Shown piece after piece: positions 1 through 64,000 of a stretch of 64,000 nt of DNA. The notes beneath the pieces were generated by a model. That model did not search any database. It was not told where the DNA came from and saw only the letters and a list, made by a program, of their open reading frames with translations. This stretch comes from Escherichia phage vB-Eco-KMB39. Positions within the stretch are counted from its first letter, which is position 1. The number at the start of each line of letters is the position of its first letter. The stretch lies in the sequence record OR539219.1, one strand, 5' to 3'. The position numbers and the translations under genes are program-made.

Positions 1-1
1 A

Positions 2-2179
2 TTAAGCCGCAAGGGCCTTCATAGTTTTAGCGATTTGGGAAACTTCATCATCACTTAAAGAGTTGCGATAACCGATGAAGTCGGAAACAATACGGAATTT
101 CTTGGTAAACTCAGCAACCATTTTATCACTATTTTTTGAAGCATTACGTGATAATTCATCAAAAAGATTAGTTACTGTCCAGATGTCATGACCGATGGTA
201 TCTTTTCCACCATTAAAATATACACCGCGCAATGAACTAACTATATTAGCGAGTCGTGTATATTCTTCAGAAACTTCATCTGTACTGAAGTACTTCATCA
301 TAAAATCTAGTTCAGGATACTTGATAATTTTATCAATATATCGTTGAGCTGAACTTGAATAACCTACATACTTATCATAATCTACATCATCAAAAGCATC
401 TACATATAAATCACGCAAAGCTTCAAAAATACATTGGCACTGACCAAGTTCTTTTACCTTTTTCTGTAAAAGCGGACGAATAACATAAAATTCATTAATG
501 CCAATAAGATTAGCCATACGAATCAAAATATTCATAGATGGATGACAAAGTGATGTAGTACCATCCATAGAGAAAATATCAGAACGATGCATATACGCTA
601 CATAACCAGTAATTTCATCTGCTTCTGATGTAAGTGTAAACAGTTCCTCTTTTTCCCAGCGCCCGTCTTTAATTTCAAACTTAAACGCAGTAGCAGCTTT
701 AGGACGAGGAGCTTTACTTTTAACTGCCTTCGGAATATAACTTTTAACTAAAGCTTCAATTTCTGACAAATAATGAATGTTAACTTCATCACTTTCAAAC
801 ATTGCCATAATATCAGGAAGTAAATCAATCTGCGATTCTACTTCCGGATTAATAAACAGAAGACGCTCATTATGATGAATATTCAAAGTGTTATTAAATT
901 CACTATCATCTAACGCATGTGCTAATCCACGGACAATATTAACACGATTTTTAATATTATCAATAACGATATTAATTTTTGTTGCATTAATACCAAACAG
1001 ACGATAACTTGATGCAACGGCTGAAGTTTCATGACTTTGCTTAATGCGCTTCAGTCGAGGGTCAAGATTTACTTCATACACAACTCCTGCATTGCATAAC
1101 TTACTATCAGGTTCAAACATGCTTTGCATCTTCTTATATGACAGATTTTTAGTCGTAAATTTGACTGAATTACTAATCATATAATCTCGAGCAGAATACC
1201 CCATCTTCATCAATTCACGATATGTATGACGGGGAGATGTGGATTCTTTAAATCGTTTTACATCTTCATTAAATGCTTTCTCACTGAGTTCTTTAACTCG
1301 TTCAATAATATTTTTACGAGTACGATCATCCAGTGAAAGAGCCTCGCGAGATGGAGCAATATCAAGTGAACCCATTGGAAACTTAATGTAATTCACTTCA
1401 TTGCGAATGCTTAGCCAGTTACGGTCTCTAATAACACCATCGATAGGATAAACAATACCGCCATAGATAGCATATAATCCACCACGATCTGGCCAGTATC
1501 TTTCTGGATTTACGCCATAATAATCATCAAAATCCGGAAAATAATCAATTTCGCGGTCAAGACCATTAATGATAGCCAAATCTTTGAACGGTCGCATGAT
1601 ATAAGAAACTTCATAAGCAAAGTTTCTAAAGTCTTTTTCTTCAACTGGAACTACGATTTCAATACCAGTTTTATCATCTGGACCCATTTCTTTCACGAAT
1701 GTAGGTTTAATTTGTGGACCATCGCCATCCATGTAAGCTACATAACCACGAATTTCACCTTTATGATACGAAGTAATACTAAATGTATCAGTATAACTAA
1801 ACGGAGATTTAGAACCTAAACCAAATCCGCCAATGAAATCGTTAGATTCAGCCTTAGATGAACTGAAGTATGAATTATACAAACCAGGAGAATTATCATC
1901 ACCCTGAATATCAAAATCACTCATACCCGGACCAAAATCTCGGCAAACAAATCGTGGATCTAAACGTCCAGGAACTTGAATGATAAATTTTTCAGGATTT
2001 CCATTGAGAGCATGGGCATCAATCATGTTGGTAATCAATTCACGAACAACTGCGCGAATTTTGTTTGTATACAAATCAGATGACAGAATTTTAAATACTT
2101 TAGGAGATGCTGTGATGCTAAATGCTTTTGATTTAGAACCATTACCAAGAATTGTTTCTTTTTCAGTGGTGATAATCAT
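2..2179 (-). CDS. rIIA: rIIA membrane-associated protein (725 aa, N-terminal HATPase-like fold)
   Basis: 725 aa equals T4 rIIA length; first gene of the T4 map; stop codon tta at 2-4. Confidence 0.85.
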
Positions 2180-2189
2180 AATTTCCTCA

Positions 2190-2393
2190 TTAATTCATAT
2201 TACGCTTAATAACTTCAGCAACTTCTAGTAGTTCATCTTTAGTTGCAGTGTCGGATTGAATTTTATCTCTAATATCTTTAAAGCGGTTTTTAAATTCTTC
2301 GGCTTCTCCCATATCGAAAAAGCGTTGAATGATTCTATATTCTCGATGAACTGCTTTATCAAAAAGTTCTAAATTTACTTTATATGATTTCAT
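2190..2393 (-). CDS. small protein upstream of rIIA (rIIA.1 position)
   Basis: 67 aa ORF between early promoter and rIIA; synteny only. Confidence 0.45.
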
Positions 2394-2418
2394 TCCAATA
2401 TCCTCATTTGCCCAATTA

Positions 2419-2448
2419 ATTATACCACATCCTTGTGGTAAAGTAAAC
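2419..2448 (-). promoter_or_regulatory. T4-type early promoter upstream of rIIA.1/rIIA
   Basis: minus strand GTTTAC - 17/18 nt - tggTATAAT; approximate coordinates. Confidence 0.6.
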
Positions 2449-4268
2449 TACTGGCTCATCCATTCTTTGCGAAGGTCAGCATTATCTCCCATGAGCATTT
2501 CAAAAAGCTCTTTCCAGTTCTCAGGAAGTTTAACAACATCATATACTGGATTTTGAATCATCTCACGATATTCAGATTTTTCCAAAGAGCCAAGTCCTTT
2601 AATATAACGGATGCTATGTTTAGGTAGAGCATCTTTGGCACTCTCATATTCAGCGACTGTATAAAACCATTCTTGTTTTTTACCGACCTGAGCGATGATT
2701 ACAGGAGTTTTGACAAAGCGAATTCTTCCTTGTTCAAACAGTTCTGGCCAATTACTAAAAAATCCGAGCAGAGAAGGATAAATGCTTCCTAGACCATCAT
2801 GGTCAGCATCAGTCATAATAGCAATATTATGATAATTCAAGTTTTCGGCTTTTTCACCAAGAACTAATCCAGTGATTGCGCAAATATCAAACAGCTCTTT
2901 GTTTTTAAGCATATCAGCATATGACATACCCCAGCTGTTAAGAACTTTACCACGCAATGGATAACCGCCATGAAGTTCTTTATCACGAACATCAATAAGA
3001 TATCCGATAGCAGAATCACCCTCAGTCAAGAAAAGAGTAGTGTCAGCATCTTTACCGCAAAGATTCGCTTTAATATGTTTGTGAACCTTAGCTTTAGAGG
3101 CCTTTTTAGCTGCTTTAGTTTCTGCTGCTTTTTCTGCCGCCAATTTACGAGCCAAAGCAGCTTCAATGATTGGCATTAAAATTGCTTCATTATTCAAAAT
3201 AGCACGTGAAATCTTTTTAGCATCAAGCTGAATATGACTACGGATTTCACCAAATGGAGAAGTCAGACGCTCTTTAGTTTGAGAATCAAATCGCATGTTT
3301 TTCATATCACGAACAAACATAACAATAGTCAAACATTCTTTAACACGTGCTTTAGTTACATCAATTTTGAATTTACGCTTGATTTGCGGAATAAGGTCTT
3401 CACAAATATCATCCATAACACAGTCAATGTGATGGCCACCATTCTTAGTATGAATGTTATTGACGTATGTTAATTGACGAAAACCATCCGGTGAACGACC
3501 AACCGCAATAGAACAATTTTCTTGTTCTTGAACAATAGCATGTTCATCATATTGGCGTGCATATTTCTTAAAATTACCCTGAACCTTTTTACCATTAAAG
3601 GTAAATTGAATATCAGGATAAACTACCGCAAGTGTCTGGAGACGATCTAGTGTAATGTCAAGATAAACTTGAGATAGCTCATTAGTTTCAAATGACATAA
3701 AATCAGGAATGAAAGTAACGCGAGTTCCTTTCCATTTTCCAGGAATATCTTCCCACGATTTATTTTCCATGCCATTCGAGCAGCGAACTACAATATTATT
3801 TTGACCGTCGCCAGTTTCACCGACAAACATCACAGAAAAAATGTTAGTTAAACTAGAACCAACACCATTCATACCACCGGTGACACGTTCTTTATCATCA
3901 CCAAAGTTACCACCCGCTTTTGGAATAGTCCAAGCAGCAACTGGACCAGGAATTTCTTCACCGGTAGGTGTTTTAACCATCGCTTGTGGAATACCACGAC
4001 CGTTATCTTCAACTGTTACTTGATTGTTTTTGATAGTAACATTAATTTTATTTGCGAATTTAAACTTAGTACGAATACCTTCATCTACTGAGTTATCGAT
4101 AATTTCATCAATAAGCTTAACAAGACCAGGTACATACTGAACACTTTCCCATTTACCAAACAGAAAGCGCTCATGCATTTCATTAGCAGAAGAGCCAATA
4201 TACATGCCGCTACGCTTTTTGATATGTTCAATATCGCTCAGAATTTTAATTTCATTCTTAATCATCAC
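2448..4268 (-). CDS. 39: DNA topoisomerase II large (ATPase, GyrB-like) subunit, uninterrupted form
   Basis: 606 aa with GHKL ATPase motifs (EDNGRGIP, GGMNGVGSS); single ORF, T2-like fused 39+60 arrangement. Confidence 0.9.
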   Translation of the reverse strand: MMIKNEIKILSDIEHIKKRSGMYIGSSANEMHERFLFGKWESVQYVPGLVKLIDEIIDNSVDEGIRTKFKFANKINVTIKNNQVTVEDNGRGIPQAMVKTPTGEEIPGPVAAWTIPKAGGNFGDDKERVTGGMNGVGSSLTNIFSVMFVGETGDGQNNIVVRCSNGMENKSWEDIPGKWKGTRVTFIPDFMSFETNELSQVYLDITLDRLQTLAVVYPDIQFTFNGKKVQGNFKKYARQYDEHAIVQEQENCSIAVGRSPDGFRQLTYVNNIHTKNGGHHIDCVMDDICEDLIPQIKRKFKIDVTKARVKECLTIVMFVRDMKNMRFDSQTKERLTSPFGEIRSHIQLDAKKISRAILNNEAILMPIIEAALARKLAAEKAAETKAAKKASKAKVHKHIKANLCGKDADTTLFLTEGDSAIGYLIDVRDKELHGGYPLRGKVLNSWGMSYADMLKNKELFDICAITGLVLGEKAENLNYHNIAIMTDADHDGLGSIYPSLLGFFSNWPELFEQGRIRFVKTPVIIAQVGKKQEWFYTVAEYESAKDALPKHSIRYIKGLGSLEKSEYREMIQNPVYDVVKLPENWKELFEMLMGDNADLRKEWMSQ

Positions 4269-4308
4269 TTATCCTCGTTTGGTTTCGGGAATATTATACT
4301 CCGGTAAT

Positions 4309-4326
4309 CATAAAGCTAAAGGCCCG
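4309..4326 (-). terminator. UUCG-tetraloop hairpin between 39.1-position gene and gene 39
   Basis: minus strand GGCC-UUCG-GGCC stem-loop then UUUAGCUUU. Confidence 0.4.
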
Positions 4327-4334
4327 AAGGCCTT

Positions 4335-4607
4335 TTATTTAAAACGAATAGTTGAATCCTTAAAGAACAGCCCAGAACATACTGTTCCTTCTACTTTCTG
4401 CCCAGTAGATCCAACAGCACGAAATCCAGTATGTTGGAAATCATTTTCAGAGCAACCGAACCAGTTATATCCAGTGATTTCAATATTCGTAAAACCACTT
4501 GATGATAAAATTTTAGTTGCATTATCAGCATCAGTGCATCCTACTAAAGATACTGCTAATACTAATGCTGCGATAGAACGATTAACATATTTCATAATTT
4601 CACTCAA
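4335..4607 (-). CDS. putative lipoprotein (39.1 position)
   Basis: 90 aa; signal peptide with lipobox LVGC near N-terminus. Confidence 0.45.
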   Translation of the reverse strand: MSEIMKYVNRSIAALVLAVSLVGCTDADNATKILSSSGFTNIEITGYNWFGCSENDFQHTGFRAVGSTGQKVEGTVCSGLFFKDSTIRFK

Positions 4608-4971
4608 ATTTAATGGCTTGAAGGAGACTAATAATTCTCAAGCGACTTCTTTCATCTTTAACTGTAAAAGAAAGAGGATCGCCGGATTTCATAGTAATAG
4701 TACATTCAAAATTAAAATCTTCGGAAACTTCTTTGAAGAAGTCAAATTCTTCATCATAAATTAGAACATTACTCTGACAACTATGAAGAATTTTTCCATC
4801 ATTTCCAGATGCTGTACTAATCATTGTAACATTATGACCTTTCATATCTTCAACGATAAATTCGCTAGTCAATATTACAGCATTAATAGAACTATTCCTA
4901 TTACTAGCAGAAAGTAGATATTTCTGTTCTTCACCTTCGCGAATACGATATTTCTTACCGATTTTAAACAT
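4600..4971 (-). CDS. hypothetical protein (39.2 position)
   Basis: 123 aa ORF, tightly packed with neighbours. Confidence 0.4.
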   Translation of the reverse strand: MFKIGKKYRIREGEEQKYLLSASNRNSSINAVILTSEFIVEDMKGHNVTMISTASGNDGKILHSCQSNVLIYDEEFDFFKEVSEDFNFECTITMKSGDPLSFTVKDERSRLRIISLLQAIKFE

Positions 4972-4973
4972 AA

Positions 4974-5150
4974 TTACCCTTTAAGTAAGTCGTAAAAACC
5001 ACCATTTACATGCTTAGGAGCAGAAGGCCGACGAGTAGACAAACGATGACATTTAGGGCAAACATCATTTTCTCGTTCAGAAATCTTTTTAATTTTTTCA
5101 TATTCATGCCAGCAATCTTCGGATTGGCATTTATAATCATACATTGGCAT
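4974..5150 (-). CDS. small zinc-ribbon protein (two CxxC pairs)
   Basis: 58 aa ORF read by eye (MPMYDYKCQSEDCWHEY...CPKCHRL), below the 60 aa track cutoff; fills gap between flanking genes. Confidence 0.4.
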   Translation of the reverse strand: MPMYDYKCQSEDCWHEYEKIKKISERENDVCPKCHRLSTRRPSAPKHVNGGFYDLLKG

Positions 5151-5152
5151 AA

Positions 5153-5572
5153 TTATTCCTTAAAGTGTGCTTTCAACATCTGATACAAGGACCATGCCTG
5201 TTCATTATTTTCAATAGTAACTTTCATGACTGGGAATTCTGTGAAATCTTCTATTTGTTCTTGCTCTTCCTGCTCTTGTTCTTCAGCTGCCTGGTATGGA
5301 TTTTCCACTTCATCAAAGAACTCAGCTTCGTTAGTAGAGAGCCAGATAAAGTTTTCGTCAAGGATATCACCATGTGTTGCATATCCAACTGTGCCAGTAG
5401 ATGTCACAATTTTAGTAGGACGACCAAGATGGTCAACATCTAAAATTTTAAAAGGTTCCATACCTAAACGTCGTGCATAGATTCCGTTCTCAGTATGGTC
5501 TTTAATAAAATTTTCTTGAGCCTGTTTATTTTTAAATTGATACCATTTATTAACTTCAAATCTAATAGCCAT
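5153..5572 (-). CDS. hypothetical acidic protein (goF position in T4)
   Basis: 139 aa, E/Q-rich acidic stretch; synteny only. Confidence 0.4.
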
Positions 5573-5787
5573 TAATAAATTTCCTTCCAGTAAGTTGTGC
5601 CATCTTCAGTAATTTCACGAAATACACCGTAAATTGGTTGTTTATCACCAACCTTTTCATACACATAAACCGAAGTCAAGTGAGTAAACTTAACAGTATG
5701 TTCCTTTTGAACTACTACCAAATCTGGATTGAATAATACATCTTCAAATTCGTCATTAGTGCAATTCTGAACAATTTTACGTTTCAT
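5572..5787 (-). CDS. hypothetical protein (cef position in T4)
   Basis: 71 aa; start overlaps stop of upstream gene. Confidence 0.35.
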
Positions 5788-5800
5788 TACAATTTCCTCA

Positions 5801-6082
5801 TTAATTGAACAGTGGAGAGATGCGTTTCAGAAGAGTAGCAGCACCTTTAGCGAATTTTACATCATGAAAAACAGTTTCTTCTTCCGTTACAACACGAGCT
5901 TTAATGTTTTCACAATCCCAATTTTTGCGAACAATCTTCAAAAGCTGCAGTAAATCTTTACATTCAGCAATATCGATAACACATCCACGAGAATCTTCCA
6001 TTATCGCACGATAACCGTAAGCCATACCATAATCATTGAAAGATTGCTCGATGATAATTAAATTTTCCATTTTATTCTCCAA
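5801..6082 (-). CDS. hypothetical protein
   Basis: 93 aa ORF directly downstream of promoter-leader cassette copy R1. Confidence 0.4.
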   Translation of the reverse strand: MENKMENLIIIEQSFNDYGMAYGYRAIMEDSRGCVIDIAECKDLLQLLKIVRKNWDCENIKARVVTEEETVFHDVKFAKGAATLLKRISPLFN

Positions 6083-6094
6083 GTTGTTTTCTGT

Positions 6095-6160
6095 ATCAGT
6101 AGTTGATATTGATATAGTACCATAATCAACTACTGATGTATATAGTTTTATGAAAAAATT
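6095..6160 (-). promoter_or_regulatory. promoter-leader cassette copy R1 (weaker -35)
   Basis: minus strand tggTACTATatcaatatcaactactgatacag...ggagaataaaATG; shares leader with R2-R5. Confidence 0.4.
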
Positions 6161-6167
6161 TTAAACT

Positions 6168-6659
6168 TTATGCATAGCGAGCTTTGCTATAGTGTTTAAT
6201 CCAACTTTCAGGAATGACTTTGTATGTTCCTAAAAATACCGCGTTGTATAACTTAACGCCATCTTCTACCCATTGATCAGTAATGTATGCACACATAGCG
6301 CGAGTACGGTTAACAACACCTTCCTCACCTTCAGTAAATTCAAACTCATAAGGAGCAACGAACTTAATAGCCTGACCGAGTTTCCACTTAAAGTCTACAC
6401 CTACATGCGAAGTATCAATCGTTTCAATTCCTTTAGCAGGAACAGCTTTCAAAAACGCAGACTCAAGAAATTTCGCACGAACATAGCCAAACTGAGGTTT
6501 AGACTTTCCATCTTTAGGAATGATACGCACTTTTACTTCAGAATCTTCATCTTTAACACCATGTTTAAGCTGAATGCTTACAATTTCGACCAATTTTCCT
6601 GCTGCTTTAGAACGTGATTTATCAGATACACGAGCAATTTCACCAATATTAATAATCAT
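6168..6659 (-). CDS. motB: MotB-like protein
   Basis: 163 aa (T4 MotB is about 162 aa); position before dexA; two early promoters upstream. Confidence 0.5.
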   Translation of the reverse strand: MIINIGEIARVSDKSRSKAAGKLVEIVSIQLKHGVKDEDSEVKVRIIPKDGKSKPQFGYVRAKFLESAFLKAVPAKGIETIDTSHVGVDFKWKLGQAIKFVAPYEFEFTEGEEGVVNRTRAMCAYITDQWVEDGVKLYNAVFLGTYKVIPESWIKHYSKARYA

Positions 6660-6703
6660 AGTTATCTCTCACTTGTTAAAAAGATTTTATACTCCACAGG
6701 ACC

Positions 6704-6733
6704 ATTATACTCTGGTCCCAAGAGTTTGTAAAC
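6704..6733 (-). promoter_or_regulatory. early promoter upstream of motB
   Basis: minus strand GTTTACA - 17 - TATAAT. Confidence 0.55.
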
Positions 6734-6856
6734 TATTAATTCAAAATAGCTACCACTGCACTACGAGGTACTACGCTAAAATCACCTGCATGAACAACGT
6801 TCAGGAAGTTCAACACGATAAATTTTCATTTTATTATCCTCAGTAGCTATGGTGTT

Positions 6857-6886
6857 ATAATACCATAACTAACCGAGGAAGTAAAC
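6857..6886 (-). promoter_or_regulatory. early promoter downstream of dexA
   Basis: minus strand GTTTACT - 17 - tggTATTAT. Confidence 0.5.
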
Positions 6887-6892
6887 AACTTT

Positions 6893-7576
6893 TTATCGTT
6901 TTGTTGGAAGGGATAGAGGATCGCAATCTTCCTCTGACGGAGCATCTTCAAGACCCATAGCATATCGCAAAGCATACTTCATCATCAGGATGTCTTTCGC
7001 ACAGTCATGAATAGAATCATGTGCAACGAATCCATCTAAAGTTCCCTTTGGAAGAGGACACGTGGTCATATCACGAACAAGGAGAAGTGCTTCAATTCTG
7101 GTACGAATATCACGCTGATTCCAGAATTTACATGGTTCTAACTTAAATGTATCAAGCTCATTCTCAGAAACGCCATTAAGACGTTGAATATCGCGAATGA
7201 GATCGACTAAAATTGGAAAATCAAATGACATTCCACGGCACCAGCCTTGAGATTTCCAAGGATCGATGTTATGTGCATTGATGTAATCATTAAATTTTGC
7301 AATACCATCGATAGTGCTTACATCTTCATCTGATGGCGCAATATTTTTTCGAGCTTCAGGAGACTGATTTTTCCACCATTCGATAGTGCTTTTAGTAAAA
7401 AGACGATGTCCTTTTTGGCTTTTTAAATCAAACTTGATTTTAATGCCGCGTGAAACTAATTCATCAAAGGATTCAACTACTTCTGGGTTAGGGTCAAAGG
7501 CAATAACAGCTAAGTCAATAACAGCTGCTTTTTCACCGCTTCCCATTGTTTCAAAATCTATAATAAAATCAAACAT
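6893..7576 (-). CDS. dexA: exonuclease A (DnaQ-like 3'-5' exonuclease)
   Basis: 227 aa equals T4 DexA; N-terminal FDFETMG exonuclease motif. Confidence 0.8.
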   Translation of the reverse strand: MFDFIIDFETMGSGEKAAVIDLAVIAFDPNPEVVESFDELVSRGIKIKFDLKSQKGHRLFTKSTIEWWKNQSPEARKNIAPSDEDVSTIDGIAKFNDYINAHNIDPWKSQGWCRGMSFDFPILVDLIRDIQRLNGVSENELDTFKLEPCKFWNQRDIRTRIEALLLVRDMTTCPLPKGTLDGFVAHDSIHDCAKDILMMKYALRYAMGLEDAPSEEDCDPLSLPTKR

Positions 7577-7851
7577 TAAATTTTCCTCGCTAAATCGCGA
7601 ATTTGACCTACAGTATAATCTTGGATATAAACTTTATTAATGGGCTCATCAATAAATTTTGCCATAGATTCAATATCTTTTTGTATCTCTTCAAGACTGT
7701 ATACTATCTTTAAAGCTTTTTCGCGAATAGTAACATTATCAGGTCCTGAATTTTCTTGAATGACAGCTTTAACATTTGTCATAAGAGATTTAAACTGCTG
7801 CAAACTTAATTCAATCATTAATAACCGCCTTATAAAGATGGCTAATTTCAC
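7576..7851 (-). CDS. hypothetical protein (dexA.1 position)
   Basis: 91 aa ORF. Confidence 0.4.
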   Translation of the reverse strand: MKLAIFIRRLLMIELSLQQFKSLMTNVKAVIQENSGPDNVTIREKALKIVYSLEEIQKDIESMAKFIDEPINKVYIQDYTVGQIRDLARKI

Positions 7852-8071
7852 CTAAAACATAATCACTGATTGTAACAGTTTTCACTTCACCGCAAAAGAA
7901 TTCTAACGCAATCAAATCTCGTTCAATTTCTTCCAATTGAAGCATTAACTTACCTGATTCAATTTTTACATTTTTGCGATTTTTACTATAAGCTATTTCA
8001 TAAATTTCGCTCACTTTATCTTGAAGCAGATAAAACTGGTCTTTAGTTATTTCCACGAATAGCTTCCTCAA
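7811..8071 (-). CDS. hypothetical protein (dexA.2 position)
   Basis: 86 aa ORF. Confidence 0.4.
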   Translation of the reverse strand: MRKLFVEITKDQFYLLQDKVSEIYEIAYSKNRKNVKIESGKLMLQLEEIERDLIALEFFCGEVKTVTISDYVLGEISHLYKAVIND

Positions 8072-8077
8072 ATTTAA

Positions 8078-9397
8078 TCATACATAAAACACATCATAAC
8101 GACCACGAGTGACACCAACATAAAGAAGCTGCTGAGCTAGTTCAGCATCTGCATAATGGATACAAGGCGTATAAATAAAAGCACGGTCTACAGACATGCC
8201 CTGAGCTTTGTGGAATGTTGATGCAGGAAGTGCTTTCACTTTACTAAACTGTGATTTAGCATCCCAAAAATCGCTCCACGGAGCTTTTCCGCCTTTGTTC
8301 CAATTTTTATAAGTTTCTGCTGTTTTACCTAAAAATAGGTTAAACTTATACAATTCTTCATCAGATGAAATTATTTTAATCTTTTCACGATAATATTCAT
8401 CATCGCCATAAGTTTCTACTGTTAAATCCCAATGACGAATTAGATATTCTCCAGAAACACCACGAGCTTTAACAAATGTTGATGTATACTCTGCTTCTAT
8501 AATACGAACTAATTGTCCGTTATTAAAAATAATTTCTGACACAGGCTTTCCATCAATTTTATATGTTTTAATTAATGGTTCCTGCATTACAATAATTTCA
8601 CCGACAATAAAATCTTTATCAGTTTCAAAAATCTTTTTGCGAATAATGCTATTTAACTTGTCAACAGATTTATTCGTAAATGCCATTACACGATTTTCAA
8701 ACAAATCATCTAGTGATTTTACGATTGAAAAATAATTTACCATAAAATCGCGTAAAGCGGTATCACCAGTAAATCCACGTACTCCGTGTCCGTCAACAAT
8801 TTTATCATAAATCCACTTACCATTACGAACATCAGTAGCTACATCAATAATAGGAGCATTACTGCGTTTAACTTCAGTGAGTTCACACTGATAAAAATCT
8901 TTGTGCGTAAAGAACGGACTGATATAAGCAGTGTTTTCTCCTGGGTCAACAGGTCTAATTTGCTTATTATCGCCTATTCCAATTATAGTACACCACGGCG
9001 GGATAGTTGAAAGCAGAATTTTAAATAGCTTTCTATCATACATTGATACTTCGTCGCAGATTAATACTCTGCATTTAGCTAAATCCGGTACTTCTTTTTG
9101 CTCAAAAAGAACGTTTTCTTCGTATGTTACTGGGTTAATTTTAAGAATACTGTGAATAGTACTCGCTTCTTTCCCTGACAGTTTTGAAAGAATCTTTTTA
9201 GCTGCATGTGTAGGAGCTGCTAAAATAATGCCAGTTTCGCCTGTAGATATTAAGGCTTCAATGATGAACTTAGTAAGAGTAGTCTTACCAGTACCAGCAG
9301 GTCCATTAATAGTTACATGATGTTTCTTTTCTTTAATAGCCCTCATAACGATGTTAAAGGCATTTTTCTGGCCTTCTGTCAAATCATCAAATGTCAT
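8078..9397 (-). CDS. dda: Dda DNA helicase (SF1B)
   Basis: 439 aa equals T4 Dda; Walker A GPAGTGKTT. Confidence 0.9.
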   Translation of the reverse strand: MTFDDLTEGQKNAFNIVMRAIKEKKHHVTINGPAGTGKTTLTKFIIEALISTGETGIILAAPTHAAKKILSKLSGKEASTIHSILKINPVTYEENVLFEQKEVPDLAKCRVLICDEVSMYDRKLFKILLSTIPPWCTIIGIGDNKQIRPVDPGENTAYISPFFTHKDFYQCELTEVKRSNAPIIDVATDVRNGKWIYDKIVDGHGVRGFTGDTALRDFMVNYFSIVKSLDDLFENRVMAFTNKSVDKLNSIIRKKIFETDKDFIVGEIIVMQEPLIKTYKIDGKPVSEIIFNNGQLVRIIEAEYTSTFVKARGVSGEYLIRHWDLTVETYGDDEYYREKIKIISSDEELYKFNLFLGKTAETYKNWNKGGKAPWSDFWDAKSQFSKVKALPASTFHKAQGMSVDRAFIYTPCIHYADAELAQQLLYVGVTRGRYDVFYV

Positions 9398-9705
9398 CGT
9401 AAATTCCCTGCAATTGGTATACTAACAATACGCCCAGTATCTAAAATTCGCCGATATAATCTTTGTGTGTCTACATCAGGCTTAACATGTTTAACTTCTA
9501 TTTTATTAAACCAAAACTTGCGTGGAGTCTCAACTAATCTCGGAATTCCCATACCTAAAGCTAGTCGATACTGCTCTTTAAGAGTTGTAAAAACTTTATC
9601 GGCAATCTCCCTTTCAAAAAATACAGCAGGACGATGTTCATCAAGAGGAACAGGCACCGCAAATCCATCTTTATCTCTATACACTATCGCATATACATAA
9701 AACAT
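9394..9705 (-). CDS. hypothetical protein (dda.1 position)
   Basis: 103 aa ORF. Confidence 0.4.
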   Translation of the reverse strand: MFYVYAIVYRDKDGFAVPVPLDEHRPAVFFEREIADKVFTTLKEQYRLALGMGIPRLVETPRKFWFNKIEVKHVKPDVDTQRLYRRILDTGRIVSIPIAGNLR

Positions 9706-9706
9706 A

Positions 9707-10453
9707 TTATCCTCGGATAAGTTTAAAAATTGAACAATTTAGCGGGTATCCTCTTTTCAGTTTAAGTTTATCAATAAAAGACAAGTTTTGATACCGCTCT
9801 ACACCTTGAATAATTTTATCACACATATCATATTGCATTTCTGCTTCTGACAACTTTTTCACAGTTTTCCAATCCGAGCCTTTAAGAAGAACGTTCAATT
9901 TAACAACTTCAGCGCCTTCTGCTATACGAGAACCATCAATACGAGCTTTGAGTGCTATAATCGTTAGCTTAACGTCAGAAGTTTGTTTTGATTTAGAAAG
10001 CTGAGAAATGTGCTCAATTCGGTTTTCACGTTTTTTCTGTATAGCTTTAATTTGATTATAAGTCTTTTTGATTTTAGCCCATTTCTTTTCATCTAAATTT
10101 AGTTTATGAACTTTTTTCGCAGATGAACGACCAATTCGCAAAGCAAATAAATCACGCTTTTCAATCAGCTCTTCTAAAGTATAATCAGAACGAAATGTAT
10201 TATACTTTTTCTTTACTGCAATAACATTCCCTTTAATGTATCCAACGTTATTATCAAAACGTTCTAACGATAATTTCTCTCCTTCAATACGATTATCAAA
10301 AGGTTCTCCTGAGTAAGCGCAAACTTTCTGATCTAAAATGTTCTTAATGTAATTGAAGTCTAAGTTAAAATCTTTAGAACGTCTTTTAGCTGATGCCTGA
10401 GTGTGCTCTAAACGACGTGTAATTTTACGAATTTGATTTTTAGACAGTTTCAT
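9707..10453 (-). CDS. basic protein at the srd position with HNH/His-Me-finger-like motif
   Basis: 248 aa; motif CAYSGEPF...LSLERFDNNVGYIKGNVIAV; early promoter upstream; Srd assignment from synteny and size only. Confidence 0.45.
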   Translation of the reverse strand: MKLSKNQIRKITRRLEHTQASAKRRSKDFNLDFNYIKNILDQKVCAYSGEPFDNRIEGEKLSLERFDNNVGYIKGNVIAVKKKYNTFRSDYTLEELIEKRDLFALRIGRSSAKKVHKLNLDEKKWAKIKKTYNQIKAIQKKRENRIEHISQLSKSKQTSDVKLTIIALKARIDGSRIAEGAEVVKLNVLLKGSDWKTVKKLSEAEMQYDMCDKIIQGVERYQNLSFIDKLKLKRGYPLNCSIFKLIRG

Positions 10454-10483
10454 ATTTTTCTCACGGACGGTTAACTACTTATA

Positions 10484-10512
10484 CTATATCATTTTTACTT
10501 CAGCTTGTAAAC
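10484..10512 (-). promoter_or_regulatory. early promoter upstream of srd-position gene
   Basis: minus strand GTTTACA - 17 - TATAGT. Confidence 0.5.
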
Positions 10513-10568
10513 AACTTTATGAAAAATGCTTTAAAACTTTCATGGTATAATGAATCTAAGTCCTTCCA

Positions 10569-11171
10569 TTATAGATTAAATCCTTCAAAATCAAGAGTAT
10601 AGATAGTGTATGTTGAATACTTTTTATACTCATATCTATCCGCAATTCTAAATACACTTCCAGCTGGTATCATTACTTCTTGTTCATCTGAAACTAATTC
10701 CATATTACGATAGCGATGGCTATCCGGAAACTTAAAACTTGGACTGTATTCTTTACAGCGTAGAGCTTTTATAGCATACTCCTGGAAATTAAATACCATA
10801 GGAGCTTTGAATTCAAAAATAACTTGTGTGTTGTATTCTAATCCAGAAGCAAAATGTAGAGCTATATTTTTATCATATGAAGCTGATACTACTTTATCAA
10901 ATGTAATAATATCAATTCCTTGATTTAACACTTGCTTAGTCTCAACTGGAACACCTCTCCAAAGAGGTTTATCGTTTGGTTCCAAACGAGATTTGATTAT
11001 TTCATTTAACCAAGAGTGGTCGTCTGGCTTATTAGTAATACAATGAATTAAAAGTTCAATTTCGGATAAATTAAATCCTTCAGAAAGTAATTCTTCACGA
11101 ATAGAAGCACGCACCGATGCATCCATTGATTTGATTTTAAAATCTTTTAATTGCATTGCTGAATATTTCAT
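10569..11171 (-). CDS. modA: ADP-ribosyltransferase ModA
   Basis: 200 aa equals T4 ModA; paralogue of adjacent ModB. Confidence 0.7.
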   Translation of the reverse strand: MKYSAMQLKDFKIKSMDASVRASIREELLSEGFNLSEIELLIHCITNKPDDHSWLNEIIKSRLEPNDKPLWRGVPVETKQVLNQGIDIITFDKVVSASYDKNIALHFASGLEYNTQVIFEFKAPMVFNFQEYAIKALRCKEYSPSFKFPDSHRYRNMELVSDEQEVMIPAGSVFRIADRYEYKKYSTYTIYTLDFEGFNL

Positions 11172-11803
11172 TCAACTACCTCAATATCATACACTTTAAA
11201 TGTTCCAAATGAATCGTGTAATTTTTCTTTTGAAATAGAAGTTATTTTATACTTTCCAATTGGAATCATCCATTCTTGTTCACGCACAATCATCATTAAG
11301 TTATCAGTACGTTCTGAATCTAATCCATCAGTATCTTCATATGTATACTTAAACTCAGTATTAGGAGAAGAAAGTATAATATCGCTGATATGGTCAGAGT
11401 AATTAAAAGCTTTATCAGTTTTTAAGCGAAGTACTATTTCAGTGAAATATTCAGCATAAGAAAAAGAACACGCTGTATGCAAACTAGTAGTAAATGAATC
11501 TACTCTGTTCGTTGAAAACACTTCTCCAACTTGTAAATCTTTAATGAGTTCTTTTGTCGATTTTGATATACCACGATATAGCTGATAAGGCGATTTAGTT
11601 AAATGCTTTTTAATGATTTTATTCAACTGCCGATGAAGAGCTTCATTCTTTTTGGCTTCCATACATTGCCAAAGAACTGACTGTTCAAAGTCAGTAAATT
11701 TTTCACAGACCTTTTTATACATATCATATTGAAAATCAACGCTTTCAGCTTTTATAGATAACTGTTCAACATCTGCAAGATTAATAATCATGATAGCCTC
11801 CAT
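11168..11803 (-). CDS. modB: ADP-ribosyltransferase ModB
   Basis: 211 aa; YRG...STN ART-like motifs; early promoter upstream. Confidence 0.7.
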   Translation of the reverse strand: MEAIMIINLADVEQLSIKAESVDFQYDMYKKVCEKFTDFEQSVLWQCMEAKKNEALHRQLNKIIKKHLTKSPYQLYRGISKSTKELIKDLQVGEVFSTNRVDSFTTSLHTACSFSYAEYFTEIVLRLKTDKAFNYSDHISDIILSSPNTEFKYTYEDTDGLDSERTDNLMMIVREQEWMIPIGKYKITSISKEKLHDSFGTFKVYDIEVVE

Positions 11804-11819
11804 ATACTTCAGAAGCTAT

Positions 11820-11848
11820 CATATCATTGTTAGAAAGGAAAGTAAACA
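11820..11848 (-). promoter_or_regulatory. early promoter upstream of modB
   Basis: minus strand GTTTACT - 17 - TATGAT. Confidence 0.5.
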
Positions 11849-11858
11849 ACTTTTTGAA

Positions 11859-12041
11859 TTATTTTGCCCAGGGAGCCCAGGGCGGAGGGTCAAGATGGTA
11901 TGAAGCTAGTTCTTCTAGAAGAGCATCTGGGGCTTCAATTCCATAATTCTGTAATACTATACGGTACTCTTTCTTATAATCACTAGAATCATTCTGGATA
12001 TTCGTAGAATGATTATCTTCTAACATCTCAAATAAATCCAT
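11859..12041 (-). CDS. hypothetical protein
   Basis: 60 aa ORF. Confidence 0.3.
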   Translation of the reverse strand: MDLFEMLEDNHSTNIQNDSSDYKKEYRIVLQNYGIEAPDALLEELASYHLDPPPWAPWAK

Positions 12042-12049
12042 ATTAATTC

Positions 12050-12520
12050 CTAGCGATAAAAACCAAAATAACGATTAGTTTCAATAATCTTTCTTTCTTC
12101 TTCGGACATTCTCCAGCGTAGTCCAACATCAAAATGAGCCCAGACCATCTTAACAAATGCATTTATATCTTTAATATCTTCAATAATGAATGTTTTACTT
12201 TTAGAAGGTTGACTAACTAATTTAACTTTATCGTCTTCAAACAGGTCAAAAAGACCATATTCATGAGCTCTTTTATAGCCTTTAATAGTTAAAGCTTCAG
12301 AAGAAGAAAATGGTGAATCAGTATTCTGCAAAATATCTTCAGTATGCTTTATAATTAGAATAACATTTTCTGGATATTTTCTTTCTTTTATATCTTTAAT
12401 TAAAAGATCCGGATTTTCTGCTAAAGGAATAATTAATGAGCACTTTTTATCAAGTGTATTTACTGATTTACCTTCTTTGGACATAAATTCTATTGAATAA
12501 TGTTTTGCTACTTCAATCAT
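12050..12520 (-). CDS. hypothetical protein (mrh region)
   Basis: 156 aa ORF. Confidence 0.4.
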
Positions 12521-12673
12521 GTGATTTCCTCTTGCCTACTAATGGGCCGTCAGGAATTTTGTTTTCCTGGATATATTTCTCATTTTCTTCCATCATTTTA
12601 CTGCCAATTTTAAGAAGCAAATCCAATGCTTCATTTGCTTTAGCCTTGGCCTCTTCTAGCGTCATATCTCTGT

Positions 12674-12877
12674 TCACGATTTATCCCCATAGATGTCTCT
12701 CATCAATTTAAGCGCTGAGCGTTCTAATTTCTTTTCTTTCTCAACGCTAATCATTGATTTCATCCATTCTTCTGATTCGTTCTGCATTTCTTTATTTGCT
12801 TGTTCAACCCAACCATCATCAATGTACATTGAGTTTGGTCTATTGAACCATTCAAACATTTTCTTCAGAACTTTCAT
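12674..12877 (-). CDS. hypothetical protein
   Basis: 67 aa ORF. Confidence 0.3.
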
Positions 12878-13349
12878 TTGTTTTACCTAAAACAACAGTA
12901 GGAGCATCATCAAATTCATGAATTTTTAGCAAATTTGGATGTAAACTATTCCACACAGAAGAAATAAAGTATGATAAAGCATCTTCGTCCACAATTATAA
13001 ATTTATTTCCTTTATCTATTTTCCAACTATATACTGAATCGTACGAATAAAAAGATAAAGGTTCATCATTATATTTTTCTGTGTTAACATTAATGTATTC
13101 TGATTTAGTAAATGCTTCAATTGCTCTAAACGGAATATTTGGTACAGTTTCAATAATACCAATCTTTTTAAGTTTTATTTCAGCATCTTCTGGAACTGGC
13201 ATTGAAACGAAATTTTCTACGAGATACATAGGGTTACGATAACCCTTATCAATCATTACGGCTACAGTAATTGGAACATCTTTAGCAAACGACATGCTAT
13301 TACTGCTAATATACATTTCAAACAAAATCGCTTCCATAATTTTCCTCAA
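12852..13349 (-). CDS. hypothetical protein
   Basis: 165 aa ORF. Confidence 0.4.
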
Positions 13350-13678
13350 TCACAAGATGTAGATGAACAACTAGAATCACAAGAACTTCCACATGAATCG
13401 CCCGCCCATACATGAACAGGAACATTAGTGTCATATGAATCAGAACTAGACTGTGTATTAGATGATGTAGTAGGTGTTGACCAGCGCCAAGGATTTTTAT
13501 AATATTCCTGGGCTTCTTCATAAGTCATAGTAACTGCTTCTACTGTTCCATCTCCCATATAAACATATTCAACTACAGTTAAAGGAAGGTAGTCATTTGA
13601 AATAGGAACTACACCTTCTCCGGGAGTTGTAGAGAAAAAATCCGTAAAGAAATTTTTAAACCAATTAAAGATAAACAT
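13346..13678 (-). CDS. hypothetical protein with Cys/Ser-rich C-terminal tail
   Basis: 110 aa; C-terminus [18 protein letters not shown]. Confidence 0.4.
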
Positions 13679-13884
13679 TACAAAAAGCCTCTCTTGAATT
13701 CAACTTGCTTCTCGCCATAATCATATCGAATCTCTGCATTAAATTCGACAGAACCATCTGCGTACATCATAAATGAATGCACAACAACTTCTGTAGACCA
13801 TGGCTGTAGTTCATATTTCTTCATTACATGTCGTGAAATGATAATATCTAAATCTTCATTTGGTTTAATCCAGCGATTTAACAT
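13678..13884 (-). CDS. hypothetical protein
   Basis: 68 aa; early promoter directly upstream. Confidence 0.4.
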   Translation of the reverse strand: MLNRWIKPNEDLDIIISRHVMKKYELQPWSTEVVVHSFMMYADGSVEFNAEIRYDYGEKQVEFKRGFL

Positions 13885-13909
13885 AGTGCTCTCCTCTATA
13901 AGATAATTC

Positions 13910-13940
13910 TATTATACCATACTCATTTTGGAAAGTAAAC
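13910..13940 (-). promoter_or_regulatory. early promoter upstream of 13678-13884 gene
   Basis: minus strand GTTTACT - 17 - tggTATAAT. Confidence 0.6.
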
Positions 13941-13950
13941 TGTTTAAATG

Positions 13951-13974
13951 AAAAAAGGACTCCCGAAGGAGTCC
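13951..13974 (-). terminator. intrinsic terminator after soc
   Basis: minus strand GGACUCC-UUCG-GGAGUCC followed by U6. Confidence 0.7.
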
Positions 13975-13981
13975 TTGAATT

Positions 13982-14227
13982 TTAACCGCCAGTTACTTTC
14001 CACAAATCTTCGTTTGCAGCAATCCATTCAGTACGTTGATTTTCTTCATATACAGTAGTATATGCTGCTTTTTCTGAAGGGAATGTCTGGTAATGAGCGC
14101 CAGAAATTTTGTGAACGTCAGAATAAAGAGGGAAAGCTACAGAAATTTCCTTTCCTTCAATTTTCTTATTTCCATCTAATTTCTGCTCAAACGTTTTGAT
14201 ATTAACATAACCGCGAGTACTAGCCAT
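13982..14227 (-). CDS. soc: small outer capsid protein Soc
   Basis: 81 aa beginning MASTRGYVNIKTFEQ, matching T4 Soc as recalled; late promoter upstream, terminator downstream. Confidence 0.85.
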   Translation of the reverse strand: MASTRGYVNIKTFEQKLDGNKKIEGKEISVAFPLYSDVHKISGAHYQTFPSEKAAYTTVYEENQRTEWIAANEDLWKVTGG

Positions 14228-14257
14228 GTAATTCTCCTTTTATTTAAATTACATGAT

Positions 14258-14265
14258 TATTTATA
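14258..14265 (-). promoter_or_regulatory. T4 late promoter upstream of soc
   Basis: plus tatttata = minus TATAAATA about 30 nt upstream of soc ATG. Confidence 0.65.
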
Positions 14266-14309
14266 ATAATTCTCGCGGCTTTTAAGTCGTCGTTTAAATA
14301 AACGAGCTA

Positions 14310-14828
14310 TTAATAACCTCGGTCTTGACGAGCGAAGTTTTCAGCATTTTTCAGATAATAAAGTTTAAAGATTTCTTCAGCCGTAAGACCAAGACCTTGG
14401 AACATGTTCAGAACGAAATGAAGAATATCAATCATTTCGAATTTAATTTCCAACTGGTCATGTGGAGACAAATCAGTAATCAGAGTTTCACGACGTTCAC
14501 CATGTTGAGCTTTCCAAGGCTTCCATACAGCAGATGCATCTTTTTCGCCATTGCTCATACCGCCAAGAGATGTCAGAAGTTCACGGAATTCATCGTCAAT
14601 ATAATCTTTCTGATTACGTAGCCAATCAACAACTTCACCAGCAGTAGCCAAATCATCAGGATGACGGTTATATTCAGGTTTATCTTTAGCTAAACGAACT
14701 TGCAGAGATTTTTGCATATCAAGCATAACTTGCAGCGGGTCTTTTTCATCACCGAGAATATCCCAGTATTCATTTTGAGCTTTATCAGCGCCTTCGATCA
14801 ATTGTGAACATTCATTAAAGTATGCCAT
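14310..14828 (-). CDS. 56: dCTP pyrophosphatase (MazG-like)
   Basis: 172 aa from internal Met MAYFNEC; track ORF 14310-14921 carries a spurious N-terminal extension. Confidence 0.75.
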   Translation of the reverse strand: MAYFNECSQLIEGADKAQNEYWDILGDEKDPLQVMLDMQKSLQVRLAKDKPEYNRHPDDLATAGEVVDWLRNQKDYIDDEFRELLTSLGGMSNGEKDASAVWKPWKAQHGERRETLITDLSPHDQLEIKFEMIDILHFVLNMFQGLGLTAEEIFKLYYLKNAENFARQDRGY

Positions 14829-14899
14829 TATTTTTCCTTTCAATTCATGGATTAGTAGATTAATTATACAATAAATATATAAAGCAATAAGGAGGACAT

Positions 14900-15100
14900 A
14901 TGGTACAAAAATTAATGGCACTTGTTAATGCCATCAAAGGTAATAAAAAACGTATAGCTTTTACTATTTCTGCTATGATAGGAATTTTACTTTGGAATTT
15001 TGTTTTATCACCAGTTGCTATTGCTCATGGCGTTAGTATTCCAGTAATTACTCTTGATACATTCGTGGATTTAGCATTTGCTTTAGTTGGGTTAATTTAA
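14900..15100 (+). CDS. small hydrophobic protein on the opposite strand
   Basis: 66 aa, two predicted TM helices; Shine-Dalgarno aaggagg 4 nt before ATG; sits where T4 carries dam. Confidence 0.4.
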   Translation: MVQKLMALVNAIKGNKKRIAFTISAMIGILLWNFVLSPVAIAHGVSIPVITLDTFVDLAFALVGLI

Positions 15101-16125
15101 ATCTTAGCATATTTAGATAGCCGCATTTTAGCCATCAACCCTTGGGCAATATTATTTTTCATATATTCCATAATTTGTTCAGGGGTTGCACCTTCCTTTC
15201 TAATCATATCATTAACATCTTTTGATTTCCAGGGAGATTTGTCCCAAAACATAACCCTTTCTCCTGCATCAACTAATTTAGTCATTCGTTTAATAGTGTC
15301 AGGGTGACGAGGTTCATTATCTAAAACCCATACACGTCTATCTTTAAATGGAACAATTTCTAGGTCTAATTGACCGCCTGTAATAGCTATACCATTTTCA
15401 ATAAAAAGCGAATCTATAGGTCCTTCTAGAACATATACATCGCCATCTTTAACCCGTTCAACACCATAAATTTTTGTTGCCTCAGGATAAGCTTTGATGG
15501 TGATATATTTTTGGGGAGCATCTTTCTTTAATGCACGTCCCTGAAAAGACTCAGCTTTTCCATTAGCATTATAAATTGGAATAACAAGACGAGGCTCAGG
15601 TATTTCCTTTTTATATGTTCCTGGTGCTATACTATTAACTAATTTAGGCCATTCAGTTGTAAACCAAAGATATTTCCATTTATCCTTTGGAATACAACGA
15701 GCTTTTACGTATTTTATAATTGGATGGTCTTCCGCCAGTTTATCTAATCTAATGCATGACGGAAGAGATTTAATTATTTTCTTCTCAGGTTGTTTAGGAA
15801 GTTCTTTAGGTTTTTCTACTGGACGACTTTTACCTTTTTCTTTTCTTATTTCAAAGATATACTCACGATATAAATCAGGTTCAAACTCCTTTAAATATAT
15901 TCCGATTGGTGCATGATAGTTACAGTTATAACAATGAATATTTCCTTCATTATTATCACCATAATACCATCCACGGGCTTTATTTTGGTCGGTTTTTGAA
16001 TCTCCACAAACAGGACATCTAAACCGTAATTTAAAAGTTGAACTATTATTTACTTGTGCGAATTTAGGTAAATGAGCTAGCGCACGATATGCAAACTCAT
16101 TATCAATCCAAGGTATTGATGACAT
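15097..16125 (-). CDS. 61: DNA primase
   Basis: 342 aa equals T4 gp61; N-terminal zinc ribbon CPVCGDS...HCYNC; TOPRIM-like core. Confidence 0.9.
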   Translation of the reverse strand: MSSIPWIDNEFAYRALAHLPKFAQVNNSSTFKLRFRCPVCGDSKTDQNKARGWYYGDNNEGNIHCYNCNYHAPIGIYLKEFEPDLYREYIFEIRKEKGKSRPVEKPKELPKQPEKKIIKSLPSCIRLDKLAEDHPIIKYVKARCIPKDKWKYLWFTTEWPKLVNSIAPGTYKKEIPEPRLVIPIYNANGKAESFQGRALKKDAPQKYITIKAYPEATKIYGVERVKDGDVYVLEGPIDSLFIENGIAITGGQLDLEIVPFKDRRVWVLDNEPRHPDTIKRMTKLVDAGERVMFWDKSPWKSKDVNDMIRKEGATPEQIMEYMKNNIAQGLMAKMRLSKYAKI

Positions 16126-16127
16126 TT

Positions 16128-16292
16128 TTACTCTTCTTTTTCTTTAGATTCCTCTTTTTTCTTTTTAGGAATCTGTTCAGGACCTTTATTTACTACAGCG
16201 CCTGACGTTGTTCCAGTAGAGATATTTTCAGGATTACCACCTGAATCTCCAGCTACCATATCTTCTTTAATAAATTCTTTATATGTTTTCAT
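16128..16292 (-). CDS. small protein with capsid-targeting-sequence-like N-terminus
   Basis: 54 aa ORF read by eye (MKTYKEFIKEDMVAGDSGG...); below track cutoff. Confidence 0.3.
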   Translation of the reverse strand: MKTYKEFIKEDMVAGDSGGNPENISTGTTSGAVVNKGPEQIPKKKKEESKEKEE

Positions 16293-16293
16293 A

Positions 16294-16920
16294 TTAACCT
16301 CTATTCATAAAAGCATTAAAAATTTGGTCATCAATAGAAACTTTTACTTTAAACTGTTTTTCCGATGGTAATTCATATCCGCATATTACAATTTTGTGAT
16401 CAATATCAAAATACACAGAAGCAATATGATTAATGGTGTTTTCAGTAAAGTCTAAATCAACATCAATATCTTTTTGACCACAACCCAAAGGATAAATAAT
16501 GCGAGTAATTCGATTATCTTTAACAAAGATTCCACCAATATACTCTGTGCTGCGTTTAAAGTCTACGCGCCGCCGAAATGAAAAATATTCAGGCTCTTTA
16601 TGAGCTCGGCTCATAGGACACAACGAGTAACTAGAGTAAGAGATGTCAAATCCTACGCCTTCGATATGAGCCAAAGTGTCACGATTAAACCAATTATAAT
16701 CGTACGCCAAGTCCATTAGATTATAATATGTAAAAGGCACCGGATTAACATCACTAGTCACAAGCACGTAATTAGCAACTGCTATAATTTCATTATTTTT
16801 AACAAATACAAATCTTGATTGATGCGAATGACCTGGACCTGCGTTTTCACGATTAATGATATAACACTGGGCACCTTTATATTTGTACGTGTCTTTGCAC
16901 TTGTGCATTTGATAGAGCAT
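16294..16920 (-). CDS. hypothetical protein (61.2 position)
   Basis: 208 aa ORF. Confidence 0.45.
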   Translation of the reverse strand: MLYQMHKCKDTYKYKGAQCYIINRENAGPGHSHQSRFVFVKNNEIIAVANYVLVTSDVNPVPFTYYNLMDLAYDYNWFNRDTLAHIEGVGFDISYSSYSLCPMSRAHKEPEYFSFRRRVDFKRSTEYIGGIFVKDNRITRIIYPLGCGQKDIDVDLDFTENTINHIASVYFDIDHKIVICGYELPSEKQFKVKVSIDDQIFNAFMNRG

Positions 16921-17213
16921 TATTCACCTACCACTTCAGCGATGATATTTTTGTTATTAAAGTTTTTATCGCAATACAGAACATAATTATACTGCATTAC
17001 ACCACCAGACTTAAGTTGTTTTTGCACTTCAGCTTTCATTTCAGGACGATCGCGCTCAACGATATTCATAATATCCGCTTCAATTTGAGTTTCAACCTCA
17101 GTCTGATCCGCAGTCATAGACCATTCGCACAAATCTTTATCATAACCTGCCATAGCAGGCTGAGCAGCACAAGAAGCTAAAGCAAAAATTGCGGCAAAGA
17201 TAAATTTTTTCAT
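16920..17213 (-). CDS. sp: spackle periplasmic protein
   Basis: 97 aa equals T4 Sp; cleavable signal peptide. Confidence 0.65.
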   Translation of the reverse strand: MKKFIFAAIFALASCAAQPAMAGYDKDLCEWSMTADQTEVETQIEADIMNIVERDRPEMKAEVQKQLKSGGVMQYNYVLYCDKNFNNKNIIAEVVGE

Positions 17214-17273
17214 GATAATCTCCTCAGTAGTTTATGTTTATATAGTATCTCAATTTCCAACAAAAGTAAACAG

Positions 17274-17576
17274 TTATTTTAAAACTTCTGCGTAATCACA
17301 TGTTACAAACTGTTTCTCTAGCTTGACGATTTTACGAAAGTATCTTTTACATTGACGAATCTGTCGCTTAGTAGGGCGCACAGCAAACTTAATAAATTCC
17401 ACTCGACCAAATGGAGGGCTTTCTTCTGATGGAATATCTAACACCAATTCCCACGTATCTGCAATAAGTGCTTTGAATTGAGTATTTTTCCTGACGTTAT
17501 ACGGAGTAGGTTTAAATAAAACCGTATGCATATTACCCTCGCCAATCAGATTCAAAAACTTTTTTATCATTAACAA
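17274..17576 (-). CDS. hypothetical protein (61.4 position)
   Basis: 100 aa ORF. Confidence 0.4.
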   Translation of the reverse strand: MLMIKKFLNLIGEGNMHTVLFKPTPYNVRKNTQFKALIADTWELVLDIPSEESPPFGRVEFIKFAVRPTKRQIRQCKRYFRKIVKLEKQFVTCDYAEVLK

Positions 17577-17724
17577 ATGCTTTAACTAAAGCTTTATTAA
17601 CTTCAGCAAGTTGTGAAGTGACCCATAGAATTTGATCTTTATCAGACACATCCATAGTGATTTCTTTGGTAAACATATTACCATTTTCAAACCAGCCAAT
17701 AAAAACAATCTTTGCTAATTCCAT
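17533..17724 (-). CDS. dmd: Dmd antitoxin (inhibitor of host RnlA/LsoA toxins)
   Basis: 63 aa; position immediately before gene 41 matches T4 61.5; early promoter upstream. Confidence 0.55.
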   Translation of the reverse strand: MELAKIVFIGWFENGNMFTKEITMDVSDKDQILWVTSQLAEVNKALVKAFVNDKKVFESDWRG

Positions 17725-17754
17725 AATAATTTCCCCAATTTAACCAACAAGACT

Positions 17755-17784
17755 ACTATACCATAGTCTTGTCAGATTGTAAAC
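17755..17784 (-). promoter_or_regulatory. early promoter upstream of dmd
   Basis: minus strand GTTTACA - 17 - tggTATAGT. Confidence 0.55.
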
Positions 17785-19211
17785 TAAAATTTTAATTCGT
17801 TTGCTAAAGCATCTAACTGGGCTCGAGTAGATTCATTTCTTTGATAGCGATTCTGCTCAGCTTGTATCTGTTGCGAACCTGCTACTTCGTTAACTTCAGT
17901 TGGAGTAGAATCTTGTTCAATTTCTACCCATTTCTGATTTCCTTTTTGAACACCCATCAAAAACTTATTCCATTTATTCTTATCACCATATCGTGATTTG
18001 ATTTGCTTAATGAGTTGTTGTTCAGCAGCTGCTAACTCCTCGGTTTCAATGACCGCAAGCATAAAATCGGCTGTTGCTGGAAGACCGGCAGATTCTGCAA
18101 TATCGCTCATGTTAACATCAGAAGAATCCCAAGCTTGCTTACCAACCTGTGCTGCAGTCCAAAGAATAGTTTCGGTTTCAACAGCCAGAGCACGCAATTC
18201 CTCTGCGATAGCTTTAACAGTTGTGTAACTATTTTCTGAGTAAACTCTGATGCGGCAAGATTTACAAATACCTAGATAGTCGACAATAATGATCGTTGGA
18301 ACAAAATTCTTCTTGAGCTTCAATTCGTTTAAAAGCGATCGAAATGTATTAGCGTCTGCTCCACCAGTAGGATACTGTTTAACGATTAAACGGCCGAGAG
18401 TAGATTTCTCACGCCATTTTTCCATTTTTCCTTTATATTCAGCGTAAGAAATATGCCCATCATCAATGTCATCAAGAGAAACATCGAGCATATTAGCGTC
18501 AATACGTTTAGCACAGACTTCTTCTGCCATTTCCATGGAAATGTAAAGAACATTATGTCCGAGCTGCAAATAATCTGCTGCCAATGAACACAGACCTAAT
18601 GACTTACCAACGTTAACACCAGCCATTAAAACGTTCAGTGTTCCAGTTTCAGCTCCGCCTTTAGTAATTTTATTTAGAATTTTGAGTCTAAATGGAACCT
18701 TACGAGCTTTATTCATATAAGATAGCCAACGTGCTTCGTAGTCATCCATCCAATCATGGCCAACGTAGCTATCAAATGAAATTGATAATGCTTGGCGCAT
18801 GATGTCAGGAATAGCACCTACATCTGGCATTTTCTTATTTCGTTTTTCTGGAGGAAGCTCAGCATTGGTTTGAATTTCAATTATTTTAGATGTGGCGTTA
18901 AACATCGCCCTTTGCTGAACATATTTTTCTGTTTCTTTTACTAACCAGCTGTGGTCTTCCGGAGAATCGGTTAGTTTTGAAATAAGTGTTTTTACACCAG
19001 AATATTCTGTTTCAGTAAATGAACTATTTTCTAATGCAACATTTAACGCATTAATAGATGGAACGCTATGGTACTCATTAACATGAGATTTAATTAATTT
19101 GAATGTATTTTTAGCTGGACCACTTTCAAAATATTCTGAATCCATATATGGCCAAACTTTTGAAAAATAAGCTTGATCAAATATGAGATGAGAAAGAATA
19201 ATTTCTACCAC
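17784..19211 (-). CDS. 41: replicative DNA helicase (DnaB-like)
   Basis: 475 aa equals T4 gp41; Walker A GVNVGKS. Confidence 0.9.
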   Translation of the reverse strand: MVEIILSHLIFDQAYFSKVWPYMDSEYFESGPAKNTFKLIKSHVNEYHSVPSINALNVALENSSFTETEYSGVKTLISKLTDSPEDHSWLVKETEKYVQQRAMFNATSKIIEIQTNAELPPEKRNKKMPDVGAIPDIMRQALSISFDSYVGHDWMDDYEARWLSYMNKARKVPFRLKILNKITKGGAETGTLNVLMAGVNVGKSLGLCSLAADYLQLGHNVLYISMEMAEEVCAKRIDANMLDVSLDDIDDGHISYAEYKGKMEKWREKSTLGRLIVKQYPTGGADANTFRSLLNELKLKKNFVPTIIIVDYLGICKSCRIRVYSENSYTTVKAIAEELRALAVETETILWTAAQVGKQAWDSSDVNMSDIAESAGLPATADFMLAVIETEELAAAEQQLIKQIKSRYGDKNKWNKFLMGVQKGNQKWVEIEQDSTPTEVNEVAGSQQIQAEQNRYQRNESTRAQLDALANELKF

Positions 19212-19220
19212 ACTTACTCC

Positions 19221-19583
19221 TTAAAAGAATTTAAATTTTTTCTTTGACCTTTTATTAAATGCATCTTGTAGTTGCATTGTAATACATTTTTCTACATGAG
19301 GAGCTAACTCAGCTTTTCTTTCTTGGTCAAGAACAGCAAAGTCCATTACTACTTTTCCATCAACCCAATCTAATTTTGTCACATACACAATGTGTGTAGA
19401 ACCATCTTCTAGTTTAATGACAATCTCCTGAATAACATTTTCCATGGCAGATTTAATTATCTTAAGAGATTCATTAAAAAGACGTTCTTTTCTTTCTTCT
19501 TCCCCCTCCGAAGAGGGGGACTCGTCAATAATTTCTAGATCTAAATCTAAATCATCTTTATTCATTAAATTCTTCCATATCAC
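19221..19583 (-). CDS. 40: gene 40-like protein
   Basis: 120 aa; position between 41 and uvsX. Confidence 0.45.
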   Translation of the reverse strand: MIWKNLMNKDDLDLDLEIIDESPSSEGEEERKERLFNESLKIIKSAMENVIQEIVIKLEDGSTHIVYVTKLDWVDGKVVMDFAVLDQERKAELAPHVEKCITMQLQDAFNKRSKKKFKFF

Positions 19584-20739
19584 TTAACTGATCTAGGTCA
19601 GTTTCTAAATCAGCTGCTGATTTGTTTTTACTTTCTGGAGATTTAAATTTTTCAACCTTTGAGTTAATCAATTCATCAACTTCAGCTTCAACAATTTCAT
19701 TACTATCAATAGCACCTAACTGATAAGCACGTTTAATAGCATCTCGGAATGGTTGATGCTTAAATAAAGGACCCCAGAATGTAGTGCAGTTGGTATCTTT
19801 TGCACGCCAAGATTTTTCTTCGCGAATCATCTCGCCTGTTTCTTCGTCAAGAAATTCACGAGCATACCAGCCATTTTTAGGTTTTACTACAAATCCTAAT
19901 TCAAGAGCCATATCTAACAATCCAGAATAAGGATCGATACCACCGTCAAATTTAACATCAATAAAGAATTTACTTTTTTCTTTAACGGTACGAGATTTTT
20001 CTACATTTAGAACAAATTGATACCCCTGAAGATCAGAACCATCTTTAATCTGACGCTTACCGATAATGAATACAGTATCAGCCGAATACATTACGCCTGT
20101 ACCACCTGTCATCACGGTTTTACTAAACATTTCAATTGTTTCAATTGTATGGTTAACCGCAACACACGGAATATTTTTAATACTAAAATAAGGAGTAACA
20201 ATACGGAATAATGACTTCAGTGATTTAGCACGAGTCATATCTGCCACAGATTTTTCATTCAAGGCATCTTCCGTTTCTTTCTTAGAAGCCATATTACCGA
20301 TTGAGTCGATGAATACAATAACCTTTTCACCGCGCTCAATAGCTTCAAGCTGATTCACCATATCAATTTTCAGTTGTTCAACTGACTGGATTGGTGTATG
20401 AATTACTCGTTCCGGGTCAACTCCCATGGATCGCAAATAAGCTGGAGTAATACCAAATTCGCTATCATAAAATAGACAAACCGCGTCAGGATATTTGTTC
20501 AAATACGCCGCAACCATAGTCAAAGACATATTTGATTTAAAGTGTTTAGAAGGACCTGCAAAAATGGTTAAACCAGACTGCATACCGCCATCAATCGCAC
20601 CAGAAATAGCAATATTAAGCATTGGGATTTTTGTACGAATTACATCCTTTTCATTAAAGAATTTAGATGTAGTCAGTTCAGCAGTCATTTTAGAAGTGGA
20701 AGCTTTAATCAAACGGGATTTTAAATCTGCAATAGACAT
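19558..20739 (-). CDS. uvsX: UvsX recombinase (RecA-like)
   Basis: 393 aa (T4 UvsX 391); RecA-fold ATPase motifs. Confidence 0.9.
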   Translation of the reverse strand: MSIADLKSRLIKASTSKMTAELTTSKFFNEKDVIRTKIPMLNIAISGAIDGGMQSGLTIFAGPSKHFKSNMSLTMVAAYLNKYPDAVCLFYDSEFGITPAYLRSMGVDPERVIHTPIQSVEQLKIDMVNQLEAIERGEKVIVFIDSIGNMASKKETEDALNEKSVADMTRAKSLKSLFRIVTPYFSIKNIPCVAVNHTIETIEMFSKTVMTGGTGVMYSADTVFIIGKRQIKDGSDLQGYQFVLNVEKSRTVKEKSKFFIDVKFDGGIDPYSGLLDMALELGFVVKPKNGWYAREFLDEETGEMIREEKSWRAKDTNCTTFWGPLFKHQPFRDAIKRAYQLGAIDSNEIVEAEVDELINSKVEKFKSPESKNKSAADLETDLDQLSDMEEFNE

Positions 20740-20816
20740 TCATTTTTTCCATAGGCATCATTATATTTTCCTCACTGGTTAAAGATAGGGTAATTATAAC
20801 ACAATAAATTTAGGCA

Positions 20817-21665
20817 TTAATCAACTGCTATTGGATGAATAGCATTAAACTTATGAAACGCTTCTGATTTTTCTTTGCGCGAAACACACATGCGAAGAAC
20901 CTTTAATGGCTCGTCTTCTTCACCCAACGATTTTCTCTTTTCAATATTAGAAGTTTTCCAACGAGCTTGCTCTGGAAATTCTTTATTGATTTGCTCAAGC
21001 GCTCTATTATGTTTAGAATTACTACGAATTGAGCTGCATCCACCAGGAGCTTGTGCTTTTCCGGATACAACCAGATATTTGAACAAGGCCAAATGCGGAT
21101 AACCTTGATTAATTAAATTGAGAAATGCATACATATCTTCGCATAAATCAATTTTTCCATACCCAATTTGTTCTGTCGTAAGTTTTCCAAGGTCATACCA
21201 TGTATTCGTGAATCCATATGAATTTTCACGATAATTACCCCAAGATGAAGTAATTTTAAAAATTGGTAGACGAGCATGGCCATGATAATACCCGCAATCC
21301 ATGGCATCTTCAACATATTGAATCAATTCATAGAACTGTTCACGGGTTAACTGATTAATTTTATCTACGCAGCGACGATCATCTTTCTTTCGCATTGAAC
21401 TCATACGAATAGTAGTATCATCATCGATCATCCAAATTCGCTGACCTGCATACATATCAGTAATCGCTTTACGAGTACCAGCAATTCCATTGACATCATC
21501 AGGAATAGTTATAATTTTAGCTCTAGACCCGTAAGCGTCATAATAAGCTTTTTCTTCATGTTCACGTACTACAATATGTGGTTCATAATCAGATGGAAAC
21601 ATATCAAGGGCAGAAACTGCCCCTACACGTTGATAGCTTGGAATTACGAATTGAATCATTTCCAC
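20817..21665 (-). CDS. putative glycosyltransferase, GT-A-like fold (DxD), at the beta-gt locus
   Basis: 282 aa; motif RIWMIDDDTTI; lies between uvsX and 42 where T4 has 351-aa beta-gt. Confidence 0.5.
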   Translation of the reverse strand: MEMIQFVIPSYQRVGAVSALDMFPSDYEPHIVVREHEEKAYYDAYGSRAKIITIPDDVNGIAGTRKAITDMYAGQRIWMIDDDTTIRMSSMRKKDDRRCVDKINQLTREQFYELIQYVEDAMDCGYYHGHARLPIFKITSSWGNYRENSYGFTNTWYDLGKLTTEQIGYGKIDLCEDMYAFLNLINQGYPHLALFKYLVVSGKAQAPGGCSSIRSNSKHNRALEQINKEFPEQARWKTSNIEKRKSLGEEDEPLKVLRMCVSRKEKSEAFHKFNAIHPIAVD

Positions 21666-22396
21666 TCACCATTATAATCTTTTTTCGCAATATGAGTTTC
21701 GCCAGTTTTCCACCAATGGTCAACCAAATAAAAATGACGAGAATACACATGAAGGCTTCCAACATTCCATATAATGGAACCTGCTTTATACTGACGAGTT
21801 GAATCACCTGCATTCAAATCAGATACTAATTTATCTAGTACGTATTTTTGCCATGCATAATCATTACGGAATCCAAAGACCACGTCATTTGAACGCATGC
21901 TTACTACTGCATTGACTTTCTTATCACGAATCAGGTACTGTACTGTATTCGTACACATGAAATCTGACATACCATCTTTATTGTAGTCAAACTGCATAGA
22001 TGGACGAGTATAAATCATGATACCACGTCGAGAATCAGGATTTTGACCAAGTTCAGATAAACACATATCATACTGAGCATAGTTATCTTCTGACCAGATG
22101 GCCCAACCATAATTCGAGTTAATTTCACCTTTAGAAGATGCTACCTGTTGCCAAATCTTTGGCGTTTCGCCTGGAATATCTTTAACAAACAAACTTTTAG
22201 ATTTATACCATTCAAGTTCACGTTGAATGTATTCATCATTAAGAGCACCAAAAATAAAAGGTTCATCTGCTACAAATGATGCGCCAATAATTTCAATAGT
22301 TTTAACACCAGTTTTATCAACTACGAAATCTTTTTCCTTTAATGCAAGCCCCAAATGAAGACGGATTTCTTCAACTGTCATAGAGTCACTAATCAT
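21656..22396 (-). CDS. 42: dCMP hydroxymethylase
   Basis: 246 aa equals T4 gp42; thymidylate-synthase-like fold. Confidence 0.9.
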   Translation of the reverse strand: MISDSMTVEEIRLHLGLALKEKDFVVDKTGVKTIEIIGASFVADEPFIFGALNDEYIQRELEWYKSKSLFVKDIPGETPKIWQQVASSKGEINSNYGWAIWSEDNYAQYDMCLSELGQNPDSRRGIMIYTRPSMQFDYNKDGMSDFMCTNTVQYLIRDKKVNAVVSMRSNDVVFGFRNDYAWQKYVLDKLVSDLNAGDSTRQYKAGSIIWNVGSLHVYSRHFYLVDHWWKTGETHIAKKDYNGEWK

Positions 22397-22403
22397 TTAA
22401 ACC

Positions 22404-22553
22404 TCAATTGATACATTCATATTTAACTTGTAACAGTAATAAACCCCAACCTAAAATAATAGTTGGAATCATAAGAGGAACTGCTACGCTATAGTATATA
22501 CTTATTATAATCATCAAGATTAAAAGCAATGCTGCTATAATTTTGCTTTTCAT
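22404..22553 (-). CDS. small membrane protein (imm.1 position)
   Basis: 49 aa hydrophobic ORF read by eye; ATG overlaps imm stop. Confidence 0.3.
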   Translation of the reverse strand: MKSKIIAALLLILMIIISIYYSVAVPLMIPTIILGWGLLLLQVKYECIN

Positions 22554-22801
22554 TCCTTCTCTCTGATGATAATTACTTGATTTGGTTGTGCAGACTTTTT
22601 AGTTTCACCCGCAATTGACCAAATAAATGTAATAAACCAACCAATGATTGACCAGTTAAACAGTAAAGATGTGAAAAAGATTCCTACTGTCGATTTTGAC
22701 CCACGCATCAAGGCGATAAACCATGGAAGCATGTATATAATAATAGCCAACACACCTGAAACTAAAACCATAAAAATTGAACCTGCTACTAAAGTTTCCA
22801 T
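22550..22801 (-). CDS. imm: immunity protein Imm (superinfection exclusion)
   Basis: 83 aa equals T4 Imm; two TM helices. Confidence 0.7.
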   Translation of the reverse strand: METLVAGSIFMVLVSGVLAIIIYMLPWFIALMRGSKSTVGIFFTSLLFNWSIIGWFITFIWSIAGETKKSAQPNQVIIIREKE

Positions 22802-22808
22802 CTTTTCC

Positions 22809-23189
22809 TCACTTAGTCAAATTTTTTACACATGAATTATAAGAATTTACTATATACTCCATCGGAGCATTTTTACCAGTACGCCATTGATAATTATTAG
22901 CCCAATTTGCCCAAAGTTCAGCGCAGTAGTTTTCAATTTTTTCTTCGCGTGTAATTACATCTGAATTACGATATGCTTGGGCAGATTCATCTGGACGAAT
23001 AGCTTCGTCAAAATTCGCCTGCATTTGTTCTACTGTCTGTTTTGGAGCTTCTTTATAACACTTGACATTAGGATTATAAAACTTGCTTGAACAGTTTACA
23101 ATTTTTCCTACATCAGACTGATTTACTACCGGTCCTTGAGCTACACAACCAGTAAGACCTAATGCAATAACCAAAATAGCGATTTTCAT
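22809..23189 (-). CDS. putative lipoprotein
   Basis: 126 aa from internal Met MKIAILVIALGLTGC (lipobox); track ORF extends through promoter and gp43 terminator. Confidence 0.5.
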   Translation of the reverse strand: MKIAILVIALGLTGCVAQGPVVNQSDVGKIVNCSSKFYNPNVKCYKEAPKQTVEQMQANFDEAIRPDESAQAYRNSDVITREEKIENYCAELWANWANNYQWRTGKNAPMEYIVNSYNSCVKNLTK

Positions 23190-23194
23190 TTCAT

Positions 23195-23260
23195 TCTCCA
23201 AATCTGTATCAGTAGTTGATAGTTGTATAGTACCATGGAAAAACGGGGATGTAAACCATT
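23195..23260 (-). promoter_or_regulatory. promoter-leader cassette copy R2
   Basis: minus strand GTTTACA - 17 - tggTACTATacaactatcaactactgatacagatttggagaatgaaATG. Confidence 0.55.
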
Positions 23261-23340
23261 TTGTGAAAAAATTTTTAATGAATTCCAGAGGTCCAGAATC
23301 ACCTATTTTTCCTAAGTATAGATTTATATTACTTGTATGA

Positions 23341-23360
23341 AAAAGGGACCCGGAGGTCCC
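23341..23360 (-). terminator. intrinsic terminator after gene 43
   Basis: minus strand GGGACC-UCCG-GGUCCC followed by UUUU. Confidence 0.65.
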
Positions 23361-23373
23361 TAGATTTATTCTA

Positions 23374-26070
23374 TCAGCCAAACAGGAAGTCTAACGAAGC
23401 TTTTTCTTCATAGTCCATACCAGCCGATTCACACATACCCGCAAGCGGTTTAACAAACGATTTTTGGAACAAAGTTGAGTAGTCAATCCAAGATAGTACA
23501 TCAGAACGAATTTCTTTTGGAAGTTCTGTACCTGATGGCCAAGCAATACACTTGTCACCAAATGGATTTCCTTCACGTAATGGAAGAACCATTACCTTAT
23601 TTCCATCCAAAATTGGAGCTACACCCAGACCACTAACAGCTCGACGATAAGTTAGCACACCACGAATATGGAACGGACATTTAAATCCTGGCCAACCTTT
23701 ATCATCATATTTCGCTATATCATTCGCAGTTTTTACTTCAGCAATAACTTTATAGTCAAGTTGACGATATTCTTTCTCGAAGTTTTTGTAATATTCTTGG
23801 ACAGACTCTTCACCTTCCTGAAGAATACGACGAATACTTTCTTCGAGAGCTTCTTGTACCGCCTTTGGTGTTGAACTCTGCTGAGTTTCCATACCCATGA
23901 TTTTTAGATGCGGTTCAGCAAATCGCTTATCTTCCATATCATAAACGTTCAGAGCATAACGCTTTTTCGCTTTCCAAAATCCACCAACGCCCTTTGAACC
24001 AAGCGGAGGGCAAGAAATAGCTTCACGGTCCATATGCATCAGATGCTCGCGGTTATTCATATAATCACATAACTCACGATATGCAACATCAATCATAGGT
24101 TCCATCTTTTTCTTACCAAACTGATTCATAAATTCAACTAAATCGTTCTGCTCTTTGAATCGGTCAAGACCAACTTTTTCAATAACTTTATCTACACAAA
24201 CATATACCGAATCAGTATCACCTGCTGCGATGAAATCTTCACCATTAGTTCCGCATACTTTATTCAGATATTCATTAATTTTACGAGCAATCCACTGAAT
24301 ACCGACTTGGCCGAAAATTGTGATAGCAGTAGCATTTCGCAAATCATAGTAACGGAAATGAATATTACCAAGAGCACCATAAAGACTGTTAATGAGAATT
24401 TTACGGTTCAGCTGATTTGTGTTAGCAAGTGTAGCTGCTTTTTCACATTCCTCGATCAGACTATTGAGAACAGATTCAGTATAATTCGGTAGTTCATTTA
24501 AGAAATCATCACTGAACTTAACATATCGTTCAACTTCTGGTTTAGTTGAACAAGACCCTGCGCCTTTCATAATAATCTTTTTAATAGCTTCGGCATTCAT
24601 TTCTTCAGCGAACATTTTCTTTTTCCAGTCTTTACGCTGGAAAAATACTTTAGCGATTTCCTTTGGAATGATACCTTCTTGATGCTTATCATACATCCAT
24701 CCATTCGGAGAACAAGAATATTCATCACTCGGTTTAGGAGCTGTTCCTGCGATATATTCATGAATTGGATGAACTTTGAACTGACCACGAATAGTTTCAG
24801 GACTAATGTTAACCTGACGAATAATGCTAGGATACAGAGACGTCAAGTCAAAACTCATAATATATCGACGAGCAATCGGTTTAGGTTCAAACACAAATGC
24901 ACCCGGAAAACTCTGTTTAACGTGCGAACCTTGTTGAGGAATAATCTTGTGTTCACCTTTCAACGAGTTAAAAATAATAGCATCCCAAGTTTTAATAGGA
25001 CTCATTACACCAGAAAAAGGCATTTTAGCGTAATAAGACATACTTAAAACTAGATCGATAAACCCGCGAATTTTATCAATTGCTTGAACTGATTCTACGT
25101 CAATAATATTATAACTAATGTATCGTTGATGATTAGTCTCACGAAGTTTATTAATAGGACCATCATATGGTAATTTACCTTTTTTGGTTTCATGTTGAGC
25201 AACTGATTCCAAAGAGAATGATGGCAAATTAGTAAATGCGAATTTCTTGTACAAATCTAAATAATCAAGAATAGATACGCCATCAATAGAATAAATTTCT
25301 TTGCTACCGTACATATTTTGAATTAGTTTAGATTTTACTCGACCGATTGGAGAGAAGCGTTTCATACTACGTTCACCGAGAACCATTTTAACACGATTCA
25401 TGATATACGGAACGTCAAATCCCTCAATATTCCAACCGGTAAAAATAGCAGGTCGTTTCTGTTCCCAGAGATTAATATATTCCATGAGCATATCACGCTC
25501 ATTATCAAATGGCATATAAATTACTCGGTCAAGAATTTCTTGAGGAACTTCATCACCACCTTCACAGTCAAGTTTAGCAGCTAACTTTGCATCCCATTTT
25601 GATACTGAACCGTACATTGAATTCAACAAATCAAAGACGTAAAAACGGTCGTCAATTGAATCATAATGAGTGATAGCATCAATTTCATATTCTGCTTTCA
25701 TTGGGTCAGGAAATTTATCACCAGTAACCTCAATGTCACAGTTAGCTACACGAACAAATTTTCGGTCATAAACAATTTCTGAACCATATGTATCACTGAT
25801 ATAAGCGAGTTTAAAATCGTTCATACCAAGAGCTTCGAGACCGATGTCTTCCATTCGCTTCATCCAATCTCGTGCATCTTTCATTGATGGAAATTTTTGA
25901 GGAGCACAGTTTTTACCGTAAATGTCTTTGTACTTTGACTCTTCCTTACAATGCCTAAACATAGTCGGAAGATATTCTACTTCGCGAGTACGTTCCTTTC
26001 CATTTTCATCAATATAACGTTCAACAATATTATTTCCGACTGTTTCGATAGAGATATAAAATTCTTTCAT
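23374..26070 (-). CDS. 43: DNA polymerase (family B)
   Basis: 898 aa equals T4 gp43; exonuclease and polymerase motifs. Confidence 0.95.
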   Translation of the reverse strand: MKEFYISIETVGNNIVERYIDENGKERTREVEYLPTMFRHCKEESKYKDIYGKNCAPQKFPSMKDARDWMKRMEDIGLEALGMNDFKLAYISDTYGSEIVYDRKFVRVANCDIEVTGDKFPDPMKAEYEIDAITHYDSIDDRFYVFDLLNSMYGSVSKWDAKLAAKLDCEGGDEVPQEILDRVIYMPFDNERDMLMEYINLWEQKRPAIFTGWNIEGFDVPYIMNRVKMVLGERSMKRFSPIGRVKSKLIQNMYGSKEIYSIDGVSILDYLDLYKKFAFTNLPSFSLESVAQHETKKGKLPYDGPINKLRETNHQRYISYNIIDVESVQAIDKIRGFIDLVLSMSYYAKMPFSGVMSPIKTWDAIIFNSLKGEHKIIPQQGSHVKQSFPGAFVFEPKPIARRYIMSFDLTSLYPSIIRQVNISPETIRGQFKVHPIHEYIAGTAPKPSDEYSCSPNGWMYDKHQEGIIPKEIAKVFFQRKDWKKKMFAEEMNAEAIKKIIMKGAGSCSTKPEVERYVKFSDDFLNELPNYTESVLNSLIEECEKAATLANTNQLNRKILINSLYGALGNIHFRYYDLRNATAITIFGQVGIQWIARKINEYLNKVCGTNGEDFIAAGDTDSVYVCVDKVIEKVGLDRFKEQNDLVEFMNQFGKKKMEPMIDVAYRELCDYMNNREHLMHMDREAISCPPLGSKGVGGFWKAKKRYALNVYDMEDKRFAEPHLKIMGMETQQSSTPKAVQEALEESIRRILQEGEESVQEYYKNFEKEYRQLDYKVIAEVKTANDIAKYDDKGWPGFKCPFHIRGVLTYRRAVSGLGVAPILDGNKVMVLPLREGNPFGDKCIAWPSGTELPKEIRSDVLSWIDYSTLFQKSFVKPLAGMCESAGMDYEEKASLDFLFG

Positions 26071-26131
26071 AGATATTCCTTAGTTTATAGCCCGAGTTAT
26101 TAGGCTCTTGATATATTATACTCCAAATAAG

Positions 26132-26150
26132 GGGCCGAAGCCCCTTGCTT
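26132..26150 (-). terminator. UUCG hairpin upstream of gene 43
   Basis: minus strand GGGGC-UUCG-GCCCC then UUAUUU. Confidence 0.45.
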
Positions 26151-26412
26151 AAATTAATACCATTTGTCGGTGAAAAATTGTTAATCCATCTGCATTAATT
26201 GACTTAACTACTGCGGTAAAGTGTTTTTGTTCTGGGTGAACTAATTTTTGAAATTCTATCTGAAATTTTAGTTGGAGGTTTTCTGGTAAATCAAAAAGTG
26301 TTTCTGTTGCAGAAAGATTATATTTTTCTTTAAGAGACGCCATGTATTCTTGCGGAGTTATAGCAGTCATATTAATTACCAATCGTGTATTTAGGAACGA
26401 GTTTCCATTCAT
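26149..26412 (-). CDS. hypothetical small protein between 43 and regA (uncertain)
   Basis: 87 aa track ORF overlapping regA 3' end by about 40 nt; may start at an internal Met or be non-coding. Confidence 0.25.
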   Translation of the reverse strand: MNGNSFLNTRLVINMTAITPQEYMASLKEKYNLSATETLFDLPENLQLKFQIEFQKLVHPEQKHFTAVVKSINADGLTIFHRQMVLI

Positions 26413-26740
26413 GTTTTTGTTTAAAGGAAATAACTCGGAAATTATTAGTTAAATCTTTCATAAAAGTTCTTTGACCGGGAGCGATTTCAATCAGCCCCCA
26501 ATCTTCTAACAGCCATGCGATTGAATCACGACGAACTTCATCTTCTTCTGTCATTTCAACCTGGCGACCATCCATACGAAGCATTTCTTTAAAATGAACG
26601 ATATAGTATAGTCCTTTTTTCTGGAGAATATGACAGGATTGATACAGAACTTTATCTTTATTATTAGCAATTCCCATACGAGTCAAAGTTTCTTTTACTT
26701 TCAGAAAATCTTCAGGTTTTTTAAGAGTAATTTCAATCAT
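26372..26740 (-). CDS. regA: translational repressor RegA
   Basis: 122 aa equals T4 RegA; position between 62 and 43. Confidence 0.75.
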   Translation of the reverse strand: MIEITLKKPEDFLKVKETLTRMGIANNKDKVLYQSCHILQKKGLYYIVHFKEMLRMDGRQVEMTEEDEVRRDSIAWLLEDWGLIEIAPGQRTFMKDLTNNFRVISFKQKHEWKLVPKYTIGN

Positions 26741-26741
26741 T

Positions 26742-27305
26742 TTACCATTCCAATGCTAGTTTTTTGAGTTGTTTCTGTTCTTTTACGTTCTTAGTCACTT
26801 CTTTCAAAAAATCATCCGTGACTAAACCTTTTAGTTCTTTTAATACTAAAGAAAGTTTTCCATTTTTAGTAAGAATTGATTTATAGTTAATTGCATCATT
26901 TGTATTAACTTGATACCGCTTAGCAAGTAACTTAATAATCAATACTTCGGTAGAATCTTCAACCAGTTTTGCCCATTTACCATATCTTTTACCCCGAGGA
27001 ACAGCAGCCATCAGATAATTAAAATGGGCTTCATCGCTTAAACCTGATCCAATTAAATTCATAGCATATACAGCTGGCATGCACTCCGGAAATTGTGATA
27101 ATGCATTCTCAACCATGTATTTTGAATAATCTTTTTGAGCAATAGAGCATTTAGTTTTATTATTGATAGCCCCAATTATTTCAAAAAATTCATTTTCAGC
27201 TTTTTCTTTAAAAGAATCAGCAGCAGATTGGACAGCTGTCCAATCTTTTGAATACCAAGCAACTTGATGCTCGTTTAATTGAATATCATCTTCAAATAAG
27301 CTCAT
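26742..27305 (-). CDS. 62: clamp loader small subunit
   Basis: 187 aa equals T4 gp62. Confidence 0.8.
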
Positions 27306-27306
27306 A

Positions 27307-28281
27307 TCACTTCCACTGCATTTCGCATGCCAATTGAATGAAAAGATATGCTAAATGTAATTCCGTATTAGCCGCAATTCCATGATACTGGTTATTTTCA
27401 CCAACAATTTCATACATACGAATAATACTTTGCGGAGTTACACGTGAATAAATTTCTTCGGCAAGTTTACCTACGAACCACGAATAATCAGCTGCATATT
27501 TTGGCGCTAAAGCTCTGAGCTGTTTAACATCTTTATTTTTGAGAGATTCAAGAACATCATCAATAGCACCACGATCGTTAGTAACCAGTGATAAAATACC
27601 AGCATCCAAAACACCTTTAGATGAATAACTATCGAGCTCACCAATAGTTTTACGAAAATCAGGAAAATTCTTTTTAACCAAAGCTGCTACAACTTTCATA
27701 TCAGCTATAGCAATTCCTTCACGCTTACAGATTTCAGTCAATCGACGAATCATCTGCTTCATCATTTCAATTTTATCTTCATCGGTTGGTTGACCGAATG
27801 TAATAACTCGGCAGCGTGACTGAAGAGGTTTAATAATACCATCAATATTGTTAGCAGTAATAATAATACTACAGTTTGAACTATAAGCTTCCATAAAGGA
27901 ACGAAGATGTCGCTGAGACTCTGCTAATCCTGAACGGTCAAATTCATCAATAACAATTACTTTTTGACGACCATCAAATGAAGCTGCACTAGCAAAATTA
28001 GTCAAAGGACCACGAACGAAATCAATTTTACAATCTGACCCATTCACAAACATCATATCAGCATTTACATCATGACATAATGCTTTTGCTACGGTTGTTT
28101 TACCTGTTCCTGGAGAAGGAGAATGAAGAATAATATGTGGAATCTTACCTTTACTTGTAATAGATTTAAAGGTTTCTTTATCAAAGGCGGGAAGAATACA
28201 TTCATCGATAGTAGATGGACGATATTTCTGTTCAAGAATGTGTTCTTTTTCATTTACAGTAATCATAATTTCCTCATTCAA
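27307..28281 (-). CDS. 44: clamp loader ATPase subunit
   Basis: 324 aa; Walker A SPGTGKTT; AAA+ clamp-loader motifs. Confidence 0.9.
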
Positions 28282-28295
28282 GTTTTAGTGTAAAT

Positions 28296-28316
28296 TATAA
28301 AGGGCCGAAGCCCTTT
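28296..28316 (-). terminator. UUCG hairpin between genes 45 and 44
   Basis: minus strand AAAGGGC-UUCG-GCCCUUU then AUAAUUU. Confidence 0.5.
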
Positions 28317-28317
28317 A

Positions 28318-29004
28318 TTAAAAATCGTGAGTAGAATCAGCTTCAAGAGCTACTACATAATTCGCATGTTCACCTTCAAATTTAGCAGCACCTTGTTTAC
28401 CTTTTGCCCAGAGCAGAAGTTTATAATTTCCTGGTTGCATTTTCATATTTGCCATATTGATAATGAAATTAAATGTATTTTCACCATCATAATCACCAAG
28501 AGTCAAAGAATATTTAACACGAGTCAAAGCAGAATCTTCTACTTTATTAAAACCGTTAATTACGATTTTACCTTCTTTTACTGTGATAGCAATTGTATCA
28601 ATCTGCAGACCGCGAGATACACGCAACAGCTGTTGAAGGTCTTCAGCTTTAATTTCAGTAACAACAGATGCTACCGGGAATGGAATTGGTTTATTAGGAG
28701 CAACTACTGTACTCGGATCGGCTGCTGGCCAAAAAATTGTTGAACGAGCATCAGCAATTTTAATATTACCATCTTCTGACTGGGAAATTTCTGCATCATC
28801 ATTAACTAGAGACAGAATACCGAGAAAACCGTTCAAATCGTAAATTGCTACATCAAAATCAATAGTGTCAGAAATATTTGCTTCCGCATAAGTTGTACCA
28901 TTAACCGCGCGAGTCATAATAAATTGACCGGATTTAAGCATAATACCAGAGTTAATAGTAGCGAAATTTTTAAGCAGAGCAGTAGTATCTTTAGACAGTT
29001 TCAT
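28318..29004 (-). CDS. 45: sliding clamp
   Basis: 228 aa equals T4 gp45. Confidence 0.9.
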   Translation of the reverse strand: MKLSKDTTALLKNFATINSGIMLKSGQFIMTRAVNGTTYAEANISDTIDFDVAIYDLNGFLGILSLVNDDAEISQSEDGNIKIADARSTIFWPAADPSTVVAPNKPIPFPVASVVTEIKAEDLQQLLRVSRGLQIDTIAITVKEGKIVINGFNKVEDSALTRVKYSLTLGDYDGENTFNFIINMANMKMQPGNYKLLLWAKGKQGAAKFEGEHANYVVALEADSTHDF

Positions 29005-29030
29005 GTAATTTCCTTCAATTCAAATGAGAT

Positions 29031-29060
29031 TTAATTTTATAACTAATTTAATAAAGCAAT
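29031..29060 (-). promoter_or_regulatory. candidate MotA-dependent middle promoter upstream of gene 45
   Basis: minus strand aaTTGCTTTA (MotA-box-like) followed about 10 nt later by TATAAAAT. Confidence 0.4.
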
Positions 29061-29449
29061 TAACGATTAAAATCAGCAGCAATTGTTTCCGCAACAATTT
29101 GAGCAGCAACAATTAGACGTTCATCTGCATTACCGCAATAATCATCTTCAAGGCGTTCACCACATGAAGTCATAATAAATTTAGCACCAGCATTTAGAGA
29201 TTCTGTCGTATGTTTGCGCATTAGTTCAATCCATTTATCACTCACTTCACGATCGATAGCTTCATAATACGCATGACGAGCAGGTGCAGATTTAATTTTG
29301 TTCTGAATAACTTCCATTGCGTTATCAGAAAGAGACAAAACCCATGCTCGACGAATTTTATTTTGGTTTTGCGGATTTGATTCAGAACGCACGTGTTTTG
29401 GCTGAATATCTTTTACGTCAACAGTATAATTCACAGTAATTTTAGTCAT
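29060..29449 (-). CDS. rpbA: RNA polymerase-binding protein RpbA
   Basis: 129 aa equals T4 RpbA; position upstream of 45. Confidence 0.6.
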
Positions 29450-29458
29450 AATACACCT

Positions 29459-29650
29459 TTAGTCATAATAATCAGTAACAGTCCAAGCTTCATTTCTATT
29501 GGACATTATTTTCGTATATTCTGCTTTAAATGCATTCTTAAGCATAGATTCAGTAACTATATGCTCTTCATTAGAAAAATTATTTCTCAGAATATATCGT
29601 TTTATTTCAGGAATAGTTAATAGATGCTGTCCAGTTGAATATTCTGCCAC
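29459..29650 (-). CDS. hypothetical protein (45.2 position)
   Basis: 63 aa ORF. Confidence 0.4.
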   Translation of the reverse strand: MAEYSTGQHLLTIPEIKRYILRNNFSNEEHIVTESMLKNAFKAEYTKIMSNRNEAWTVTDYYD

Positions 29651-29663
29651 AATTCCTCCGTAT

Positions 29664-29671
29664 AAATATGT
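29664..29671 (+). promoter_or_regulatory. T4 late promoter upstream of the HNH endonuclease gene
   Basis: plus strand TATAAATA about 30 nt upstream of ATG at 29702. Confidence 0.6.
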
Positions 29672-29701
29672 TTATCACTCGCTGTATCAAAAGGATATGT
29701 T

Positions 29702-30418
29702 ATGAATTATAAACTAATTTATGAAAAGTTAATCTCTAATGCTAAATCTCGAAAACTTGATTGCTATACTGAATCTCATCACATTATACCACGCTGTTTA
29801 AATGGCAGCGATGATGCTTCAAACTTAGTAGATTTAACACCAGAAGAGCACTATGTAGCTCATCAACTTTTAGTAAAAATTTATCCTTCTGAACCAAAAT
29901 TAGTCTATGCTGCTAACATGATGACAGTTTCCACGAAATACGCTAAACGCAACAATAAAACTTTCGGTTGGATTCGTCGTAAACTCTGGGAAATAGAAAA
30001 GAATAAAGAATTCTCCCAGGAGACACGAAAGAAAATGTCTGATGCAGTAGCTAATAAAGCAAGACTAACTTGTCCTCATTGCGGTAAGTCTGGATTAAGC
30101 GGGAATATGAATCGATGGCATTTTGATAACTGCCCGAATCACCCTAATCCTAAAGTTAGACCACCGATGTCTAAAGAACACAGAAATAATATCTCAAACG
30201 GGCTTAAAGCAATCATTCTTGAAGAAACATCCTGCGAATTCTGCGGAATGATAGGCAAGAAATGCGTTATCGCAGCGCATAGAAATTTCTGCAAGAAAAA
30301 TCCAAATGGACGCAAGAAAACTGAAAAGACTGGTACTTGCGTCCATTGTGGTAAAGTTACCACTTTCGGAAATTTATCAAGGTGGCATAATGATAACTGT
30401 AAATATAAACCTAGCTAA
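29702..30418 (+). CDS. HNH homing endonuclease with three C-terminal C2HC zinc-binding repeats
   Basis: 238 aa on opposite strand; HNH motif ESHHIIPRCLNGSDDASNLVDLTPEEH; repeats CPHCGK...RWHFDNC, CEFCG...HRNFC, CVHCGK...RWHNDNC. Confidence 0.8.
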   Translation: MNYKLIYEKLISNAKSRKLDCYTESHHIIPRCLNGSDDASNLVDLTPEEHYVAHQLLVKIYPSEPKLVYAANMMTVSTKYAKRNNKTFGWIRRKLWEIEKNKEFSQETRKKMSDAVANKARLTCPHCGKSGLSGNMNRWHFDNCPNHPNPKVRPPMSKEHRNNISNGLKAIILEETSCEFCGMIGKKCVIAAHRNFCKKNPNGRKKTEKTGTCVHCGKVTTFGNLSRWHNDNCKYKPS

Positions 30419-32099
30419 TCTTAGCTAAACTAAATCTACCAACTTTTTCCATTTGAATATGCTGACCATATTCTTGTGGGTCATGGTCTTTATGCGAAAT
30501 TATGAAGAAGTTGGTATCCTTTAAACCATCTAAAATTTTAGCTACATTTTTAATACCTTCAGCATCAAATGCACCGTCATACACTTCATCAAGAAATAAA
30601 CAACTTATTTTAACACCTGAAACTTTTTCAGCAATATCACGCCAAGTAAATAAAAGAGCAATATCAATTCGTGCTTTTTCACCTTGACTAAATGAAGCAT
30701 AACTAAAATCTTCACGACCACGGGATTTAATTGTCTCATTAAATTCTTCATCTAATGTAAACACATAATCCGCTTCCATTATTTTAAGATAATGGTTAAT
30801 CTGCTTATTAAATAATGGAATGTACTTTTTAATAATAGCACCTTTAATACCAGAATCTTTGAGCATATCAGTCAAAATTCCTCTATGGTATTTTTCCATT
30901 ACTAAATTAGTTTTTGTCTTAACAATTTTATCAAGTTCTTCTTGAAGCAGTGCTATTTCATCAGCATGGTCAATAAACTCGGATGATGCTTTTTCTATAG
31001 CCGCTTTAACTTTTTTAGCTTTATCTACCGTCGTGATTAGAGATTGCTTTTTATTGCGAATATCATTTGCCAACGTCTGCTGGGTTTTAATATTATCTCG
31101 GTATTCATCAACAAGAACTTTTAAATTATCACGGTGTGTTGAAAGCTGTTCAAATGAATGCGTACATTCAGAAACTTTATCTTTAATTTTAGAAACAACT
31201 TTATCACCGGAACTTAATTGTGACAAACAGGTTGGACATAATCCACCTTCGTGATACATATTAATGACTTTATTATACGAGTCAATTTTTGATTTAATTA
31301 AAAATGCTTCTTGACCGATTTTATTAAATGCATCAGTCGGGTCTTCATCCAAAACAATATTAACTAATCTTTCATTAGCTTCTTCTATTTCCGATTTTAG
31401 CGTTCTAGCTTCTTTTGCCAAATCGTCATACATATTCTGCAGACGAGTAAGGTTGTCACCAGACAATTTTTTCTGGCGTTCAACATTATCATTATATATT
31501 TTAATTTGTTGGATAATACTATCTTTTTTAACATCAAGCACTTGGTTTTGTGAATTTAATTCACGTATTAGTGCTTTATTAAGCTTATCCATTTCAGCTA
31601 ATGTTCCTACTTCGAGCAGGTCTTCGACAAGCTTTCTTCTTGCAGGAGTGGATAGGCCCATGAAAGGGGTATATCCAGCCGTGCCGAGTACGACGATCTG
31701 TTTGAAACTGGCGTATGACATTCCGATAAGCTGTTCAAATTCTGCTTGGAAATCTTTACTGCTGGCAGATTCATTAAGACGTGTACCGTTAACGGTGATT
31801 TCGAAAACATTTGGTTTTTGTCCTCTTTTAATATAGTATTTTTTCTCATCATATTCCATCCACAATTCAACTAAAAGTTCTTTCTTATTTGTACTGTTTA
31901 TTAATTGGCCTTTCTTTACATCACGAAATGGCTTGCCAAAAAGCCCAAATGTGATGGCTTCTAACATAGTAGACTTTCCACCGCCATTTCGTCCAGTAAT
32001 AAGAGTTTTTTGAACCTTATCTAATTGAATGTCAATAGGATTTCCACCTACTGACATTATATTTTGATACCTAACTCGGTTTAGTTTAAAATTCTTCAC
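30411..32099 (-). CDS. 46: recombination nuclease subunit (Rad50/SbcC-like)
   Basis: 562 aa; Walker A GRNGGGKST, coiled-coil, zinc hook CPTC. Confidence 0.9.
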   Translation of the reverse strand: MKNFKLNRVRYQNIMSVGGNPIDIQLDKVQKTLITGRNGGGKSTMLEAITFGLFGKPFRDVKKGQLINSTNKKELLVELWMEYDEKKYYIKRGQKPNVFEITVNGTRLNESASSKDFQAEFEQLIGMSYASFKQIVVLGTAGYTPFMGLSTPARRKLVEDLLEVGTLAEMDKLNKALIRELNSQNQVLDVKKDSIIQQIKIYNDNVERQKKLSGDNLTRLQNMYDDLAKEARTLKSEIEEANERLVNIVLDEDPTDAFNKIGQEAFLIKSKIDSYNKVINMYHEGGLCPTCLSQLSSGDKVVSKIKDKVSECTHSFEQLSTHRDNLKVLVDEYRDNIKTQQTLANDIRNKKQSLITTVDKAKKVKAAIEKASSEFIDHADEIALLQEELDKIVKTKTNLVMEKYHRGILTDMLKDSGIKGAIIKKYIPLFNKQINHYLKIMEADYVFTLDEEFNETIKSRGREDFSYASFSQGEKARIDIALLFTWRDIAEKVSGVKISCLFLDEVYDGAFDAEGIKNVAKILDGLKDTNFFIISHKDHDPQEYGQHIQMEKVGRFSLAKIS

Positions 32100-32359
32100 A
32101 AAAGATTCCTTTTAATGTATCTTTTAGACCATTCTATCATATCATCATAATCTAAAAAGTATTCATCAAATTCAGCCATGCAAACAACACCCTGTGCTGC
32201 TTTTGATGTGATATAAATTATTCCAACATATCTAGAATCTTCTTCGGTGTAATCAATATTTGCTATGAATTCATCGTTAATGTCAAATGTCGAAAACTTC
32301 ACAGTATGCATCCTTAATACAAGATACAGCCATATCTTGTAATGATTTAGGTGTGTCAT
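32096..32359 (-). CDS. hypothetical protein (46.1 position)
   Basis: 87 aa ORF. Confidence 0.4.
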   Translation of the reverse strand: MTHLNHYKIWLYLVLRMHTVKFSTFDINDEFIANIDYTEEDSRYVGIIYITSKAAQGVVCMAEFDEYFLDYDDMIEWSKRYIKRNLL

Positions 32360-32546
32360 TATCTAAAATGTTGAAGTTAAAAGATACAGCCCAGTCAGTG
32401 CAGACCGTAACCTTTTTAATACAATTATCTTCAACCTCTAGTGGTTCAAACCAGTATTCAATAATTTCTTTATGCCCAATATCATCTTTTACTTCGCATT
32501 CAAAATGCTGACTCATCATAACATTTTTAAATTCATCAAAAGTCAT
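32283..32546 (-). CDS. hypothetical protein (46.2 position)
   Basis: 87 aa ORF. Confidence 0.4.
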   Translation of the reverse strand: MTFDEFKNVMMSQHFECEVKDDIGHKEIIEYWFEPLEVEDNCIKKVTVCTDWAVSFNFNILDNDTPKSLQDMAVSCIKDAYCEVFDI

Positions 32547-33562
32547 TGTGTTGCCTCTACATATAACTGATTTGCATATTGAATAAGTGCTTCGCGATCA
32601 GAATCAGTGATGTCTGGAATTGCATTAATGTATTCTTCCATCAACGTCTGAAGAGATTGAACTTCAACCTCTTCGCTATCATCTGACTCGACAGAGTTAT
32701 CAATCTTTGACACAACTCGTAATGAATGCACAACTTTTTCTAGTTCAGATTCGAACTTCGTCAGATTTTTGTCTACCTCAGTTACTATAACACGTACTGA
32801 CAGATTTGTAAAATCTTTATAGTCAATTTTTCCCTTAAATGGATATTGAATTCGACGATGCCAGGTAGTGTTGTTTGGAATAAATTCCATTCGTTCTGTT
32901 TCTGTATCAAACATCCAGAACCCGCGAGGGTCATTCTCGTCACCTGCAGTTAGTGTCCATGGTGTCCCAATATATTTGACGTTAGCAGCCTCAGAGATAG
33001 TATGGAAGTGACCAGACCACACTTCTTTATAAGTCTTAAGGAAATCAGGTTCAAGACCGTGAGATTTCATTCCTTTATAAAAATAAAATCCATTCAGTTC
33101 CCAGTGACCAACACAAAAGGAAGCAGATGAAGTTTTAATATGTTCAAGAATTTCACCGGTATTTTCTTCACACATCCAAGGAATTAAATCAATCAAACAT
33201 CCGTCAAAATCTACTGTAGTAGGCTTATCATATACTTTAACATTAGGATATTTAGCCAAAAGCTCAGTAGAAGCATTTGGAGTTAAAGTATTTTTAAAGT
33301 GCATATCATGGTTTCCTACAACAGTATGTAGGGTAATACCAGCATCATCAAGCATTTGAACTATTTCACGTGCGAACTCCATAGTTTTATGCGTGATTGC
33401 TTTTCGCACATCAAAAATATCACCGTATTGAATCCATGTAGTAATTCCATTTTTCTTAGAATATTCTATCGCCTGCTTAATTCCATCCAGCTGGATTGAT
33501 TGAACCCACTCATCATCGGCTTTAACGCCTAAATGCCAATCACCTAAATTTAAAATTTTCAT
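32543..33562 (-). CDS. 47: recombination nuclease subunit (Mre11/SbcD-like phosphoesterase)
   Basis: 339 aa equals T4 gp47; metallophosphoesterase motifs GDWH, GNHD. Confidence 0.9.
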   Translation of the reverse strand: MKILNLGDWHLGVKADDEWVQSIQLDGIKQAIEYSKKNGITTWIQYGDIFDVRKAITHKTMEFAREIVQMLDDAGITLHTVVGNHDMHFKNTLTPNASTELLAKYPNVKVYDKPTTVDFDGCLIDLIPWMCEENTGEILEHIKTSSASFCVGHWELNGFYFYKGMKSHGLEPDFLKTYKEVWSGHFHTISEAANVKYIGTPWTLTAGDENDPRGFWMFDTETERMEFIPNNTTWHRRIQYPFKGKIDYKDFTNLSVRVIVTEVDKNLTKFESELEKVVHSLRVVSKIDNSVESDDSEEVEVQSLQTLMEEYINAIPDITDSDREALIQYANQLYVEATQ

Positions 33563-33699
33563 ATATCAAGAACCGTCATTGAAATGCAAAATAAAATTAT
33601 TGAAATAAATCCATCTGGAGTGCTAAAGAACCCAATCCAACATGCTCTAGTGAATAGATAAAATGCGAGAAAAAGTATCACATATCCAAGAAATATCAT
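33559..33699 (-). CDS. small membrane peptide (47.1 position)
   Basis: 46 aa hydrophobic ORF read by eye; stop overlaps gene 47 start. Confidence 0.3.
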   Translation of the reverse strand: MIFLGYVILFLAFYLFTRACWIGFFSTPDGFISIILFCISMTVLDI

Positions 33700-33718
33700 T
33701 ATATCAAACTCCGTATAA

Positions 33719-33737
33719 AGCTAAAGGGCCGAAGCCC
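33719..33737 (-). terminator. UUCG hairpin after alpha-gt
   Basis: minus strand AGGGC-UUCG-GCCCU then UUAGC. Confidence 0.45.
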
Positions 33738-33738
33738 T

Positions 33739-34941
33739 TTATTTTGTAATAATGTCAAACTGCTCTTTAAAGCAGAAGCTTGAATCTTGATGCTGATACA
33801 AAAATTCATAAGCTTTTTCGCGTTCACGGTCATAAAGAGCTCGGTCAGATGACAGTTCTTTAATATGTTCAAATGTTGATTCCATGTCATTTTCATCAAA
33901 CCAAACGATACCGCTATCGTGCGAAATTAATGGAGTATTATCAACACGGAATTTTAAATTTTCGCCAGTAGATTTCCAAAATACTGGAATTGTTCCACAT
34001 GCACCAAGCTCGAGATGAGTATATTCTAAAGAACGCTGTAGATATTTTTTATCTAATTTACTCAGCTGATAACCAAATCCGGATTTACTCATGCGTTCAA
34101 GCATTTCGCTATTTACATAACGGTCGAGAATTTGCGTCGGCAAATTAGGAGCAATTTTAATTTGGTCTACTTGATGAAGACGATAATACTCGTATGGAAT
34201 TCCTTTTTCTTTAATAGGAATGAACGCTGGAGAACGTTCCAGACCTTCCATAATAGTACTTAGTCCTGCAGGTTTAAGATGTTTTTCGTGAAAATCAAAC
34301 ATCTGATAAAAGCCTTTCCATGTAGTAGTACGACCAATCCAACGGTTGATATTCATGTTAATTTCAGAAACATCTTTCCAGTAAGTTGATCGAACCTTCG
34401 CAATATCCATAGGAGGCTGAAAGTTATATACAGTCGGTGCTTCTTCAATATCATCAAACAGTGAAACAGTTTCTGGATACCATTCTTTCATTAAAACTTT
34501 ATTAAAATCGCCATTATCAGAATGGCTAAAAATAACATCAGCTCGACGAACAGTTTCTTCTAATCCCAAATTTCGACGCAAAGAAAGAGAAGAATGGTCA
34601 TGCTGATAAACTACAACACGAACCGAAGGTTTAATGTTATCAATAATTTTTTTATAGTTATTAATCGTGTCTTCTTCAACTGAAGTAGCAGGAACTGAAT
34701 TGATAACTAGAATATCACAATCATTTACCAACTTAAGTGTTTTATCGTATTCTTTTGCCAATAAAACCGGAATTGAAAATGATTTATAATCATGCGCGCA
34801 ATTACGAGTAAATGATTTATCTTTAGCATAAACCAAAGTTACTTCATGACCATTTTTAATAAACCAATCACGCTGCTCAAGAGAAAATTTAGTTACACCG
34901 CAACCTTCAAGACCTCGAGCCATAAAAATGCATACTTTCAT
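33739..34941 (-). CDS. a-gt: DNA alpha-glucosyltransferase
   Basis: 400 aa equals T4 alpha-gt; N-terminus CIFMARGLEGCGVTKFSLEQ. Confidence 0.85.
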   Translation of the reverse strand: MKVCIFMARGLEGCGVTKFSLEQRDWFIKNGHEVTLVYAKDKSFTRNCAHDYKSFSIPVLLAKEYDKTLKLVNDCDILVINSVPATSVEEDTINNYKKIIDNIKPSVRVVVYQHDHSSLSLRRNLGLEETVRRADVIFSHSDNGDFNKVLMKEWYPETVSLFDDIEEAPTVYNFQPPMDIAKVRSTYWKDVSEINMNINRWIGRTTTWKGFYQMFDFHEKHLKPAGLSTIMEGLERSPAFIPIKEKGIPYEYYRLHQVDQIKIAPNLPTQILDRYVNSEMLERMSKSGFGYQLSKLDKKYLQRSLEYTHLELGACGTIPVFWKSTGENLKFRVDNTPLISHDSGIVWFDENDMESTFEHIKELSSDRALYDREREKAYEFLYQHQDSSFCFKEQFDIITK

Positions 34942-35184
34942 TTAATATCCTCATTGTTTTGGTTTATTTTACCAAAAATTTATAAAGCAATATAAGAGCC
35001 GAGGCTCCTATCCGCATAATACGCCATACAGAGGCTCATTAGAGCTTCTAAATTTTATGCGCTTATATGTTATAGTTCCTTCTGCTTTAGCTTTATCATG
35101 AGACTCTTTAAAGCGTCTCATCATTTCTACTTTAGAGGAACGAATTTTATTATAATCTATTTCAGAAGTCTGGGTGTTCATCTT

Positions 35185-35391
35185 TCACAGTTGCCACCAT
35201 TTTTTGACTTGATAAGAATCAACCCACACTTTCATATTAGGGTCTGCTCTTACAATAGGAGGATTAACTTCTTTAATTGAACTATCATGGTATTCTTTTT
35301 CAGAAATTTTCACACAAAGATGACCGTTCAAAGATTCAGTAAATCCTGCATTAATTTTAAGACGCTTGAATTTTACGTGTGTAAGCATCAA
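35185..35391 (-). CDS. hypothetical protein
   Basis: 68 aa ORF. Confidence 0.35.
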   Translation of the reverse strand: MMLTHVKFKRLKINAGFTESLNGHLCVKISEKEYHDSSIKEVNPPIVRADPNMKVWVDSYQVKKWWQL

Positions 35392-35674
35392 TCATATCCT
35401 CAATCTGCGATCTAGTAGTCTTCCAAAGAATACTAATGAGTTCATCATTATATGGCTGTTTTAGAATATCCCGACTTTTCTTGATAGCATATTCGTATTG
35501 AGCAAAATTATTGTTTTCAGCTGCAATTTGAGCGTGTTTATAAAGACGGTTCAGTTCGCATTTGTTTTTAGACAATAACTTATTTGCTTTTCTTTCTGCT
35601 TCAAGACGGTTCTTTTCTTCAATAGAAGAAATAAGCTTTTCCACTTCATCATTAATTTCGGGTTTATCAGTCAT
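35357..35674 (-). CDS. hypothetical protein
   Basis: 105 aa ORF. Confidence 0.4.
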   Translation of the reverse strand: MTDKPEINDEVEKLISSIEEKNRLEAERKANKLLSKNKCELNRLYKHAQIAAENNNFAQYEYAIKKSRDILKQPYNDELISILWKTTRSQIEDMIDAYTRKIQAS

Positions 35675-35675
35675 A

Positions 35676-35894
35676 TTATTTCTCTAATATAAAATAAAAA
35701 TCATCATCTGTTAAATGATACCGATAGTTTAATTCTACACCATTAGATTTAAAAGCGGTATCATACGGATTTTCTGGATCAATATCAATGTCAAGAGCTA
35801 AAACTTCCCTGAGATACATTTTAAGTAAATAGGGAATAGCTTCAACTTCAGGTATTTCTTCCAAGAATCCGGAGAGGTTAATCGTTAGCCTCAT
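35676..35894 (-). CDS. hypothetical protein
   Basis: 72 aa ORF. Confidence 0.4.
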
Positions 35895-36441
35895 ATAAAA
35901 AATCCAAACTAGGAGAATCGTCTACAACACTTTTCTTTTCAGCCCCCGGTGTTCTATAGGTTGATTCTTCGTAATGCGTCATTTTATCGTAGATGTCTTG
36001 AATAAAAGTTTCATCTACTAACGCAACCATATCGTCGTCACGACTGTCATAGACATTGTGAACGAAGTAACTATATTTCTTTGCAACTTCCTTACGTTCT
36101 TTTTTAATACGTTGGACGAATGCATTAAAACAAGCTTGAGTTATATATGCATGTGGGTTTTTATATTTCGTTTCATCAAAATTATGAAGTCCCTTAATAG
36201 AAGCTTCTATACCATCTGCAATCATTTCTTGTTTCCAAGACTGGGTGTATCCTGAAAAGTTGAAACGTTTAGATAAGCCTTCTGCAATAAGCATAATGGC
36301 TAATCCGATAGTATCATTCTGACGAACTACTTTATTTGGGTCTTTATTATTTGCTAATTCTGTTTTCCAATCAATAATAGCTTGTAAAAGCTCTTTATTG
36401 TTTACGTAATTATATTTAGGCTTAGTTTCTGACATTTTCAC
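35878..36441 (-). CDS. 55: late-transcription sigma factor
   Basis: about 185 aa; N-terminus [18 protein letters not shown]; start may be third codon of track ORF. Confidence 0.85.
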
Positions 36442-36513
36442 CTCTTAGCTCAATTCATAGATCTATTATATCATAATATTTGAAGATCTATCTTAAAGCA
36501 TAGAGGATATCAG

Positions 36514-36783
36514 TTATCTAAGTAAGCAGTATGCTTGGAATACTTTCTCCATCATCTTTTTAAATTCATGAATATCTATATAATGACTAGTTAAATCAGC
36601 ATGATATAAAAAGTCTAAAAACTTTTCATGTGTGCTAACATATTCGCTTTCATTTAATTCAGAAACATGGCTTTCCCAATATCCAACACCAGTCTTATTT
36701 GGGAAAAATGAAATTTTCATATATTGGTCAACATAGAAAATTCCATAATTTTCAATAGTAATAGAAATATTAATAAATTTCAT
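36514..36783 (-). CDS. hypothetical protein
   Basis: 89 aa ORF. Confidence 0.35.
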   Translation of the reverse strand: MKFINISITIENYGIFYVDQYMKISFFPNKTGVGYWESHVSELNESEYVSTHEKFLDFLYHADLTSHYIDIHEFKKMMEKVFQAYCLLR

Positions 36784-36995
36784 GCATTCATCAACTTAGC
36801 CGCTTCAAGAGCTGCATCTAGTGAATCAAATTGATCGACATATTCAATCAATTCGCCGTAATTAGCATATAACCACCATTGGCTAAATTCATACTCAAGG
36901 ATAAATCCATTTCCTTCAATTTGAGTTAAACCAATGCCATTTGTATTTACTTCATATCCGGCAAGACGCAAATCATTGATAAGAGATTCATTCAT
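36780..36995 (-). CDS. hypothetical protein
   Basis: 71 aa ORF. Confidence 0.35.
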   Translation of the reverse strand: MNESLINDLRLAGYEVNTNGIGLTQIEGNGFILEYEFSQWWLYANYGELIEYVDQFDSLDAALEAAKLMNA

Positions 36996-36997
36996 AA

Positions 36998-37324
36998 TTA
37001 TACCTTAGTAATTTTCAGATCAGCAAATTTTTTCTTGCGTTGATTTTTCATACGACGAATAGTTTTATCAGAAATTTCATGCTTTTGATAAGCTTTAGAT
37101 TCTACACCAAAAGCTTTAACATCAAATTCTGACAAGATATATTGAACCAACAATTCACGAATAGTATTTCGTCCAATTTTCTGATCATTCTGTTTCATCA
37201 TCTGATGAAGCTCTTTTTCCCATTTATCCAAAATTTGAGGAGTTACAATATCGCCTTTTTCTAGCAGAGAAACTACTTTATCATATGCATAAGAATTGAT
37301 GGCGTTTTTAATTTGAATAGTCAT
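36998..37324 (-). CDS. hypothetical protein
   Basis: 108 aa ORF. Confidence 0.4.
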   Translation of the reverse strand: MTIQIKNAINSYAYDKVVSLLEKGDIVTPQILDKWEKELHQMMKQNDQKIGRNTIRELLVQYILSEFDVKAFGVESKAYQKHEISDKTIRRMKNQRKKKFADLKITKV

Positions 37325-37361
37325 ACATTATCCTCAATTGCGTTAAAATTTTATTATCCAA

Positions 37362-37380
37362 AAAGGGCCGAAGCCCTTAG
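37362..37380 (-). terminator. UUCG hairpin terminator
   Basis: minus strand AGGGC-UUCG-GCCCU followed by UUUUUGG. Confidence 0.55.
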
Positions 37381-37577
37381 CTAAACTGTTTGGCGCCCTT
37401 CCAGCCTTCGTACATCATTGCGGCTGATATTAATATTGCTCCTGCGCATTTTGAATATTTGTGATTCCAAAACCAGTTCAGAAAAACTTCGTCATCAATA
37501 CCTTGGGCTATCATATTTTCAAAGAACTGACGACGAGCTTCGGCAATTCGTTGCGATAATTTAGATTCAGGATTCAT
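37377..37577 (-). CDS. hypothetical protein
   Basis: 66 aa ORF. Confidence 0.35.
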   Translation of the reverse strand: MNPESKLSQRIAEARRQFFENMIAQGIDDEVFLNWFWNHKYSKCAGAILISAAMMYEGWKGAKQFS

Positions 37578-37793
37578 TTAAATTTTCCAGTTACCATTTT
37601 CATCAATGAATTTAATCCAGTCATTTACTGACCACTTGGTCGTATCGCCTTTTGGAGCAACATTTAAAGTGTATAATCCTTGTTTAAAAAGCATTCGTTT
37701 GATATTCATATTTTCCTCAGCTGTAACGATAGCACTCGTTTGATTTGCGCTTAGCAACTCGTTGAGAAGTATTGTAATCAAAATCATCGTCAA
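37578..37793 (-). CDS. hypothetical protein
   Basis: 71 aa ORF. Confidence 0.35.
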   Translation of the reverse strand: MTMILITILLNELLSANQTSAIVTAEENMNIKRMLFKQGLYTLNVAPKGDTTKWSVNDWIKFIDENGNWKI

Positions 37794-38010
37794 TGTAAAC
37801 TGATTTTTTCAACTTTCTTACTTCACTACGTAATTGACGATTTAGCTCATCTTTAACTTCTGAATCAATGCCTTTCATTCTACGCCATTTATCAGAGCGA
37901 AAAATGTTTTCAACCATATCTTTATGACTTACACCATCAGGAGCTTTACGCTTTCCGAAATAGTCATAATCACGCACTTTTAAATCTTTACGACGATACG
38001 TTTTACCCAT
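37717..38010 (-). CDS. hypothetical basic protein
   Basis: 97 aa from internal Met MGKTYRRKDLK; track ORF has N-terminal extension overlapping neighbour. Confidence 0.35.
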   Translation of the reverse strand: MGKTYRRKDLKVRDYDYFGKRKAPDGVSHKDMVENIFRSDKWRRMKGIDSEVKDELNRQLRSEVRKLKKSVYIDDDFDYNTSQRVAKRKSNECYRYS

Positions 38011-38185
38011 GGAGTTTAATTTCCTTAGCAACTGAACTAAATACAGCACGATCACAAATCATCTGTTTATGTAACTTAAGTATAAGATAATAAACTTCAA
38101 AACCGTTTACATAAGTAACACGAACAACATTACCATTAATAAAATAATATTGTCCCTTTTTAATTTCTTTATCAACCACAACCAT
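38003..38185 (-). CDS. hypothetical protein
   Basis: 60 aa; early promoter upstream. Confidence 0.35.
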   Translation of the reverse strand: MVVVDKEIKKGQYYFINGNVVRVTYVNGFEVYYLILKLHKQMICDRAVFSSVAKEIKLHG

Positions 38186-38214
38186 ATCAAATCCTCAAAG
38201 GCAATTCATATGTT

Positions 38215-38245
38215 AATAATACCACAGTTTGAACTTCTTGTAAAC
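38215..38245 (-). promoter_or_regulatory. early promoter upstream of 38003-38185 gene
   Basis: minus strand GTTTACA - 17 - tggTATTAT. Confidence 0.55.
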
Positions 38246-38320
38246 AACTTTGTGAAAATTATTTTAGGGAATGATAAGAAGTGAATGATAGTTAGAATGG
38301 TAATATACAGAATGTGAGAA

Positions 38321-38342
38321 AGAAAGGCCCAGAGGGCCCGTC
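38321..38342 (-). terminator. hairpin terminator after nrdH
   Basis: minus strand GGGCCC-UCU-GGGCC then UUUCUUUCU. Confidence 0.5.
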
Positions 38343-38666
38343 TTAGTCTTCTATGATATCTCTATCATATCCAAGTGAAATGAGAGTTTCTTTGAAGTGT
38401 TTAATGTTCTTTTGTCTAGAATCATTAATGAAAATGACTGGATAACGAATGTTAAGAGATGTGAATCCAGCGCGTTTAGCAAGAGATACAATCAGTGGAC
38501 GATCATACTCAATCTTGCCATTATTTGTAAGAACTTTATAGAAAGTAAAAGGAGCATTGAGCTCCTTTAGAAGTTTTGTAACTGATTGACATCCAGGACA
38601 ACGACCTACTTCTTCGGGGATGCCATAGATTTCAATCTTATTCTTTAAGTTCGAGTTTTGTTCCAC
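38343..38666 (-). CDS. nrdH: glutaredoxin/NrdH-like redoxin
   Basis: CPGC redox motif; likely GTG start at 38666; first 43 aa of track ORF 38343-38795 are other-frame read-through of upstream gene. Confidence 0.5.
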   Translation of the reverse strand: MEQNSNLKNKIEIYGIPEEVGRCPGCQSVTKLLKELNAPFTFYKVLTNNGKIEYDRPLIVSLAKRAGFTSLNIRYPVIFINDSRQKNIKHFKETLISLGYDRDIIED

Positions 38667-38949
38667 GAGAAATAATTCCTTGATAAGCCCAGTATGGCGG
38701 GTTAACAGAATCATCGCCAGAATTTTCTTCAGGAAAATAAACCTGGATAACAAATCCAGATGCATCAAAGGTAAAATAAACCGTAGGTAATTCACCTAAC
38801 AATTCAGCGCGGTTATTAATTTCTTCAAGTTCTCGTTCACGCCCAGCCCAAAAACTAGGATTTAGACTGCATTCATAAAAATAATAGTCATTACCGAACA
38901 TATCAAAACCCTTCCAACTCTCTACCACATACCGCTCAAAACTAATCAT
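38638..38949 (-). CDS. hypothetical protein
   Basis: 103 aa ORF. Confidence 0.45.
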   Translation of the reverse strand: MISFERYVVESWKGFDMFGNDYYFYECSLNPSFWAGRERELEEINNRAELLGELPTVYFTFDASGFVIQVYFPEENSGDDSVNPPYWAYQGIISRGTKLELKE

Positions 38950-38951
38950 AA

Positions 38952-39167
38952 TTAAGCCTTTTTATCAAGAACCGCATTCAGTTTGTTAGTAATTTTATCC
39001 AGACGCTCATTGAACTCACTAGAAGATAAGCCTTTTTCTGGAGAAATCAAACTAATCACGAAAAATATAGCAATAAAAGGAATAAGAAAAATAGCTCCAA
39101 CTGCCATAAACAAAAAGAACGTTACAGTTGTAAGAAAATCAGCTAAACCTTTACGAAATTTATACAT
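38952..39167 (-). CDS. small membrane protein
   Basis: 71 aa; two hydrophobic helices. Confidence 0.4.
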   Translation of the reverse strand: MYKFRKGLADFLTTVTFFLFMAVGAIFLIPFIAIFFVISLISPEKGLSSSEFNERLDKITNKLNAVLDKKA

Positions 39168-39282
39168 ATTTTACCCTTAATTGATTAACCAAGCATTGAT
39201 AAGTACTAAACTATACTGCGAATAAAATTCTGGACCAAAATGAAAAATCATATCATTTATAGTATCAATAATATAATTCAGT

Positions 39283-39753
39283 TTAATCATGTTTCCACAC
39301 CCCATCGGTATTTGACCAAAGTCGCTGATTATCTGAACCTCGCCACAGCTTTTTGGTCGGAAGATTTTTCTCATACTTCCCATCAATAATAACATCAACA
39401 TATTTAAGCATTTCTAGTTGTTTAATATCTTCAAATTTATATCCTGTCCACAACCAAATGCTTTTATTCGGATAAAGATTTTTTACTGTTTGAACCACAG
39501 AGTGAATCACGTCTCTGTTATCAGGATAAAGAGGGTCACCTCCGGTTATAGTTAATCCTTCTATATAATCATTATTCAAACATTCAATTAATTGTTCTAG
39601 TGTTTCATCAGTGAATGGAATACCATTTCTAGCATTCCATGTTGATTTATTATAACACCCTTCGCATTTATGCAAACAACCTGTAACGAAAAGAACGACC
39701 CTGCATCCAGGGCCATTCACAAAATCGCAAGGATAAAATCTATCATAATTCAT
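39283..39753 (-). CDS. nrdG: anaerobic ribonucleotide reductase activating protein (radical SAM)
   Basis: 156 aa equals T4 NrdG; Cys cluster GCLHKCEGCYN. Confidence 0.85.
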   Translation of the reverse strand: MNYDRFYPCDFVNGPGCRVVLFVTGCLHKCEGCYNKSTWNARNGIPFTDETLEQLIECLNNDYIEGLTITGGDPLYPDNRDVIHSVVQTVKNLYPNKSIWLWTGYKFEDIKQLEMLKYVDVIIDGKYEKNLPTKKLWRGSDNQRLWSNTDGVWKHD

Positions 39754-41567
39754 TGGTGTTTAACCCTATGCATGATTTCTTTATTTTTACCGAGATTAAA
39801 TCCGCGTTCGTTCGGATTTCCCAAATAACCACATGTTCTTCTTATTGTGTTCATCTTTTTAGGATCAGTTTCTCCACAAATAGAACAAACAAATCCGTTT
39901 TCAGTAGGAGTCATTTCATGGGTACTTCCACATGTAAAACATTTATCTACTGGCATATTAACACCAAAATAATCTAAATGTTGTGCAGCATAATCCCATA
40001 CGGCCTCAAGGCCTTTCAAGTTATTTTTCATATCAGGAAGTTCAACATAAGAAATGTGACCACCTGTCGCAATGAAATGATATGGCGCTTCACGAGAAAT
40101 CTTTTCAAACGGAGTAATATTTTCTTCTACTGAAACGTGGAAACTGTTAGTGTACCAGCCTTTATCGGTAACATCTTTTACACTTCCATATTTTTCTGTA
40201 TCAAGTTTACAGAAGCGATAACAAAGGTTTTCAGCAGGAGTAGAATACAAACTAAAAGCAAACCCAGTTCTTTCAGTCCACTGTTTAAGACGAGCATTCA
40301 TTTTAGTTAAAATTTCTCGTCCAATATCACGACCGACAAGAATATTCAATTCGTGAATACCAATGTATCCTAGAGACACTGAACTTCTACCATTTTTAAA
40401 TAACTCAATTATATCGTCATCAGGTTTAAGACGAACCCCGAATGCACCTTCTTGGTAAAGAATAGGAGCAACAGTCGCTTTAACTCCTTTTAAGGAACTA
40501 ATTCTACACATCAATGCTTCAAAACATAAATCCATTCGTTCATTGAACAATTCAACAAATTTCTGTTCATTGAACTGTGTTCCAATATAAGAATCTAACG
40601 CGATGCGAGGAAGATTCAGTGTTACAACGCCAAGATTATTACGTCCATCAAGAATTTCATTACCAGTCGAATCTTTCCATACACTCAAGAAACTACGGCA
40701 GCCCATTGGAGAAACTGGAACTGAAGAACCAGTAATAGCTTTATTATTCTTAACCGAAATAATGTCAGGATACATTCTTTTGCTTGCACATTCTAACGCA
40801 AGTTGTTTAATATCATAGTTCGGATCATCTTTATAAAGATTAACACCTTCTTCAACAAACATAACAAGCTTAGGGAAAATAGGAGTTATCCCATCACGAC
40901 CAAGACCTTTAATACGATTTTTCAGAATTGCTTTCTGAATCATTCGTTCAGTCCAGTCAGTTCCTGTACCAAATGTAATTGTTACAAAAGGTGTTTGTCC
41001 GTTTGAACTAAAGAGAGTATTTACTTCATATTCATAAGCTTGGAATGCATCGTATACATCTTTTTCTGTTTTAGATTGAGCATAATTCAACGCATCAGCG
41101 ATTTGCCATTTTTCTGCATCCTCAATATGTTTTGCATAGGTGCGTTTAACATAAGGAGAAAGTACTTTATCTACATTAGCAAAAGTCGTTCCGCCGTATT
41201 GATGGGAAGCAACCTGTGCAGTAATTTGTGCCATAATTGCAGTAGCAACACCGATTGATTTAGGAGTTTCAATCTGTGCATTACCAAGCTTAAATCCATT
41301 CTCAAGCATTCCTTTTAAATCTACTAAACAACAATTAGTAAATGGAAGAGCAGGGGAATAATCAATATCGTGGAAATGAATAATTCCGCTTTCATGCGCT
41401 TTCATAATAAAAGACGGGACCATATTTTTGGCAATGTGTTTAGACACAATACCAGCCATAAGGTCCCGTTGAGTTGGAAAAACACGAGAATCTTTATTAG
41501 CATTCTCGTTTAAAAGGTCTTTATTAGTTTTATGAATCAATCCTTCAATTTCTTTTTCAATTGTCAT
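39750..41567 (-). CDS. nrdD: anaerobic ribonucleoside-triphosphate reductase, uninterrupted
   Basis: 605 aa contiguous; C-terminal zinc ribbon and glycyl-radical region. Confidence 0.95.
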   Translation of the reverse strand: MTIEKEIEGLIHKTNKDLLNENANKDSRVFPTQRDLMAGIVSKHIAKNMVPSFIMKAHESGIIHFHDIDYSPALPFTNCCLVDLKGMLENGFKLGNAQIETPKSIGVATAIMAQITAQVASHQYGGTTFANVDKVLSPYVKRTYAKHIEDAEKWQIADALNYAQSKTEKDVYDAFQAYEYEVNTLFSSNGQTPFVTITFGTGTDWTERMIQKAILKNRIKGLGRDGITPIFPKLVMFVEEGVNLYKDDPNYDIKQLALECASKRMYPDIISVKNNKAITGSSVPVSPMGCRSFLSVWKDSTGNEILDGRNNLGVVTLNLPRIALDSYIGTQFNEQKFVELFNERMDLCFEALMCRISSLKGVKATVAPILYQEGAFGVRLKPDDDIIELFKNGRSSVSLGYIGIHELNILVGRDIGREILTKMNARLKQWTERTGFAFSLYSTPAENLCYRFCKLDTEKYGSVKDVTDKGWYTNSFHVSVEENITPFEKISREAPYHFIATGGHISYVELPDMKNNLKGLEAVWDYAAQHLDYFGVNMPVDKCFTCGSTHEMTPTENGFVCSICGETDPKKMNTIRRTCGYLGNPNERGFNLGKNKEIMHRVKHQ

Positions 41568-42037
41568 TTTAAACTCTTTCTAAGCTGCTTCTTAAATGAA
41601 GCTATTAATTGTGTTTTGGTGTCAGATTCATTATATTCAAATCCTCTTTGAAGCATCTCGGCCATCATTTCCTCTTTTCCTAAACGAGAAAATTCCTTTG
41701 ATTTATCTCCAACGAAGTTAGGGTGAATATTATTTTGGGTGTAATCGGATTTTAAATAAGTAAGTAAATTTTCTAACCATTCAAGATAATCAACGCCTTG
41801 TCCCTTTAAACCAGAGCGATTAAATTTATGTTTCATTTGACCTTCTGCAGCATTGCAGAGATTACAAAGCAATCCACGTACCTTTCCTGCTTTTGGTCCA
41901 TTTAATTCATGGTCATGATCGAGGTGATTAGCTTGAACATCAGGATTTAGTTCTCGTTGGCAAATTAAGCATTTACCGTTTTGTGCATCATAAAATTTCT
42001 GTTTTTCTTCTTTATATAATTTGCCAGTCAATAACAT
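41564..42037 (-). CDS. 49: endonuclease VII (Holliday junction resolvase)
   Basis: 157 aa equals T4 endo VII; zinc motif CLICQ...CNLCN. Confidence 0.85.
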   Translation of the reverse strand: MLLTGKLYKEEKQKFYDAQNGKCLICQRELNPDVQANHLDHDHELNGPKAGKVRGLLCNLCNAAEGQMKHKFNRSGLKGQGVDYLEWLENLLTYLKSDYTQNNIHPNFVGDKSKEFSRLGKEEMMAEMLQRGFEYNESDTKTQLIASFKKQLRKSLK

Positions 42038-42079
42038 AATAAAACCCTTACCTTAAATAGATAAGGGTATTTATTATTT

Positions 42080-42583
42080 TCAAGTATTGTAAAACATTTG
42101 ATGCAATCGCTTATATTGCCGAATCATTTGGTCAGAAAAAGAAATTTGAGTTTCAAGCCATTCAATGTATTCTGCCGCAGCTTGCATCAAATTTCCTTCA
42201 TAACCATCGTTATTTTCTTGCGCAGCCAATTTAGCTAATGCATATGAAATGCGTTCACCTTGAAAAGCGGCTTTAGGTTTATGAATAGCTTGATCAACTC
42301 GTTCTACAACTTCTTCAATTTCGCCATTTTCTACTGATTCAGTATTCCACAAGCACCAATACGTAATTGGCTTATCATAGATGTTAATAATCTTTCCGTC
42401 AGAAAGTTCAATTTCAATAATTCCAGTATCAGGTTCTATATCATCTTCGCATTCTTTTGCAAGTTCACGAACTTTAAAGACAGTACCTGCACTAAGTTCC
42501 GGCCAGTAATTACACAGCCCTTTATCAGCACGATTAATTCTAAACCACTTATCTACTGTAATCATGTCCCATCTCCATATCAA
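42080..42583 (-). CDS. hypothetical protein
   Basis: 167 aa ORF. Confidence 0.4.
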   Translation of the reverse strand: MIWRWDMITVDKWFRINRADKGLCNYWPELSAGTVFKVRELAKECEDDIEPDTGIIEIELSDGKIINIYDKPITYWCLWNTESVENGEIEEVVERVDQAIHKPKAAFQGERISYALAKLAAQENNDGYEGNLMQAAAEYIEWLETQISFSDQMIRQYKRLHQMFYNT

Positions 42584-42688
42584 TTATGTCATTTATTGTA
42601 GGTTCATTATATACTGTTTCTTCATCAGTGTAAACCGGTTCTTCCGGCTCTGGCTCTACTGTTTCCCATCTAGCCGCCCACCAAGGTT

Positions 42689-43009
42689 TTATAGCGTAAT
42701 CCATTCTCGTATTGTCTGAGTTACTACACGTTCACGGGGCTCGACTAATTCAACAGTCGGAACTGCATAATACCAGTCAGAATGGTAAGAACCTGAACGG
42801 CATTCATTTACGGAAACATGTACATTATGTTTTTGGCTAAAATAAACACACTGCCGATATTGACATTTGCCATCTTGTACCCAGTCTTCTATTTCGATAG
42901 GTTTAAGATAATCCGAAAAATCGAAATCATAGTTTTCTGAAAATGCATCATGGTCTTCAATGATTTCACTCAGAACTGCATCAACATCTAATTTATTTTC
43001 AATAGTCAT
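42689..43009 (-). CDS. hypothetical protein
   Basis: 106 aa ORF. Confidence 0.4.
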   Translation of the reverse strand: MTIENKLDVDAVLSEIIEDHDAFSENYDFDFSDYLKPIEIEDWVQDGKCQYRQCVYFSQKHNVHVSVNECRSGSYHSDWYYAVPTVELVEPRERVVTQTIREWITL

Positions 43010-43019
43010 TTTTCACCAA

Positions 43020-43229
43020 TTAATTTCGCAATTTATTAAGTTCTTCATAATCAATCCAGGATTCTAATCCTGATGGCAAATCAGATTCAATTTCCCAAAG
43101 AAGTTCTTCAATTTTATGAAGACGATCTAGTTCTTCAGCAGGAATAGTAACCATTGACGGAGCTCTTGCTACATTAATATCGTAAATCATATTTACCCCA
43201 GTTTGACCATACAATCGCCGTATTTCCAC
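43020..43229 (-). CDS. hypothetical protein
   Basis: 69 aa ORF. Confidence 0.35.
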   Translation of the reverse strand: MEIRRLYGQTGVNMIYDINVARAPSMVTIPAEELDRLHKIEELLWEIESDLPSGLESWIDYEELNKLRN

Positions 43230-43408
43230 TTAGAAATAGACTTTTCACCGTTAGAATAATAAACTTCAAGTTTAGCACGATTATTTTTAATTTGAATAAC
43301 CTTTGCTGTCATCAAAGTTCCATACCCATAATAAACTGCAACTTCATCACCTACATATACCGCGCTTCCGCGGTAATCGTGAATATAGTCAGTTCCTTCG
43401 AGCATCAT
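43193..43408 (-). CDS. hypothetical protein
   Basis: 71 aa ORF. Confidence 0.35.
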   Translation of the reverse strand: MMLEGTDYIHDYRGSAVYVGDEVAVYYGYGTLMTAKVIQIKNNRAKLEVYYSNGEKSISKWKYGDCMVKLG

Positions 43409-43668
43409 TTAAAATATTCTCGCAGTTGGTCAAATCCACCAATATGACTTCCATCAGGAGCAAATACTTGTGGCATTGTCAAACCAATTTGAGTATCACG
43501 ACCTAGTTTAGCCAGAAGCTCAGCGATTTTCTCATCATCAAAAACACCTTTTTCCGGCATAATGTTGATAAATTCAAACGGCTGTTTCTTCACGGTCAAA
43601 AGACGTTTTGCATTATCGCAATACACACATTTATGAATGTTGCTATCATAACCATATACTTTAAACAT
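43405..43668 (-). CDS. nrdC: thioredoxin (glutaredoxin-like)
   Basis: 87 aa equals T4 NrdC; redox motif CVYC. Confidence 0.8.
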   Translation of the reverse strand: MFKVYGYDSNIHKCVYCDNAKRLLTVKKQPFEFINIMPEKGVFDDEKIAELLAKLGRDTQIGLTMPQVFAPDGSHIGGFDQLREYFK

Positions 43669-43669
43669 A

Positions 43670-43912
43670 TTATTCCTTAATTCCTAGTACTCGTTTAAAA
43701 GTCTCGTCGTAATCAAGACTTTGGCCCGTTTGTTCTTTATGTTTGTATATAATATCACTTACTTCTGATAGCATATTTTTATATGAACGAGTTAAAGCAG
43801 ATTTAAGCACGCTGTATCTATCAGGAAATTTACCATGTTCATTATAATACGCTATTGCTAATTCACGGACTGCCTTTTCAGCAGTCTCCATATATTCTTT
43901 ACGCTTTGTCAT
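43670..43912 (-). CDS. hypothetical protein
   Basis: 80 aa ORF. Confidence 0.4.
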
Positions 43913-43914
43913 TT

Positions 43915-44304
43915 TTAATCCAAAATATTATTAGGCATTGGTTGAACACTCACAAGTTCTTTAAAGAACTCAGTAGAATCAGGCAATTTAACCATTTCCG
44001 GAGCATGCTTACTGAATTTATGTTTACATTGACGGCATTTATATTCAAGCTCTGGTTTACGCCAGTTAATCAATTGAACTTGTTCAGTACCGCATTCAGG
44101 GCAATTAGGAACGTTTTTAGAAGCTCTTTCACGTCGTTCAACCATAGCCATAATAGCATCCCATGCTGGAGGTTTAAAATCTAAATCGTCGCAGCCGTGA
44201 ATCTTTCCACGCATTTCCATATCATCTTCCTCACCAGCCATAATAATTTTAATTAAACTGGAATTACTTGAAGCTGCAATGTCTTCTAATAAACGCTTTT
44301 TCAT
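43915..44304 (-). CDS. hypothetical zinc-ribbon protein
   Basis: 129 aa; CPECG...CRQC. Confidence 0.4.
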
Positions 44305-45230
44305 TTCAATACCTCAATAGCATTACGTAAACCATTTGCTTTTGCATTAAGAGCTTTTAACAATTTGGTGTGTTCTGCAATTTGGGCTTCAACTCCAATC
44401 AAACGGGCATTGAGATATTCACGTTCTTCACTCAGATTATCAACCTTTTCTACTTTAGGCTCTTTTACAACTGTCTTATATGTATTAGGGTTCTTCAGTT
44501 TAATTAGAATGCGTGAACTGTATAACATTGAACCATTATCTTCGGTTTCGTCATACATTTCCACTACGTCCATAATTTTTAACATCATGCGGAGTTTATA
44601 AGACAACGAACGAATAGTTTTGTTGTGCTTATTAATTTCTTTAGCTGTCATGGTGCCAAGATTACGTGAGTAATAATAAGGAACCTGGATATTAATTAAT
44701 ACTGATGAACCACCTGGCTTGTGTGTTACTTCATCAGCAATAACCCAGTCCTTAACATGAACTGTATTTGTACGGTCATCGCCCGCGGTAAATAGTTTGC
44801 GAGCATGCTTAAAAAGCATATTCACTTGGTCATTGAATTGACAAGCAAATTTATCAGCAAATTTAGTTTCAGGAATGGTAGAAAACCAATCAGCCAAATG
44901 AGTCTTTTTAACATCATTAACAATAGTAAATTCAACCAAATCGGTTATAGATGTCTCAGATTTAATGAAGCTCGGCTTCATAAAGTTTTTAATGTTCTCA
45001 TGAGCTACAGTAGAAGATAACATACGAGAACGTTTAAACCATTCAAGCAAATTGCCTAACGAATGAGAATAAGCGTTTTGAGTATCTTTACAGATATGAT
45101 TTTCCTGGCTAACATATTGAAGGAAATCACGAAGAATATTATTGATTACTGCTCTGTGTCCGATCTGATAATTACGATGTTTAGTAATAAGACTGTCAAA
45201 ATAATCAATATAATGTTTACGAGTTTTCAT
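44301..45230 (-). CDS. hypothetical protein with C-terminal coiled coil (tandem family member A)
   Basis: 309 aa; starts MKTR; heptad-like C-terminal 40 aa. Confidence 0.5.
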   Translation of the reverse strand: MKTRKHYIDYFDSLITKHRNYQIGHRAVINNILRDFLQYVSQENHICKDTQNAYSHSLGNLLEWFKRSRMLSSTVAHENIKNFMKPSFIKSETSITDLVEFTIVNDVKKTHLADWFSTIPETKFADKFACQFNDQVNMLFKHARKLFTAGDDRTNTVHVKDWVIADEVTHKPGGSSVLINIQVPYYYSRNLGTMTAKEINKHNKTIRSLSYKLRMMLKIMDVVEMYDETEDNGSMLYSSRILIKLKNPNTYKTVVKEPKVEKVDNLSEEREYLNARLIGVEAQIAEHTKLLKALNAKANGLRNAIEVLK

Positions 45231-45284
45231 GTTCTTCTCACTTGGTTAATGATTTATACTCCGAGCCATCCTTGGCTTTAAATT

Positions 45285-46316
45285 TTACTTAATTAACTGT
45301 AAAGCCTGTTCTAAACGATCAAGACGATTAACAGATTCTTCCCAAATCCTTTTAGCCTGCTCATATTCTTTCTGCGCTTTATTAGAAATTTCTAGAACTT
45401 CTTTATAAGCTTTTTCTAATGCAATAACTTCTGGACGAATTTCTACCTGTTCAGGTGAATCATCAAGACATTCCATTAGTTCCTCAAGGGTAGTTTCTTC
45501 TTTAGGAGTATTCACAATTTCATCACATTTTTGTTGGTAAATTTCTTTATTAGTCGGTGAGTACGCACACTTTACTTCACGAAGACTAATTATAATTTTA
45601 TATCCTTCCCATCCACACATATTTTTGAAAGGATATGTATGAATACTTTTTACAGTTTCCATACAGCCCAAAGCCGTCTCTAATTGATGAGTTATAGTGC
45701 TAGCAATTGAGAAAAATTTATTAATGTTCTTTTGATTAGCTGCTGGTGTAAAAAATCCATAATTCACAAAAATAGCTACTTTATTTTTATCAAGCTCATA
45801 TTCTTTTACGATAATCATATCAGAAGCCAAAGGATGAATTTGACGATAATCGCCATAACATAATTTAGAAGCTGATTTTAGAATTTGTCCTTTGAAAAGT
45901 CTGAAATTACTAATCCAACGACGAGTAAAAATATTCTCAGGGTCTTCTTTGATATTAAGATGATAAGAATTAACATCACCGAACCAATTATATCCTACTA
46001 CATCTTTGGTTCGTTTAATTTCTTTCCCAAAATTACCAAGAATATCCCGATTAACCAAATATGAAAGAAGACGAGATCCTTTAAAGGTTTTCTTAATGGC
46101 ATCTTTATTTGTACGACTAGAAATTTCATGAACTTCATGAATAAATTTGCCGGAAGAAACAATACTTGCATCAATATTATTGAGCCATTGATTGATAATA
46201 GAAAGAACACTATTTTGGCCAAACAGCGGTATAACTTTATCATCAATAACGCTATTGAATGATTTGATATATTCGTTACGAGTCATATTAATCTCCTCAG
46301 TAGAAAGTAAGAACAT
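45285..46316 (-). CDS. hypothetical protein with C-terminal coiled coil (family member B)
   Basis: 343 aa; early promoter upstream; C-terminal coiled coil. Confidence 0.5.
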   Translation of the reverse strand: MFLLSTEEINMTRNEYIKSFNSVIDDKVIPLFGQNSVLSIINQWLNNIDASIVSSGKFIHEVHEISSRTNKDAIKKTFKGSRLLSYLVNRDILGNFGKEIKRTKDVVGYNWFGDVNSYHLNIKEDPENIFTRRWISNFRLFKGQILKSASKLCYGDYRQIHPLASDMIIVKEYELDKNKVAIFVNYGFFTPAANQKNINKFFSIASTITHQLETALGCMETVKSIHTYPFKNMCGWEGYKIIISLREVKCAYSPTNKEIYQQKCDEIVNTPKEETTLEELMECLDDSPEQVEIRPEVIALEKAYKEVLEISNKAQKEYEQAKRIWEESVNRLDRLEQALQLIK

Positions 46317-46344
46317 TATACCACATCCTTGTGGCGAAGTAAAC
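46315..46344 (-). promoter_or_regulatory. early promoter upstream of coiled-coil family member B
   Basis: minus strand GTTTACT - 17 - tggTATAAT; near-identical to promoter at 2419-2448. Confidence 0.6.
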
Positions 46345-47363
46345 TAGTTCAGTGCATTTAGTGCGTTGTTCAGTTTAGAACGTTGCTTCGTGAGATTTTT
46401 GACTTTTTCTTGAGCTTTTTCTAGCATCTTTTCAGCTTCTAGCACTTCATTGGTCGCTTTAACGAGTTCATCATCTACTGCCTTGATAGACTTCTCAATC
46501 GCATCCGCGTGCCATTTTTCAACAGGTTTAAGACTCGGATTTTCAATAGGAAGAAAATTCACTTTATTGAATTTCCATGCATCTTTATTGCCTGAACTAT
46601 ACATCCAAAATTTAGGATCGTTTGATGAGTAATTAGATAAATTTAAGTTATCTTGCACTTCTTGCTTTTTCTCTTGCGGGACTTCATCCTTTCTCAAAAA
46701 ATCGTATTTAAATGAAACGATCATATCAAGTTCATATGTTGTTGTATGTTCCCAATTTCGCTCAAAACGAGGTAAAATCTTAGAATGAACAGCGGCAACA
46801 ACATCCATATACTTAAATGCTTCTGTCAACTGCGATTTAAGGCATTCGCAAATTGAAAGAGAATTTTTTGTATTAGGTTTAAAGCTAATTCGTGCAGTTC
46901 TATTATTTTCTTTTAATGGTCTTACTTCCATCTGAAGAGTATAACCATCAAATTTCAGGTTCTTTAAGTTAATGTCAGAACCTTTTAATCGACTAGCCGT
47001 CGACAAAATTTGCTTTAATTGTTTACGGAATAGAGCAATAAATCTCCATTCAATACGATAATGATTTGGATTGAAAAATCCAGATGATAAATCGACCTTA
47101 CTCTGACCAACACCTTGAACAAACAGAGGATTTTTATAATCAATAGTTTTACAGAAATCGGTGAGCTGCTCACGAGCAGTCATTTGTGTAATATACCCCG
47201 CTTTACTAAAATGACGTAACCATTCACTGCTATTCATATATTTAAAGTGAATATCACGATTAACTTTATCAGGGTCTAAATTATTTTGGCACAAAAATGT
47301 CATAACATCACGAGTATAGCTGGCATTACGAACCATATCTTCAATTTGAGAACGAGTTTTCAT
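46344..47363 (-). CDS. hypothetical protein with C-terminal coiled coil (family member C)
   Basis: 339 aa; starts MKTR; C-terminal coiled coil. Confidence 0.5.
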   Translation of the reverse strand: MKTRSQIEDMVRNASYTRDVMTFLCQNNLDPDKVNRDIHFKYMNSSEWLRHFSKAGYITQMTAREQLTDFCKTIDYKNPLFVQGVGQSKVDLSSGFFNPNHYRIEWRFIALFRKQLKQILSTASRLKGSDINLKNLKFDGYTLQMEVRPLKENNRTARISFKPNTKNSLSICECLKSQLTEAFKYMDVVAAVHSKILPRFERNWEHTTTYELDMIVSFKYDFLRKDEVPQEKKQEVQDNLNLSNYSSNDPKFWMYSSGNKDAWKFNKVNFLPIENPSLKPVEKWHADAIEKSIKAVDDELVKATNEVLEAEKMLEKAQEKVKNLTKQRSKLNNALNALN

Positions 47364-47371
47364 GGTGTTCC

Positions 47372-48274
47372 TTAAGATTTAAGTAAATCAACAATTTTAA
47401 TTAACTTTTCACGCTCAGATTTAGCTTTACTACTCAATCCAGATAGTCTAAAGATTTCATCGTCATATTGTTGAATAGAAATATTCAGCTCTTCAATCTG
47501 CTTATTAAAATAATCAATTTGTTCAGAATGTTTTTCGTTACTACGAACTGGTATAGGTTTTGTAGGCAATTTAGTTGAACTGGATTCATCCGGGCGATAA
47601 ATTAAAATACAACTTGAACCAATCGGGCATTTTGCTCCAGATGAATATTCTAATGTTCCGGCTTCTTTTAAAACTTCAAAAGCTAAACAGAGATGATGCC
47701 CCATATTAACATAATCTGTAGAGCGAGCTCTGATATAATAATCATCGCCACGAGTACTAAATTTAAAGCATTTAAGGTCTTCTGTATTATTGGTCTTAAA
47801 AATCATTTGTTTATCTAGACCTTTAGCTAATCGAGCGCCTAATGCTAATAATCGTCGTTGATTTTCCCACAAATCCGCAATCATTTGATCGAATGACAAT
47901 TTCGGCATTAGTCGACCATAAAGGTCATATCCTTTATTATAATTGCGAAGGATTTCACTCGCGTTAATACGAGACAATGCTCCAATTTTATTAAGGGCTT
48001 TCATGATGCGATTAGATAAACCCATTCCAGACCCGTTTGTTCGTTGTAAATGTTTTTCTAATCCAAATCCAATATCAACTTTAAATTTATCTAAAATTTC
48101 AGCATGAACATCTCTGTCAATAACATTCAAATCCAAAGTTGGGTTAAATCTATGAAAAAATTTATCTGGCTCTCCACGACGAAGTACAGTCCATTCATTT
48201 AATTTTTTATTAACTAAAGATTTAATTACTGCATTGACATTATTAATTACTACTGACATATTTTTCTCACTCAA
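47372..48274 (-). CDS. hypothetical protein with C-terminal coiled coil (family member D)
   Basis: 300 aa; C-terminal coiled coil. Confidence 0.5.
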   Translation of the reverse strand: MSEKNMSVVINNVNAVIKSLVNKKLNEWTVLRRGEPDKFFHRFNPTLDLNVIDRDVHAEILDKFKVDIGFGLEKHLQRTNGSGMGLSNRIMKALNKIGALSRINASEILRNYNKGYDLYGRLMPKLSFDQMIADLWENQRRLLALGARLAKGLDKQMIFKTNNTEDLKCFKFSTRGDDYYIRARSTDYVNMGHHLCLAFEVLKEAGTLEYSSGAKCPIGSSCILIYRPDESSSTKLPTKPIPVRSNEKHSEQIDYFNKQIEELNISIQQYDDEIFRLSGLSSKAKSEREKLIKIVDLLKS

Positions 48275-48675
48275 TTTTCAATTTTACTAAATACACAGAA
48301 TATGATGGAAAAGACTATATAAGCACCGCATACAGATTGAACTAATACCATTCCAAAGAACCAAACAATATTATCAAACACTGTCTGTTTTACGTCGAAA
48401 GGACGTAAACTTACAGTAATATTATCGCCTTTTTCTATTGATGAATACATCTCTGGTGAAATATATTCACTAAATCTATAACCGTCTTTGAGTTCATATA
48501 CGGCAATAAACGATAAACTAGACCCCTTTCCTTGAGTTCCTGTAAGGGTATTAACTACAGTAACATCATAATCTTTATAATGCATATAATCATTAATTGC
48601 ATAATAACCATATGCAACTACTACACATAAACAACATATCAATAAATTCAATCTTTTAATTATCAACTGTTTCAT
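48271..48675 (-). CDS. membrane protein
   Basis: 134 aa; N-terminal and C-terminal TM helices. Confidence 0.45.
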   Translation of the reverse strand: MKQLIIKRLNLLICCLCVVVAYGYYAINDYMHYKDYDVTVVNTLTGTQGKGSSLSFIAVYELKDGYRFSEYISPEMYSSIEKGDNITVSLRPFDVKQTVFDNIVWFFGMVLVQSVCGAYIVFSIIFCVFSKIEN

Positions 48676-48730
48676 AATAATCTCAATTAAAAGGGCTTAG
48701 AACCATTATACCATCCTTGGTATAAAGCGG

Positions 48731-49258
48731 TTATGCGAGTACCGTCTTTAACCGTTCTTCAAACTTCCGAAGAGTATTTTGGCGTTCAGCTCTTTGCTTT
48801 TTGTAAGTTTCAATACGCTCTGAAATGAGATTGTATCGTTCATTTACTGATTCTTTCATAAAATCAGGAATTTCACGAGAAGCTTTAATCTCGTCAAATT
48901 TATCAATAACAGCTTGCTCTTCAGCAATTAAGTTATCATACATCAAAATATCTTTCTTGATGAACTCAATATCTTCTTGAGTTACACGAGATAATTTAGA
49001 TGCTTTATCCTTTTTGTACTGTTCGTTAGTATCACGAGACCAGTGTAATGTACGATTTTTATTCGTATTCTTGTAAATTTCTACAATACCAATCTCATCG
49101 ATAATAACGATCCAATTCCAACGAGATTTGTAAATTTGTCCTCCATCAACCGTGATTTCACCTCCAATTGAGATGTCATTAAAGAACTTGCTTTGTGCTT
49201 CTGATTTAAATTTACCATCATTGTAATTTACCAGGTTGAAAATATCTTTAGCGTTCAT
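48731..49258 (-). CDS. hypothetical protein
   Basis: 175 aa from internal Met MNAKDIF; track ORF extends through promoter-leader cassette R3. Confidence 0.45.
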   Translation of the reverse strand: MNAKDIFNLVNYNDGKFKSEAQSKFFNDISIGGEITVDGGQIYKSRWNWIVIIDEIGIVEIYKNTNKNRTLHWSRDTNEQYKKDKASKLSRVTQEDIEFIKKDILMYDNLIAEEQAVIDKFDEIKASREIPDFMKESVNERYNLISERIETYKKQRAERQNTLRKFEERLKTVLA

Positions 49259-49261
49259 TTT

Positions 49262-49310
49262 GTGTTCCTCCGTAGTTGATAGTTGTATAGTACCACAGAG
49301 GAACGGTCTT
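49262..49310 (-). promoter_or_regulatory. promoter-leader cassette copy R3
   Basis: minus strand GTTTACA - 17 - tggTACTATacaactatcaactacggaggaacacaaaATG; 7-bp inverted repeat gttcctc/gaggaac flanks it. Confidence 0.55.
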
Positions 49311-49318
49311 GTAAACAA

Positions 49319-49633
49319 CTAAAAGAAACTTCTTTCACAATTTTTTCCACTGAACCAAGCGCTCACTGCTTTCTTAGTCTCAGGAGCAGTGTTATCCATA
49401 AACCATTCAAAGGCAGCCTTTTTATGATTCTGGAGGGCTTCTCGGGCTTTAATCTGCTCACGGTCTATTAACACTAACATATGAGCCTTTCTTGTCACCA
49501 AGGGCTTCTTATGATTTTTTGAATACTCCCAATCATTTGTCCATCGCATCGTTGTTGCGAACTGAAATACTGCTTCTTTAATTTTAGTTTCGTAAATTTC
49601 ACGAGCCTTTGAGTATAACATTACTACCTCCAT
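49319..49633 (-). CDS. hypothetical protein
   Basis: 104 aa ORF. Confidence 0.4.
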   Translation of the reverse strand: MEVVMLYSKAREIYETKIKEAVFQFATTMRWTNDWEYSKNHKKPLVTRKAHMLVLIDREQIKAREALQNHKKAAFEWFMDNTAPETKKAVSAWFSGKNCERSFF

Positions 49634-49722
49634 TTACCAGTTTAATTCTAGTCATCTTTTTGATGGCAGTCCATATAATCTATTTCTGAACTGCCTTTTT
49701 ATCTTAGAAGGCCTCTTATGAA

Positions 49723-50691
49723 TTATTTCAGAAGAGTAACCTCAGCGATTTCTTCCCAACCGTCTTTATCGGTCATAATAAAGTCAGCAAGATAAAGAGC
49801 AGTACGCAGTGAAACATTGCGTAAACGATTAACATTGACTTTCATCCATGATAATGCTTTATAAGTTTCTTCATCAGAAAGACCACGCTTTTGCATCATG
49901 TCAGTTGAAAGAATAACATCTTCAACCCTGACCATAATTTCTTCATTAGTGTGAACACCCAAATCCAAATAAACTGAGCGGGACACTAATGCTTGTAAAT
50001 GTGGAGCAAGTTTAGTACCACGGTCTAATTCGCGGTCAATATCAACGTTTGTGATAAAAACAATCGTTCCTTTAAATTCAAACTCACGCTCAATGCCTTT
50101 TTCTTCTAAGTAAGAAGATGCGGTGCTCCAGCAGACTTTACGGGTCTCTCCAGTATCCAGAGCGGCTTTTAGAAGATTAAGAATGTCCATATCAGAGAAA
50201 ACATCCACATCATCAATCAAAAGGACAGAATTCTCTTCACGATTATTCCAAAGCTGTTCATAAAGACCGATACCGGAGATTTTACCATTAATGCTTTTAT
50301 ATTCAATGTATCCAATATCATTTGCTTTATTTAAAGCTTTATCTAAAGAATACGTTTTACCAATACCTGCTGCACCAGAGATAATTAATGAACGAATGTT
50401 TCCGTTAATAATACCATTCGTCATCATTCCCATAACATTAAATCTTTTATTAATGCGGGTTTTCATATCTTCATATGATTCTTTAACTTCTTCAACTTTT
50501 ACACCATCATATGAAATGTCTGATTTGTAAACCCAAACACCGCGACGTTTACCGTCAATTTCAACAAAAACTTTACCATCTCCTTGTGCATCTACCGGAG
50601 CATTATCTGGGAACCATTCGCCTAAGAGCTCAAAAGTTCCAGAGATTTCTTTACCGAAGTAGATACCCTTATTGATAGTTACAGTTTTCAT
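49723..50691 (-). CDS. AAA+ ATPase
   Basis: about 322 aa from internal Met MKTVTINKG; Walker A GAAGIGKT, Walker B VLLIDDVD. Confidence 0.55.
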   Translation of the reverse strand: MKTVTINKGIYFGKEISGTFELLGEWFPDNAPVDAQGDGKVFVEIDGKRRGVWVYKSDISYDGVKVEEVKESYEDMKTRINKRFNVMGMMTNGIINGNIRSLIISGAAGIGKTYSLDKALNKANDIGYIEYKSINGKISGIGLYEQLWNNREENSVLLIDDVDVFSDMDILNLLKAALDTGETRKVCWSTASSYLEEKGIEREFEFKGTIVFITNVDIDRELDRGTKLAPHLQALVSRSVYLDLGVHTNEEIMVRVEDVILSTDMMQKRGLSDEETYKALSWMKVNVNRLRNVSLRTALYLADFIMTDKDGWEEIAEVTLLK

Positions 50692-50695
50692 TTTA

Positions 50696-50765
50696 TTCTC
50701 CAAATCCGTATCAGTTGATAGTTGTATAGTACCATAAAGCTTTATGCTTGTAAACCGTTTTGTGA
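50696..50765 (-). promoter_or_regulatory. promoter-leader cassette copy R4 upstream of AAA+ ATPase
   Basis: minus strand GTTTACA - 17 - tggTACTATacaactatcaactgatacggatttggagaataaaATG. Confidence 0.55.
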
Positions 50766-50776
50766 AAAATTTTTGA

Positions 50777-50802
50777 AATAAAAAGGGAGCCCGAAGGCTC
50801 CC
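50777..50802 (-). terminator. intrinsic terminator after nucleotidyltransferase gene
   Basis: minus strand GGGAGCC-UUCG-GGCUCCC followed by UUUUUAUUU; directly upstream of cassette R4. Confidence 0.7.
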
Positions 50803-50804
50803 TA

Positions 50805-51818
50805 TCATTTATAATAACTTCGGTGGTTTTCAAGATAGACCTTCTCAAGGAAGTCATCCCAGAAACCCATGTCTACTTTTTGCTGCATACCGTTCTTAGA
50901 AGCTTCAGTAGATGCTGCTTCTACTTGATCGACCACATCTTCCAAAAACTCTTGAACTGTTTTAAATGGATGTTTACCCAACTTCACGTCGAGAATAAAT
51001 GGAGCGTCTTGAAGTGGATAAACTAAGTCACCAGTTTTGTAAATTTCCAATAGTTGAAGTCCACCACGACAGGCATGGCTCAGAGCTTTCCAGTCAATGC
51101 CTTCATTGGCTTCGGCCTTACGAGCACGTTCACCATATTCAGCATCTAATTTGTTCAGTGACTGCTTAAGCTCAATAAGAGAAAGCGTTGTCTGATATTT
51201 ACGACCCAATACAGTGTAGAACGTTTGTGGACCTGTTTTCTCATGATTATGGAATACCCATTCACAGAACTCGTTTTCTGGAAGACGATGCTTAATATCT
51301 TCAATTTTAGTGCGACGTTGTCCTTGTGTTCCATCTTCTCGGTAGACATTCCGTTGATCAGGAATTTGATTAACTACTTTCAATACATCACGTAATGCAG
51401 CCAAACGAGAACCCTTGACACCGTATTTAGAAGCTTGCTTGCGGACATATCCTAAATAGGATTTCATGTTAGTCGTATAAAAACGAGAACGGTTGTCTTG
51501 AATAAACTTCCACACATCAGGCAAATCAGATTTAACCACTAATTCAGGTGGAGTGTGAAGCATATCCAATGCTACAGTTTCACCATCTGCTGCTAATTTA
51601 AAGAAATATTTAAGACTGTATAGTTCATGGTCAATATCATCTTTAGTGTTTTTAGATGATGTGTTGTTAGTGTTTTTACTCATGTGCTCTTTGACATTTC
51701 CGATAAGAATATCGCGAGCAGGAGGAACAAAGATTTCTTTAAAATCTACATCAGATTCTGGGGTAGAAGTTCCATAAAGATGACTACCAAAATAGCTTTT
51801 CATTACTGTTTTCATCAT
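50805..51818 (-). CDS. Pol-beta-superfamily nucleotidyltransferase-like protein
   Basis: 337 aa; N-terminal motif GSHLYGTSTPESDVDF (GS...SDxD). Confidence 0.5.
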   Translation of the reverse strand: MMKTVMKSYFGSHLYGTSTPESDVDFKEIFVPPARDILIGNVKEHMSKNTNNTSSKNTKDDIDHELYSLKYFFKLAADGETVALDMLHTPPELVVKSDLPDVWKFIQDNRSRFYTTNMKSYLGYVRKQASKYGVKGSRLAALRDVLKVVNQIPDQRNVYREDGTQGQRRTKIEDIKHRLPENEFCEWVFHNHEKTGPQTFYTVLGRKYQTTLSLIELKQSLNKLDAEYGERARKAEANEGIDWKALSHACRGGLQLLEIYKTGDLVYPLQDAPFILDVKLGKHPFKTVQEFLEDVVDQVEAASTEASKNGMQQKVDMGFWDDFLEKVYLENHRSYYK

Positions 51819-52276
51819 TCAGCCTTATATTCAATAACAGGACATACTTTAGCTTTACGAGCTTTTAAAAATTCGACGATAATCGATTTCTTGGGTTGAA
51901 TAGGAGGTAAACCTTTATACGCTCTATCAATATTTTCTACGTGTAAAGCATAATCCTTTTTCCATTTATAATCTTTATATTTTTCACGCAAATGTGCAGG
52001 AATAACAAATGAACCGATAATAAGTAAAACAACCAAAAGCGCAAGTATAAATGCTGATGGAAGCAAAGTCCATAAACTGCCAAAAATAAACCAACGCTGT
52101 AGGCTTTCTGCACAAATAATTGTTAGCCCTACGAGTATAGCACATCCAAAAATAGAAACGAAAAATGTAGGAATGACAATAGACCAAAAATATGCGCATA
52201 ATGTCTTAGGTCGTTGCCATTCATCGTTAAACAATTTGAATAATTTATAGTGCCAAGAGTTTTCATTAATAATCAT
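51815..52276 (-). CDS. membrane protein
   Basis: 153 aa; 2-3 TM helices; stop overlaps start of nucleotidyltransferase gene. Confidence 0.45.
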   Translation of the reverse strand: MIINENSWHYKLFKLFNDEWQRPKTLCAYFWSIVIPTFFVSIFGCAILVGLTIICAESLQRWFIFGSLWTLLPSAFILALLVVLLIIGSFVIPAHLREKYKDYKWKKDYALHVENIDRAYKGLPPIQPKKSIIVEFLKARKAKVCPVIEYKAE

Positions 52277-52278
52277 AA

Positions 52279-52800
52279 TTATCCTTTCATTGAAGGCGTA
52301 ACGGTTGTTAAATACTTAATCATAGCTTCAGCTTCTGATTTTGATAATGAAATTTCTCCATTGTTTTGACGAATAGAAATAAAATCCGGATGACGGTCAC
52401 CACCAGCTTTTAAAACACACATATAAGTATCAACTTCGCCTTCAATATTTGAAATGATTGAAGCAGTTCCGCATGAATGCGGTTTTTGATAAATCAATAC
52501 AGCTTTTCTTCCACCATTTGACTGTTCATAGGCTTTTAATACATCAAACAAATCAGTTCTTTTATCAATAGCTAAAATGTTATTTTCATCTTCAATGTTA
52601 AATCCTTCGGATACTTCATAAAGTGTTACCCATAAATCACCGATGTCAATAACAGCATTTACGTTTCCACGGCTTTCAAGAGTATGACAAATTTTCTTGA
52701 TTTCATCATAACTCATTTTAATAATATCATCTCCTTGACTAAGAAAGATGTCATTTTTAAATTCAACGCGAATTAAACCACTTCCACTTGAAATAAACAT
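52279..52800 (-). CDS. hypothetical protein (paralogue of 52807-53361)
   Basis: 173 aa; C-terminus SKSEAEAMIKYLTTVTPSM resembles neighbour. Confidence 0.4.
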   Translation of the reverse strand: MFISSGSGLIRVEFKNDIFLSQGDDIIKMSYDEIKKICHTLESRGNVNAVIDIGDLWVTLYEVSEGFNIEDENNILAIDKRTDLFDVLKAYEQSNGGRKAVLIYQKPHSCGTASIISNIEGEVDTYMCVLKAGGDRHPDFISIRQNNGEISLSKSEAEAMIKYLTTVTPSMKG

Positions 52801-52806
52801 ATTTCC

Positions 52807-53361
52807 TCACTTTGAAATCATAGTTGGAATAACAGAATCAAGATAAGTCTTTAGTGCAATAGCTTCGTCTTTGTTTAATGTAATGATATGTGATCGAAAA
52901 TCGTCAATTTGACGAATAGATACTACATCTCCCTCTTCATAGCATTTTGAAACATTTAAAATAGTTTCATCATTCTGATTACAGGAGTTAGTAATAATAG
53001 CATTACATTTTTTAAACCATTTTAAATTATGTTTTCTTTTAGTAGAATCATAAAAATATTTAATGTTAGTTATAAAATTATCCCAATTATTAATTGATAA
53101 GCACATTGACTCGCTTTTAATATTAAATCCTGGGCATGAAGAATAAAAATGAATTTTATGCTCATCATTAATGCTTACAATTTTATCAGTGTAAGCATAT
53201 TCAATTTGGGTTAAACGAACAATTTCACTAGACGTAAAATATAACATATCATCTTCTTGCGTCAAACGATACATGTTATTTACTTTTTCTATAGCCAATT
53301 CACCAAAAAGCACACTATCTTCTAATACTAATCGTTTCATATTAATCCTTTTTATTGGCAT
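52807..53361 (-). CDS. hypothetical protein (paralogue of 52279-52800)
   Basis: 184 aa; C-terminus NKDEAIALKTYLDSVIPTM. Confidence 0.4.
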   Translation of the reverse strand: MPIKRINMKRLVLEDSVLFGELAIEKVNNMYRLTQEDDMLYFTSSEIVRLTQIEYAYTDKIVSINDEHKIHFYSSCPGFNIKSESMCLSINNWDNFITNIKYFYDSTKRKHNLKWFKKCNAIITNSCNQNDETILNVSKCYEEGDVVSIRQIDDFRSHIITLNKDEAIALKTYLDSVIPTMISK

Positions 53362-53620
53362 GAATTTGTTCTAAAATTTTAGAGTATTCCTTTGTATCAG
53401 ATTTACGTACAATCGATACACTATACGGCATACTATCGGTGTCTTTTATAAAGCGTTCCAAATGACATTCTAATAAAATTTCTGGATTATAAATCGTGTA
53501 CATCAAATTACCTGTTGCTCCACGATATTGACAGATTTCTACTGATTGAACACCATTCCATAATTTTGTTAAGACCAAATCACCTACTTCTAATTTAGGA
53601 AAGCCCATGTTATTCACCAA
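53342..53620 (-). CDS. hypothetical protein
   Basis: 92 aa ORF. Confidence 0.4.
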   Translation of the reverse strand: MVNNMGFPKLEVGDLVLTKLWNGVQSVEICQYRGATGNLMYTIYNPEILLECHLERFIKDTDSMPYSVSIVRKSDTKEYSKILEQIHANKKD

Positions 53621-53795
53621 TTAAAGTTTCAATATAAGAATCAAGATTTACTTTAGCTTCTTCCATAAGAGTTTTGTATTTAATCTTGTTGGCATGTCCG
53701 GAGAAAGCTGATTCATCAATAATTGTTGATGTATGAACAGCTTTACTATACGTCTCAATTAATTCTCTTAATTTAAAAGCCTGCTCACTTGTCAT
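53610..53795 (-). CDS. hypothetical protein
   Basis: 61 aa ORF. Confidence 0.35.
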   Translation of the reverse strand: MTSEQAFKLRELIETYSKAVHTSTIIDESAFSGHANKIKYKTLMEEAKVNLDSYIETLIGE

Positions 53796-53927
53796 TACAT
53801 ACTCCTTTGAATAATATCAATAATGTTGTTCACCAAATTATAAGTAAACATTGGGTAATTATATTGAATCATCACATACACAACAAACAAAACTTTCATT
53901 CTCTTCTCCTTGACAGTTGACAAGATT

Positions 53928-53957
53928 ACTATACCATAATCTTGCCAACTTGTAAAC
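53928..53957 (-). promoter_or_regulatory. early promoter
   Basis: minus strand GTTTACA - 17 - tggTATAGT. Confidence 0.5.
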
Positions 53958-54122
53958 CATTAAATGACGTTTTCGATAAAATTCTGAAGCTTTGTATGAG
54001 CATCAACCATGATTTTCAATTCTTCTTTAGCGAAAGCTGTGCCTCTTTCACGAGAAGAGCATTCATAGTCAGAAACTGCATTAGCATATTCTTCAATTAG
54101 TTTCATTAAAAACATCTGCTTT

Positions 54123-54317
54123 TCAGTTTTCATTATTCCACCTAATCATTTCAAGATATTGAACTAACTTAGCTTTAGATTTATCCAAATCCTTTTTAGC
54201 TGTTTCTATACCGTCGTATGAATATCCTTCACAATGCTCAACTGCTAATTGATATGAATCTATTTCAATATCACGTGCTAATTTAATGATTTTTTCAAAC
54301 TGTTCATGTGTTAGCAT
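54123..54317 (-). CDS. hypothetical protein
   Basis: 64 aa ORF. Confidence 0.35.
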   Translation of the reverse strand: MLTHEQFEKIIKLARDIEIDSYQLAVEHCEGYSYDGIETAKKDLDKSKAKLVQYLEMIRWNNEN

Positions 54318-54319
54318 AC

Positions 54320-54559
54320 TTAAACTCTCGTATTATGATCGATAATTTCATCAAGAAACATATCTAACGCTTCTAAAGCATTATCAACTTTAGTTTCAAA
54401 GTCTTTAATGCCTTTATTCGAAATACCCGATGAATACCAAGCAAAGTCAATCAGCTCTTCATCTGCTTTACGAATTGAAGCCACTAATTCCTTGATTTTA
54501 TCTGCTTGCTCTATACTAATCATTATTCCACCACATATGAAAGAGAGAATATTGCACAC
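54320..54559 (-). CDS. hypothetical protein
   Basis: 79 aa ORF. Confidence 0.35.
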
Positions 54560-54711
54560 GCCATGTGAGTTGCAACTTCATCACACATATTATAACGTTT
54601 CTTAAGAAATTCTACAAGTTCTTCACTAGTAACTTCATCCATGTCGACGAAAAAATCACCGTTAATGATGACGTAGATATTTCCTTCTTGATTGAGTGCT
54701 TCAATTTTCAT
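54523..54711 (-). CDS. hypothetical protein
   Basis: 62 aa from internal Met MKIEALN, downstream of promoter-leader cassette R5. Confidence 0.35.
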
Positions 54712-54714
54712 GAT

Positions 54715-54775
54715 GTTCTCCTCTTTATCTGATAGTTGTATAGTACCACAGCTCAAACGGAAAGTAAACCGGTAA
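54715..54775 (-). promoter_or_regulatory. promoter-leader cassette copy R5
   Basis: minus strand GTTTACT - 17 - tggTACTATacaactatcagataaagaggagaacatcATG. Confidence 0.5.
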
Positions 54776-54776
54776 A

Positions 54777-54802
54777 ATGAAAAAAGTCTCCCGAAGGAGA
54801 CC
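54777..54802 (-). terminator. intrinsic terminator after rI.-1-position gene
   Basis: minus strand GGUCUCC-UUCG-GGAGACU followed by U7; directly upstream of cassette R5. Confidence 0.7.
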
Positions 54803-54807
54803 TAATG

Positions 54808-55194
54808 TTATTCGAGGGAAAGAAGATACTTACTTTGGTAAAACATTCCAGTAATATCATCTATCGTGCTTTGGATGGCTGGAGGCATTTCTTTATAAAT
54901 GCTGTTAGATTGGTCTAGTATACGATCAATCATTTTAATTGTGTCGGTAGGAAGTTTACTGGCATCTGGAATAGAAGGCGTGTATTTTCTACCAGAATAC
55001 CCCAAATATTGCTCACCAAATTTATCAATCAAATCTGGCAATTCGGAGAAAATAAAATCGTATGCTTTGTGTCTAGCATAACTTTTAGTTTCAAAATGCG
55101 CAGAATGAAAATAAGCTTGTGCAGCCATTAATAAACCTAAGTATTCATCTGCCTTTGAAGGTTTTCCACTTTGTGAAAAGTCGCTGAATTTCAT
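54808..55194 (-). CDS. hypothetical protein (rI.-1 position)
   Basis: 128 aa; terminator hairpin after stop. Confidence 0.4.
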   Translation of the reverse strand: MKFSDFSQSGKPSKADEYLGLLMAAQAYFHSAHFETKSYARHKAYDFIFSELPDLIDKFGEQYLGYSGRKYTPSIPDASKLPTDTIKMIDRILDQSNSIYKEMPPAIQSTIDDITGMFYQSKYLLSLE

Positions 55195-55484
55195 TCAGTC
55201 TCCAATTTAATGTTCATAATTCTAGCGTATGATTGTGCCATCTCCGCGCCTCGTTCTATACATTCAAAATCAGAAGAGCACGGGTCATTTTTATAGGTCG
55301 TTCTCATAAAACTATAGAACTGTTCAGATGATTCTACGCTTTTATTTTCAAAAAGCATATAAACATGTCTAATACCAGATTCCATAAATTTATCAAAATG
55401 AGGATCGACATTCGCTTCAATCGATGGTGATAAAGCAAATGACAATCCTAGCATGGCAAATAGTGCCGTTGCTTTTAAGGCCAT
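55191..55484 (-). CDS. rI: lysis inhibition regulator rI (periplasmic)
   Basis: 97 aa equals T4 RI; N-terminal signal-anchor; adjacent to tk. Confidence 0.65.
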   Translation of the reverse strand: MALKATALFAMLGLSFALSPSIEANVDPHFDKFMESGIRHVYMLFENKSVESSEQFYSFMRTTYKNDPCSSDFECIERGAEMAQSYARIMNIKLETE

Positions 55485-55496
55485 AAAGGCCTCCTA

Positions 55497-55709
55497 TCAT
55501 TTTTGTCCTGTATTTACTTTATGCCGATGCACGGCCTTAACTTTATCAAGGTATTTTTCAAAATTTCGCAATCTAGTATAGTCTGCCGGAGATTGGTTGA
55601 GTGATACTTCTCGACGCAAAGCTGAAATGATATTTCCAACTTCCCTACGAATTTCATCTAATTGAAGCACAGTAAGATTGCGAAGTTGCTTTTCAGTTAA
55701 TTGTAGCAT
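55497..55709 (-). CDS. hypothetical protein (rI.1 position)
   Basis: 70 aa ORF. Confidence 0.35.
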
Positions 55710-55751
55710 ATATACCCCTTTAGTTAGATAAACCTATTTATAACTTTTGCA

Positions 55752-56333
55752 CTAACCGAGCTTTTTAGTTAATTCGTTCCAGTGTTTTCTACACAAAGAA
55801 ACATAAATTTCATCACCAATACAGATTTGATTACCTTCTTTAACTGGTGTTCCATCTTCCATTAATCGAGCTGTCATAATCGCTTTTTTGCCGCAATGAC
55901 AAACTGCCTTTAGTTCAATAAGTTTATCTGCAATCGCCAAAAGTTCTTTAGAACCTTCAAACAATTTTCCAGCGAAATCAGTCCTTAATCCATAAGCCAT
56001 AACAGGAACATTATATGTATCAACAATTCGGCTTAATTGGTGCACCTGTTCAGTTTTTAAAAACTGAGCTTCATCTACAAATACGCAATGAATATCTTTT
56101 TGTGCTTCAGCCCATTTATAGAACTCGAAAATATCCATATCATCTGTAATAATATTCGCTTCCTGCTTAATTCCAATGCGAGAAACAACTTCACAGACAG
56201 AATCGCGAGTATCAATAGCAGGCTTAAGAACTAATACACCCATTCCACGTTCTTTATAATTATGTGCAGCAGTCAAAAGAGAAGCAGATTTTCCAGCATT
56301 CATTGCTGCATAAGTAAAAATTAAACTCGCCAT
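55752..56333 (-). CDS. tk: thymidine kinase
   Basis: 193 aa equals T4 Tk; P-loop MNAGKSASL; zinc ligands CHCGK. Confidence 0.9.
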   Translation of the reverse strand: MASLIFTYAAMNAGKSASLLTAAHNYKERGMGVLVLKPAIDTRDSVCEVVSRIGIKQEANIITDDMDIFEFYKWAEAQKDIHCVFVDEAQFLKTEQVHQLSRIVDTYNVPVMAYGLRTDFAGKLFEGSKELLAIADKLIELKAVCHCGKKAIMTARLMEDGTPVKEGNQICIGDEIYVSLCRKHWNELTKKLG

Positions 56334-56342
56334 ATCACCTTC

Positions 56343-56528
56343 TTAAAGCGTATTCACATAAGCTATTAATTCATTTTCTTTCTTATCAAACCGATCAGCA
56401 AATTCTTCCTGCTGTTCGGGAGATAGCGGGCCGTATTCATCATAAAAGGTGTTTGCTTCTGTATGCTCATCTAGAAGTTCATGGATAAGCTCAAACAATT
56501 TATCTTTTTGTTCTTTACTCAGACTCAT
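56343..56528 (-). CDS. hypothetical protein
   Basis: 61 aa acidic ORF. Confidence 0.35.
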   Translation of the reverse strand: MSLSKEQKDKLFELIHELLDEHTEANTFYDEYGPLSPEQQEEFADRFDKKENELIAYVNTL

Positions 56529-56694
56529 ATATTAATTTCCAGGAGTTTTAAAATAATTCGCTTTTGCTTAAATATTTCCATAGTTAAATGATCAGTATCT
56601 TTTTGACCAATTCCAATGGCAAAACCTTTATTAGCAGCGAGTTCAATTAAATTATCAAGCTCACGTAACACTTCGTATTGTAACTCAAAACTAT

Positions 56695-56922
56695 TCATTT
56701 TGGTTTACCTTCTTTAACGAAATCTGGATAAGGATAAAATCCCGAATAAAATCCTTCACCTTTATGATTGATACATCCTTTATTAGAACAATAGCACCAA
56801 TAATCGAAATCACAAGTCATTTCATCGTTGCATAAAGCAAAAACAACCGGCCACTTACACTTTTCACAGTGGGCATTTTTAAGAATACTAGTTTGGCTCA
56901 TAACCATGTAACCTTTAAGCAA
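56695..56922 (-). CDS. hypothetical Cys-rich protein
   Basis: 75 aa; multiple Cys pairs. Confidence 0.35.
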   Translation of the reverse strand: MLKGYMVMSQTSILKNAHCEKCKWPVVFALCNDEMTCDFDYWCYCSNKGCINHKGEGFYSGFYPYPDFVKEGKPK

Positions 56923-57110
56923 TATTCTTCTACATGTTGTTTACGACCTTTCTTATCAATAAAGGTATATTCAACGAATGTTCCAATGTAGTCTTTATCT
57001 ACATCATGTGGACTATTAATTGGGCATTTAGTACGGCAAATGCGTTCCCATTGACGAATAATTACTGCTTTGTTTTTAGGATCAAACGGATGCGGGTAAT
57101 GCACTTTCAT
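56898..57110 (-). CDS. hypothetical protein
   Basis: 70 aa ORF. Confidence 0.35.
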   Translation of the reverse strand: MKVHYPHPFDPKNKAVIIRQWERICRTKCPINSPHDVDKDYIGTFVEYTFIDKKGRKQHVEEYCLKVTWL

Positions 57111-57561
57111 AATCCACCACTATTAAATCAATATCAGGAGTAAACATGTCGATTAATTTAGAAACCTTATCCCAATCGCCGCCAGCAATACCACAACCTA
57201 TGCGTGGAATGTAAATTACCGGTTTAAACAAAAGGGTTTCTGCCTGTAGATTTAATTCTATCATGCAGTTTACTAAAGCACCATAATCAAGATTAGGACC
57301 TGGTTCGTATTGCGTATACAGGTTATAGCATATACCAAATCCCGTAGGACTATGTTTAAAAACAATAGACATATCGCCTAATTTATCACGAGAACCGTAC
57401 TCAGTAGTGGTTTTATCTATTTCTAAAATTTTGGGATAGGCTCTTGCTAATTGACCCGCTACGCCTGAACCCATAGTATGAAAACAATTGCACCCGTGCG
57501 CAATAATATTACCTTGAAGAAATAGGGCGACAATATCGCCCTTGATATATTTTACAATCAT
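57082..57561 (-). CDS. macrodomain protein (ADP-ribose binding/processing fold)
   Basis: 159 aa; glycine-rich motif HGCNCFHTMGSGVAGQLARAYP typical of macro domains. Confidence 0.5.
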   Translation of the reverse strand: MIVKYIKGDIVALFLQGNIIAHGCNCFHTMGSGVAGQLARAYPKILEIDKTTTEYGSRDKLGDMSIVFKHSPTGFGICYNLYTQYEPGPNLDYGALVNCMIELNLQAETLLFKPVIYIPRIGCGIAGGDWDKVSKLIDMFTPDIDLIVVDYESALPASV

Positions 57562-57905
57562 CTAGTACTCAATCCTCGATTATAAGAATCTACTAAACGG
57601 TCAACCATTGAATGACAAGCGGCTTTATCTTTTTCCTCCGCAACTGAACATTCTAGGGTATTCCACTTTTTAGCATATCGTTTTAATAATGTATCGTTTT
57701 TGTATCTGCTTGATTTATCTCTTTCTCCGTCTTTATATGCATATATTAATTTCTGCGCAAATTCAGCTTGGCATGCTTTATTTTTCCCACAATAATCTGC
57801 CGCAGTGCGGTTCACATACTCCCTAATTTCAGTATATGATGTATCTGCTGACGCATAAGCAGAAAATGAAATTAATCCTATACATAAAACCAAAATTTTA
57901 GTCAT
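57558..57905 (-). CDS. vs: Vs protein (valyl-tRNA synthetase modifier)
   Basis: 115 aa equals T4 Vs; N-terminal signal peptide. Confidence 0.5.
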   Translation of the reverse strand: MTKILVLCIGLISFSAYASADTSYTEIREYVNRTAADYCGKNKACQAEFAQKLIYAYKDGERDKSSRYKNDTLLKRYAKKWNTLECSVAEEKDKAACHSMVDRLVDSYNRGLSTR

Positions 57906-58443
57906 TTACTATTTCCAAAAGTTTATTATTTTTAAGGTAATTAGCCTTTTCTAGGACTTCAGAAGCATATTTAGAACCTGCTTTAACATTCCATCCCGAA
58001 TTATAAGAGGATATTGCTTTTCTTATATCGCCCTTATGTATATTTAACCAATAAGAAAGTTCAATGTACGCCCAGGAAGCTGAATTGGATCGTTTATTCA
58101 ACATTCTTTTTATTTCAGCATCGGTCATATTATAACCAAGTTCCTTAACTCTCGCTCGCATAGTAGGCAAATAATTTTGGAACATTCCGTAAGCATGATG
58201 TTTTGGTTTAGATTTTAAATTAACTCCGCCAGAGCTTTCTTGCCATAAAATAGCAGCCATTATATGACCTAATCCGCTCTTGTGGATATTTTTGTGTGTT
58301 TTATATTTTCCATCCTTAGAAAATTGTTCCCCGAATTGATACGCGTAACGCATGTTATCGAGTTGGACATTACTGAAAGTATGCTCGGAGCTATGTGCCA
58401 TCATTGAAATGGCCAATAGACCAGCGAGTAGTGCTTTTCTCAT
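57898..58443 (-). CDS. secreted lytic transglycosylase-like protein (vs.1 position)
   Basis: 181 aa; signal peptide; SLT-like motif ILWQESSGG. Confidence 0.5.
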   Translation of the reverse strand: MRKALLAGLLAISMMAHSSEHTFSNVQLDNMRYAYQFGEQFSKDGKYKTHKNIHKSGLGHIMAAILWQESSGGVNLKSKPKHHAYGMFQNYLPTMRARVKELGYNMTDAEIKRMLNKRSNSASWAYIELSYWLNIHKGDIRKAISSYNSGWNVKAGSKYASEVLEKANYLKNNKLLEIVND

Positions 58444-58450
58444 GTTTACC

Positions 58451-58912
58451 TCATTGAGTTTTAATTACTGCTTTAGAAGCCTTTCCTGGTAAACGACGAC
58501 TGTTGATAATTGCCATCCTACATTGAAGTGACGGGTCTTTGAACTTCTCATTAGGTTTACAAACTGTAAATCCAAGCCAAAGATTTCCATCTGTAATTTC
58601 TAAACGTCCAGGACGATATTCAACTCCATCAATAAAATCCTCATCAATGTCAGGACGCGGAGGCATACTCAGGAATTCATTAACTTCTAAAACATGGTCT
58701 TTTATTTTATGGAATAATTCAAAAACATATGTCTCATCAATCTCCCGTTGAATTGCACGATCAAGAAGATGTTGAGAATATTTTAGATGAAACGATGAGA
58801 CCCCTGCTGCTTTTGATGCCTCACGAATCTCATTGTTAATTTGACGAAACTCCGACTCAAAGTGACGACGAAGCTTATTTCGACGGATAAAAACTTCTGT
58901 ATTGATAGTCAT
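58451..58912 (-). CDS. regB: RegB site-specific endoribonuclease
   Basis: 153 aa equals T4 RegB; strong early promoter upstream. Confidence 0.75.
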   Translation of the reverse strand: MTINTEVFIRRNKLRRHFESEFRQINNEIREASKAAGVSSFHLKYSQHLLDRAIQREIDETYVFELFHKIKDHVLEVNEFLSMPPRPDIDEDFIDGVEYRPGRLEITDGNLWLGFTVCKPNEKFKDPSLQCRMAIINSRRLPGKASKAVIKTQ

Positions 58913-58939
58913 GTTATTCTCCTCTTAACTGATAGAAAA

Positions 58940-58969
58940 ATTATACCACAGTCAAGAGGAAAAGTAAAC
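58940..58969 (-). promoter_or_regulatory. early promoter upstream of regB
   Basis: minus strand GTTTACT - 17 - tggTATAAT. Confidence 0.6.
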
Positions 58970-58971
58970 AG

Positions 58972-59292
58972 TTATTCTTTAAATCTAATCAATTTATTCA
59001 TAGACTTTGAAACTTCTGCACGAACCTCATGTAGATTTTTGAGCTGTTCAAGACGCTGCTCATAGTAAGCAATTTCATCTTCTTCGAGACAGTCCTGTGA
59101 ATCTTCTTTAAGATAACGTGCATAGTCCTGAAAAGCTTTACGGACTACTTCCTGGAAGTCATCAAGACTTTGAATTTTCTTAGGAGCGACAGATACACGA
59201 CGAGGTGCAGTATAATACTCATAACCAAACCCTGCACTTAATTGAGCCATTAGTATTTTTCCTCTGGTTGGAACACTGCACGACAAGCCCAC
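58972..59292 (-). CDS. hypothetical protein
   Basis: 106 aa ORF. Confidence 0.4.
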
Positions 59293-59552
59293 ATACTGGC
59301 TTCTTTGAGTTTCGTTTTAGCAATAGTTAACTGATCGAGGCTTTCAGCATAATTCTTCGCGAGTTCATCATCTTCACAGCTATCAAATGCTTCCCAAAAT
59401 TCATCGTATAAAGCATCAAAGATAAGTCCTAAACGAACTTCAGCGTCTTTGATAGCATTCACTTTACCGATTTTCTCTTCGGTATGCGGCTTATAACCCT
59501 TAATATCTTCAATCATATTTGACTTCCTCACCAGTACATAAATCATATTCAA
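59250..59552 (-). CDS. hypothetical protein
   Basis: 100 aa ORF; start may be internal. Confidence 0.4.
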
Positions 59553-59730
59553 CTAAACGAATAGGTTCATGAATGCCATATCCCTGAACAGAAATTTCTG
59601 TCGTAGGATAAATTCCATCAATATCACCCATATTCCAGGCTTCATTAAATTGCTGTTCGCCTGAATTACTAAACCACTCGGCGAAAGCATTTAGCACATC
59701 TTCAGAACCTTCAATAATTATCTTTGCCAT
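59509..59730 (-). CDS. hypothetical protein
   Basis: 73 aa acidic ORF. Confidence 0.4.
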   Translation of the reverse strand: MAKIIIEGSEDVLNAFAEWFSNSGEQQFNEAWNMGDIDGIYPTTEISVQGYGIHEPIRLVEYDLCTGEEVKYD

Positions 59731-60147
59731 TACAAACTCTCGGTGAAGGTACGAGCGATAACGTCGCGCTGCTGTTCCGGAGTCAGAGAGTTAAAGCGAA
59801 CTGCATAACCAGATACACGGATGGTCAGCTGCGGATATTTTTCCGGATGCTTAACTGCATCTTCCAGAGTTTCACGACGCAGAACGTTAACGTTCAGGTG
59901 TTGACCACCTTCAATTTTAACTAGTTTCACGACGCAGAACGTTAACGTTCAGGTGTTGACCACCTTCAATTTTAACTGTAGGTTGTGTTTCAATTTCAAT
60001 TTCACGGGCATGCAAACCGTAGAAAATTTCCGGGTCTACAAAAGAGTCCTCTTTAAAGGTTTTAGAGACAATAATTCGTGCTTGAATACCATCTTCAAAA
60101 TAAATAGTACCTTTATGTGTGCCTTCAAGAATTTGATATGCTTTCAT
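59730..60147 (-). pseudogene. autonomous glycyl-radical cofactor (GrcA/YfiD-like) gene split by a 55-bp tandem duplication
   Basis: track ORFs 59917-60147 and 59730-59930 both encode [18 protein letters not shown]; distal ORF ends [29 protein letters not shown]; joined frame restored by removing one repeat copy. Confidence 0.7.
59868..59977. repeat. perfect 55-bp tandem direct duplication (2 copies) inside the grcA-like gene
   Basis: unit agtttcacgacgcagaacgttaacgttcaggtgttgaccaccttcaattttaact seen twice back to back. Confidence 0.8.
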
Positions 60148-60154
60148 ATAAACC

Positions 60155-60481
60155 TCAATTAGAAAATAAATTTATCCAAGATTGTTCTTTAATTAAAAAC
60201 GGCTCAGAATCATATGCCATTAAACTTTGCGTAATTAATCCTTTAAAAGGTCCATCAATAAATTCCATGGTAAAATATGGAATTTTATTCATTAGCCGTG
60301 CATTAGGAGCAGTACATAAAACTCTGCATCCTTTGAATACACCTTTTTGTAATTTGTATTGCTTGGGATAAAATTCGCTCAAAATGTTATTATTTGCTAA
60401 AATTTCAAAATGATTCACCAATTTATTTTTAATAGTTTTTGGCGAAAAATAAAGATATTCGAAAAGTTGCGTATCTGTCAT
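60155..60481 (-). CDS. hypothetical protein
   Basis: about 108 aa from internal Met (MMTDTQ); track ORF start overlaps upstream gene by 55 nt. Confidence 0.35.
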
Positions 60482-61074
60482 CATTGCATTCCAATTACGA
60501 AAAACTGCGGACGAGTAATACCACCAATACAGCATTTACTATTGCAGCAATATTGCACAGTTTCAATATGAATATCGTAAATTTTATCCATATCAGGAGA
60601 TTTAACAGGCTCATCGATTATATACAAAATTCGAGAAAGCGATAAACCTCTGAACTTGCTACCTCTATTACCAACAAAACTACGGACAGAATCAGTAAAT
60701 AAACGGAATCGAATATCATCGCTAGAATAACGAGAAAATTCTTTTTTAATGCGGCCCACAGAAATTTTAGCGTAAGCTGAAGTATTAGAAAGAACAATAA
60801 CTGTTCCACCATCATACAACCAATTAGCGGCAAAATTAGTTACTGCAGTTGATTTACCGGATTGTCTGCCACCATCTAAACGAAGTGTACAATATTCTTT
60901 AAATAAATACGACGAATCAGGTACATAAAATCCACTATTACAAATTTCTTCTACTCTAGCGTCAGAATGGTGTGTAAAAGCATTCATCAGGGATAGATAA
61001 GGACCAGTTAAAAATGTTCTCATGTTATTTCTCTTAAGGTTTTTGGGCCATTCCGTGGCGCATGAATTGTCCAT
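60481..61074 (-). CDS. P-loop NTPase-like protein
   Basis: Walker A GGRQSGKST, Walker B-like ILYIIDEP; start may be internal Met at about 61023. Confidence 0.45.
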   Translation of the reverse strand: MDNSCATEWPKNLKRNNMRTFLTGPYLSLMNAFTHHSDARVEEICNSGFYVPDSSYLFKEYCTLRLDGGRQSGKSTAVTNFAANWLYDGGTVIVLSNTSAYAKISVGRIKKEFSRYSSDDIRFRLFTDSVRSFVGNRGSKFRGLSLSRILYIIDEPVKSPDMDKIYDIHIETVQYCCNSKCCIGGITRPQFFVIGMQ

Positions 61075-61167
61075 TTCTGTATTTACCCATTACCGCACTT
61101 GGGCTCGACCTTATTACAGGTTGGCGGGAATCCCTCATAGAATCATGAGGTCCAGGTTGTTCCCATA

Positions 61168-61641
61168 TTATTTGAACGATTTAACGTACTGAATAGAACC
61201 TTTACTATTTACAAAGGCAATTTTACCATTTTTATTATACATGGTAGCAGTACGCTGATAGCCATAAGTTTGCTTACCAGATTGATAACCAACTAATGCA
61301 AAATTATCTTCACCCATTTTATTCTGTTTAGCGCGAATGCGTTCATGACCATGTGCCATAAGAACCTTAGCATCACCAGTTACAATGGATCGACGAGTTT
61401 TTTCATCTTCAACTGTATTAACAAAGTCGTCAAATGAATCAAATTTAGCATGAGATTTATTATACAGTTTTCCATCTACTGCATAATTATATCCCTGTAC
61501 ATCCATCTCAACTTCTGTACCATCATCCAATACAGCAGTAATTTTCTGTCCTTTTTTAAATTTCAAAAGATCAGTAAAAGATTCAGCAATAATTTGAGAA
61601 TTAATAGCTGCTTCAGTGATAAATTCTTGATATGTTTTCAT
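61168..61641 (-). CDS. internal (capsid-packaged) protein with capsid targeting sequence
   Basis: 157 aa; N-terminus MKTYQEFITEA matches the T4 internal-protein targeting sequence cleaved after Glu; early promoter upstream. Confidence 0.65.
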   Translation of the reverse strand: MKTYQEFITEAAINSQIIAESFTDLLKFKKGQKITAVLDDGTEVEMDVQGYNYAVDGKLYNKSHAKFDSFDDFVNTVEDEKTRRSIVTGDAKVLMAHGHERIRAKQNKMGEDNFALVGYQSGKQTYGYQRTATMYNKNGKIAFVNSKGSIQYVKSFK

Positions 61642-61694
61642 GTGTTTCCTTTAAATATTTTAATTAGTAATTTGTCTCTTCAAGCAACTGTGAA

Positions 61695-61725
61695 TATACT
61701 ATCACAATTCTAGGAGAAAGTAAAC
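61695..61725 (-). promoter_or_regulatory. early promoter upstream of internal protein gene
   Basis: minus strand GTTTACT - 17 - TAGTAT. Confidence 0.45.
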
Positions 61726-61729
61726 AACT

Positions 61730-62260
<531 letters not shown>

Positions 62261-62716
62261 TTAAAAGAGGCTGTTCATTATTCGGTAAAGTGAAGGACCC
62301 ATCACATATTGCCACTGAGTACGAGGAATAAGAGCAAAAGCATCCATCTCTGGAATCATAACGCCATCTTTATTTTCAAAATAAGACTCGCAATGGCAAT
62401 TTCTGAACATCTCATGCTCTACTGGAATCGTATAATAAAATAACTGTAAGTCTTTATTACTAGAATATTTAAATACACCTAGGTCTTCTAGAAGGTCTGG
62501 ATTATAATTGCTAAAACCGGTCTCTTCTAAGCATTCTCTTTTTGCAGCTTCCAGTGCATTCAAATCAGAACTTTCTACACGGCCCTTTGGAATATCCCAA
62601 CGATGTGCCATCATTCCAGGCTTACGAGAACCAGTAACCCGACCCATAAATAAATCTTTATCTTCTGTCATAAAGATAATACCAGCTGATAGTGTTTTCA
62701 TTTTAATTTCCTGCAT
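62261..62716 (-). CDS. nudE: Nudix hydrolase
   Basis: 151 aa equals T4 NudE; Nudix box GRVESSDLNALEAAKRECLEETGF. Confidence 0.8.
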   Translation of the reverse strand: MQEIKMKTLSAGIIFMTEDKDLFMGRVTGSRKPGMMAHRWDIPKGRVESSDLNALEAAKRECLEETGFSNYNPDLLEDLGVFKYSSNKDLQLFYYTIPVEHEMFRNCHCESYFENKDGVMIPEMDAFALIPRTQWQYVMGPSLYRIMNSLF

Positions 62717-63186
62717 TCAGTGATAAAGTTATTTAAATTTTGAGTATATTTCTTTTCATCAAAAATCTTTTGTTGTCTGCGTAGCCGCCATGGCATTTCA
62801 ATGAACGTGTACCATATCCCAGATAATATTGCTGCTGTAAAAATATTAACAAGTATGGTTAAAAGAATCCAATCTCCTATTCTGTCCATTGGATTTTTTA
62901 TAAAAAAGTAAAATACGAATGATGTCACAGGAAGACTAATAATATACCACAGAATCATAATCTTATCTGTGAACCAATCAGCGTTCGTTAACTTAGCGCG
63001 ACCATTATAAATACACACGAATTTATCATCTGTTGCAGTAGATGGCTTAACTGGTTGATATCCCATTCTAAACTCCCTAATTAACAAATTTTTCATATCT
63101 TCGGAACAGCCATTCCAGTCAACTCTATCAACTGGAATGCCATCATCCCCATCATCTAAATCATACCAGCGAGTTTTTAAAATCAT
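62698..63186 (-). CDS. membrane protein (e.2 position)
   Basis: 162 aa; TM helices. Confidence 0.4.
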   Translation of the reverse strand: MILKTRWYDLDDGDDGIPVDRVDWNGCSEDMKNLLIREFRMGYQPVKPSTATDDKFVCIYNGRAKLTNADWFTDKIMILWYIISLPVTSFVFYFFIKNPMDRIGDWILLTILVNIFTAAILSGIWYTFIEMPWRLRRQQKIFDEKKYTQNLNNFITECRKLK

Positions 63187-63545
63187 TTAATTTTCCTGCA
63201 ATCGCTCACAAACTCTTTCATTGATTCATTTTCAATATAAGACATATAGTTATTATATTCTTTTAATTGTATTTTGTAATCCTTTTTTCTTTGCCAATTT
63301 ATTTTAAAATTATCATAATGAAAATATAGCATGGTGCCAAAGAATGAAAATAATGAAATCGCTATAGTAAAACGAAGTTCACTCCAAACCTCTGTTATAA
63401 TTGCTGAACCATCGATGTTTAAAATAATACAGTCAATCATTAATCCAATAAGACTACCAGCAAGAGCTGCAAATACTGACACGGCAAGAATTAATAGTGC
63501 CTCGGGAAACGAATATTTGACTTTATTTAGTTTTGGCTTTTGCAT
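63183..63545 (-). CDS. membrane protein (e.3 position)
   Basis: 120 aa; two TM helices. Confidence 0.4.
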   Translation of the reverse strand: MQKPKLNKVKYSFPEALLILAVSVFAALAGSLIGLMIDCIILNIDGSAIITEVWSELRFTIAISLFSFFGTMLYFHYDNFKINWQRKKDYKIQLKEYNNYMSYIENESMKEFVSDCRKIK

Positions 63546-63940
63546 CGTGATTCCTTAACAAATTTCATAATTTCATCAAATTCATGCATATCAAGTTTAA
63601 GCTGGTGTTCATTTTTAATCTTTTTACACTGAGCTTTCCATTCGCGTACACGTTTACGATAATGTCTTCCTTGATACCAGTATCCTACCCAATTTACAGG
63701 TACTAATAAAAATGGAACTACTAATGGAAGAATTAATACTGACAGAAATATTACACCAGATTCAATATCAGTCATAACGTCTATAACCATTCCAATAATC
63801 AATAGAATTACAAATGATATAGCTGTCACAGGACCTATTAATACATCGGTAGAAATTATCTGGTGCTTTGGTTCATACTTCAAAGGTTTACTTGGAAGGT
63901 ATAGTGATGGCTTTGACATATTCTCTACATTCCTTAACAA
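63527..63940 (-). CDS. membrane protein (e.4 position)
   Basis: 137 aa; TM helices; true start may be internal Met MSKPSLY. Confidence 0.4.
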   Translation of the reverse strand: MLRNVENMSKPSLYLPSKPLKYEPKHQIISTDVLIGPVTAISFVILLIIGMVIDVMTDIESGVIFLSVLILPLVVPFLLVPVNWVGYWYQGRHYRKRVREWKAQCKKIKNEHQLKLDMHEFDEIMKFVKESRCKSQN

Positions 63941-64000
63941 ATTTTTCTAGTAATAAATCGCTTTCAAAATTGGGATTTTCCACGAATTTATCAAAAAGAT
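63888..64000 (-). CDS. 3' end of a gene that starts beyond the window edge (partial)
   Basis: open frame from window end to stop near 63888 (...EKFVKECREYVKAITIPSK); read by eye. Confidence 0.25.
   Translation of the reverse strand, partial: LFDKFVENPNFESDLLLEKFVKECREYVKAITIPSK

Follow-up and report, generated by a model that had tools for sequence, protein, structure and literature searches.

In bacteriophage T4, one of the closest described systems, the deposited records give the gene order soc-segF(69)-56-dam-61, which the initial annotation of the locus studied here had given correctly. Of the two genes that set this order apart, segF encodes a free-standing homing endonuclease, is inserted at soc/56 and targets gene 56 (PMC2988022). 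In T6 (MH550421), the 56|dam.1|61 interval is without dam, and the small ORF between its flanking genes is annotated as "Dam.1; dam.1" (AXN58073.1). Among the 50 T4 late sites listed by Geiduschek and Kassavetis, 32 are perfect and nine carry A at position -13, the commonest natural variant (PMC2988020).

The window analyzed here, a stretch of 64,000 nucleotides from Escherichia phage vB-Eco-KMB39, belongs to a Tequatrovirus (T4-like) genome, with 90–99% identity to Escherichia phage vB_Eco_F25 over the aligned window, from rIIA onwards. F25 is the nearest complete genome checked and is 99.9% identical across the 56–61 locus. Three genes lie on the minus strand: soc (small outer capsid protein, 81 aa; 13982..14227), identified by tblastn with T4 Soc (98.8% aa identity) and annotated as Soc in F25 and SP1; gene 56 (dCTPase/dUTPase, 172 aa; 14310..14828), identified by tblastn with T4 gp56 and annotated as a dCTP pyrophosphatase in F25; and gene 61 (DNA primase, 342 aa; 15097..16125), identified by tblastn with T4 gp61 (98.2% identity) and by the annotation in relatives. 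The sole coding capacity of the 56–61 interval is an ORF of 66 codons on the plus strand (14900..15100), a member of the dam.1 family (PHROG 2024) and the same as annotated hypothetical proteins of F25 and SP1. Its stop codon (15098–15100) and that of gene 61 (15097–15099, minus strand) share a 4-nt overlap (TTAA), and on its other side a 71-bp spacer (14829–14899) separates it from gene 56, with an A+T content of 77.5% as compared to 65.6% for the whole window. The initial annotation had listed the 66-codon ORF, the AT-rich spacer, a Shine-Dalgarno sequence AAGGAGG, a late-promoter-like box AATAAATA and a hydrophobic product, all of which are present where it placed them.

Taken as a whole, we are fairly confident that these features are best explained by a dam.1 gene that is conserved among T-even phages, forms its own unit, has a probable late promoter and encodes a single-pass product. 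The arrangement is that of an ordinary T6-like T-even locus without dam or segF, and the gene itself is already catalogued: as dam.1 of T6, as PHROG 2024 and in hundreds of "hypothetical protein" entries. The proteins of F25 and SP1 are 100% identical to the window product and are annotated as "hypothetical protein" in the same slot, as they are in RB55 and about 500 other Tequatrovirus records. What the initial annotation had described as a small membrane ORF of this phage is thus conserved as a known gene, since T6 calls it dam.1.

T6 shares with the window the dam-less interval, the same spacer sequence including AATAAATA, the same Shine-Dalgarno sequence and the convergent orientation with gene 61, and differs from it by having two additional small ORFs in the soc–56 gap. 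The start position of the T6 ORF (L028 3232–3432) reads ATT, where all other lineages have ATG; the T6 record therefore starts the CDS at Met6 (61 aa), without a Shine-Dalgarno sequence. Either initiation occurs at ATT in T6 or expression is lower there.

T4 has the gene as well. Its ORF lies between dam (L003 3847–4626, in the coordinates of the T4 locus) and 61, at L003 4739–4939 (NC_000866 about 17738–17938), and resembles that of the window in its product (92% aa identity), in the same Shine-Dalgarno sequence, in the same 4-nt overlap with the gene 61 stop and in a NATAAATA box 21 nt upstream. It differs in that the box reads GATAAATA and in being absent from the reference annotation. The sequences upstream are unrelated beyond about 30 nt, because dam is the upstream neighbor in T4. 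The ORF is unannotated in NC_000866, in AF158101 and in the 1984 record X01416, and is annotated in the T4 clone OL964735. In NC_000866, dam and 61 are separated by what looks like an "empty" gap of 309 bp (L003 4627–4939), and the JS10 record (NC_012741) likewise leaves the ORF unannotated. For the window itself these results have little consequence, as the arrangement is standard and the ORF has already been deposited. What remains of interest is that a conserved, probably late membrane-protein gene is missing from the T4 reference annotation; omics and screening mostly use NC_000866/AF158101, and studies relying on these records are blind to dam.1.

The family extends well beyond Tequatrovirus. 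The window protein matches phrog_2024 over residues 2–66 (E=1.9e-30), and so do eight of the eight divergent members tested; the annotated function of PHROG 2024 is "unknown". Homologues at 18–66% identity occupy the same slot in Mosigvirus (PNJ-6; loci L010 and L011 are of the same type), Dhakavirus (IME540), Moonvirus (Merlin), Klebsiella T4-like phages (kv_tblp8) and metagenomic contigs. The antiparallel placement, with the 3′ end at the gene 61 stop, is the same in the window, T4, T6, Mosigvirus, Dhakavirus, kv_tblp8 and Merlin. Additional tblastn searches with the Dhakavirus-type and Moonvirus-type proteins returned 122 and 180 further records, respectively, from Klebsiella, Enterobacter, Salmonella, Citrobacter, Edwardsiella and other phages. 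Our HMMER profile was biased toward Tequatrovirus and missed the Dhakavirus and Moonvirus forms, which were recovered through synteny. An exhaustive HMM search over 1.84 billion representatives yielded 7 matches (the same family or fragments of it, plus one spurious 1822-aa protein).

Across these lineages a common pattern is present: 65–66 aa, a basic N-terminus, one transmembrane (TM) helix with W-N...P, then G...P and an acidic C-terminal helix. In the family alignment, residues W32, N33, P38, G44 and P48 are invariant over the full range of 18–66% identity. Pairwise dN/dS values of 0.07–0.29 (Nei-Gojobori) show purifying selection, and between lineages with 51–67% protein identity the synonymous sites have reached saturation. 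We are left in little doubt that the ORF is a genuine, conserved membrane-protein gene.

In Krischvirus, Pseudotevenvirus, Angelvirus and Lasallevirus, no ORF lies between 61 and 56; the two genes abut, at most 8–15 nt apart. Because they abut outside Tevenvirinae, dam.1 looks to have been acquired at the base of the subfamily. The loci in question (L029–L032) are those of Makalu, RB16, PX29 and Acj61, in which 61 is followed directly by 56 on the same strand. In PX29 and Acj61, the slot of 56 is taken by a similarly sized ORF that is unnamed or dUTPase-like. RB16 does carry a DNA methyltransferase gene, but at another place, upstream of 61.1.

The signals for expression of dam.1 are concentrated in the spacer. 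The Shine-Dalgarno sequence AAGGAGG (14889..14895, plus strand), read directly from the sequence, lies 4 nt before the ATG at 14900, and AGGAGG or AGGAGA is retained at all homologous loci examined. The late-promoter-like box AATAAATA (14870..14877, plus strand) lies 22 nt before the ATG and has A at -13 instead of T. Eight upstream regions that otherwise cannot be aligned (window, T4, L009, fPS-90, L012, Mosigvirus, Dhakavirus and kv_tblp8) share a NATAAATA box 19–22 nt ahead of the start codon. The box reads AATAAATA in the window, T6, fPS-90, L012, Mosigvirus and Dhakavirus, GATAAATA in T4 and L009, a perfect TATAAATA in kv_tblp8 and ATTAAATA in Merlin; contig L015 has none. Position -13 is thus off consensus (A or G) in the boxes of most lineages. 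Only 8 NATAAATA matches occur on the plus strand of the whole 64-kb window, so repeated chance placement is very unlikely. A sigma-70 scan of the spacer found no early plus-strand promoter better than background, and an early-promoter reading for the ORF was therefore dropped. From the placement and wording of these boxes, late, gp55-dependent transcription of dam.1 appears likely.

The neighboring soc gene offers a useful comparison, being one of the T4 late genes set within early DNA, with its late promoter inside a transcription unit of early genes. It too is a small gene within the early region with its own TATAAATA-type box about 20–30 nt upstream. In the window, a perfect T4 late box TATAAATA (14258..14265, minus strand) can be read 30 nt upstream of the soc ATG, and the fPS-90 record places a "predicted late promoter" at the homologous position. 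The two genes differ in strand and in box: soc shares the strand of the early genes and its box is perfect, whereas dam.1 lies on the opposite strand and has the A(-13) variant.

On the minus strand, the same spacer carries a putative middle promoter of gene 56 (14863..14886), composed of a MotA box TGCTTTA (14886..14880), an 11-nt spacer and a -10 element TATAAT (14868..14863). This element aligns with the T4 region upstream of 56, for which X01416 annotates a mot-box/-10 middle promoter, P(M)16.53, and fPS-90 carries a "predicted middle promoter" here. Positions 14863–14895 are therefore arranged back-to-back, with the minus-strand MotA box and TATAAT interleaved with the plus-strand AATAAATA and Shine-Dalgarno sequence. 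In dam-less genomes, the late box falls within the spacer of the middle promoter; the T4 middle-promoter spacer is without the box, which lies upstream of dam instead. Scanning and folding also identified a minus-strand terminator-like hairpin (14902..14937) with an 11-bp stem (14937..14912) followed by TTTTTGT. It falls within codons 5–13 of the ORF and probably serves to end transcription of the gene 61 unit. T4 and L009 keep the hairpin, L012 has a different hairpin and T-run in its stead, and in Mosigvirus it is weak or missing; at its place the fPS-90 record shows a terminator. The segment 14902–14937 apparently doubles in function, coding on the plus strand and terminating the gene 61 unit on the minus strand.

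The next predicted plus-strand intrinsic terminator lies at 19298–19318, about 4.2 kb downstream of the ORF, so that late transcription could continue into gene 61 in antisense. One could accordingly suppose that the main role of the locus lies at the RNA level, with a late transcript from AATAAATA running antisense to 61 (and 61.1–41) and aiding the shut-off of primase/helicase mRNA late in infection, and with the peptide secondary. The convergent orientation with overlapping stop codons and the long stretch before 19298–19318 are in line with such a role, as is the report that several T4 sites are transcribed on both strands at different times (PMC2988020). However, the purifying selection at the protein level and the invariant residues show that the peptide itself is selected, and a promoter alone would suffice for an antisense function, which needs neither a conserved 66-codon frame nor a strong Shine-Dalgarno sequence. 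The two roles can also coexist. We consider an RNA-level main role quite improbable, and return to dam.1 as a protein-coding gene.

The predicted product is strongly hydrophobic (GRAVY 1.29), with a 23-residue hydrophobic core at residues 19–41. All five basic residues (K4, K13, K16, K17 and R18) fall at positions 4–18, and acidic residues are limited to the C-terminal D53 and D57. The C-terminus is hydrophobic and ends in ...DLAFALVGLI. AlphaFold2 models helices at 2–12, 16–42 and 52–63 with a mean pLDDT of 78. This model and charge distribution are best read as an inner-membrane protein that spans the membrane once (N-in/C-out) and ends in a short periplasmic tail, though the C-terminal segment could instead form a short second membrane helix rather than lie in the periplasm. 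The conserved polar W-N pair within the TM helix suggests helix-helix association, going by the family alignment.

Searches for a characterized relative gave no functional lead. Pfam and NCBIfam hold no family for the window protein, and Pfam scans of eight divergent members returned noise only (COX7B, SNARE), with nothing else at E≤1. Sequence and profile searches of the PDB gave only insignificant hydrophobic matches (NqrE, E=0.022; YejA, E about 0.1). Foldseek against BFVD recovered the protein's own family and two weak small-helical matches, one of them in Enterobacter phage CIP9, which agrees with the tblastn matches to homologues in Enterobacter phages. No paralogue of dam.1 was found among the six-frame ORFs of the F25 genome. 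In the literature searched, we found no transcript, ribosome-profiling or proteomic data for this ORF and no paper on dam.1. As there is no homology to characterized families, the functional part of our proposal is a guess from the anatomy of the protein.

Small inner-membrane proteins of lysis and exclusion, such as the class II holins (e.g., S21 68) and T4 RI and Imm, have 60–100 aa and one or two hydrophobic helices and are directed at the envelope. Compared with these from general knowledge, dam.1 is alike in size class, hydrophobic helices and envelope location, and unlike them in that it has no sequence or profile similarity to them, no charged C-terminal tail and no RI-type periplasmic domain. 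That the product is itself a small holin or pinholin-like lysis protein might be proposed on the basis of its small size, its late-type promoter, its one clear TM helix with a second hydrophobic segment at the C-terminus, and a UniProt entry (A0A482MZV5/P0025, phage OE5505) labelled "Holin". Holins typically have a charged, hydrophilic cytoplasmic C-terminal tail; in dam.1, on the contrary, the basic residues are all N-terminal and the C-terminus is hydrophobic. Furthermore, none of eight members matches a Pfam holin family, PHROG 2024 is without a function, the C-terminal hydrophobic stretch of the Moonvirus form (about 12 residues) is too short for a membrane span, and T-even phages already have the holin T, which is annotated in F25. 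The "Holin" label on the single UniProt entry is not supported, and a holin identity for dam.1 is very improbable.

Our preferred reading, a conserved dam.1 gene with a single-pass product, leads to the following proposal. The gene would be a small transcription unit by itself, on the other strand from the early genes around it. Its transcription would probably be driven by AATAAATA, a variant late promoter of the gp55 type that lies 22 nt ahead of the ATG, and its strong Shine-Dalgarno sequence would direct translation. In the protein, the basic amphipathic N-terminus (K4, K13, K16, K17, R18) would lie in the cytoplasm, a single TM helix (about 19–42) would hold the invariant W32-N33...P38 motif, and a tail of about 24 residues, with G44, P48 and a short acidic helix (D53, D57), would reach into the periplasm. 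We infer that, in the late phase of infection, such a product may work at the envelope as an accessory factor rather than an enzyme; it could, for example, bind or modulate some other component of lysis timing in the membrane or periplasm, or alter membrane integrity. Contacts would be made through the TM helix and the periplasmic tail, and candidate roles are lysis timing, lysis inhibition, membrane integrity and exclusion. A specific envelope role late in infection is a tentative suggestion, and rather doubtful. In a broader version, the Tevenvirinae would have gained a gene of their own between 61 and 56, at the root of the subfamily, which is expressed late from the "wrong" strand and serves an unrecognized envelope role as infection ends (in lysis timing, lysis inhibition or exclusion); the transcript might also act antisense to the primase mRNA. 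As a complete account this is unlikely; if true, a Tevenvirinae-specific late envelope gene would be a new gene on the T4 reference map.

In another alternative, the ORF is untranslated and the interval is a regulatory spacer (61 terminator, 56 middle promoter, oriA-proximal) whose reading frame is kept by chance or by constraint at the DNA/RNA level. The hairpin within codons 5–13, the MotA-type promoter overlapping the Shine-Dalgarno region, the missing gene call by the T4 reference annotators and the ATT in place of ATG in T6 would all fit. Nonetheless, the hairpin takes up only about 26 of the 201 nt and is not conserved in Mosigvirus, and dN/dS values of 0.07–0.29 with saturated synonymous sites speak for constraint on the protein. 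Length (65–66 aa), Shine-Dalgarno sequence and the TM and motif pattern are moreover kept across genera down to 18–25% identity. An untranslated spacer is highly improbable, and we continue with dam.1 as a translated gene.

The remaining question is how the locus came to be so compact in comparison to T4. No homologue of T4 Dam was found in the 64-kb window (tblastn, best E=0.58) or in the whole F25 genome (tblastn, E≤1), and the methyltransferase motif [DNS]PP[YFW] is absent from all window ORFs of at least 120 aa. SegF (GIY-YIG) is likewise missing between soc and 56, with a best E of 9 by tblastn over the window; the gap between these genes measures 82 bp (14228–14309) and its sole content is the late promoter and Shine-Dalgarno sequence of soc. 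The initial annotation was right that segF and dam are missing at this locus and that T4 has the less compact region. The comparison with T4 and T6 qualifies this result, as the arrangement is a common one and the T6 interval is the same. The 272-bp interval (14829–15100), used as a query, matches 502 phage records, and the window-type upstream sequence is present in 334 of these. The remaining records align from the Shine-Dalgarno sequence onward only, because something else, mostly dam, sits upstream. T4-type Dam, counted at ≥90% aa identity, occurs in 182 phage records only, which by these sequence matches is only about a third of the ORF-carrying records.

The compact soc-56-ORF-61 order is also found in the divergent Mosigvirus-type contig L011, in the metagenomic contig L015 and in Dhakavirus. 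Given this distribution and its commonness, T4 is the genome with extra cassettes. Judged by this comparison of sequences, the compaction is the mere absence of two optional cassettes of T4, segF (soc/56) and dam, and the compact soc-56-dam.1-61 order looks to be the older one, with dam and segF of T4 as later additions. By alignment, the T4 dam cassette (L003 about 3848–4727) is flanked by the MotA box of the gene 56 middle promoter on one side and by the dam.1 Shine-Dalgarno sequence on the other. In fPS-90 (L021 1845–2495), IME340, GRNsp7 and WL-3, a homing endonuclease gene takes the position of T4 dam between 56 and dam.1, so that insertions recur at the junction by the 56 middle promoter. 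This junction between the 56 middle promoter and dam.1 is a clear cassette slot, holding dam, a homing endonuclease or nothing, depending on the phage.

The claim of the initial annotation that the small membrane ORF is carried instead of dam, the methyltransferase having been lost or swapped at the locus, draws on the absence of dam from the window and F25 and on the ORF being all that is encoded between 56 and 61, but has next to no chance of being correct and is refuted by the T4 locus itself, because in T4 (L003) and other Tequatroviruses with dam the ORF is found right beside it, the ORF occurs with or without dam in about 500 records, and it is present in genera whose examined loci have no dam here.

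Gene 56 itself stands apart from its neighbors. Its product is 73.8% identical to T4 gp56 (tblastn, 172 aa, 14828–14313), as compared to 98% for the products of the flanking soc and gene 61, and by this measure the window gene 56 is an allele diverged from the T4 gene. Divergence at this gene fits, because SegF targets gene 56 (PMC2988022). The diverged gp56 is consistent with a SegF-free (T2/T6-type) allele of the SegF target gene, and also with localized gene conversion in T4-type genomes. A 203-aa minus-strand ORF with a GTG start (14310–14921) was rejected as a separate candidate, being merely gene 56 extended upstream. Further along the window, F25 is about 300 bp longer between sp/61.4 and the dmd region (F25 18564–18901 versus window 17271–17308). 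The extra stretch corresponds to a small ORF, F25_0038, and represents another small indel between close relatives.

What the first reader, a model, noticed from the sequence alone, without database searches (positions are those of the whole stretch)
16128..16292. Small ORF with a capsid-targeting-sequence-like N-terminus next to the primase gene
A 54-aa ORF between gene 61 and the 208-aa gene begins MKTYKEFIKE, closely matching the N-terminus of the internal protein at 61168-61641 (MKTYQEFITEA). In T4 that N-terminal sequence directs proteins into the prohead and is cleaved after the Glu by the prohead protease. A second, tiny protein carrying it would be a candidate packaged and injected peptide, located far from the internal-protein locus.
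Basis: partly seen in the sequence, partly recalled or inferred. Interest (0 to 1): 0.5.

Follow-up and report, generated by a model that had tools for sequence, protein, structure and literature searches.

The report
Capsid-arm mimic peptide, gene 61.1
This 54-codon gene of a T4-like phage (T4 gene 61.1, so far 'hypothetical') encodes a tiny protein that begins with the phage's head-targeting tag and then copies the maturation cleavage site and the first 26 residues of the mature major capsid protein. It is therefore most likely an uncharacterised, protease-trimmed minor head component.

Summary
The ORF at 16128-16292 (minus strand) is T4 gene 61.1. Its first 10 residues (MKTYKEFIKE) match the capsid targeting sequence (CTS) of the internal protein at 61168-61641 at 8 of 10 positions, including the four positions shown experimentally to matter. 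No other ORF in the window comes close.

The CTS is not the main feature, though. [quoted passage not shown] That stretch holds the gp21 cleavage site (FLTE|A) and the 'N-fist' of mature gp23*.

Across more than 60 family representatives, three features are conserved: a hydrophobic-x-Glu site, the N-fist-like segment and a lysine-rich tail. The part in front of them varies. It is a 10-residue CTS in T-even phages and a 105-residue helical domain in Karamvirus, Tegunavirus, Acinetobacter and Vibrio phages.

The long-form homologue of Yersinia phage phiR1-RT was found in purified virions (9 peptides, 62% coverage).

Best reading (about 0.5): a prohead-targeted, gp21-cleaved small head protein that releases a free N-fist-like peptide. 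Packaging in T-even phages is unproven, and what the peptide does is unknown.

The parts
16128..16292 (-). Gene 61.1 CDS (54 codons plus stop); PHROG 1823
   Evidence: ORF list. Identical in layout to T4 61.1 and differs from it by 2 residues. phrog_1823 E 7e-34. Conserved across genera.
16263..16292 (-). Codons 1-10, MKTYKEFIKE: CTS-like leader ending in the predicted gp21 site I-K-E|D
   Evidence: 8/10 identical to the internal protein's CTS, and unique in the window. Y4, F7, I8 and E10 are the CTS determinants summarised in PMC9026906. E10 aligns with gp23 E65, the known cleavage residue.
16179..16262 (-). Codons 11-38, DMVAGDSGGNPENISTGTTSGAVVNKGP: paralogue of the gp23* N-terminus (N-fist, gp23 66-91, through P93)
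   Evidence: BLASTP of 61.1 aa 2-38 against gp23 aa 57-93: 43% identity, ungapped, E 1e-8. The family profile against all PDB sequences hits only gp23, E 1.4e-5. Five genera, all against all, E 1e-4 to 1e-10. The conserved columns coincide. The N-fist is defined as residues 66-91 in PMC7136217.
16128..16178 (-). Codons 39-54 plus stop, EQIPKKKKEESKEKEE: Lys-rich charged tail
   Evidence: A K/R-rich tail follows G-P in nearly all family members. AF2 predicts a low-confidence helix at 43-53.
16155..16160 (-). A6 run inside the tail. Loss of one A gives the 62-aa T6-type variant, with a strongly basic tail that overlaps the start of gene 61
   Evidence: An in-silico 1-nt deletion reproduces P0002 exactly (…KKKKRNLKKKKSKNVINTLD). 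The mature peptide's pI changes from 5.0 to 10.0.
16297..16301 (-). GAGGT ribosome-binding site of 61.1, inside the end of gene 61.2 (stop TAA at 16294-16296)
   Evidence: Read directly from the sequence.
15097..16125 (-). Gene 61 (DNA primase); its start lies 2 nt after the 61.1 stop. Invariant downstream neighbour of 61.1 in all genera examined
17755..17783 (-). Sigma-70-like promoter (TTTACA-17-TATAGT, with TG) downstream of gene 41. Plausible early promoter of the dmd-61.4-sp-61.2-61.1-61 unit
   Evidence: Consensus scan only. T4 61.1 RNA is classed 'early'. No terminator-like site lies between it and 61.1.
61168..61641 (-). Internal head protein (157 aa) carrying the reference CTS MKTYQEFITE|A (codons 1-10 = 61612-61641)

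Best explanation
Gene 61.1 encodes a small prohead-directed substrate of the gp21 maturation protease. [quoted passage not shown]

Proposed steps:
1. The gene is transcribed with the early dmd-61 unit and translated from its own RBS. (Transcription class shown for T4; the rest inferred.)
2. The 10-residue leader MKTYKEFIKE acts like the CTS of the internal proteins and docks the protein to the scaffolding core while the prohead forms. Alternatively the gp23-like segment does so, because in gp23 this segment lies inside the prohead against the core. (Inferred.)
3. gp21 cuts after Glu10 (I-K-E|D), the position that aligns with gp23 Glu65|Ala66. (Inferred from sequence and family-wide conservation.)
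4. This releases a 44-residue, 4.6-kDa peptide. Its first 26 residues mimic the gp23* N-fist and are followed by a Lys-rich tail. Alone it is disordered, as the N-fist is before capsid expansion. It then either stays in the head (on DNA, or in an N-fist docking site of the lattice) or is lost.

In other genera the same C-terminal module hangs behind a 105-residue helical domain. In T-even phages that domain has been replaced by a captured CTS.
For: - Uniqueness of the CTS match in the window.
- All four experimentally defined CTS positions are retained. K5 is tolerated in the packaged phiR1-RT IpIII.
- In-register homology to gp23 57-93. This gp23 segment lies inside the prohead, probably contacts the core, and later forms the N-fist.
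- A Glu at position -1 or -2 before the [MV][VT][AGS]GD core, in most members with a hydrophobic residue two positions upstream, occurs in essentially all of about 60 representatives. This holds whether the module sits at residue 10 or residue 110.
- CC31 and phiR1-RT use T4-type CTSs on their IPs but have long-form 61.1. The short CTS form is therefore derived, and the fusion point is exactly the cleavage Glu.
- phiR1-RT Gp036 (annotated gp61.1) was found in purified virions with 9 unique peptides and 61.9% coverage. That ranks among true minor structural proteins and above obvious carry-over such as DNA polymerase (3 peptides, 4%). The authors re-annotated it as structural (PMC6893735 Tables S3/S4).
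- An exact late-promoter motif TATAAATA lies 35 nt upstream of that gene's ATG.
- T4 ipI, ipII and ipIII are also in the 'early RNA' class of the same data set, so early transcription does not argue against a head role.
- Other head genes (soc here at 13982-14227; gene 40 in T4) lie in the same early-strand region.
Against: - There is no direct evidence for packaging or cleavage of the short form in any T-even phage.
- In the T4 time-resolved proteome the protein has no class (NA) and was not found in the stored part of the intensity table.
- The T4 head mass-spectrometry paper that was searched does not list it.
- No TATAAATA lies within 600 nt upstream in this phage or in T4.
- The mature peptide is small enough to escape through the capsomer pores that let scaffold fragments out. 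In this phage it is acidic (pI 5.0), unlike the basic internal proteins.
- Published 3.3-3.4 A T4 capsid maps report no extra N-fist-like density. The only unassigned density is helical, under gp24.
- CTS-like starts are not fully specific. A loose motif hits about 0.7% of ORFs.
- The phiR1-RT virion list also contains clear non-structural proteins. Its coverage figure cannot show whether the C-terminal module is retained.
- The invariant position next to the primase gene could point to a different role.
Confidence: 0.5

Rival explanations
1. Cytoplasmic mimic of the gp23 cleavage junction. Made early, gp61.1 would act outside the head as a decoy or competitive substrate, or as a regulator of gp21. 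It could buffer stray protease activity, which host CBASS systems sense. Alternatively it could act as a decoy for host factors that recognise the N-terminal quarter of gp23.
For: Early transcription class and no late promoter in T-even phages. A perfect in-register copy of the gp23 site and its P' side. gp21 activity in the cytoplasm is now known to trigger CBASS through I/LxE-containing loops (PMC12991175). The first ~100 residues of gp23 stabilise the Gol/EF-Tu interaction used by Lit (PMC3014915). The protein was not seen in T4 head or cell proteomes.
Against: The phiR1-RT homologue is particle-associated and has a late-promoter motif. A decoy would not need a CTS whose targeting residues are conserved. 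No defence phenotype is known. The homologous stretch, as I recall the Gol coordinates (about 93-122, from memory and not verified here), stops just before the Gol core.
Confidence: 0.2
2. Assembly modulator acting on the capsid lattice. As a free N-fist, the peptide would occupy N-fist docking sites on gp23. It could prevent premature or aberrant gp23 association, tune head length or expansion, or cap sites left empty next to the portal or the gp24 vertices. Delivery into the next host would not be the point.
For: The conserved columns of the family are the same as the invariant columns of the gp23 N-fist. The N-fist contacts four subunits and helps form the Soc site. Head-length mutations A66D, A94V and G97S map to this gp23 region. 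N-fists facing the portal are disordered. 61.1 is detected only in the lineages whose gp23 keeps the complete T4-type junction and N-fist. In cyanophages most MCP matches start only around gp23 residue 73-85, and no cyanophage appears among the ten most frequent organism names of the 61.1 hits, so any such hits number fewer than 32 records.
Against: No extra N-fist density has been reported in high-resolution T4 heads. The peptide alone is predicted to be disordered, which neither supports nor excludes this.
Confidence: 0.12
3. Replication-linked small protein or leader ORF. Its conserved place immediately upstream of primase gene 61 would reflect translational coupling to, or a function with, the primase-helicase. 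The resemblance to gp23 would be an ancient remnant without a present head function.
For: 61.1 lies directly upstream of gene 61 in Tequatrovirus, Karamvirus, Tegunavirus, Tulanevirus, Lasallevirus and Schizotequatrovirus (in Krischvirus two small ORFs intervene). The stop-to-start distance here is 2 nt. In the T6-type variant the ORF overlaps the start of gene 61.
Against: A mere leader would not keep a 28-residue amino-acid pattern invariant across subfamilies. It would not keep a protease site or acquire a CTS. Virion detection of the homologue is unexplained by this model.
Confidence: 0.08
4. Coincidence: a short low-complexity ORF whose N-terminal motif and Gly/Ser/Thr-rich core resemble the CTS and gp23 by chance.
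For: The core is rich in G, S, T and A. Pfam and NCBIfam give no hit.
Against: Composition-adjusted BLAST gives E 1e-8. A profile search of 177,635 PDB sequences returns only gp23. The match is reproduced for five genera at the same gp23 coordinates. 51 clusters at 50% identity were found in a 1.8-billion-protein library.
Confidence: 0.03

Closest known systems
T4 internal proteins IPI, IPII, IPIII and the polymorphic IPs of T-even phages (CTS-bearing, gp21-processed, injected head proteins)
   Same: An N-terminal 10-residue leader of the MKTYQEFIAE type with identical residues at positions 1-4, 6-8 and 10. A predicted I-x-E| cleavage. A small, Lys-containing product. RNA in the same 'early' class in T4.
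   Different: It lies not in the IP loci but in the 41-61 replication cluster. It is conserved across the whole family rather than hypervariable. The mature part is only 44 residues, disordered, and homologous to gp23. It is acidic in this phage. Packaging has not been demonstrated.
gp23 major capsid protein: end of the N-terminal propeptide, the Glu65|Ala66 maturation site, and the N-fist (residues 66-91) of gp23*
   Same: Ungapped homology of 61.1 aa 2-38 to gp23 aa 57-93, with the cleavage Glu in register. The invariant positions are shared (G70/D71, G73, I79, A80, G82, S85, G86, G92, P93). In long forms the similarity runs on to about gp23 residue 106.
   Different: No HK97-fold body and no Pfam Gp23 match. 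The gp23 N-arm continuation is replaced by a Lys/Arg-rich tail. It is a separate gene in an early transcription unit. Similarity to the own-genome gp23 is no greater than to foreign gp23, so there is no ongoing gene conversion.
Long-form gp61.1 proteins (PHROG 2086; e.g. phiR1-RT Gp036, CC31 61.1, Acj61 61.1, KVP40-type 159-aa protein)
   Same: The same C-terminal module (hydrophobic-x-Glu, MVAGD...I-A-S-G-T-T-[ST]-G...G-P, basic tail) and the same position upstream of gene 61.
   Different: They carry a conserved 105-residue helical N-domain of unknown fold (AF2 pLDDT about 80; no Foldseek PDB match) where this phage has a 10-residue CTS. Only the long form has proteomic evidence of virion association.
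T4 internal peptides II and VII and other gp21 products of core proteins gp22/gp67/gp68 (from established T4 literature; partly, 'Gp67 ... precursor to internal peptides')
   Same: Small peptides generated inside the prohead by gp21 cleavage after Glu. Some are retained in the mature head.
   Different: Those derive from scaffold and core proteins encoded in the late head-gene cluster, and are highly acidic. gp61.1 has its own gene, a CTS and a capsid-protein-like sequence.

Membership tests
gp61.1 family (PHROG 1823 / C-terminal module of PHROG 2086) | Significant full-length profile match | tested here: met
   phrog_1823 E 7e-34 over residues 1-54. phrog_2086 E 2.6e-16 over residues 8-53, against profile positions 109-154.
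gp61.1 family (PHROG 1823 / C-terminal module of PHROG 2086) | Position immediately upstream of primase gene 61 on the same strand | tested here: met
   Window, T4, and six further genera.
CTS-bearing T4-type internal head proteins | N-terminal ~10-residue CTS with the targeting determinants at positions 4 and 7 | tested here: met
   Y4 and F7 are identical to IPII/IPIII-type CTSs and to the co-resident IP. This is a sequence criterion only.
CTS-bearing T4-type internal head proteins | gp21 processing site (I/L at position 8, Glu at position 10; I/L-x-E|) | tested here: met
   I8-K9-E10|D11. The Glu is conserved family-wide and aligns with gp23 E65. Cleavage itself was not tested.
CTS-bearing T4-type internal head proteins | Physical presence in proheads or virions, and cleavage in vivo | not testable with these tools
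   Indirect evidence only: the long-form homologue is in phiR1-RT virions. The protein was not detected or classified in T4 data sets.
CTS-bearing T4-type internal head proteins | Expression compatible with prohead assembly (late, or early plus late) | tested here: inconclusive
   No TATAAATA within 600 nt upstream. T4 61.1 RNA is 'early', but so are ipI-III in the same data set.
CTS-bearing T4-type internal head proteins | Basic mature protein encoded in the hyperplastic IP loci (near e / 57B) | tested here: not met
   The mature peptide has pI 5.0 (7 K against 9 D/E) in this phage. The T6-type frameshift variant has pI 10.0. The gene lies 45 kb from the IP gene.
Major capsid protein gp23 family (HK97 fold, Pfam Gp23) | HK97-fold body / Pfam Gp23 domain | tested here: not met
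   No Pfam hit at E up to 10. The protein is 54 aa. Homology is limited to gp23 residues 57-93. Database names such as 'major capsid domain-containing protein' overstate the relation.

The most novel reading that the evidence does not exclude
The conserved C-terminal module of gp61.1 would be a free-standing N-fist, an obligatory minor head component of non-cyanophage T4-like phages. It would enter the prohead by mimicking the part of gp23 that contacts the scaffolding core. gp21 would trim it to the same N-terminus as gp23*, and it would then occupy N-fist sockets that the lattice cannot fill itself (around the portal or the vertices), or tether DNA through its basic tail. By extension, the classical CTS of the internal proteins, the first 10 residues of gp24 and the start of UvsW.1 would all be versions of one ancestral core-docking and cleavage motif, [YFI]-x-x-[FL]-[IL]-x-E|, derived from the gp23 propeptide end. 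gp61.1 would be the evolutionary link.
Probability: 0.2. Interest if true: 0.8.

Novelty: new variant of a known kind. Interest (0 to 1): 0.6.

Why it matters
T4 head assembly is among the best-studied assembly pathways, yet how proteins are recruited to the scaffolding core is still called 'mysterious' in a 2023 review. gp61.1 offers a natural 54-residue reagent that joins the CTS, the gp21 site and the N-terminus of mature gp23 in one chain. It is conserved from coliphages to Vibrio and Acinetobacter phages.

If it is packaged and cleaved, four things follow:
- It adds a conserved component to the T4 head.
- It suggests that the CTS works by imitating the gp23 propeptide end.
- It gives a handle on what the N-fist segment binds inside the prohead.
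- It may be useful for the T4 protein-packaging and vaccine platforms that rely on the CTS.

If instead it acts in the cytoplasm as a cleavage-site mimic, it is relevant to the newly described sensing of prohead proteases by CBASS.

Tried and rejected
1. Co-variation of the 61.1 leader with IP CTSs in a genus with a different leader. In Krischvirus G37-3 (MIGFKQFVEE) no IP-like ORF with a similar start was found in 11-125 kb of the genome. Only the UvsW.1-like ORF resembled it. Inconclusive.
2. Gene conversion or co-evolution with the own-genome gp23. 61.1 proteins are no closer to their own gp23 than to foreign ones, and the gp23 N-fist is almost invariant, so co-variation is not testable.
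3. Pfam and NCBIfam gave no hits.
4. AF2 of the short form gave pLDDT 61, with helices 4-11 and 43-53 and a coil core. AF2 of the long form gave a moderately confident helical N-domain and a disordered C-module. Foldseek against the PDB found nothing, so the N-domain gave no functional clue.
5. Late-promoter search: none here or in T4, but an exact TATAAATA at -35 in phiR1-RT.
6. The T4 proteome and the T4 head-MS supplements do not record the protein. Non-detection is weak evidence, because the diagnostic peptide would be semi-tryptic and 26 residues long.
7. Arithmetic on the 61.9% coverage of phiR1-RT Gp036 cannot decide whether the C-terminal module was among the peptides.
8. Programmed frameshifting at the A-run was considered and dropped. 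There is no X XXY YYZ heptamer in frame and the run has only six A. The two tails are better explained as a natural 1-nt indel polymorphism.
9. Literature searches for gp61.1, P39228 and NP_049649 found no functional study. The T4 genome review (PMC150520) is not in the library.
10. An anti-Lit (Gol) decoy was kept only as a sub-case of rival 1. The Gol coordinates could not be verified in the available text.

Full report
WHAT IS THERE. The window comes from a Tequatrovirus (T4-like phage). The region 15000-17300 is 99% identical to Escherichia phages vB_EcoM_SP1 and F25, and 95-99% identical to more than 400 further records. The flagged ORF (16128-16292, minus strand, 54 aa, ATG, GAGGT RBS 5 nt upstream) lies between primase gene 61 (15097-16125) and the 208-aa gene 61.2 (16294-16920). 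It corresponds to T4 gene 61.1, annotated 'gp61.1 hypothetical protein'. The T4 protein differs at two residues, Y4F and T26I, and three further nucleotide differences are synonymous. I found no functional study of it in the searchable literature.

The product starts MKTYKEFIKE. The internal head protein at 61168-61641 (Pfam DUF7412; PHROG 'internal virion protein') starts MKTYQEFITE. That is 8 of 10 identical residues. Among 978 ATG-ORFs in six frames, no other N-terminus shares more than 4 of 11 positions.

According to the review PMC9026906, which summarises Mullaney and Black 1996, amber-suppressor scanning of the IPIII CTS placed targeting mainly at residues 4 and 7 and processing at residues 8 and 10. 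All four (Y4, F7, I8, E10) are identical in gp61.1. The two differences (Q5K, T9K) fall at other positions. K5 occurs naturally in the IpIII of phage phiR1-RT (MKTYKEFLVE), a protein recovered from virions with 25 peptides.

Several database records name 61.1 homologues 'major capsid (domain-containing) protein'. The reason is a real local homology. gp61.1 residues 2-38 align without gaps to T4 gp23 residues 57-93 (16/37 identical, composition-adjusted E 1e-8). A profile of 16 family members, searched against all 177,635 distinct PDB sequences, returns only gp23 chains (E 1.4e-5; profile 3-40 against gp23 58-95). 61.1 proteins of five genera each hit the same gp23 coordinates in all five gp23 proteins (E 1e-4 to 1e-10; up to 59% identity).

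The register is informative. gp61.1 Glu10|Asp11 falls exactly on gp23 Glu65|Ala66, the bond cut by the gp21 prohead protease. Residues 11-36 fall on gp23* residues 66-91, the 'N-fist'. Before expansion this gp23 segment is disordered, points into the prohead and probably contacts the scaffolding core. Head-length mutations A66D, A94V and G97S map to this N-terminal region of gp23. After expansion the segment moves outside, contacts four subunits and helps build the Soc site. The columns that are invariant in gp23 (G70, D71, G73, I79, A80, G82, S85, G86, G92, P93) are the ones most conserved in the 61.1 family.

THE FAMILY. An exhaustive HMMER search of 1.84 billion representatives found 51 clusters at 50% identity. 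Together with eight phage loci read here, they show one constant module and a variable front.

The constant module has three parts:
- a Glu one or two residues before an [MV][VT][AGS]-G-D core, in most members with a hydrophobic residue two positions upstream (I-K-E, L-N-E, L-F-E, L-Y-E, V-D-E, and so on), which is the I/L-x-E specificity of gp21;
- the N-fist-like stretch ...G-G-x3-4-I-A-x-G-x-T-[ST]-G-x-[VI]-x-N-x-G-P;
- a Lys/Arg-rich tail.

The front varies:
- a 10-residue CTS-like leader (Tequatrovirus and close genera);
- a leader with 2 extra residues that moves the site to L-N-E;
- a 15- to 23-residue leader (Krischvirus, Tulanevirus);
- a conserved helical domain of about 105 residues (PHROG 2086) in Karamvirus CC31, Tegunavirus phiR1-RT/TG1, Acinetobacter phage Acj61 and KVP40-like Vibrio phages.

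In six of the seven other genera examined the gene lies directly upstream of gene 61; in Krischvirus two small ORFs intervene.

CC31 and phiR1-RT carry T4-type CTSs on their own internal proteins (MKTYQEFINEA, MKTYNEFITEA, MKTYKEFLVEA) yet have long-form 61.1. The long form also occurs outside the Tevenvirinae. The short form is therefore most simply a derived state in which the N-domain was replaced by a CTS, joined exactly at the cleavage Glu. I take this replacement as the best, though inferential, argument that getting the module to the protease inside the prohead is what matters.

EXPERIMENTAL HINT OF VIRION ASSOCIATION. In the LC-MS/MS analysis of purified phiR1-RT particles (PMC6893735, Table S3), 'Gp036 gp61.1 conserved hypothetical protein' (160 aa) was identified with 9 unique peptides, 61.9% coverage and a score of 44. 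It is listed next to gp12 (10 peptides), the DNA end protector gp2 (11) and Inh (5). It is clearly above evident carry-over such as DNA polymerase (3 peptides, 4%). The authors re-annotated it as structural. I confirmed from the genome that Gp036 is the long-form homologue, ending ...LPVLE|SMVAGN...IASGTTTGAVVNKGP...KRKRLKVNLSKL. An exact TATAAATA lies 35 nt upstream of its ATG.

Caveats: the same list contains non-structural proteins. The coverage figure can be reached with or without the C-terminal module, so it does not show cleavage or retention of the N-fist-like peptide.

EXPRESSION IN T-EVEN PHAGES. There is no late-promoter motif within 600 nt upstream here or in T4. A sigma-70-like promoter downstream of gene 41 probably drives the dmd-61 unit. 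In the T4 multi-omics study, 61.1 RNA is 'early' and the protein has no class. However, ipI, ipII, ipIII, hoc and wac are also 'early RNA' in that classification, so it does not discriminate. Non-detection of the protein is weak evidence, because after cleavage its only sizeable peptide would be semi-tryptic.

STRUCTURE. AF2 gives low confidence for the short form (pLDDT 61; helices 4-11 and 43-53; coil between). For the long form it gives a helical N-domain (pLDDT about 80) followed by a disordered module. The N-domain has no Foldseek match in the PDB. Disorder of the isolated module matches the behaviour of the gp23 N-terminus before expansion.

INTERPRETATION. Shown:
- a real, conserved gene;
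- a CTS-type leader with all known determinants;
- in-register homology to the gp23 cleavage junction and N-fist;
- family-wide conservation of the cleavage motif, the N-fist-like core and the basic tail;
- virion association of one long-form homologue.

Inferred: targeting to the core, cleavage after Glu10, and the fate and function of the 44-residue product.

I rate 'prohead-targeted, gp21-processed minor head protein' at about 0.5. The rivals are:
- a cytoplasmic cleavage-site mimic or decoy (0.2), relevant to protease sensing by CBASS;
- a lattice or assembly modulator acting as a free N-fist (0.12);
- a primase-linked leader (0.08);
- chance (0.03).

A distributional hint links 61.1 to the N-fist. 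The 61.1 query finds Enterobacterial, Aeromonas, Acinetobacter and Vibrio T4-like phages, and no cyanophage is among the ten most frequent organism names. The gp23 junction/N-fist query matches about 440 cyanophage records, mostly only from about gp23 residue 73-85 onward.

A GENERALISATION WORTH TESTING. With the cleavage Glu as P1, several sequences share an aromatic or aliphatic P7, F/L at P4, I/L at P3 and Glu at P1. They are the CTS (Y4, F7, I8, E10), gp23 (F59, F62, L63, E65), gp24 (I4, L7, L8, E10) and UvsW.1 (F5, F8, L9, E11). P7 and P4 are precisely the CTS 'targeting' positions. The CTS may thus be an imitation of the end of the gp23 propeptide. gp61.1 resembles the CTS upstream of the cut and gp23 downstream of it, so it looks like the link between them. 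This is my inference from the alignments, not an established fact.

VERDICT. The object is an annotated but uncharacterised gene. Its CTS and its capsid-protein mimicry do not appear in the literature I could search, although automatic annotation names hint at the latter. I file it as a new variant of a known kind (CTS-bearing, gp21-processed head proteins), with interest 0.6.

Noticed in passing
L002:19211-19441 (T4), L009:20859-21095 (Krischvirus G37-3), L008:28627-28860 (IME13), L016:9953-10183 (phiR1-RT); not in the window: The 76-aa UvsW.1 protein starts with a CTS-like motif in four genera: MLLEFKQFLYE|A, MISFKRFLVE|A, MGMFQQFIAE|A and MIKPFKEILQE|A. In the phiR1-RT virion proteome the 76-aa 'Gp188 DNA helicase' at exactly this locus has one of the highest scores (196.7; 71% coverage; 8 peptides). 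UvsW.1 may be an unrecognised packaged head protein.
   Followed up: partly
window 16155-16160 (A6 run in the 61.1 tail) and 16100-16130: Deleting one A reproduces the 62-aa T6-type variant (P0002, P0004). Its tail, KKKKRNLKKKKSKNVINTLD, is strongly basic (pI 10.0 against 5.0) and overlaps the start of gene 61. The alternative frame is open in this window too. Two tail versions therefore coexist in nature, and the basic one resembles the tails of other genera more closely.
   Followed up: partly
P0037, P0053, P0058 (metagenomic long forms, 149-251 aa): After the basic tail these proteins continue with M..[FL].FKQFVE[GS]LEA.. and a further conserved domain. This looks like a downstream gene with its own CTS-like start that has been fused to 61.1, or a genuine fusion. 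If real, a CTS-bearing gene sits directly after 61.1 in that lineage.
   Followed up: no
window 13982-14227 (-) with TATAAATA at 14258-14265 (-): The 81-aa ORF appears to be the small outer capsid protein Soc, with its own late-promoter motif, 2 kb downstream of 61.1 on the same strand. I identified it from its sequence and from the position of soc in CC31; no family search was run. Soc binds a site partly built by the gp23 N-fist. The proximity to an N-fist mimic may be coincidental.
   Followed up: no
L014:1966-2000 (phiR1-RT, upstream of g036); L012 upstream of CC31 61.1: An exact late-promoter motif TATAAATA lies 35 nt before the ATG of the long-form 61.1 in phiR1-RT, and a one-mismatch GATAAATA lies 20 nt before it in CC31. 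T4 and this window have none within 600 nt.
   Followed up: partly
window 60481-61074 (-), next to the internal protein gene: A 197-aa ORF (…MRTFLTGPYLSLMNAFTHHSDARVEE…) resembles phiR1-RT g118 (MKYLTAPYLTLMNAFNIRSEAV…), which likewise lies beside IpIII. It is a conserved neighbour of IP genes, of unknown function. In the same phiR1-RT proteome gp57B (153 aa) is also particle-associated (9 peptides, 65% coverage).
   Followed up: no

Follow-up and report, generated by a model that had tools for sequence, protein, structure and literature searches.

The gene 42–uvsX interval and its partner genes

We analysed a 64-kb stretch of DNA from Escherichia phage vB-Eco-KMB39 (OR539219.1; hereafter the window), the first 25 kb of which, starting at rIIA, are 96–97% identical to many Tequatrovirus genomes. 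Between uvsX and gene 42, the six-frame ORF list places a minus-strand ORF (20817..21665) of 282 aa, counted from a GTG codon, which carries the motif RIWMIDDDTTI. The features that bear on its interpretation are as follows, in window coordinates:

19558..20739, minus strand: uvsX, the downstream flank of ggt (Pfam T4_UVSX_C and RecA)
20740..20816, minus strand: ggt–uvsX spacer of 77 nt, with a layout identical to that of T2
20817..21659, minus strand: ggt (TAGT) gene, 280 aa, ending in a stop codon at 20817–20819; assigned to the T2/T6-type beta-glucosyl-HMC-alpha-glucosyltransferases
21417..21425, minus strand: codons GAT GAT GAT of the DxD motif (D79-D80-D81), invariant in 45 of 45 sequences, at the end of model strand 74–78
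21656..22396, minus strand: gene 42, dCMP hydroxymethylase, 97.1% identical to T4 gp42 (Pfam Thymidylat_synt; synteny with T2, T6 and T4)
33739..34941, minus strand: alpha-gt, DNA alpha-glucosyltransferase with a GT-B fold (PF11440, E=3e-235), 98.5% identical to T2 alpha-gt

The 5' end of the ggt region reads ...GAGTGGAAATGATTCAA..., in which the ATG at 21659 and the TGA stop codon of gene 42 share the letters ATGA. The same ATG, giving 280 aa, is the annotated ggt start in phages N2 and T2. The GTG start at 21665 was dropped in favour of this ATG on account of the ATGA overlap and the annotation of N2 and T2; the gene almost certainly starts at this ATG, two codons inside the GTG, and the two extra codons are probably not translated. 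What the initial annotation had stated about the existence of the ORF, its motif and its place between uvsX and gene 42 thus holds, and its length is to be corrected from 282 to 280 aa. Judging from the overlap, ggt is predicted to be translationally coupled to gene 42.

Over its full length, the window protein is 98% identical to ggt of T2 (MH751506), 97% to that of T6 (NC_054907 and MH550421) and 99% to that of phage N2. It matches PHROG 842, ‘beta-glucosyl-HMC-alpha-glucosyltransferase’, with residues 2–277 (E=2e-89), and the Pfam family TAGT (PF20691, TET-associated glycosyltransferase) over profile positions 2–205 of 205 with 38.7 bits, the curated gathering threshold of this family being 27.5 bits; NCBIfam had no model for the window protein. 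We are highly confident that the ORF is Tequatrovirus ggt, the T2/T6 gene whose enzyme (EC 2.4.1.28) transfers glucose from UDP-glucose onto alpha-glucosyl-hmC with gentiobiosyl-hmC as the product. We infer the activity of the window enzyme from the 97–98% identity to the T2 and T6 genes together with the literature. A T2/T6-like enzyme adding a second glucose had been expected in the initial annotation, and the homology search that it had proposed, against the beta-glucosyl-HMC-alpha-glucosyltransferase of T2 and T6, returned exactly these matches. Its observation that a T4-like alpha-gt and the dCMP hydroxymethylase are both encoded was equally accurate (see the PF11440 match and the identity to gp42 listed above). 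T2 and T6, too, have gene 42, ggt and uvsX in this order.

The spacer between ggt and uvsX holds TGTTATAAT, an extended -10-like element at about 20793–20801, which may be a promoter, judging from its letters; this site is missing from the list of the sigma-70 scan. In the segment 20600–22600, the scan gave 12 sigma-70 sites with 9.4 expected from shuffled sequence, and 1 terminator was scored with 0.9 expected, so that there was no excess of either over chance. A 9-bp GC-rich hairpin, TAGGGGCAG-TTT-CTGCCCTTG, lies on the minus strand at 21605–21625, 35 nt inside ggt and just past the putatively coupled start. It was scored as terminator-like, within the chance expectation, and is probably fortuitous, though it could affect the translational coupling with gene 42.

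Two ORFs elsewhere in the window may be recorded here. One, of 238 aa (29702–30418), lies on the plus strand between the gene 45/rpbA area and gene 46, where every neighbour is encoded on the opposite strand; such a setting is typical of mobile genes that have been inserted, homing endonucleases for example. The other, of 190 aa (22809–23381, minus strand), begins at a TTG codon between imm and gene 43 and exceeds in length the imm.1 annotated in T2, T6 and T4 (about 126 aa); the extra length is probably an artefact of the ORF caller, which started from an upstream TTG.

Fold and conserved residues of the ggt protein

Since a search of PDB sequences with the ggt protein returned no solved relative, only a chance match with E=0.94, the fold was examined by means of a predicted model (mean pLDDT 92.9, pTM 0.91). 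The model consists of a single Rossmann-like alpha/beta/alpha domain and matches solved GT-A enzymes; likewise, the published AlphaFold3 model for PF20691 is of the GT-A type, sister to GT2 (PMC13216743). The alignments with solved enzymes cover no more than about 210 residues of the 280-aa ggt protein, and its C-terminal 70 residues therefore lie outside the matched GT-A core.

Homologues were collected by a single-protein search (12 sequences) and a profile search (51 sequences), and 45 of them were aligned at full length. Residues I6, R11, R63, D79, D80 and D81 are invariant across this alignment, P7, Y9, R32, Y39, T62 and R212 are conserved in at least 90% of the sequences, and D175 (in E174-D175) in 87%. 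The DDD triplet directly follows model strand 74–78, which is the canonical position of the DxD motif in GT-A enzymes, and on the model it would bind the metal and the nucleotide sugar, predicted here to be UDP-glucose. Inverting GT-A families are prominent among the best structural matches, which is consistent with the formation of a beta-linkage from UDP-alpha-glucose; the mechanism is probably inverting, and the conserved Asp175 is a candidate for the catalytic base.

The structural neighbours of the model are polysaccharide and glycoprotein GT-A enzymes, which could point to a glycosyltransferase acting on the host envelope or on a protein and merely sitting at this locus. We regard the probability of this as close to negligible: PF20691 and PHROG 842 are specific to DNA modification, the gene is apparently coupled in translation to gene 42 and occupies, as an allele, the position of T4 beta-gt, and the classic literature, as cited in PMC13216743, ascribes the gentiobiosyl-hmC of T2 and T6 to its orthologues in these phages.

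The two public T6 genomes carry different, apparently damaging lesions in ggt. In MH550421, codon 10 is a stop codon (L002 7951–7953) and the gene is annotated from Met20, which would cost the protein its invariant N-terminal IPSY-R strand. In NC_054907/AP018814 (L005 931–1770), one Asp of the DDD triplet, invariant in the 45 homologues, is missing through an in-frame loss of 3 nt in the GATGATGAT run (GATGAT, residues 79–80). The protein of the latter record, YP_010067197.1, served as the reference for modelling in PMC13216743. As T6 is the classic high-gentiobiose phage, these lesions may have been acquired by laboratory stocks.

Expected modification of the virion DNA

In the pathway that we propose, gp42 would supply hm-dCMP, which is then built into the DNA at replication. 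The GT-B enzyme alpha-gt would attach alpha-glucose to part of the hmC residues and so provide the acceptor for ggt, and the latter, a GT-A enzyme, would extend some of the alpha-glucosyl-hmC with a beta-1,6-linked glucose to give gentiobiosyl-hmC. By analogy with related phages, the virion DNA should contain hmC, alpha-glucosyl-hmC and alpha-gentiobiosyl-hmC and be devoid of the beta-monoglucosyl-hmC of T4; a tblastn search with T4 beta-gt against the whole 64-kb window found nothing, the absence of beta-gt referring to this part of the genome.

In T2 and T6, the substrate of the PF20691 enzyme is a cytosine that already bears alpha-glucose, and the addition of a further glucose produces the gentiobiosyl base (PMC13216743, NAR 2026). 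Tequatrovirus isolates that encode, like T6, an alpha-GT and a TAGT at the syntenic position of T4 beta-GT have been described (PMC13390438, AEM 2026), and HPLC/MS of their DNA gave hmC, alpha-glucosyl-hmC and alpha-gentiobiosyl-hmC in a ratio of about 1:2:2 and no beta-glucosyl form (PMC13390438). The findings of both studies make the prediction of a modification pattern unlike that of T4, as put forward in the initial annotation, well founded. The further suggestion of alternative sugar modifications in this phage has become superfluous, given the identity of the gene as T2/T6 ggt.

The extent of diglucosylation is another matter and is unpredictable, because T2 contains about 5% and T6 about 72% gentiobiosyl-hmC (figures quoted in PMC13390438), while both enzymes are 97–98% identical to that of the window and hence closely resemble one another. 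Accordingly, ggt might contribute little, the DNA being essentially T2-like with mostly alpha-monoglucosyl-hmC, free hmC and a few percent of gentiobiosyl-hmC, in which case the practical contrast with T4 would mainly consist in the missing beta-glucosylation. Two observations are in line with such a minor role: the low proportion quoted for T2, which has a ggt 98% identical to ours, and the evident tolerance of ggt lesions in T6 laboratory stocks. Nevertheless, the window ORF is intact and has all the invariant residues of the family, and Tequatrovirus isolates from nature that likewise encode an alpha-GT and a TAGT reach approximately 40% gentiobiosyl-hmC (the 1:2:2 ratio of PMC13390438); we consider a minor role possible but rather unlikely. 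That the few substitutions relative to T2 and T6 ggt set the extent of diglucosylation, from about 5% in T2 to about 72% in T6, is a conjecture that we hold to be highly improbable. If it were true, natural ggt alleles could be used to map the control of the ratio of gentiobiosyl to monoglucosyl forms, and such control would also bear on the sensitivity to glucose-specific defences, e.g. GmrSD and Brig1.

A transfer of a different sugar, or the use of another acceptor such as bare hmC, would result in a modification absent from T2 and T6. The partners of TAGTs differ from phage to phage, so that specificity varies across the family (PMC13216743); however, 97–98% identity to the T2 and T6 enzymes and the same partner genes make a change of specificity very unlikely, and we give this option scarcely any credence. 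Arabinose, transferred by Mosigvirus Aat enzymes (RB69/Bas46) in phages with a 5-hydroxy-dCMP pathway, was set aside, as a T4-type gp42 and alpha-gt are present and the glucosyl-hmC pathway therefore applies.

With glucosylation of alpha-glucosyl-hmC as the preferred activity, ggt indicates which of the known T-even patterns is to be expected, namely the T2/T6 type and not the T4 type with alpha- plus beta-monoglucosyl-hmC. This pattern bears on how the phage fares against modification-dependent defences, GmrSD-family enzymes and Brig1-type glycosylases among them, on restriction digestion and on the sequencing of the phage DNA.

Comparison with T-even phages and other glycosyltransferases

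A megablast search with a 3-kb segment matched 617 phage records, at least 441 of them at 95–99% identity, nearly all from Tequatrovirus phages of Escherichia, Shigella, Yersinia and Salmonella; among the matches listed, most are annotated as beta-glucosyl-HMC-alpha-glucosyltransferase. The window thus has a T2/T6-type gene in its usual place, an arrangement that prevails in Tequatrovirus and is already known in hundreds of phages. The arrangement of gene 42, ggt and uvsX together with alpha-gt has been described genetically, by structural modelling and chemically, and there is nothing new in kind here. At a wider scale, an alpha-GT or a beta-GT is combined with a TAGT in the vast majority of phages that have a GT, and alpha-GT and beta-GT occur together in only 6 of 753 genomes (PMC13216743). 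The TAGT family itself is diverse, with some members found without alpha-GT or beta-GT and others found with beta-GT (PMC13216743).

In T4, the interval between gene 42 and uvsX contains the 351-aa beta-gt, as the initial annotation had correctly stated, and in addition the homing endonuclease segA, which it had omitted. Its claim that the window protein is unrelated to T4 beta-gt is also confirmed: BLASTP revealed no similarity between the two (best E=3.3), and PF09198 had no match in the window protein. DNA alignments of the window, T2 and T4 show that homology to T4 is lost a few codons before the stop codon of gene 42 and returns at about codon 5 of uvsX, whereas T2 and the window are collinear across the whole interval.

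A remnant of ggt, comprising 25 nt of its 3' end with the stop codon, survives in T4 between beta-gt and segA, where T4 has TTCATCGAATAGCAGTTGATTAATG and the window has TTCATCCAATAGCAGTTGATTAATG (24 of 25 positions identical; pairwise E=5e-7). Its position is as follows:

NC_000866, L004 6239–6263: ggt remnant in T4, directly upstream of the segA start codon
NC_000866, L004 5571–6236, minus strand: segA

Phages with both ggt and segA, among them ESh36, LH2, PD112 and Manna, are 97–99.7% identical to T4 from exactly the remnant onward, whereas the Pu-Krd-SF series, which has beta-gt and apparently no segA, matches T4 only at the 3' end of beta-gt and the spacer. As these two groups match T4 on opposite sides of the remnant, the T4 locus is a mosaic whose joint lies where ggt ends. 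It arose either through the replacement of ggt by beta-gt in an ancestor with ggt and segA, or through segA homing that brought the ggt flank into a phage with beta-gt.

Compared with known systems, the window gene is closest to ggt of T2 and T6, with which it shares 97–98% identity over 280 aa, the place between gene 42 and uvsX, the ATGA junction and the alpha-gt partner. It differs from T2 ggt by six substitutions (R11H, S23T, K92R, I101V, K226R and P251S) and from the public T6 records in having neither the stop at codon 10 nor the deletion in DDD. TAGTs of other phages and of metagenomes belong to the same Pfam family and share the N-terminal IPSY-R motif, R63, DDD and R212; the distant ones, however, are only 12–30% identical to ggt and occur on their own or together with beta-GT or TET/JBP dioxygenases. 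The best structural matches among cellular GT-A glycosyltransferases (WrtF, AvpGT, GnT-I, TarP, SpsA and others) have 8–15% sequence identity to ggt and, in contrast to the predicted window enzyme, act on lipid- or protein-linked glycan acceptors and not on DNA.

T4 beta-gt sits in the same place as the window gene, downstream of gene 42. With UDP-glucose as the donor, it attaches glucose to modified phage DNA through a beta-glycosidic bond, as is predicted for the window enzyme, but it has a GT-B fold (PF09198) instead of the modelled GT-A fold and is without sequence similarity to ggt. The acceptor of T4 beta-gt is the hydroxymethyl group of hmC, whereas that of ggt would be the glucose of alpha-glucosyl-hmC; the product is accordingly beta-monoglucosyl-hmC in the case of T4 and, as expected for the window phage, a disaccharide.

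Follow-up and report, generated by a model that had tools for sequence, protein, structure and literature searches.

The gene at positions 29702-30418 of the window (the whole stretch of 64,000 nucleotides analysed here) is very probably a free-standing homing endonuclease of the T4 Mob class, and probably one that is still active, as judged from its sequence and from the comparison of related phages with and without it. It is real but is an ordinary selfish gene, already annotated in dozens of related phages, and its annotation value is accordingly small, as that of a routine Mob-class homing endonuclease named in public records. It also serves as an example of a selfish nuclease gene that carries along a variant catalytic motif of an essential recombination protein, here the gene 46 product (gp46), and it yields a prediction for a Mob enzyme, namely that its target falls in a stretch of about 120 bp of gene 46 surrounding the Walker-B codons. 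An earlier note on this DNA, made from the letters alone, is partly supported by these results, being right about the kind of gene, wrong about the novelty that it implied and probably mistaken on the position of the target.

Gene layout and protein architecture

The window belongs to a T4-like genome of the genus Tequatrovirus, a 2.3-kb query matching records of that genus at up to 98.7%, and the minus-strand gene order around the endonuclease gene is 44, 45, rpbA, 45.2, 46, 46.1, 46.2, 47. The features of the locus and of the protein are as follows.

29060-29449, minus strand: rpbA (phrog_1285)
29459-29650, minus strand: gene 45.2, the left neighbour, 63 aa with a GTG start (phrog_1045)
29645-30430, plus strand: inserted segment of 786 bp, bounded by blastn break points at 29644 and 30431 against nine empty-site genomes
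29702-30418, plus strand: homing endonuclease open reading frame between 45.2 and 46, 238 aa with an ATG start
29702-30031, plus strand: Mob-type HNH nuclease domain, about aa 1-110, by homology to MobB and MobE (HNH motif at aa 24-54)
30071-30133, plus strand: CCHC zinc finger 1, aa 124-144, by regular expression; strand-strand-helix in the AF2 model, pLDDT above 90
30233-30292, plus strand: CCHC zinc finger 2, aa 178-197, by regular expression; strand-strand-helix in the AF2 model
30338-30400, plus strand: CCHC zinc finger 3, aa 213-233, by regular expression; strand-strand-helix in the AF2 model
30411-32099, minus strand: gene 46, the right neighbour, encoding a Rad50/SbcC-like recombination nuclease subunit, from record annotations

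The endonuclease gene is intergenic, within neither an intron nor an intein, and converges with gene 46 so that the two stops overlap by 8 bp, an overlap that the earlier note had also read. The same note had called it the only substantial plus-strand gene of the window, which holds as far as tested because PHROGs gave no match for the only other plus-strand frame of more than 150 aa (4204-4764, 186 aa); that frame is probably a chance one, antisense to real genes. At position 29652, within the inserted segment, the window has A and seven other carriers have G.

The convergent 8-bp arrangement, together with the finding of no terminator-like site on either strand between 29300 and 30800, would suit a reading in which the late transcript is more important than the protein: it would run antisense into gene 46 and damp the expression of 46 and 45.2 late in infection. 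We regard this as extremely improbable, since purifying selection acts on the amino-acid sequence (see below) and the protein has clear nuclease homology, which leaves any antisense effect as a side effect at most.

That nuclease homology is seen at several levels. The protein matches phrog_655 ‘homing endonuclease’ (E = 1.1e-68, PHROGs) and is 44% identical to T4 MobB over its first 126 aa (E = 6e-30, BLASTP) and 43% identical to T4 MobE over 120 aa (E = 2e-29, BLASTP). The motif ESHHIIPRCLNGSDDASNLVDLTPEEH occupies aa 24-50, the HNH-domain residues E24, H26, H27, N41, H50 and H54 are invariant across 46 homologs, and the AF2 model (mean pLDDT 92.5) has a strand-strand-helix core at aa 24-60. 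Profile searches backed the HNH reading of the earlier note in part: the Pfam HNH model (PF01844) gave 16.9 bits, under its gathering threshold of 21.4 bits, while a profile built from the alignment of the 46 homologs matched the HNH motifs (HH..N..H) of McrA (E = 4.6e-4), Cas8-HNH, IscB and a group II maturase, and some family members (P0076, P0115-P0120) do pass PF01844. The assignment to HNH nucleases is therefore based on homology to MobB and MobE and on the profile match to solved HNH domains, with Pfam below threshold.

The C-terminal part is a predicted beads-on-a-string DNA-binding region, comprising two NUMOD3-like helices and three CCHC fingers. The earlier note had described three tandem zinc-binding repeats; the three repeats are there, with the spacing C-x2-C-x11-12-H-x3-C, but they are not strictly tandem, being separated by linkers of about 30 aa that contain NUMOD3-like helices. 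NUMOD3 is below threshold for this protein in Pfam (E = 0.14) but homologs carry PF07460, and helices 106-117 and 158-169 of the AF2 model cover the NUMOD3-like segments. Finger 3 is the one kept throughout the wider family, its ligands C213, C216, H229 and C233 being invariant in the 46 homologs. The CCHC spacing and the secondary structure of the model are compatible with classical C2H2-like zinc fingers of strand-strand-helix fold, but the best Foldseek matches, CTCF finger arrays, reached only E = 0.013, and whole-chain fold searches of the endonuclease model gave no significant match. Proteins of the Mob class have a common N-terminal HNH domain, and each has a C-terminal DNA-binding region of its own, in which zinc fingers are frequent (PMC2790892, PMC10448857); a shared HNH domain followed by a region of its own thus gives the window protein the architecture of that class.

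Like MobE, the endonuclease gene is free-standing and polymorphic among T-even phages, but MobE has 141 aa, no promoter of its own, the orientation of its neighbours and no CCHC fingers (Wilson & Edgell 2009, PMC2790892), whereas the gene described here is oriented against its neighbours, is preceded by a late-promoter box of its own and encodes three fingers. MobB shares with it an upstream promoter of its own (PMC2988022) as well as the N-terminal similarity given above, but nothing aligns significantly past aa 110, the two C-terminal halves being unrelated, and MobB is inserted at alpha-gt/alpha-gt.2. T4 segD, between genes 23 and 24, is likewise a free-standing endonuclease gene antisense to its neighbours (PMC2988022), but it belongs to another nuclease family (GIY-YIG) and has no identified promoter of its own. 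I-HmuI, a nicking enzyme (PMC2988022, PMC2790892), and I-TevIII also join an HNH nuclease to an extended modular DNA-binding region (here a predicted one), but both are intron-encoded, and no significant sequence or fold match of the window protein to either was obtained.

Occupied and empty sites in Tequatrovirus and beyond

T4 has no endonuclease at this junction, as the earlier note had supposed: its gene 45.2 ends at 33246 and its gene 46 at 33302, and the 55 bp between them hold no gene. Against T4 and eight other Tequatroviruses with an empty site, T2 among them, homology breaks off sharply at 29644 and is back at 30431, so that the inserted segment substitutes for 72 bp (the spacer plus the last codons) at empty sites. 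The insertion gives 45.2 a new start (GTG plus one codon; 63 versus 62 aa) and gp46 a new C-terminal tail, SLAKIS* (…VGRFSLAKIS versus …VGRFTVMV at empty sites); since both neighbours are rewritten in this way, clean deletion would not be neutral.

The presence/absence polymorphism that the earlier note expected of a mobile cassette is found, with 59 carriers among the 501 Tequatrovirus records that cover the junction; absence from T4 and from about 88% of these records means that the gene is far from universal at this position. FL08 encodes a protein 100% identical to that of the window, and RB32 and RB51 differ from it by 2 and 4 amino acids, respectively; their genes RB32ORF054w and RB51ORF057 are orthologs at the same junction and represent the same element. 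The records of RB32 (2006), RB51 and Aplg8 describe the gene as ‘similar to mobB, putative site-specific intron-like DNA endonuclease’, and a homing-endonuclease annotation is present in RB32, RB51 and about 57 other GenBank records. Because it has been annotated since RB32, the gene was already known, contrary to what the earlier note implied. RB32 has been tabulated with two mob-like HNH genes (PMC2993671), and our literature search found no paper on the 45.2/46 endonuclease.

Eight Tequatrovirus copies were compared; all are intact and none is truncated. Their pairwise dN/dS ratios are 0.02-0.10 in the pairs that have a nonsynonymous change (6 of the 28 pairs have none), and the protein is therefore maintained by strong purifying selection. 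At the 3' junction, RB51 has a variant (locus L015, 2143-2856) in which the endonuclease ends in ...CKHKH and gp46 in ...SVATIN, with an overlap of 4 bp; RB68, REP2/3 and NIC06P2 probably share this RB51-type junction.

Homologs occupy the same 45.2/46 position in Yersinia phage MHG19 (63% identity), Mosigvirus 348Ecol098PP (58%), Slopekvirus phT4A (43%) and Enterobacter phage EC-F1 (46%), in each case in the same orientation, convergent with gene 46 and overlapping its stop, and Cronobacter phages leN and leE have an ortholog at this junction annotated as ‘Mob-like HNH homing endonuclease’. The site is polymorphic in Mosigvirus, with no more than 14 occupied sites among about 155 close records, and in Slopekvirus, where about 66 of 114 are occupied. 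Identities of the endonuclease and of gp46 are nearly equal between lineages (63 versus 65%, 43 versus 45% and 46 versus 45%), the exception being Mosigvirus (58% for the endonuclease versus 83% for gp46).

An alternative interpretation is that the gene is a former homing endonuclease, now immobile, which survives only by being wedged against essential genes and would spread by ordinary recombination or vertical descent. The insertion does provide gene 46 with its stop-proximal codons and 45.2 with its start region, it has replaced a middle-promoter-like sequence upstream of 45.2, and endonuclease identity roughly tracks gp46 identity, as vertical co-divergence predicts. We nevertheless consider this unlikely because the low dN/dS values show selection on the protein itself, because the catalytic residues are invariant, because 0 of the 8 copies are truncated and because the frequency of the gene in three genera is intermediate or low, with neither fixation nor decay.

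Alternatively, the protein may have been recruited for a phage function, as a nuclease partner or regulator of gp46/gp47, in phage exclusion or as a DNA-binding repressor, so that its linkage to gene 46 would be functional. Position and orientation beside gene 46 are constant in five lineages, down to 43% identity, purifying selection is strong, and a conserved leader motif resembles gene 46 sequence (see below); I-TevI, an endonuclease that doubles as a repressor of its own promoter, provides a precedent (PMC2988022). However, about 88% of Tequatroviruses and most Mosigviruses manage without the gene, and the Slopekvirus site can be empty or filled with a different HNH gene, which is how selfish elements behave; a recruited function is therefore quite improbable in our view, and we retain a Mob-class homing endonuclease as the preferred reading.

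The alternative occupant of the Slopekvirus site is an ‘HNH endonuclease’ at 45.2/46 in some Klebsiella phage records, of similar span but with no megablast match to the phT4A gene, and its position suggests competing alleles of one site. Other homing-endonuclease genes occur nearby in relatives, just upstream of 46, at 45/rpbA and at 46/47 (SHFML-26, locus L010, 3842-4241; Aplg8, L020, 4416-4701; F13076, L019, 611-1498; EC-F1, L005, 4886-5416), and these placements give the 45-47 block the look of a homing-endonuclease hot spot.

The diverged end of gene 46 and a candidate target

The flanks of the insertion were compared between eight carriers and nine non-carriers (17 aligned Tequatrovirus genomes). 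Two features of gene 46 are needed here.

30431-30617, minus strand: diverged 3' tract of gene 46, codons ~495-557, about 185 bp, inherited with the endonuclease gene
30576-30599, minus strand: Walker-B codons, LFLDEVYD in the window, with fixed differences at 30580 and 30596

On the left, genes 45, rpbA and 45.2 show no fixed difference and diverge by about 1% beside the break. On the right, carriers and non-carriers differ by 14-31% in nucleotide sequence from 30431 to about 30615, with 20 fixed differences, versus 0.2-5% in the rest of gene 46 (about 3% just past the tract). Among carriers, the tract itself varies mostly by less than 2% (about 1% from 30492 on), rising to 4.5% in the stop-proximal 60 nt, mainly because of RB51. 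Since dN is 0.14-0.17 in the tract versus 0.003-0.013 elsewhere in gene 46, the tract is a segment of separate ancestry rather than a few silent ‘immunity’ changes. Linkage of tract and gene is direct in all 17 aligned genomes; carrier-type tracts at 95% identity or more were found in 59 records, the same number as that of gene carriers, and from the three equal counts of 59 that were obtained we infer that the sets are identical. Mosigvirus shows this pattern independently: its carrier differs from two non-carriers by 33-42% in the interval 80-200 nt from the stop of gene 46, with at most 5% elsewhere. This co-inherited flank is a footprint in populations and not the outcome of a cross.

The tract encodes the Walker B motif, D-loop, H-loop and C-terminus of the Rad50/SbcC-like gp46. 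Walker B reads LILDEVFD in 11 of 11 non-carrier alleles and deviates from it in 12 of 12 carrier alleles from five lineages, as LFLDEVYD, LFLDEVFD, LIMDEVMD, LILDEVYD or LIMDEVFD; the empty-site controls come from two of these lineages, MHG19, phT4A and EC-F1 being represented by carrier alleles only.

The earlier note had proposed the 45.2/46 junction of phages lacking the gene as the cleavage target, but what distinguishes carriers from non-carriers is an allele 80-200 nt from the stop of gene 46, within its 3' end, and the 45.2 side has no fixed difference. Because the 45.2 side is unchanged while the gene 46 tract is diverged, a candidate recognition or nicking site is likely to lie within the 3' part of gene 46 and not at the junction. 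The candidate target and the protection of carriers are further suggested by analogy with MobE, which lies between nrdA and nrdB and nicks nrdB near a critical codon, its own genome being protected by polymorphisms (PMC2790892); a target near a critical motif of an adjacent essential gene, with the carrier protected by sequence differences, has been shown for MobE and is predicted here. Late in a mixed infection, the enzyme would nick or cut the gene 46 allele of a phage without the endonuclease gene, the likeliest site lying 80-200 nt away from the insertion point, in or beside the sequence that codes for Walker B (LILDEVFD). Repair by recombination would then copy the endonuclease gene and the adjoining variant end of gene 46 from the carrier, whose own copy would be protected because its gene 46 end differs. 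If confirmed, this would be the third mapped target in the poorly studied Mob group, in which targets are now named for MobE and MobA only.

We caution against reading the linkage as proof. Non-carriers themselves have two deeply diverged gene 46 3' ends, a T4/HY01 type and a T2/RB18 type (dS about 0.4, dN 0.16), and these alleles (30490-30630 of the window and its equivalents) do not track the relatedness of the remaining gene 46. Two diverged non-carrier alleles and differences at the protein level make the tract itself a mosaic hot spot, and linkage by itself is therefore no proof of a target within it. The T4-type and T2-type ends may have been left by past rounds of invasion and loss.

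We tentatively propose, as a possibility well short of probable, that this endonuclease lineage has been kept beside gene 46 through at least five T4-like lineages by targeting the Walker-B codons, driving repeated replacement of the motif (LILDEVFD to LFLDEVYD, LIMDEVMD and others), and that it may act, in the manner of I-TevI, as a repressor of its own late promoter by way of a leader imitating the target.

Late promoter and leader

Three features precede the endonuclease gene.

29661-29668, plus strand: T4-type late promoter box TATAAATA, 33 nt before the endonuclease ATG
29679-29692, plus strand: leader motif TCGCTGTATCAAAA, downstream of the late promoter and ahead of the ribosome-binding site
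29691-29695, plus strand: Shine-Dalgarno-like AAGGA, 6 nt ahead of the ATG, read from the sequence

The late-promoter box that the earlier note had placed about 30 nt upstream of the gene is borne out by its position and its conservation. The octamer TATAAATA occurs three times on the plus strand of the 64 kb, including the copy ahead of the endonuclease, and is not enriched in the window (6 observed versus 10.5 expected on both strands), so its weight comes from position and conservation and not from its occurrence. It lies upstream of the homologs in RB32, MHG19 and 348Ecol098PP, so that the box is kept in three lineages, two of them besides that of the window, whereas the phT4A and EC-F1 homologs have only TTAAATA and CTAAATA, respectively.

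The core of the leader motif, GCTGTATC(A/G)AA, is retained in the leaders of MHG19 and 348Ecol098PP and thus in three lineages in all, and TCGCTGTATCAAAA may be an operator or RNA element, which we offer as speculation. It agrees at 13 of 14 positions with the reverse complement of the Walker-B codons of T2-type gene 46, an agreement equalled by 16 of 300 shuffles; we take the likeness as a lead towards autorepression of the I-TevI kind, and as nothing more than a lead.

Two motifs resembling middle promoters were also seen. The T4 spacer upstream of 45.2 (locus L001, 5245-5316) contains TGCTTTA-N11-TATAAT, which resembles a middle promoter with a MotA box and is removed by the insertion. A further motif, TGCTTTA-N13-TATTAT, lies on the minus strand within the endonuclease gene (30186-30211) in the window and in RB32 but not in the four other lineages, and is probably due to chance.
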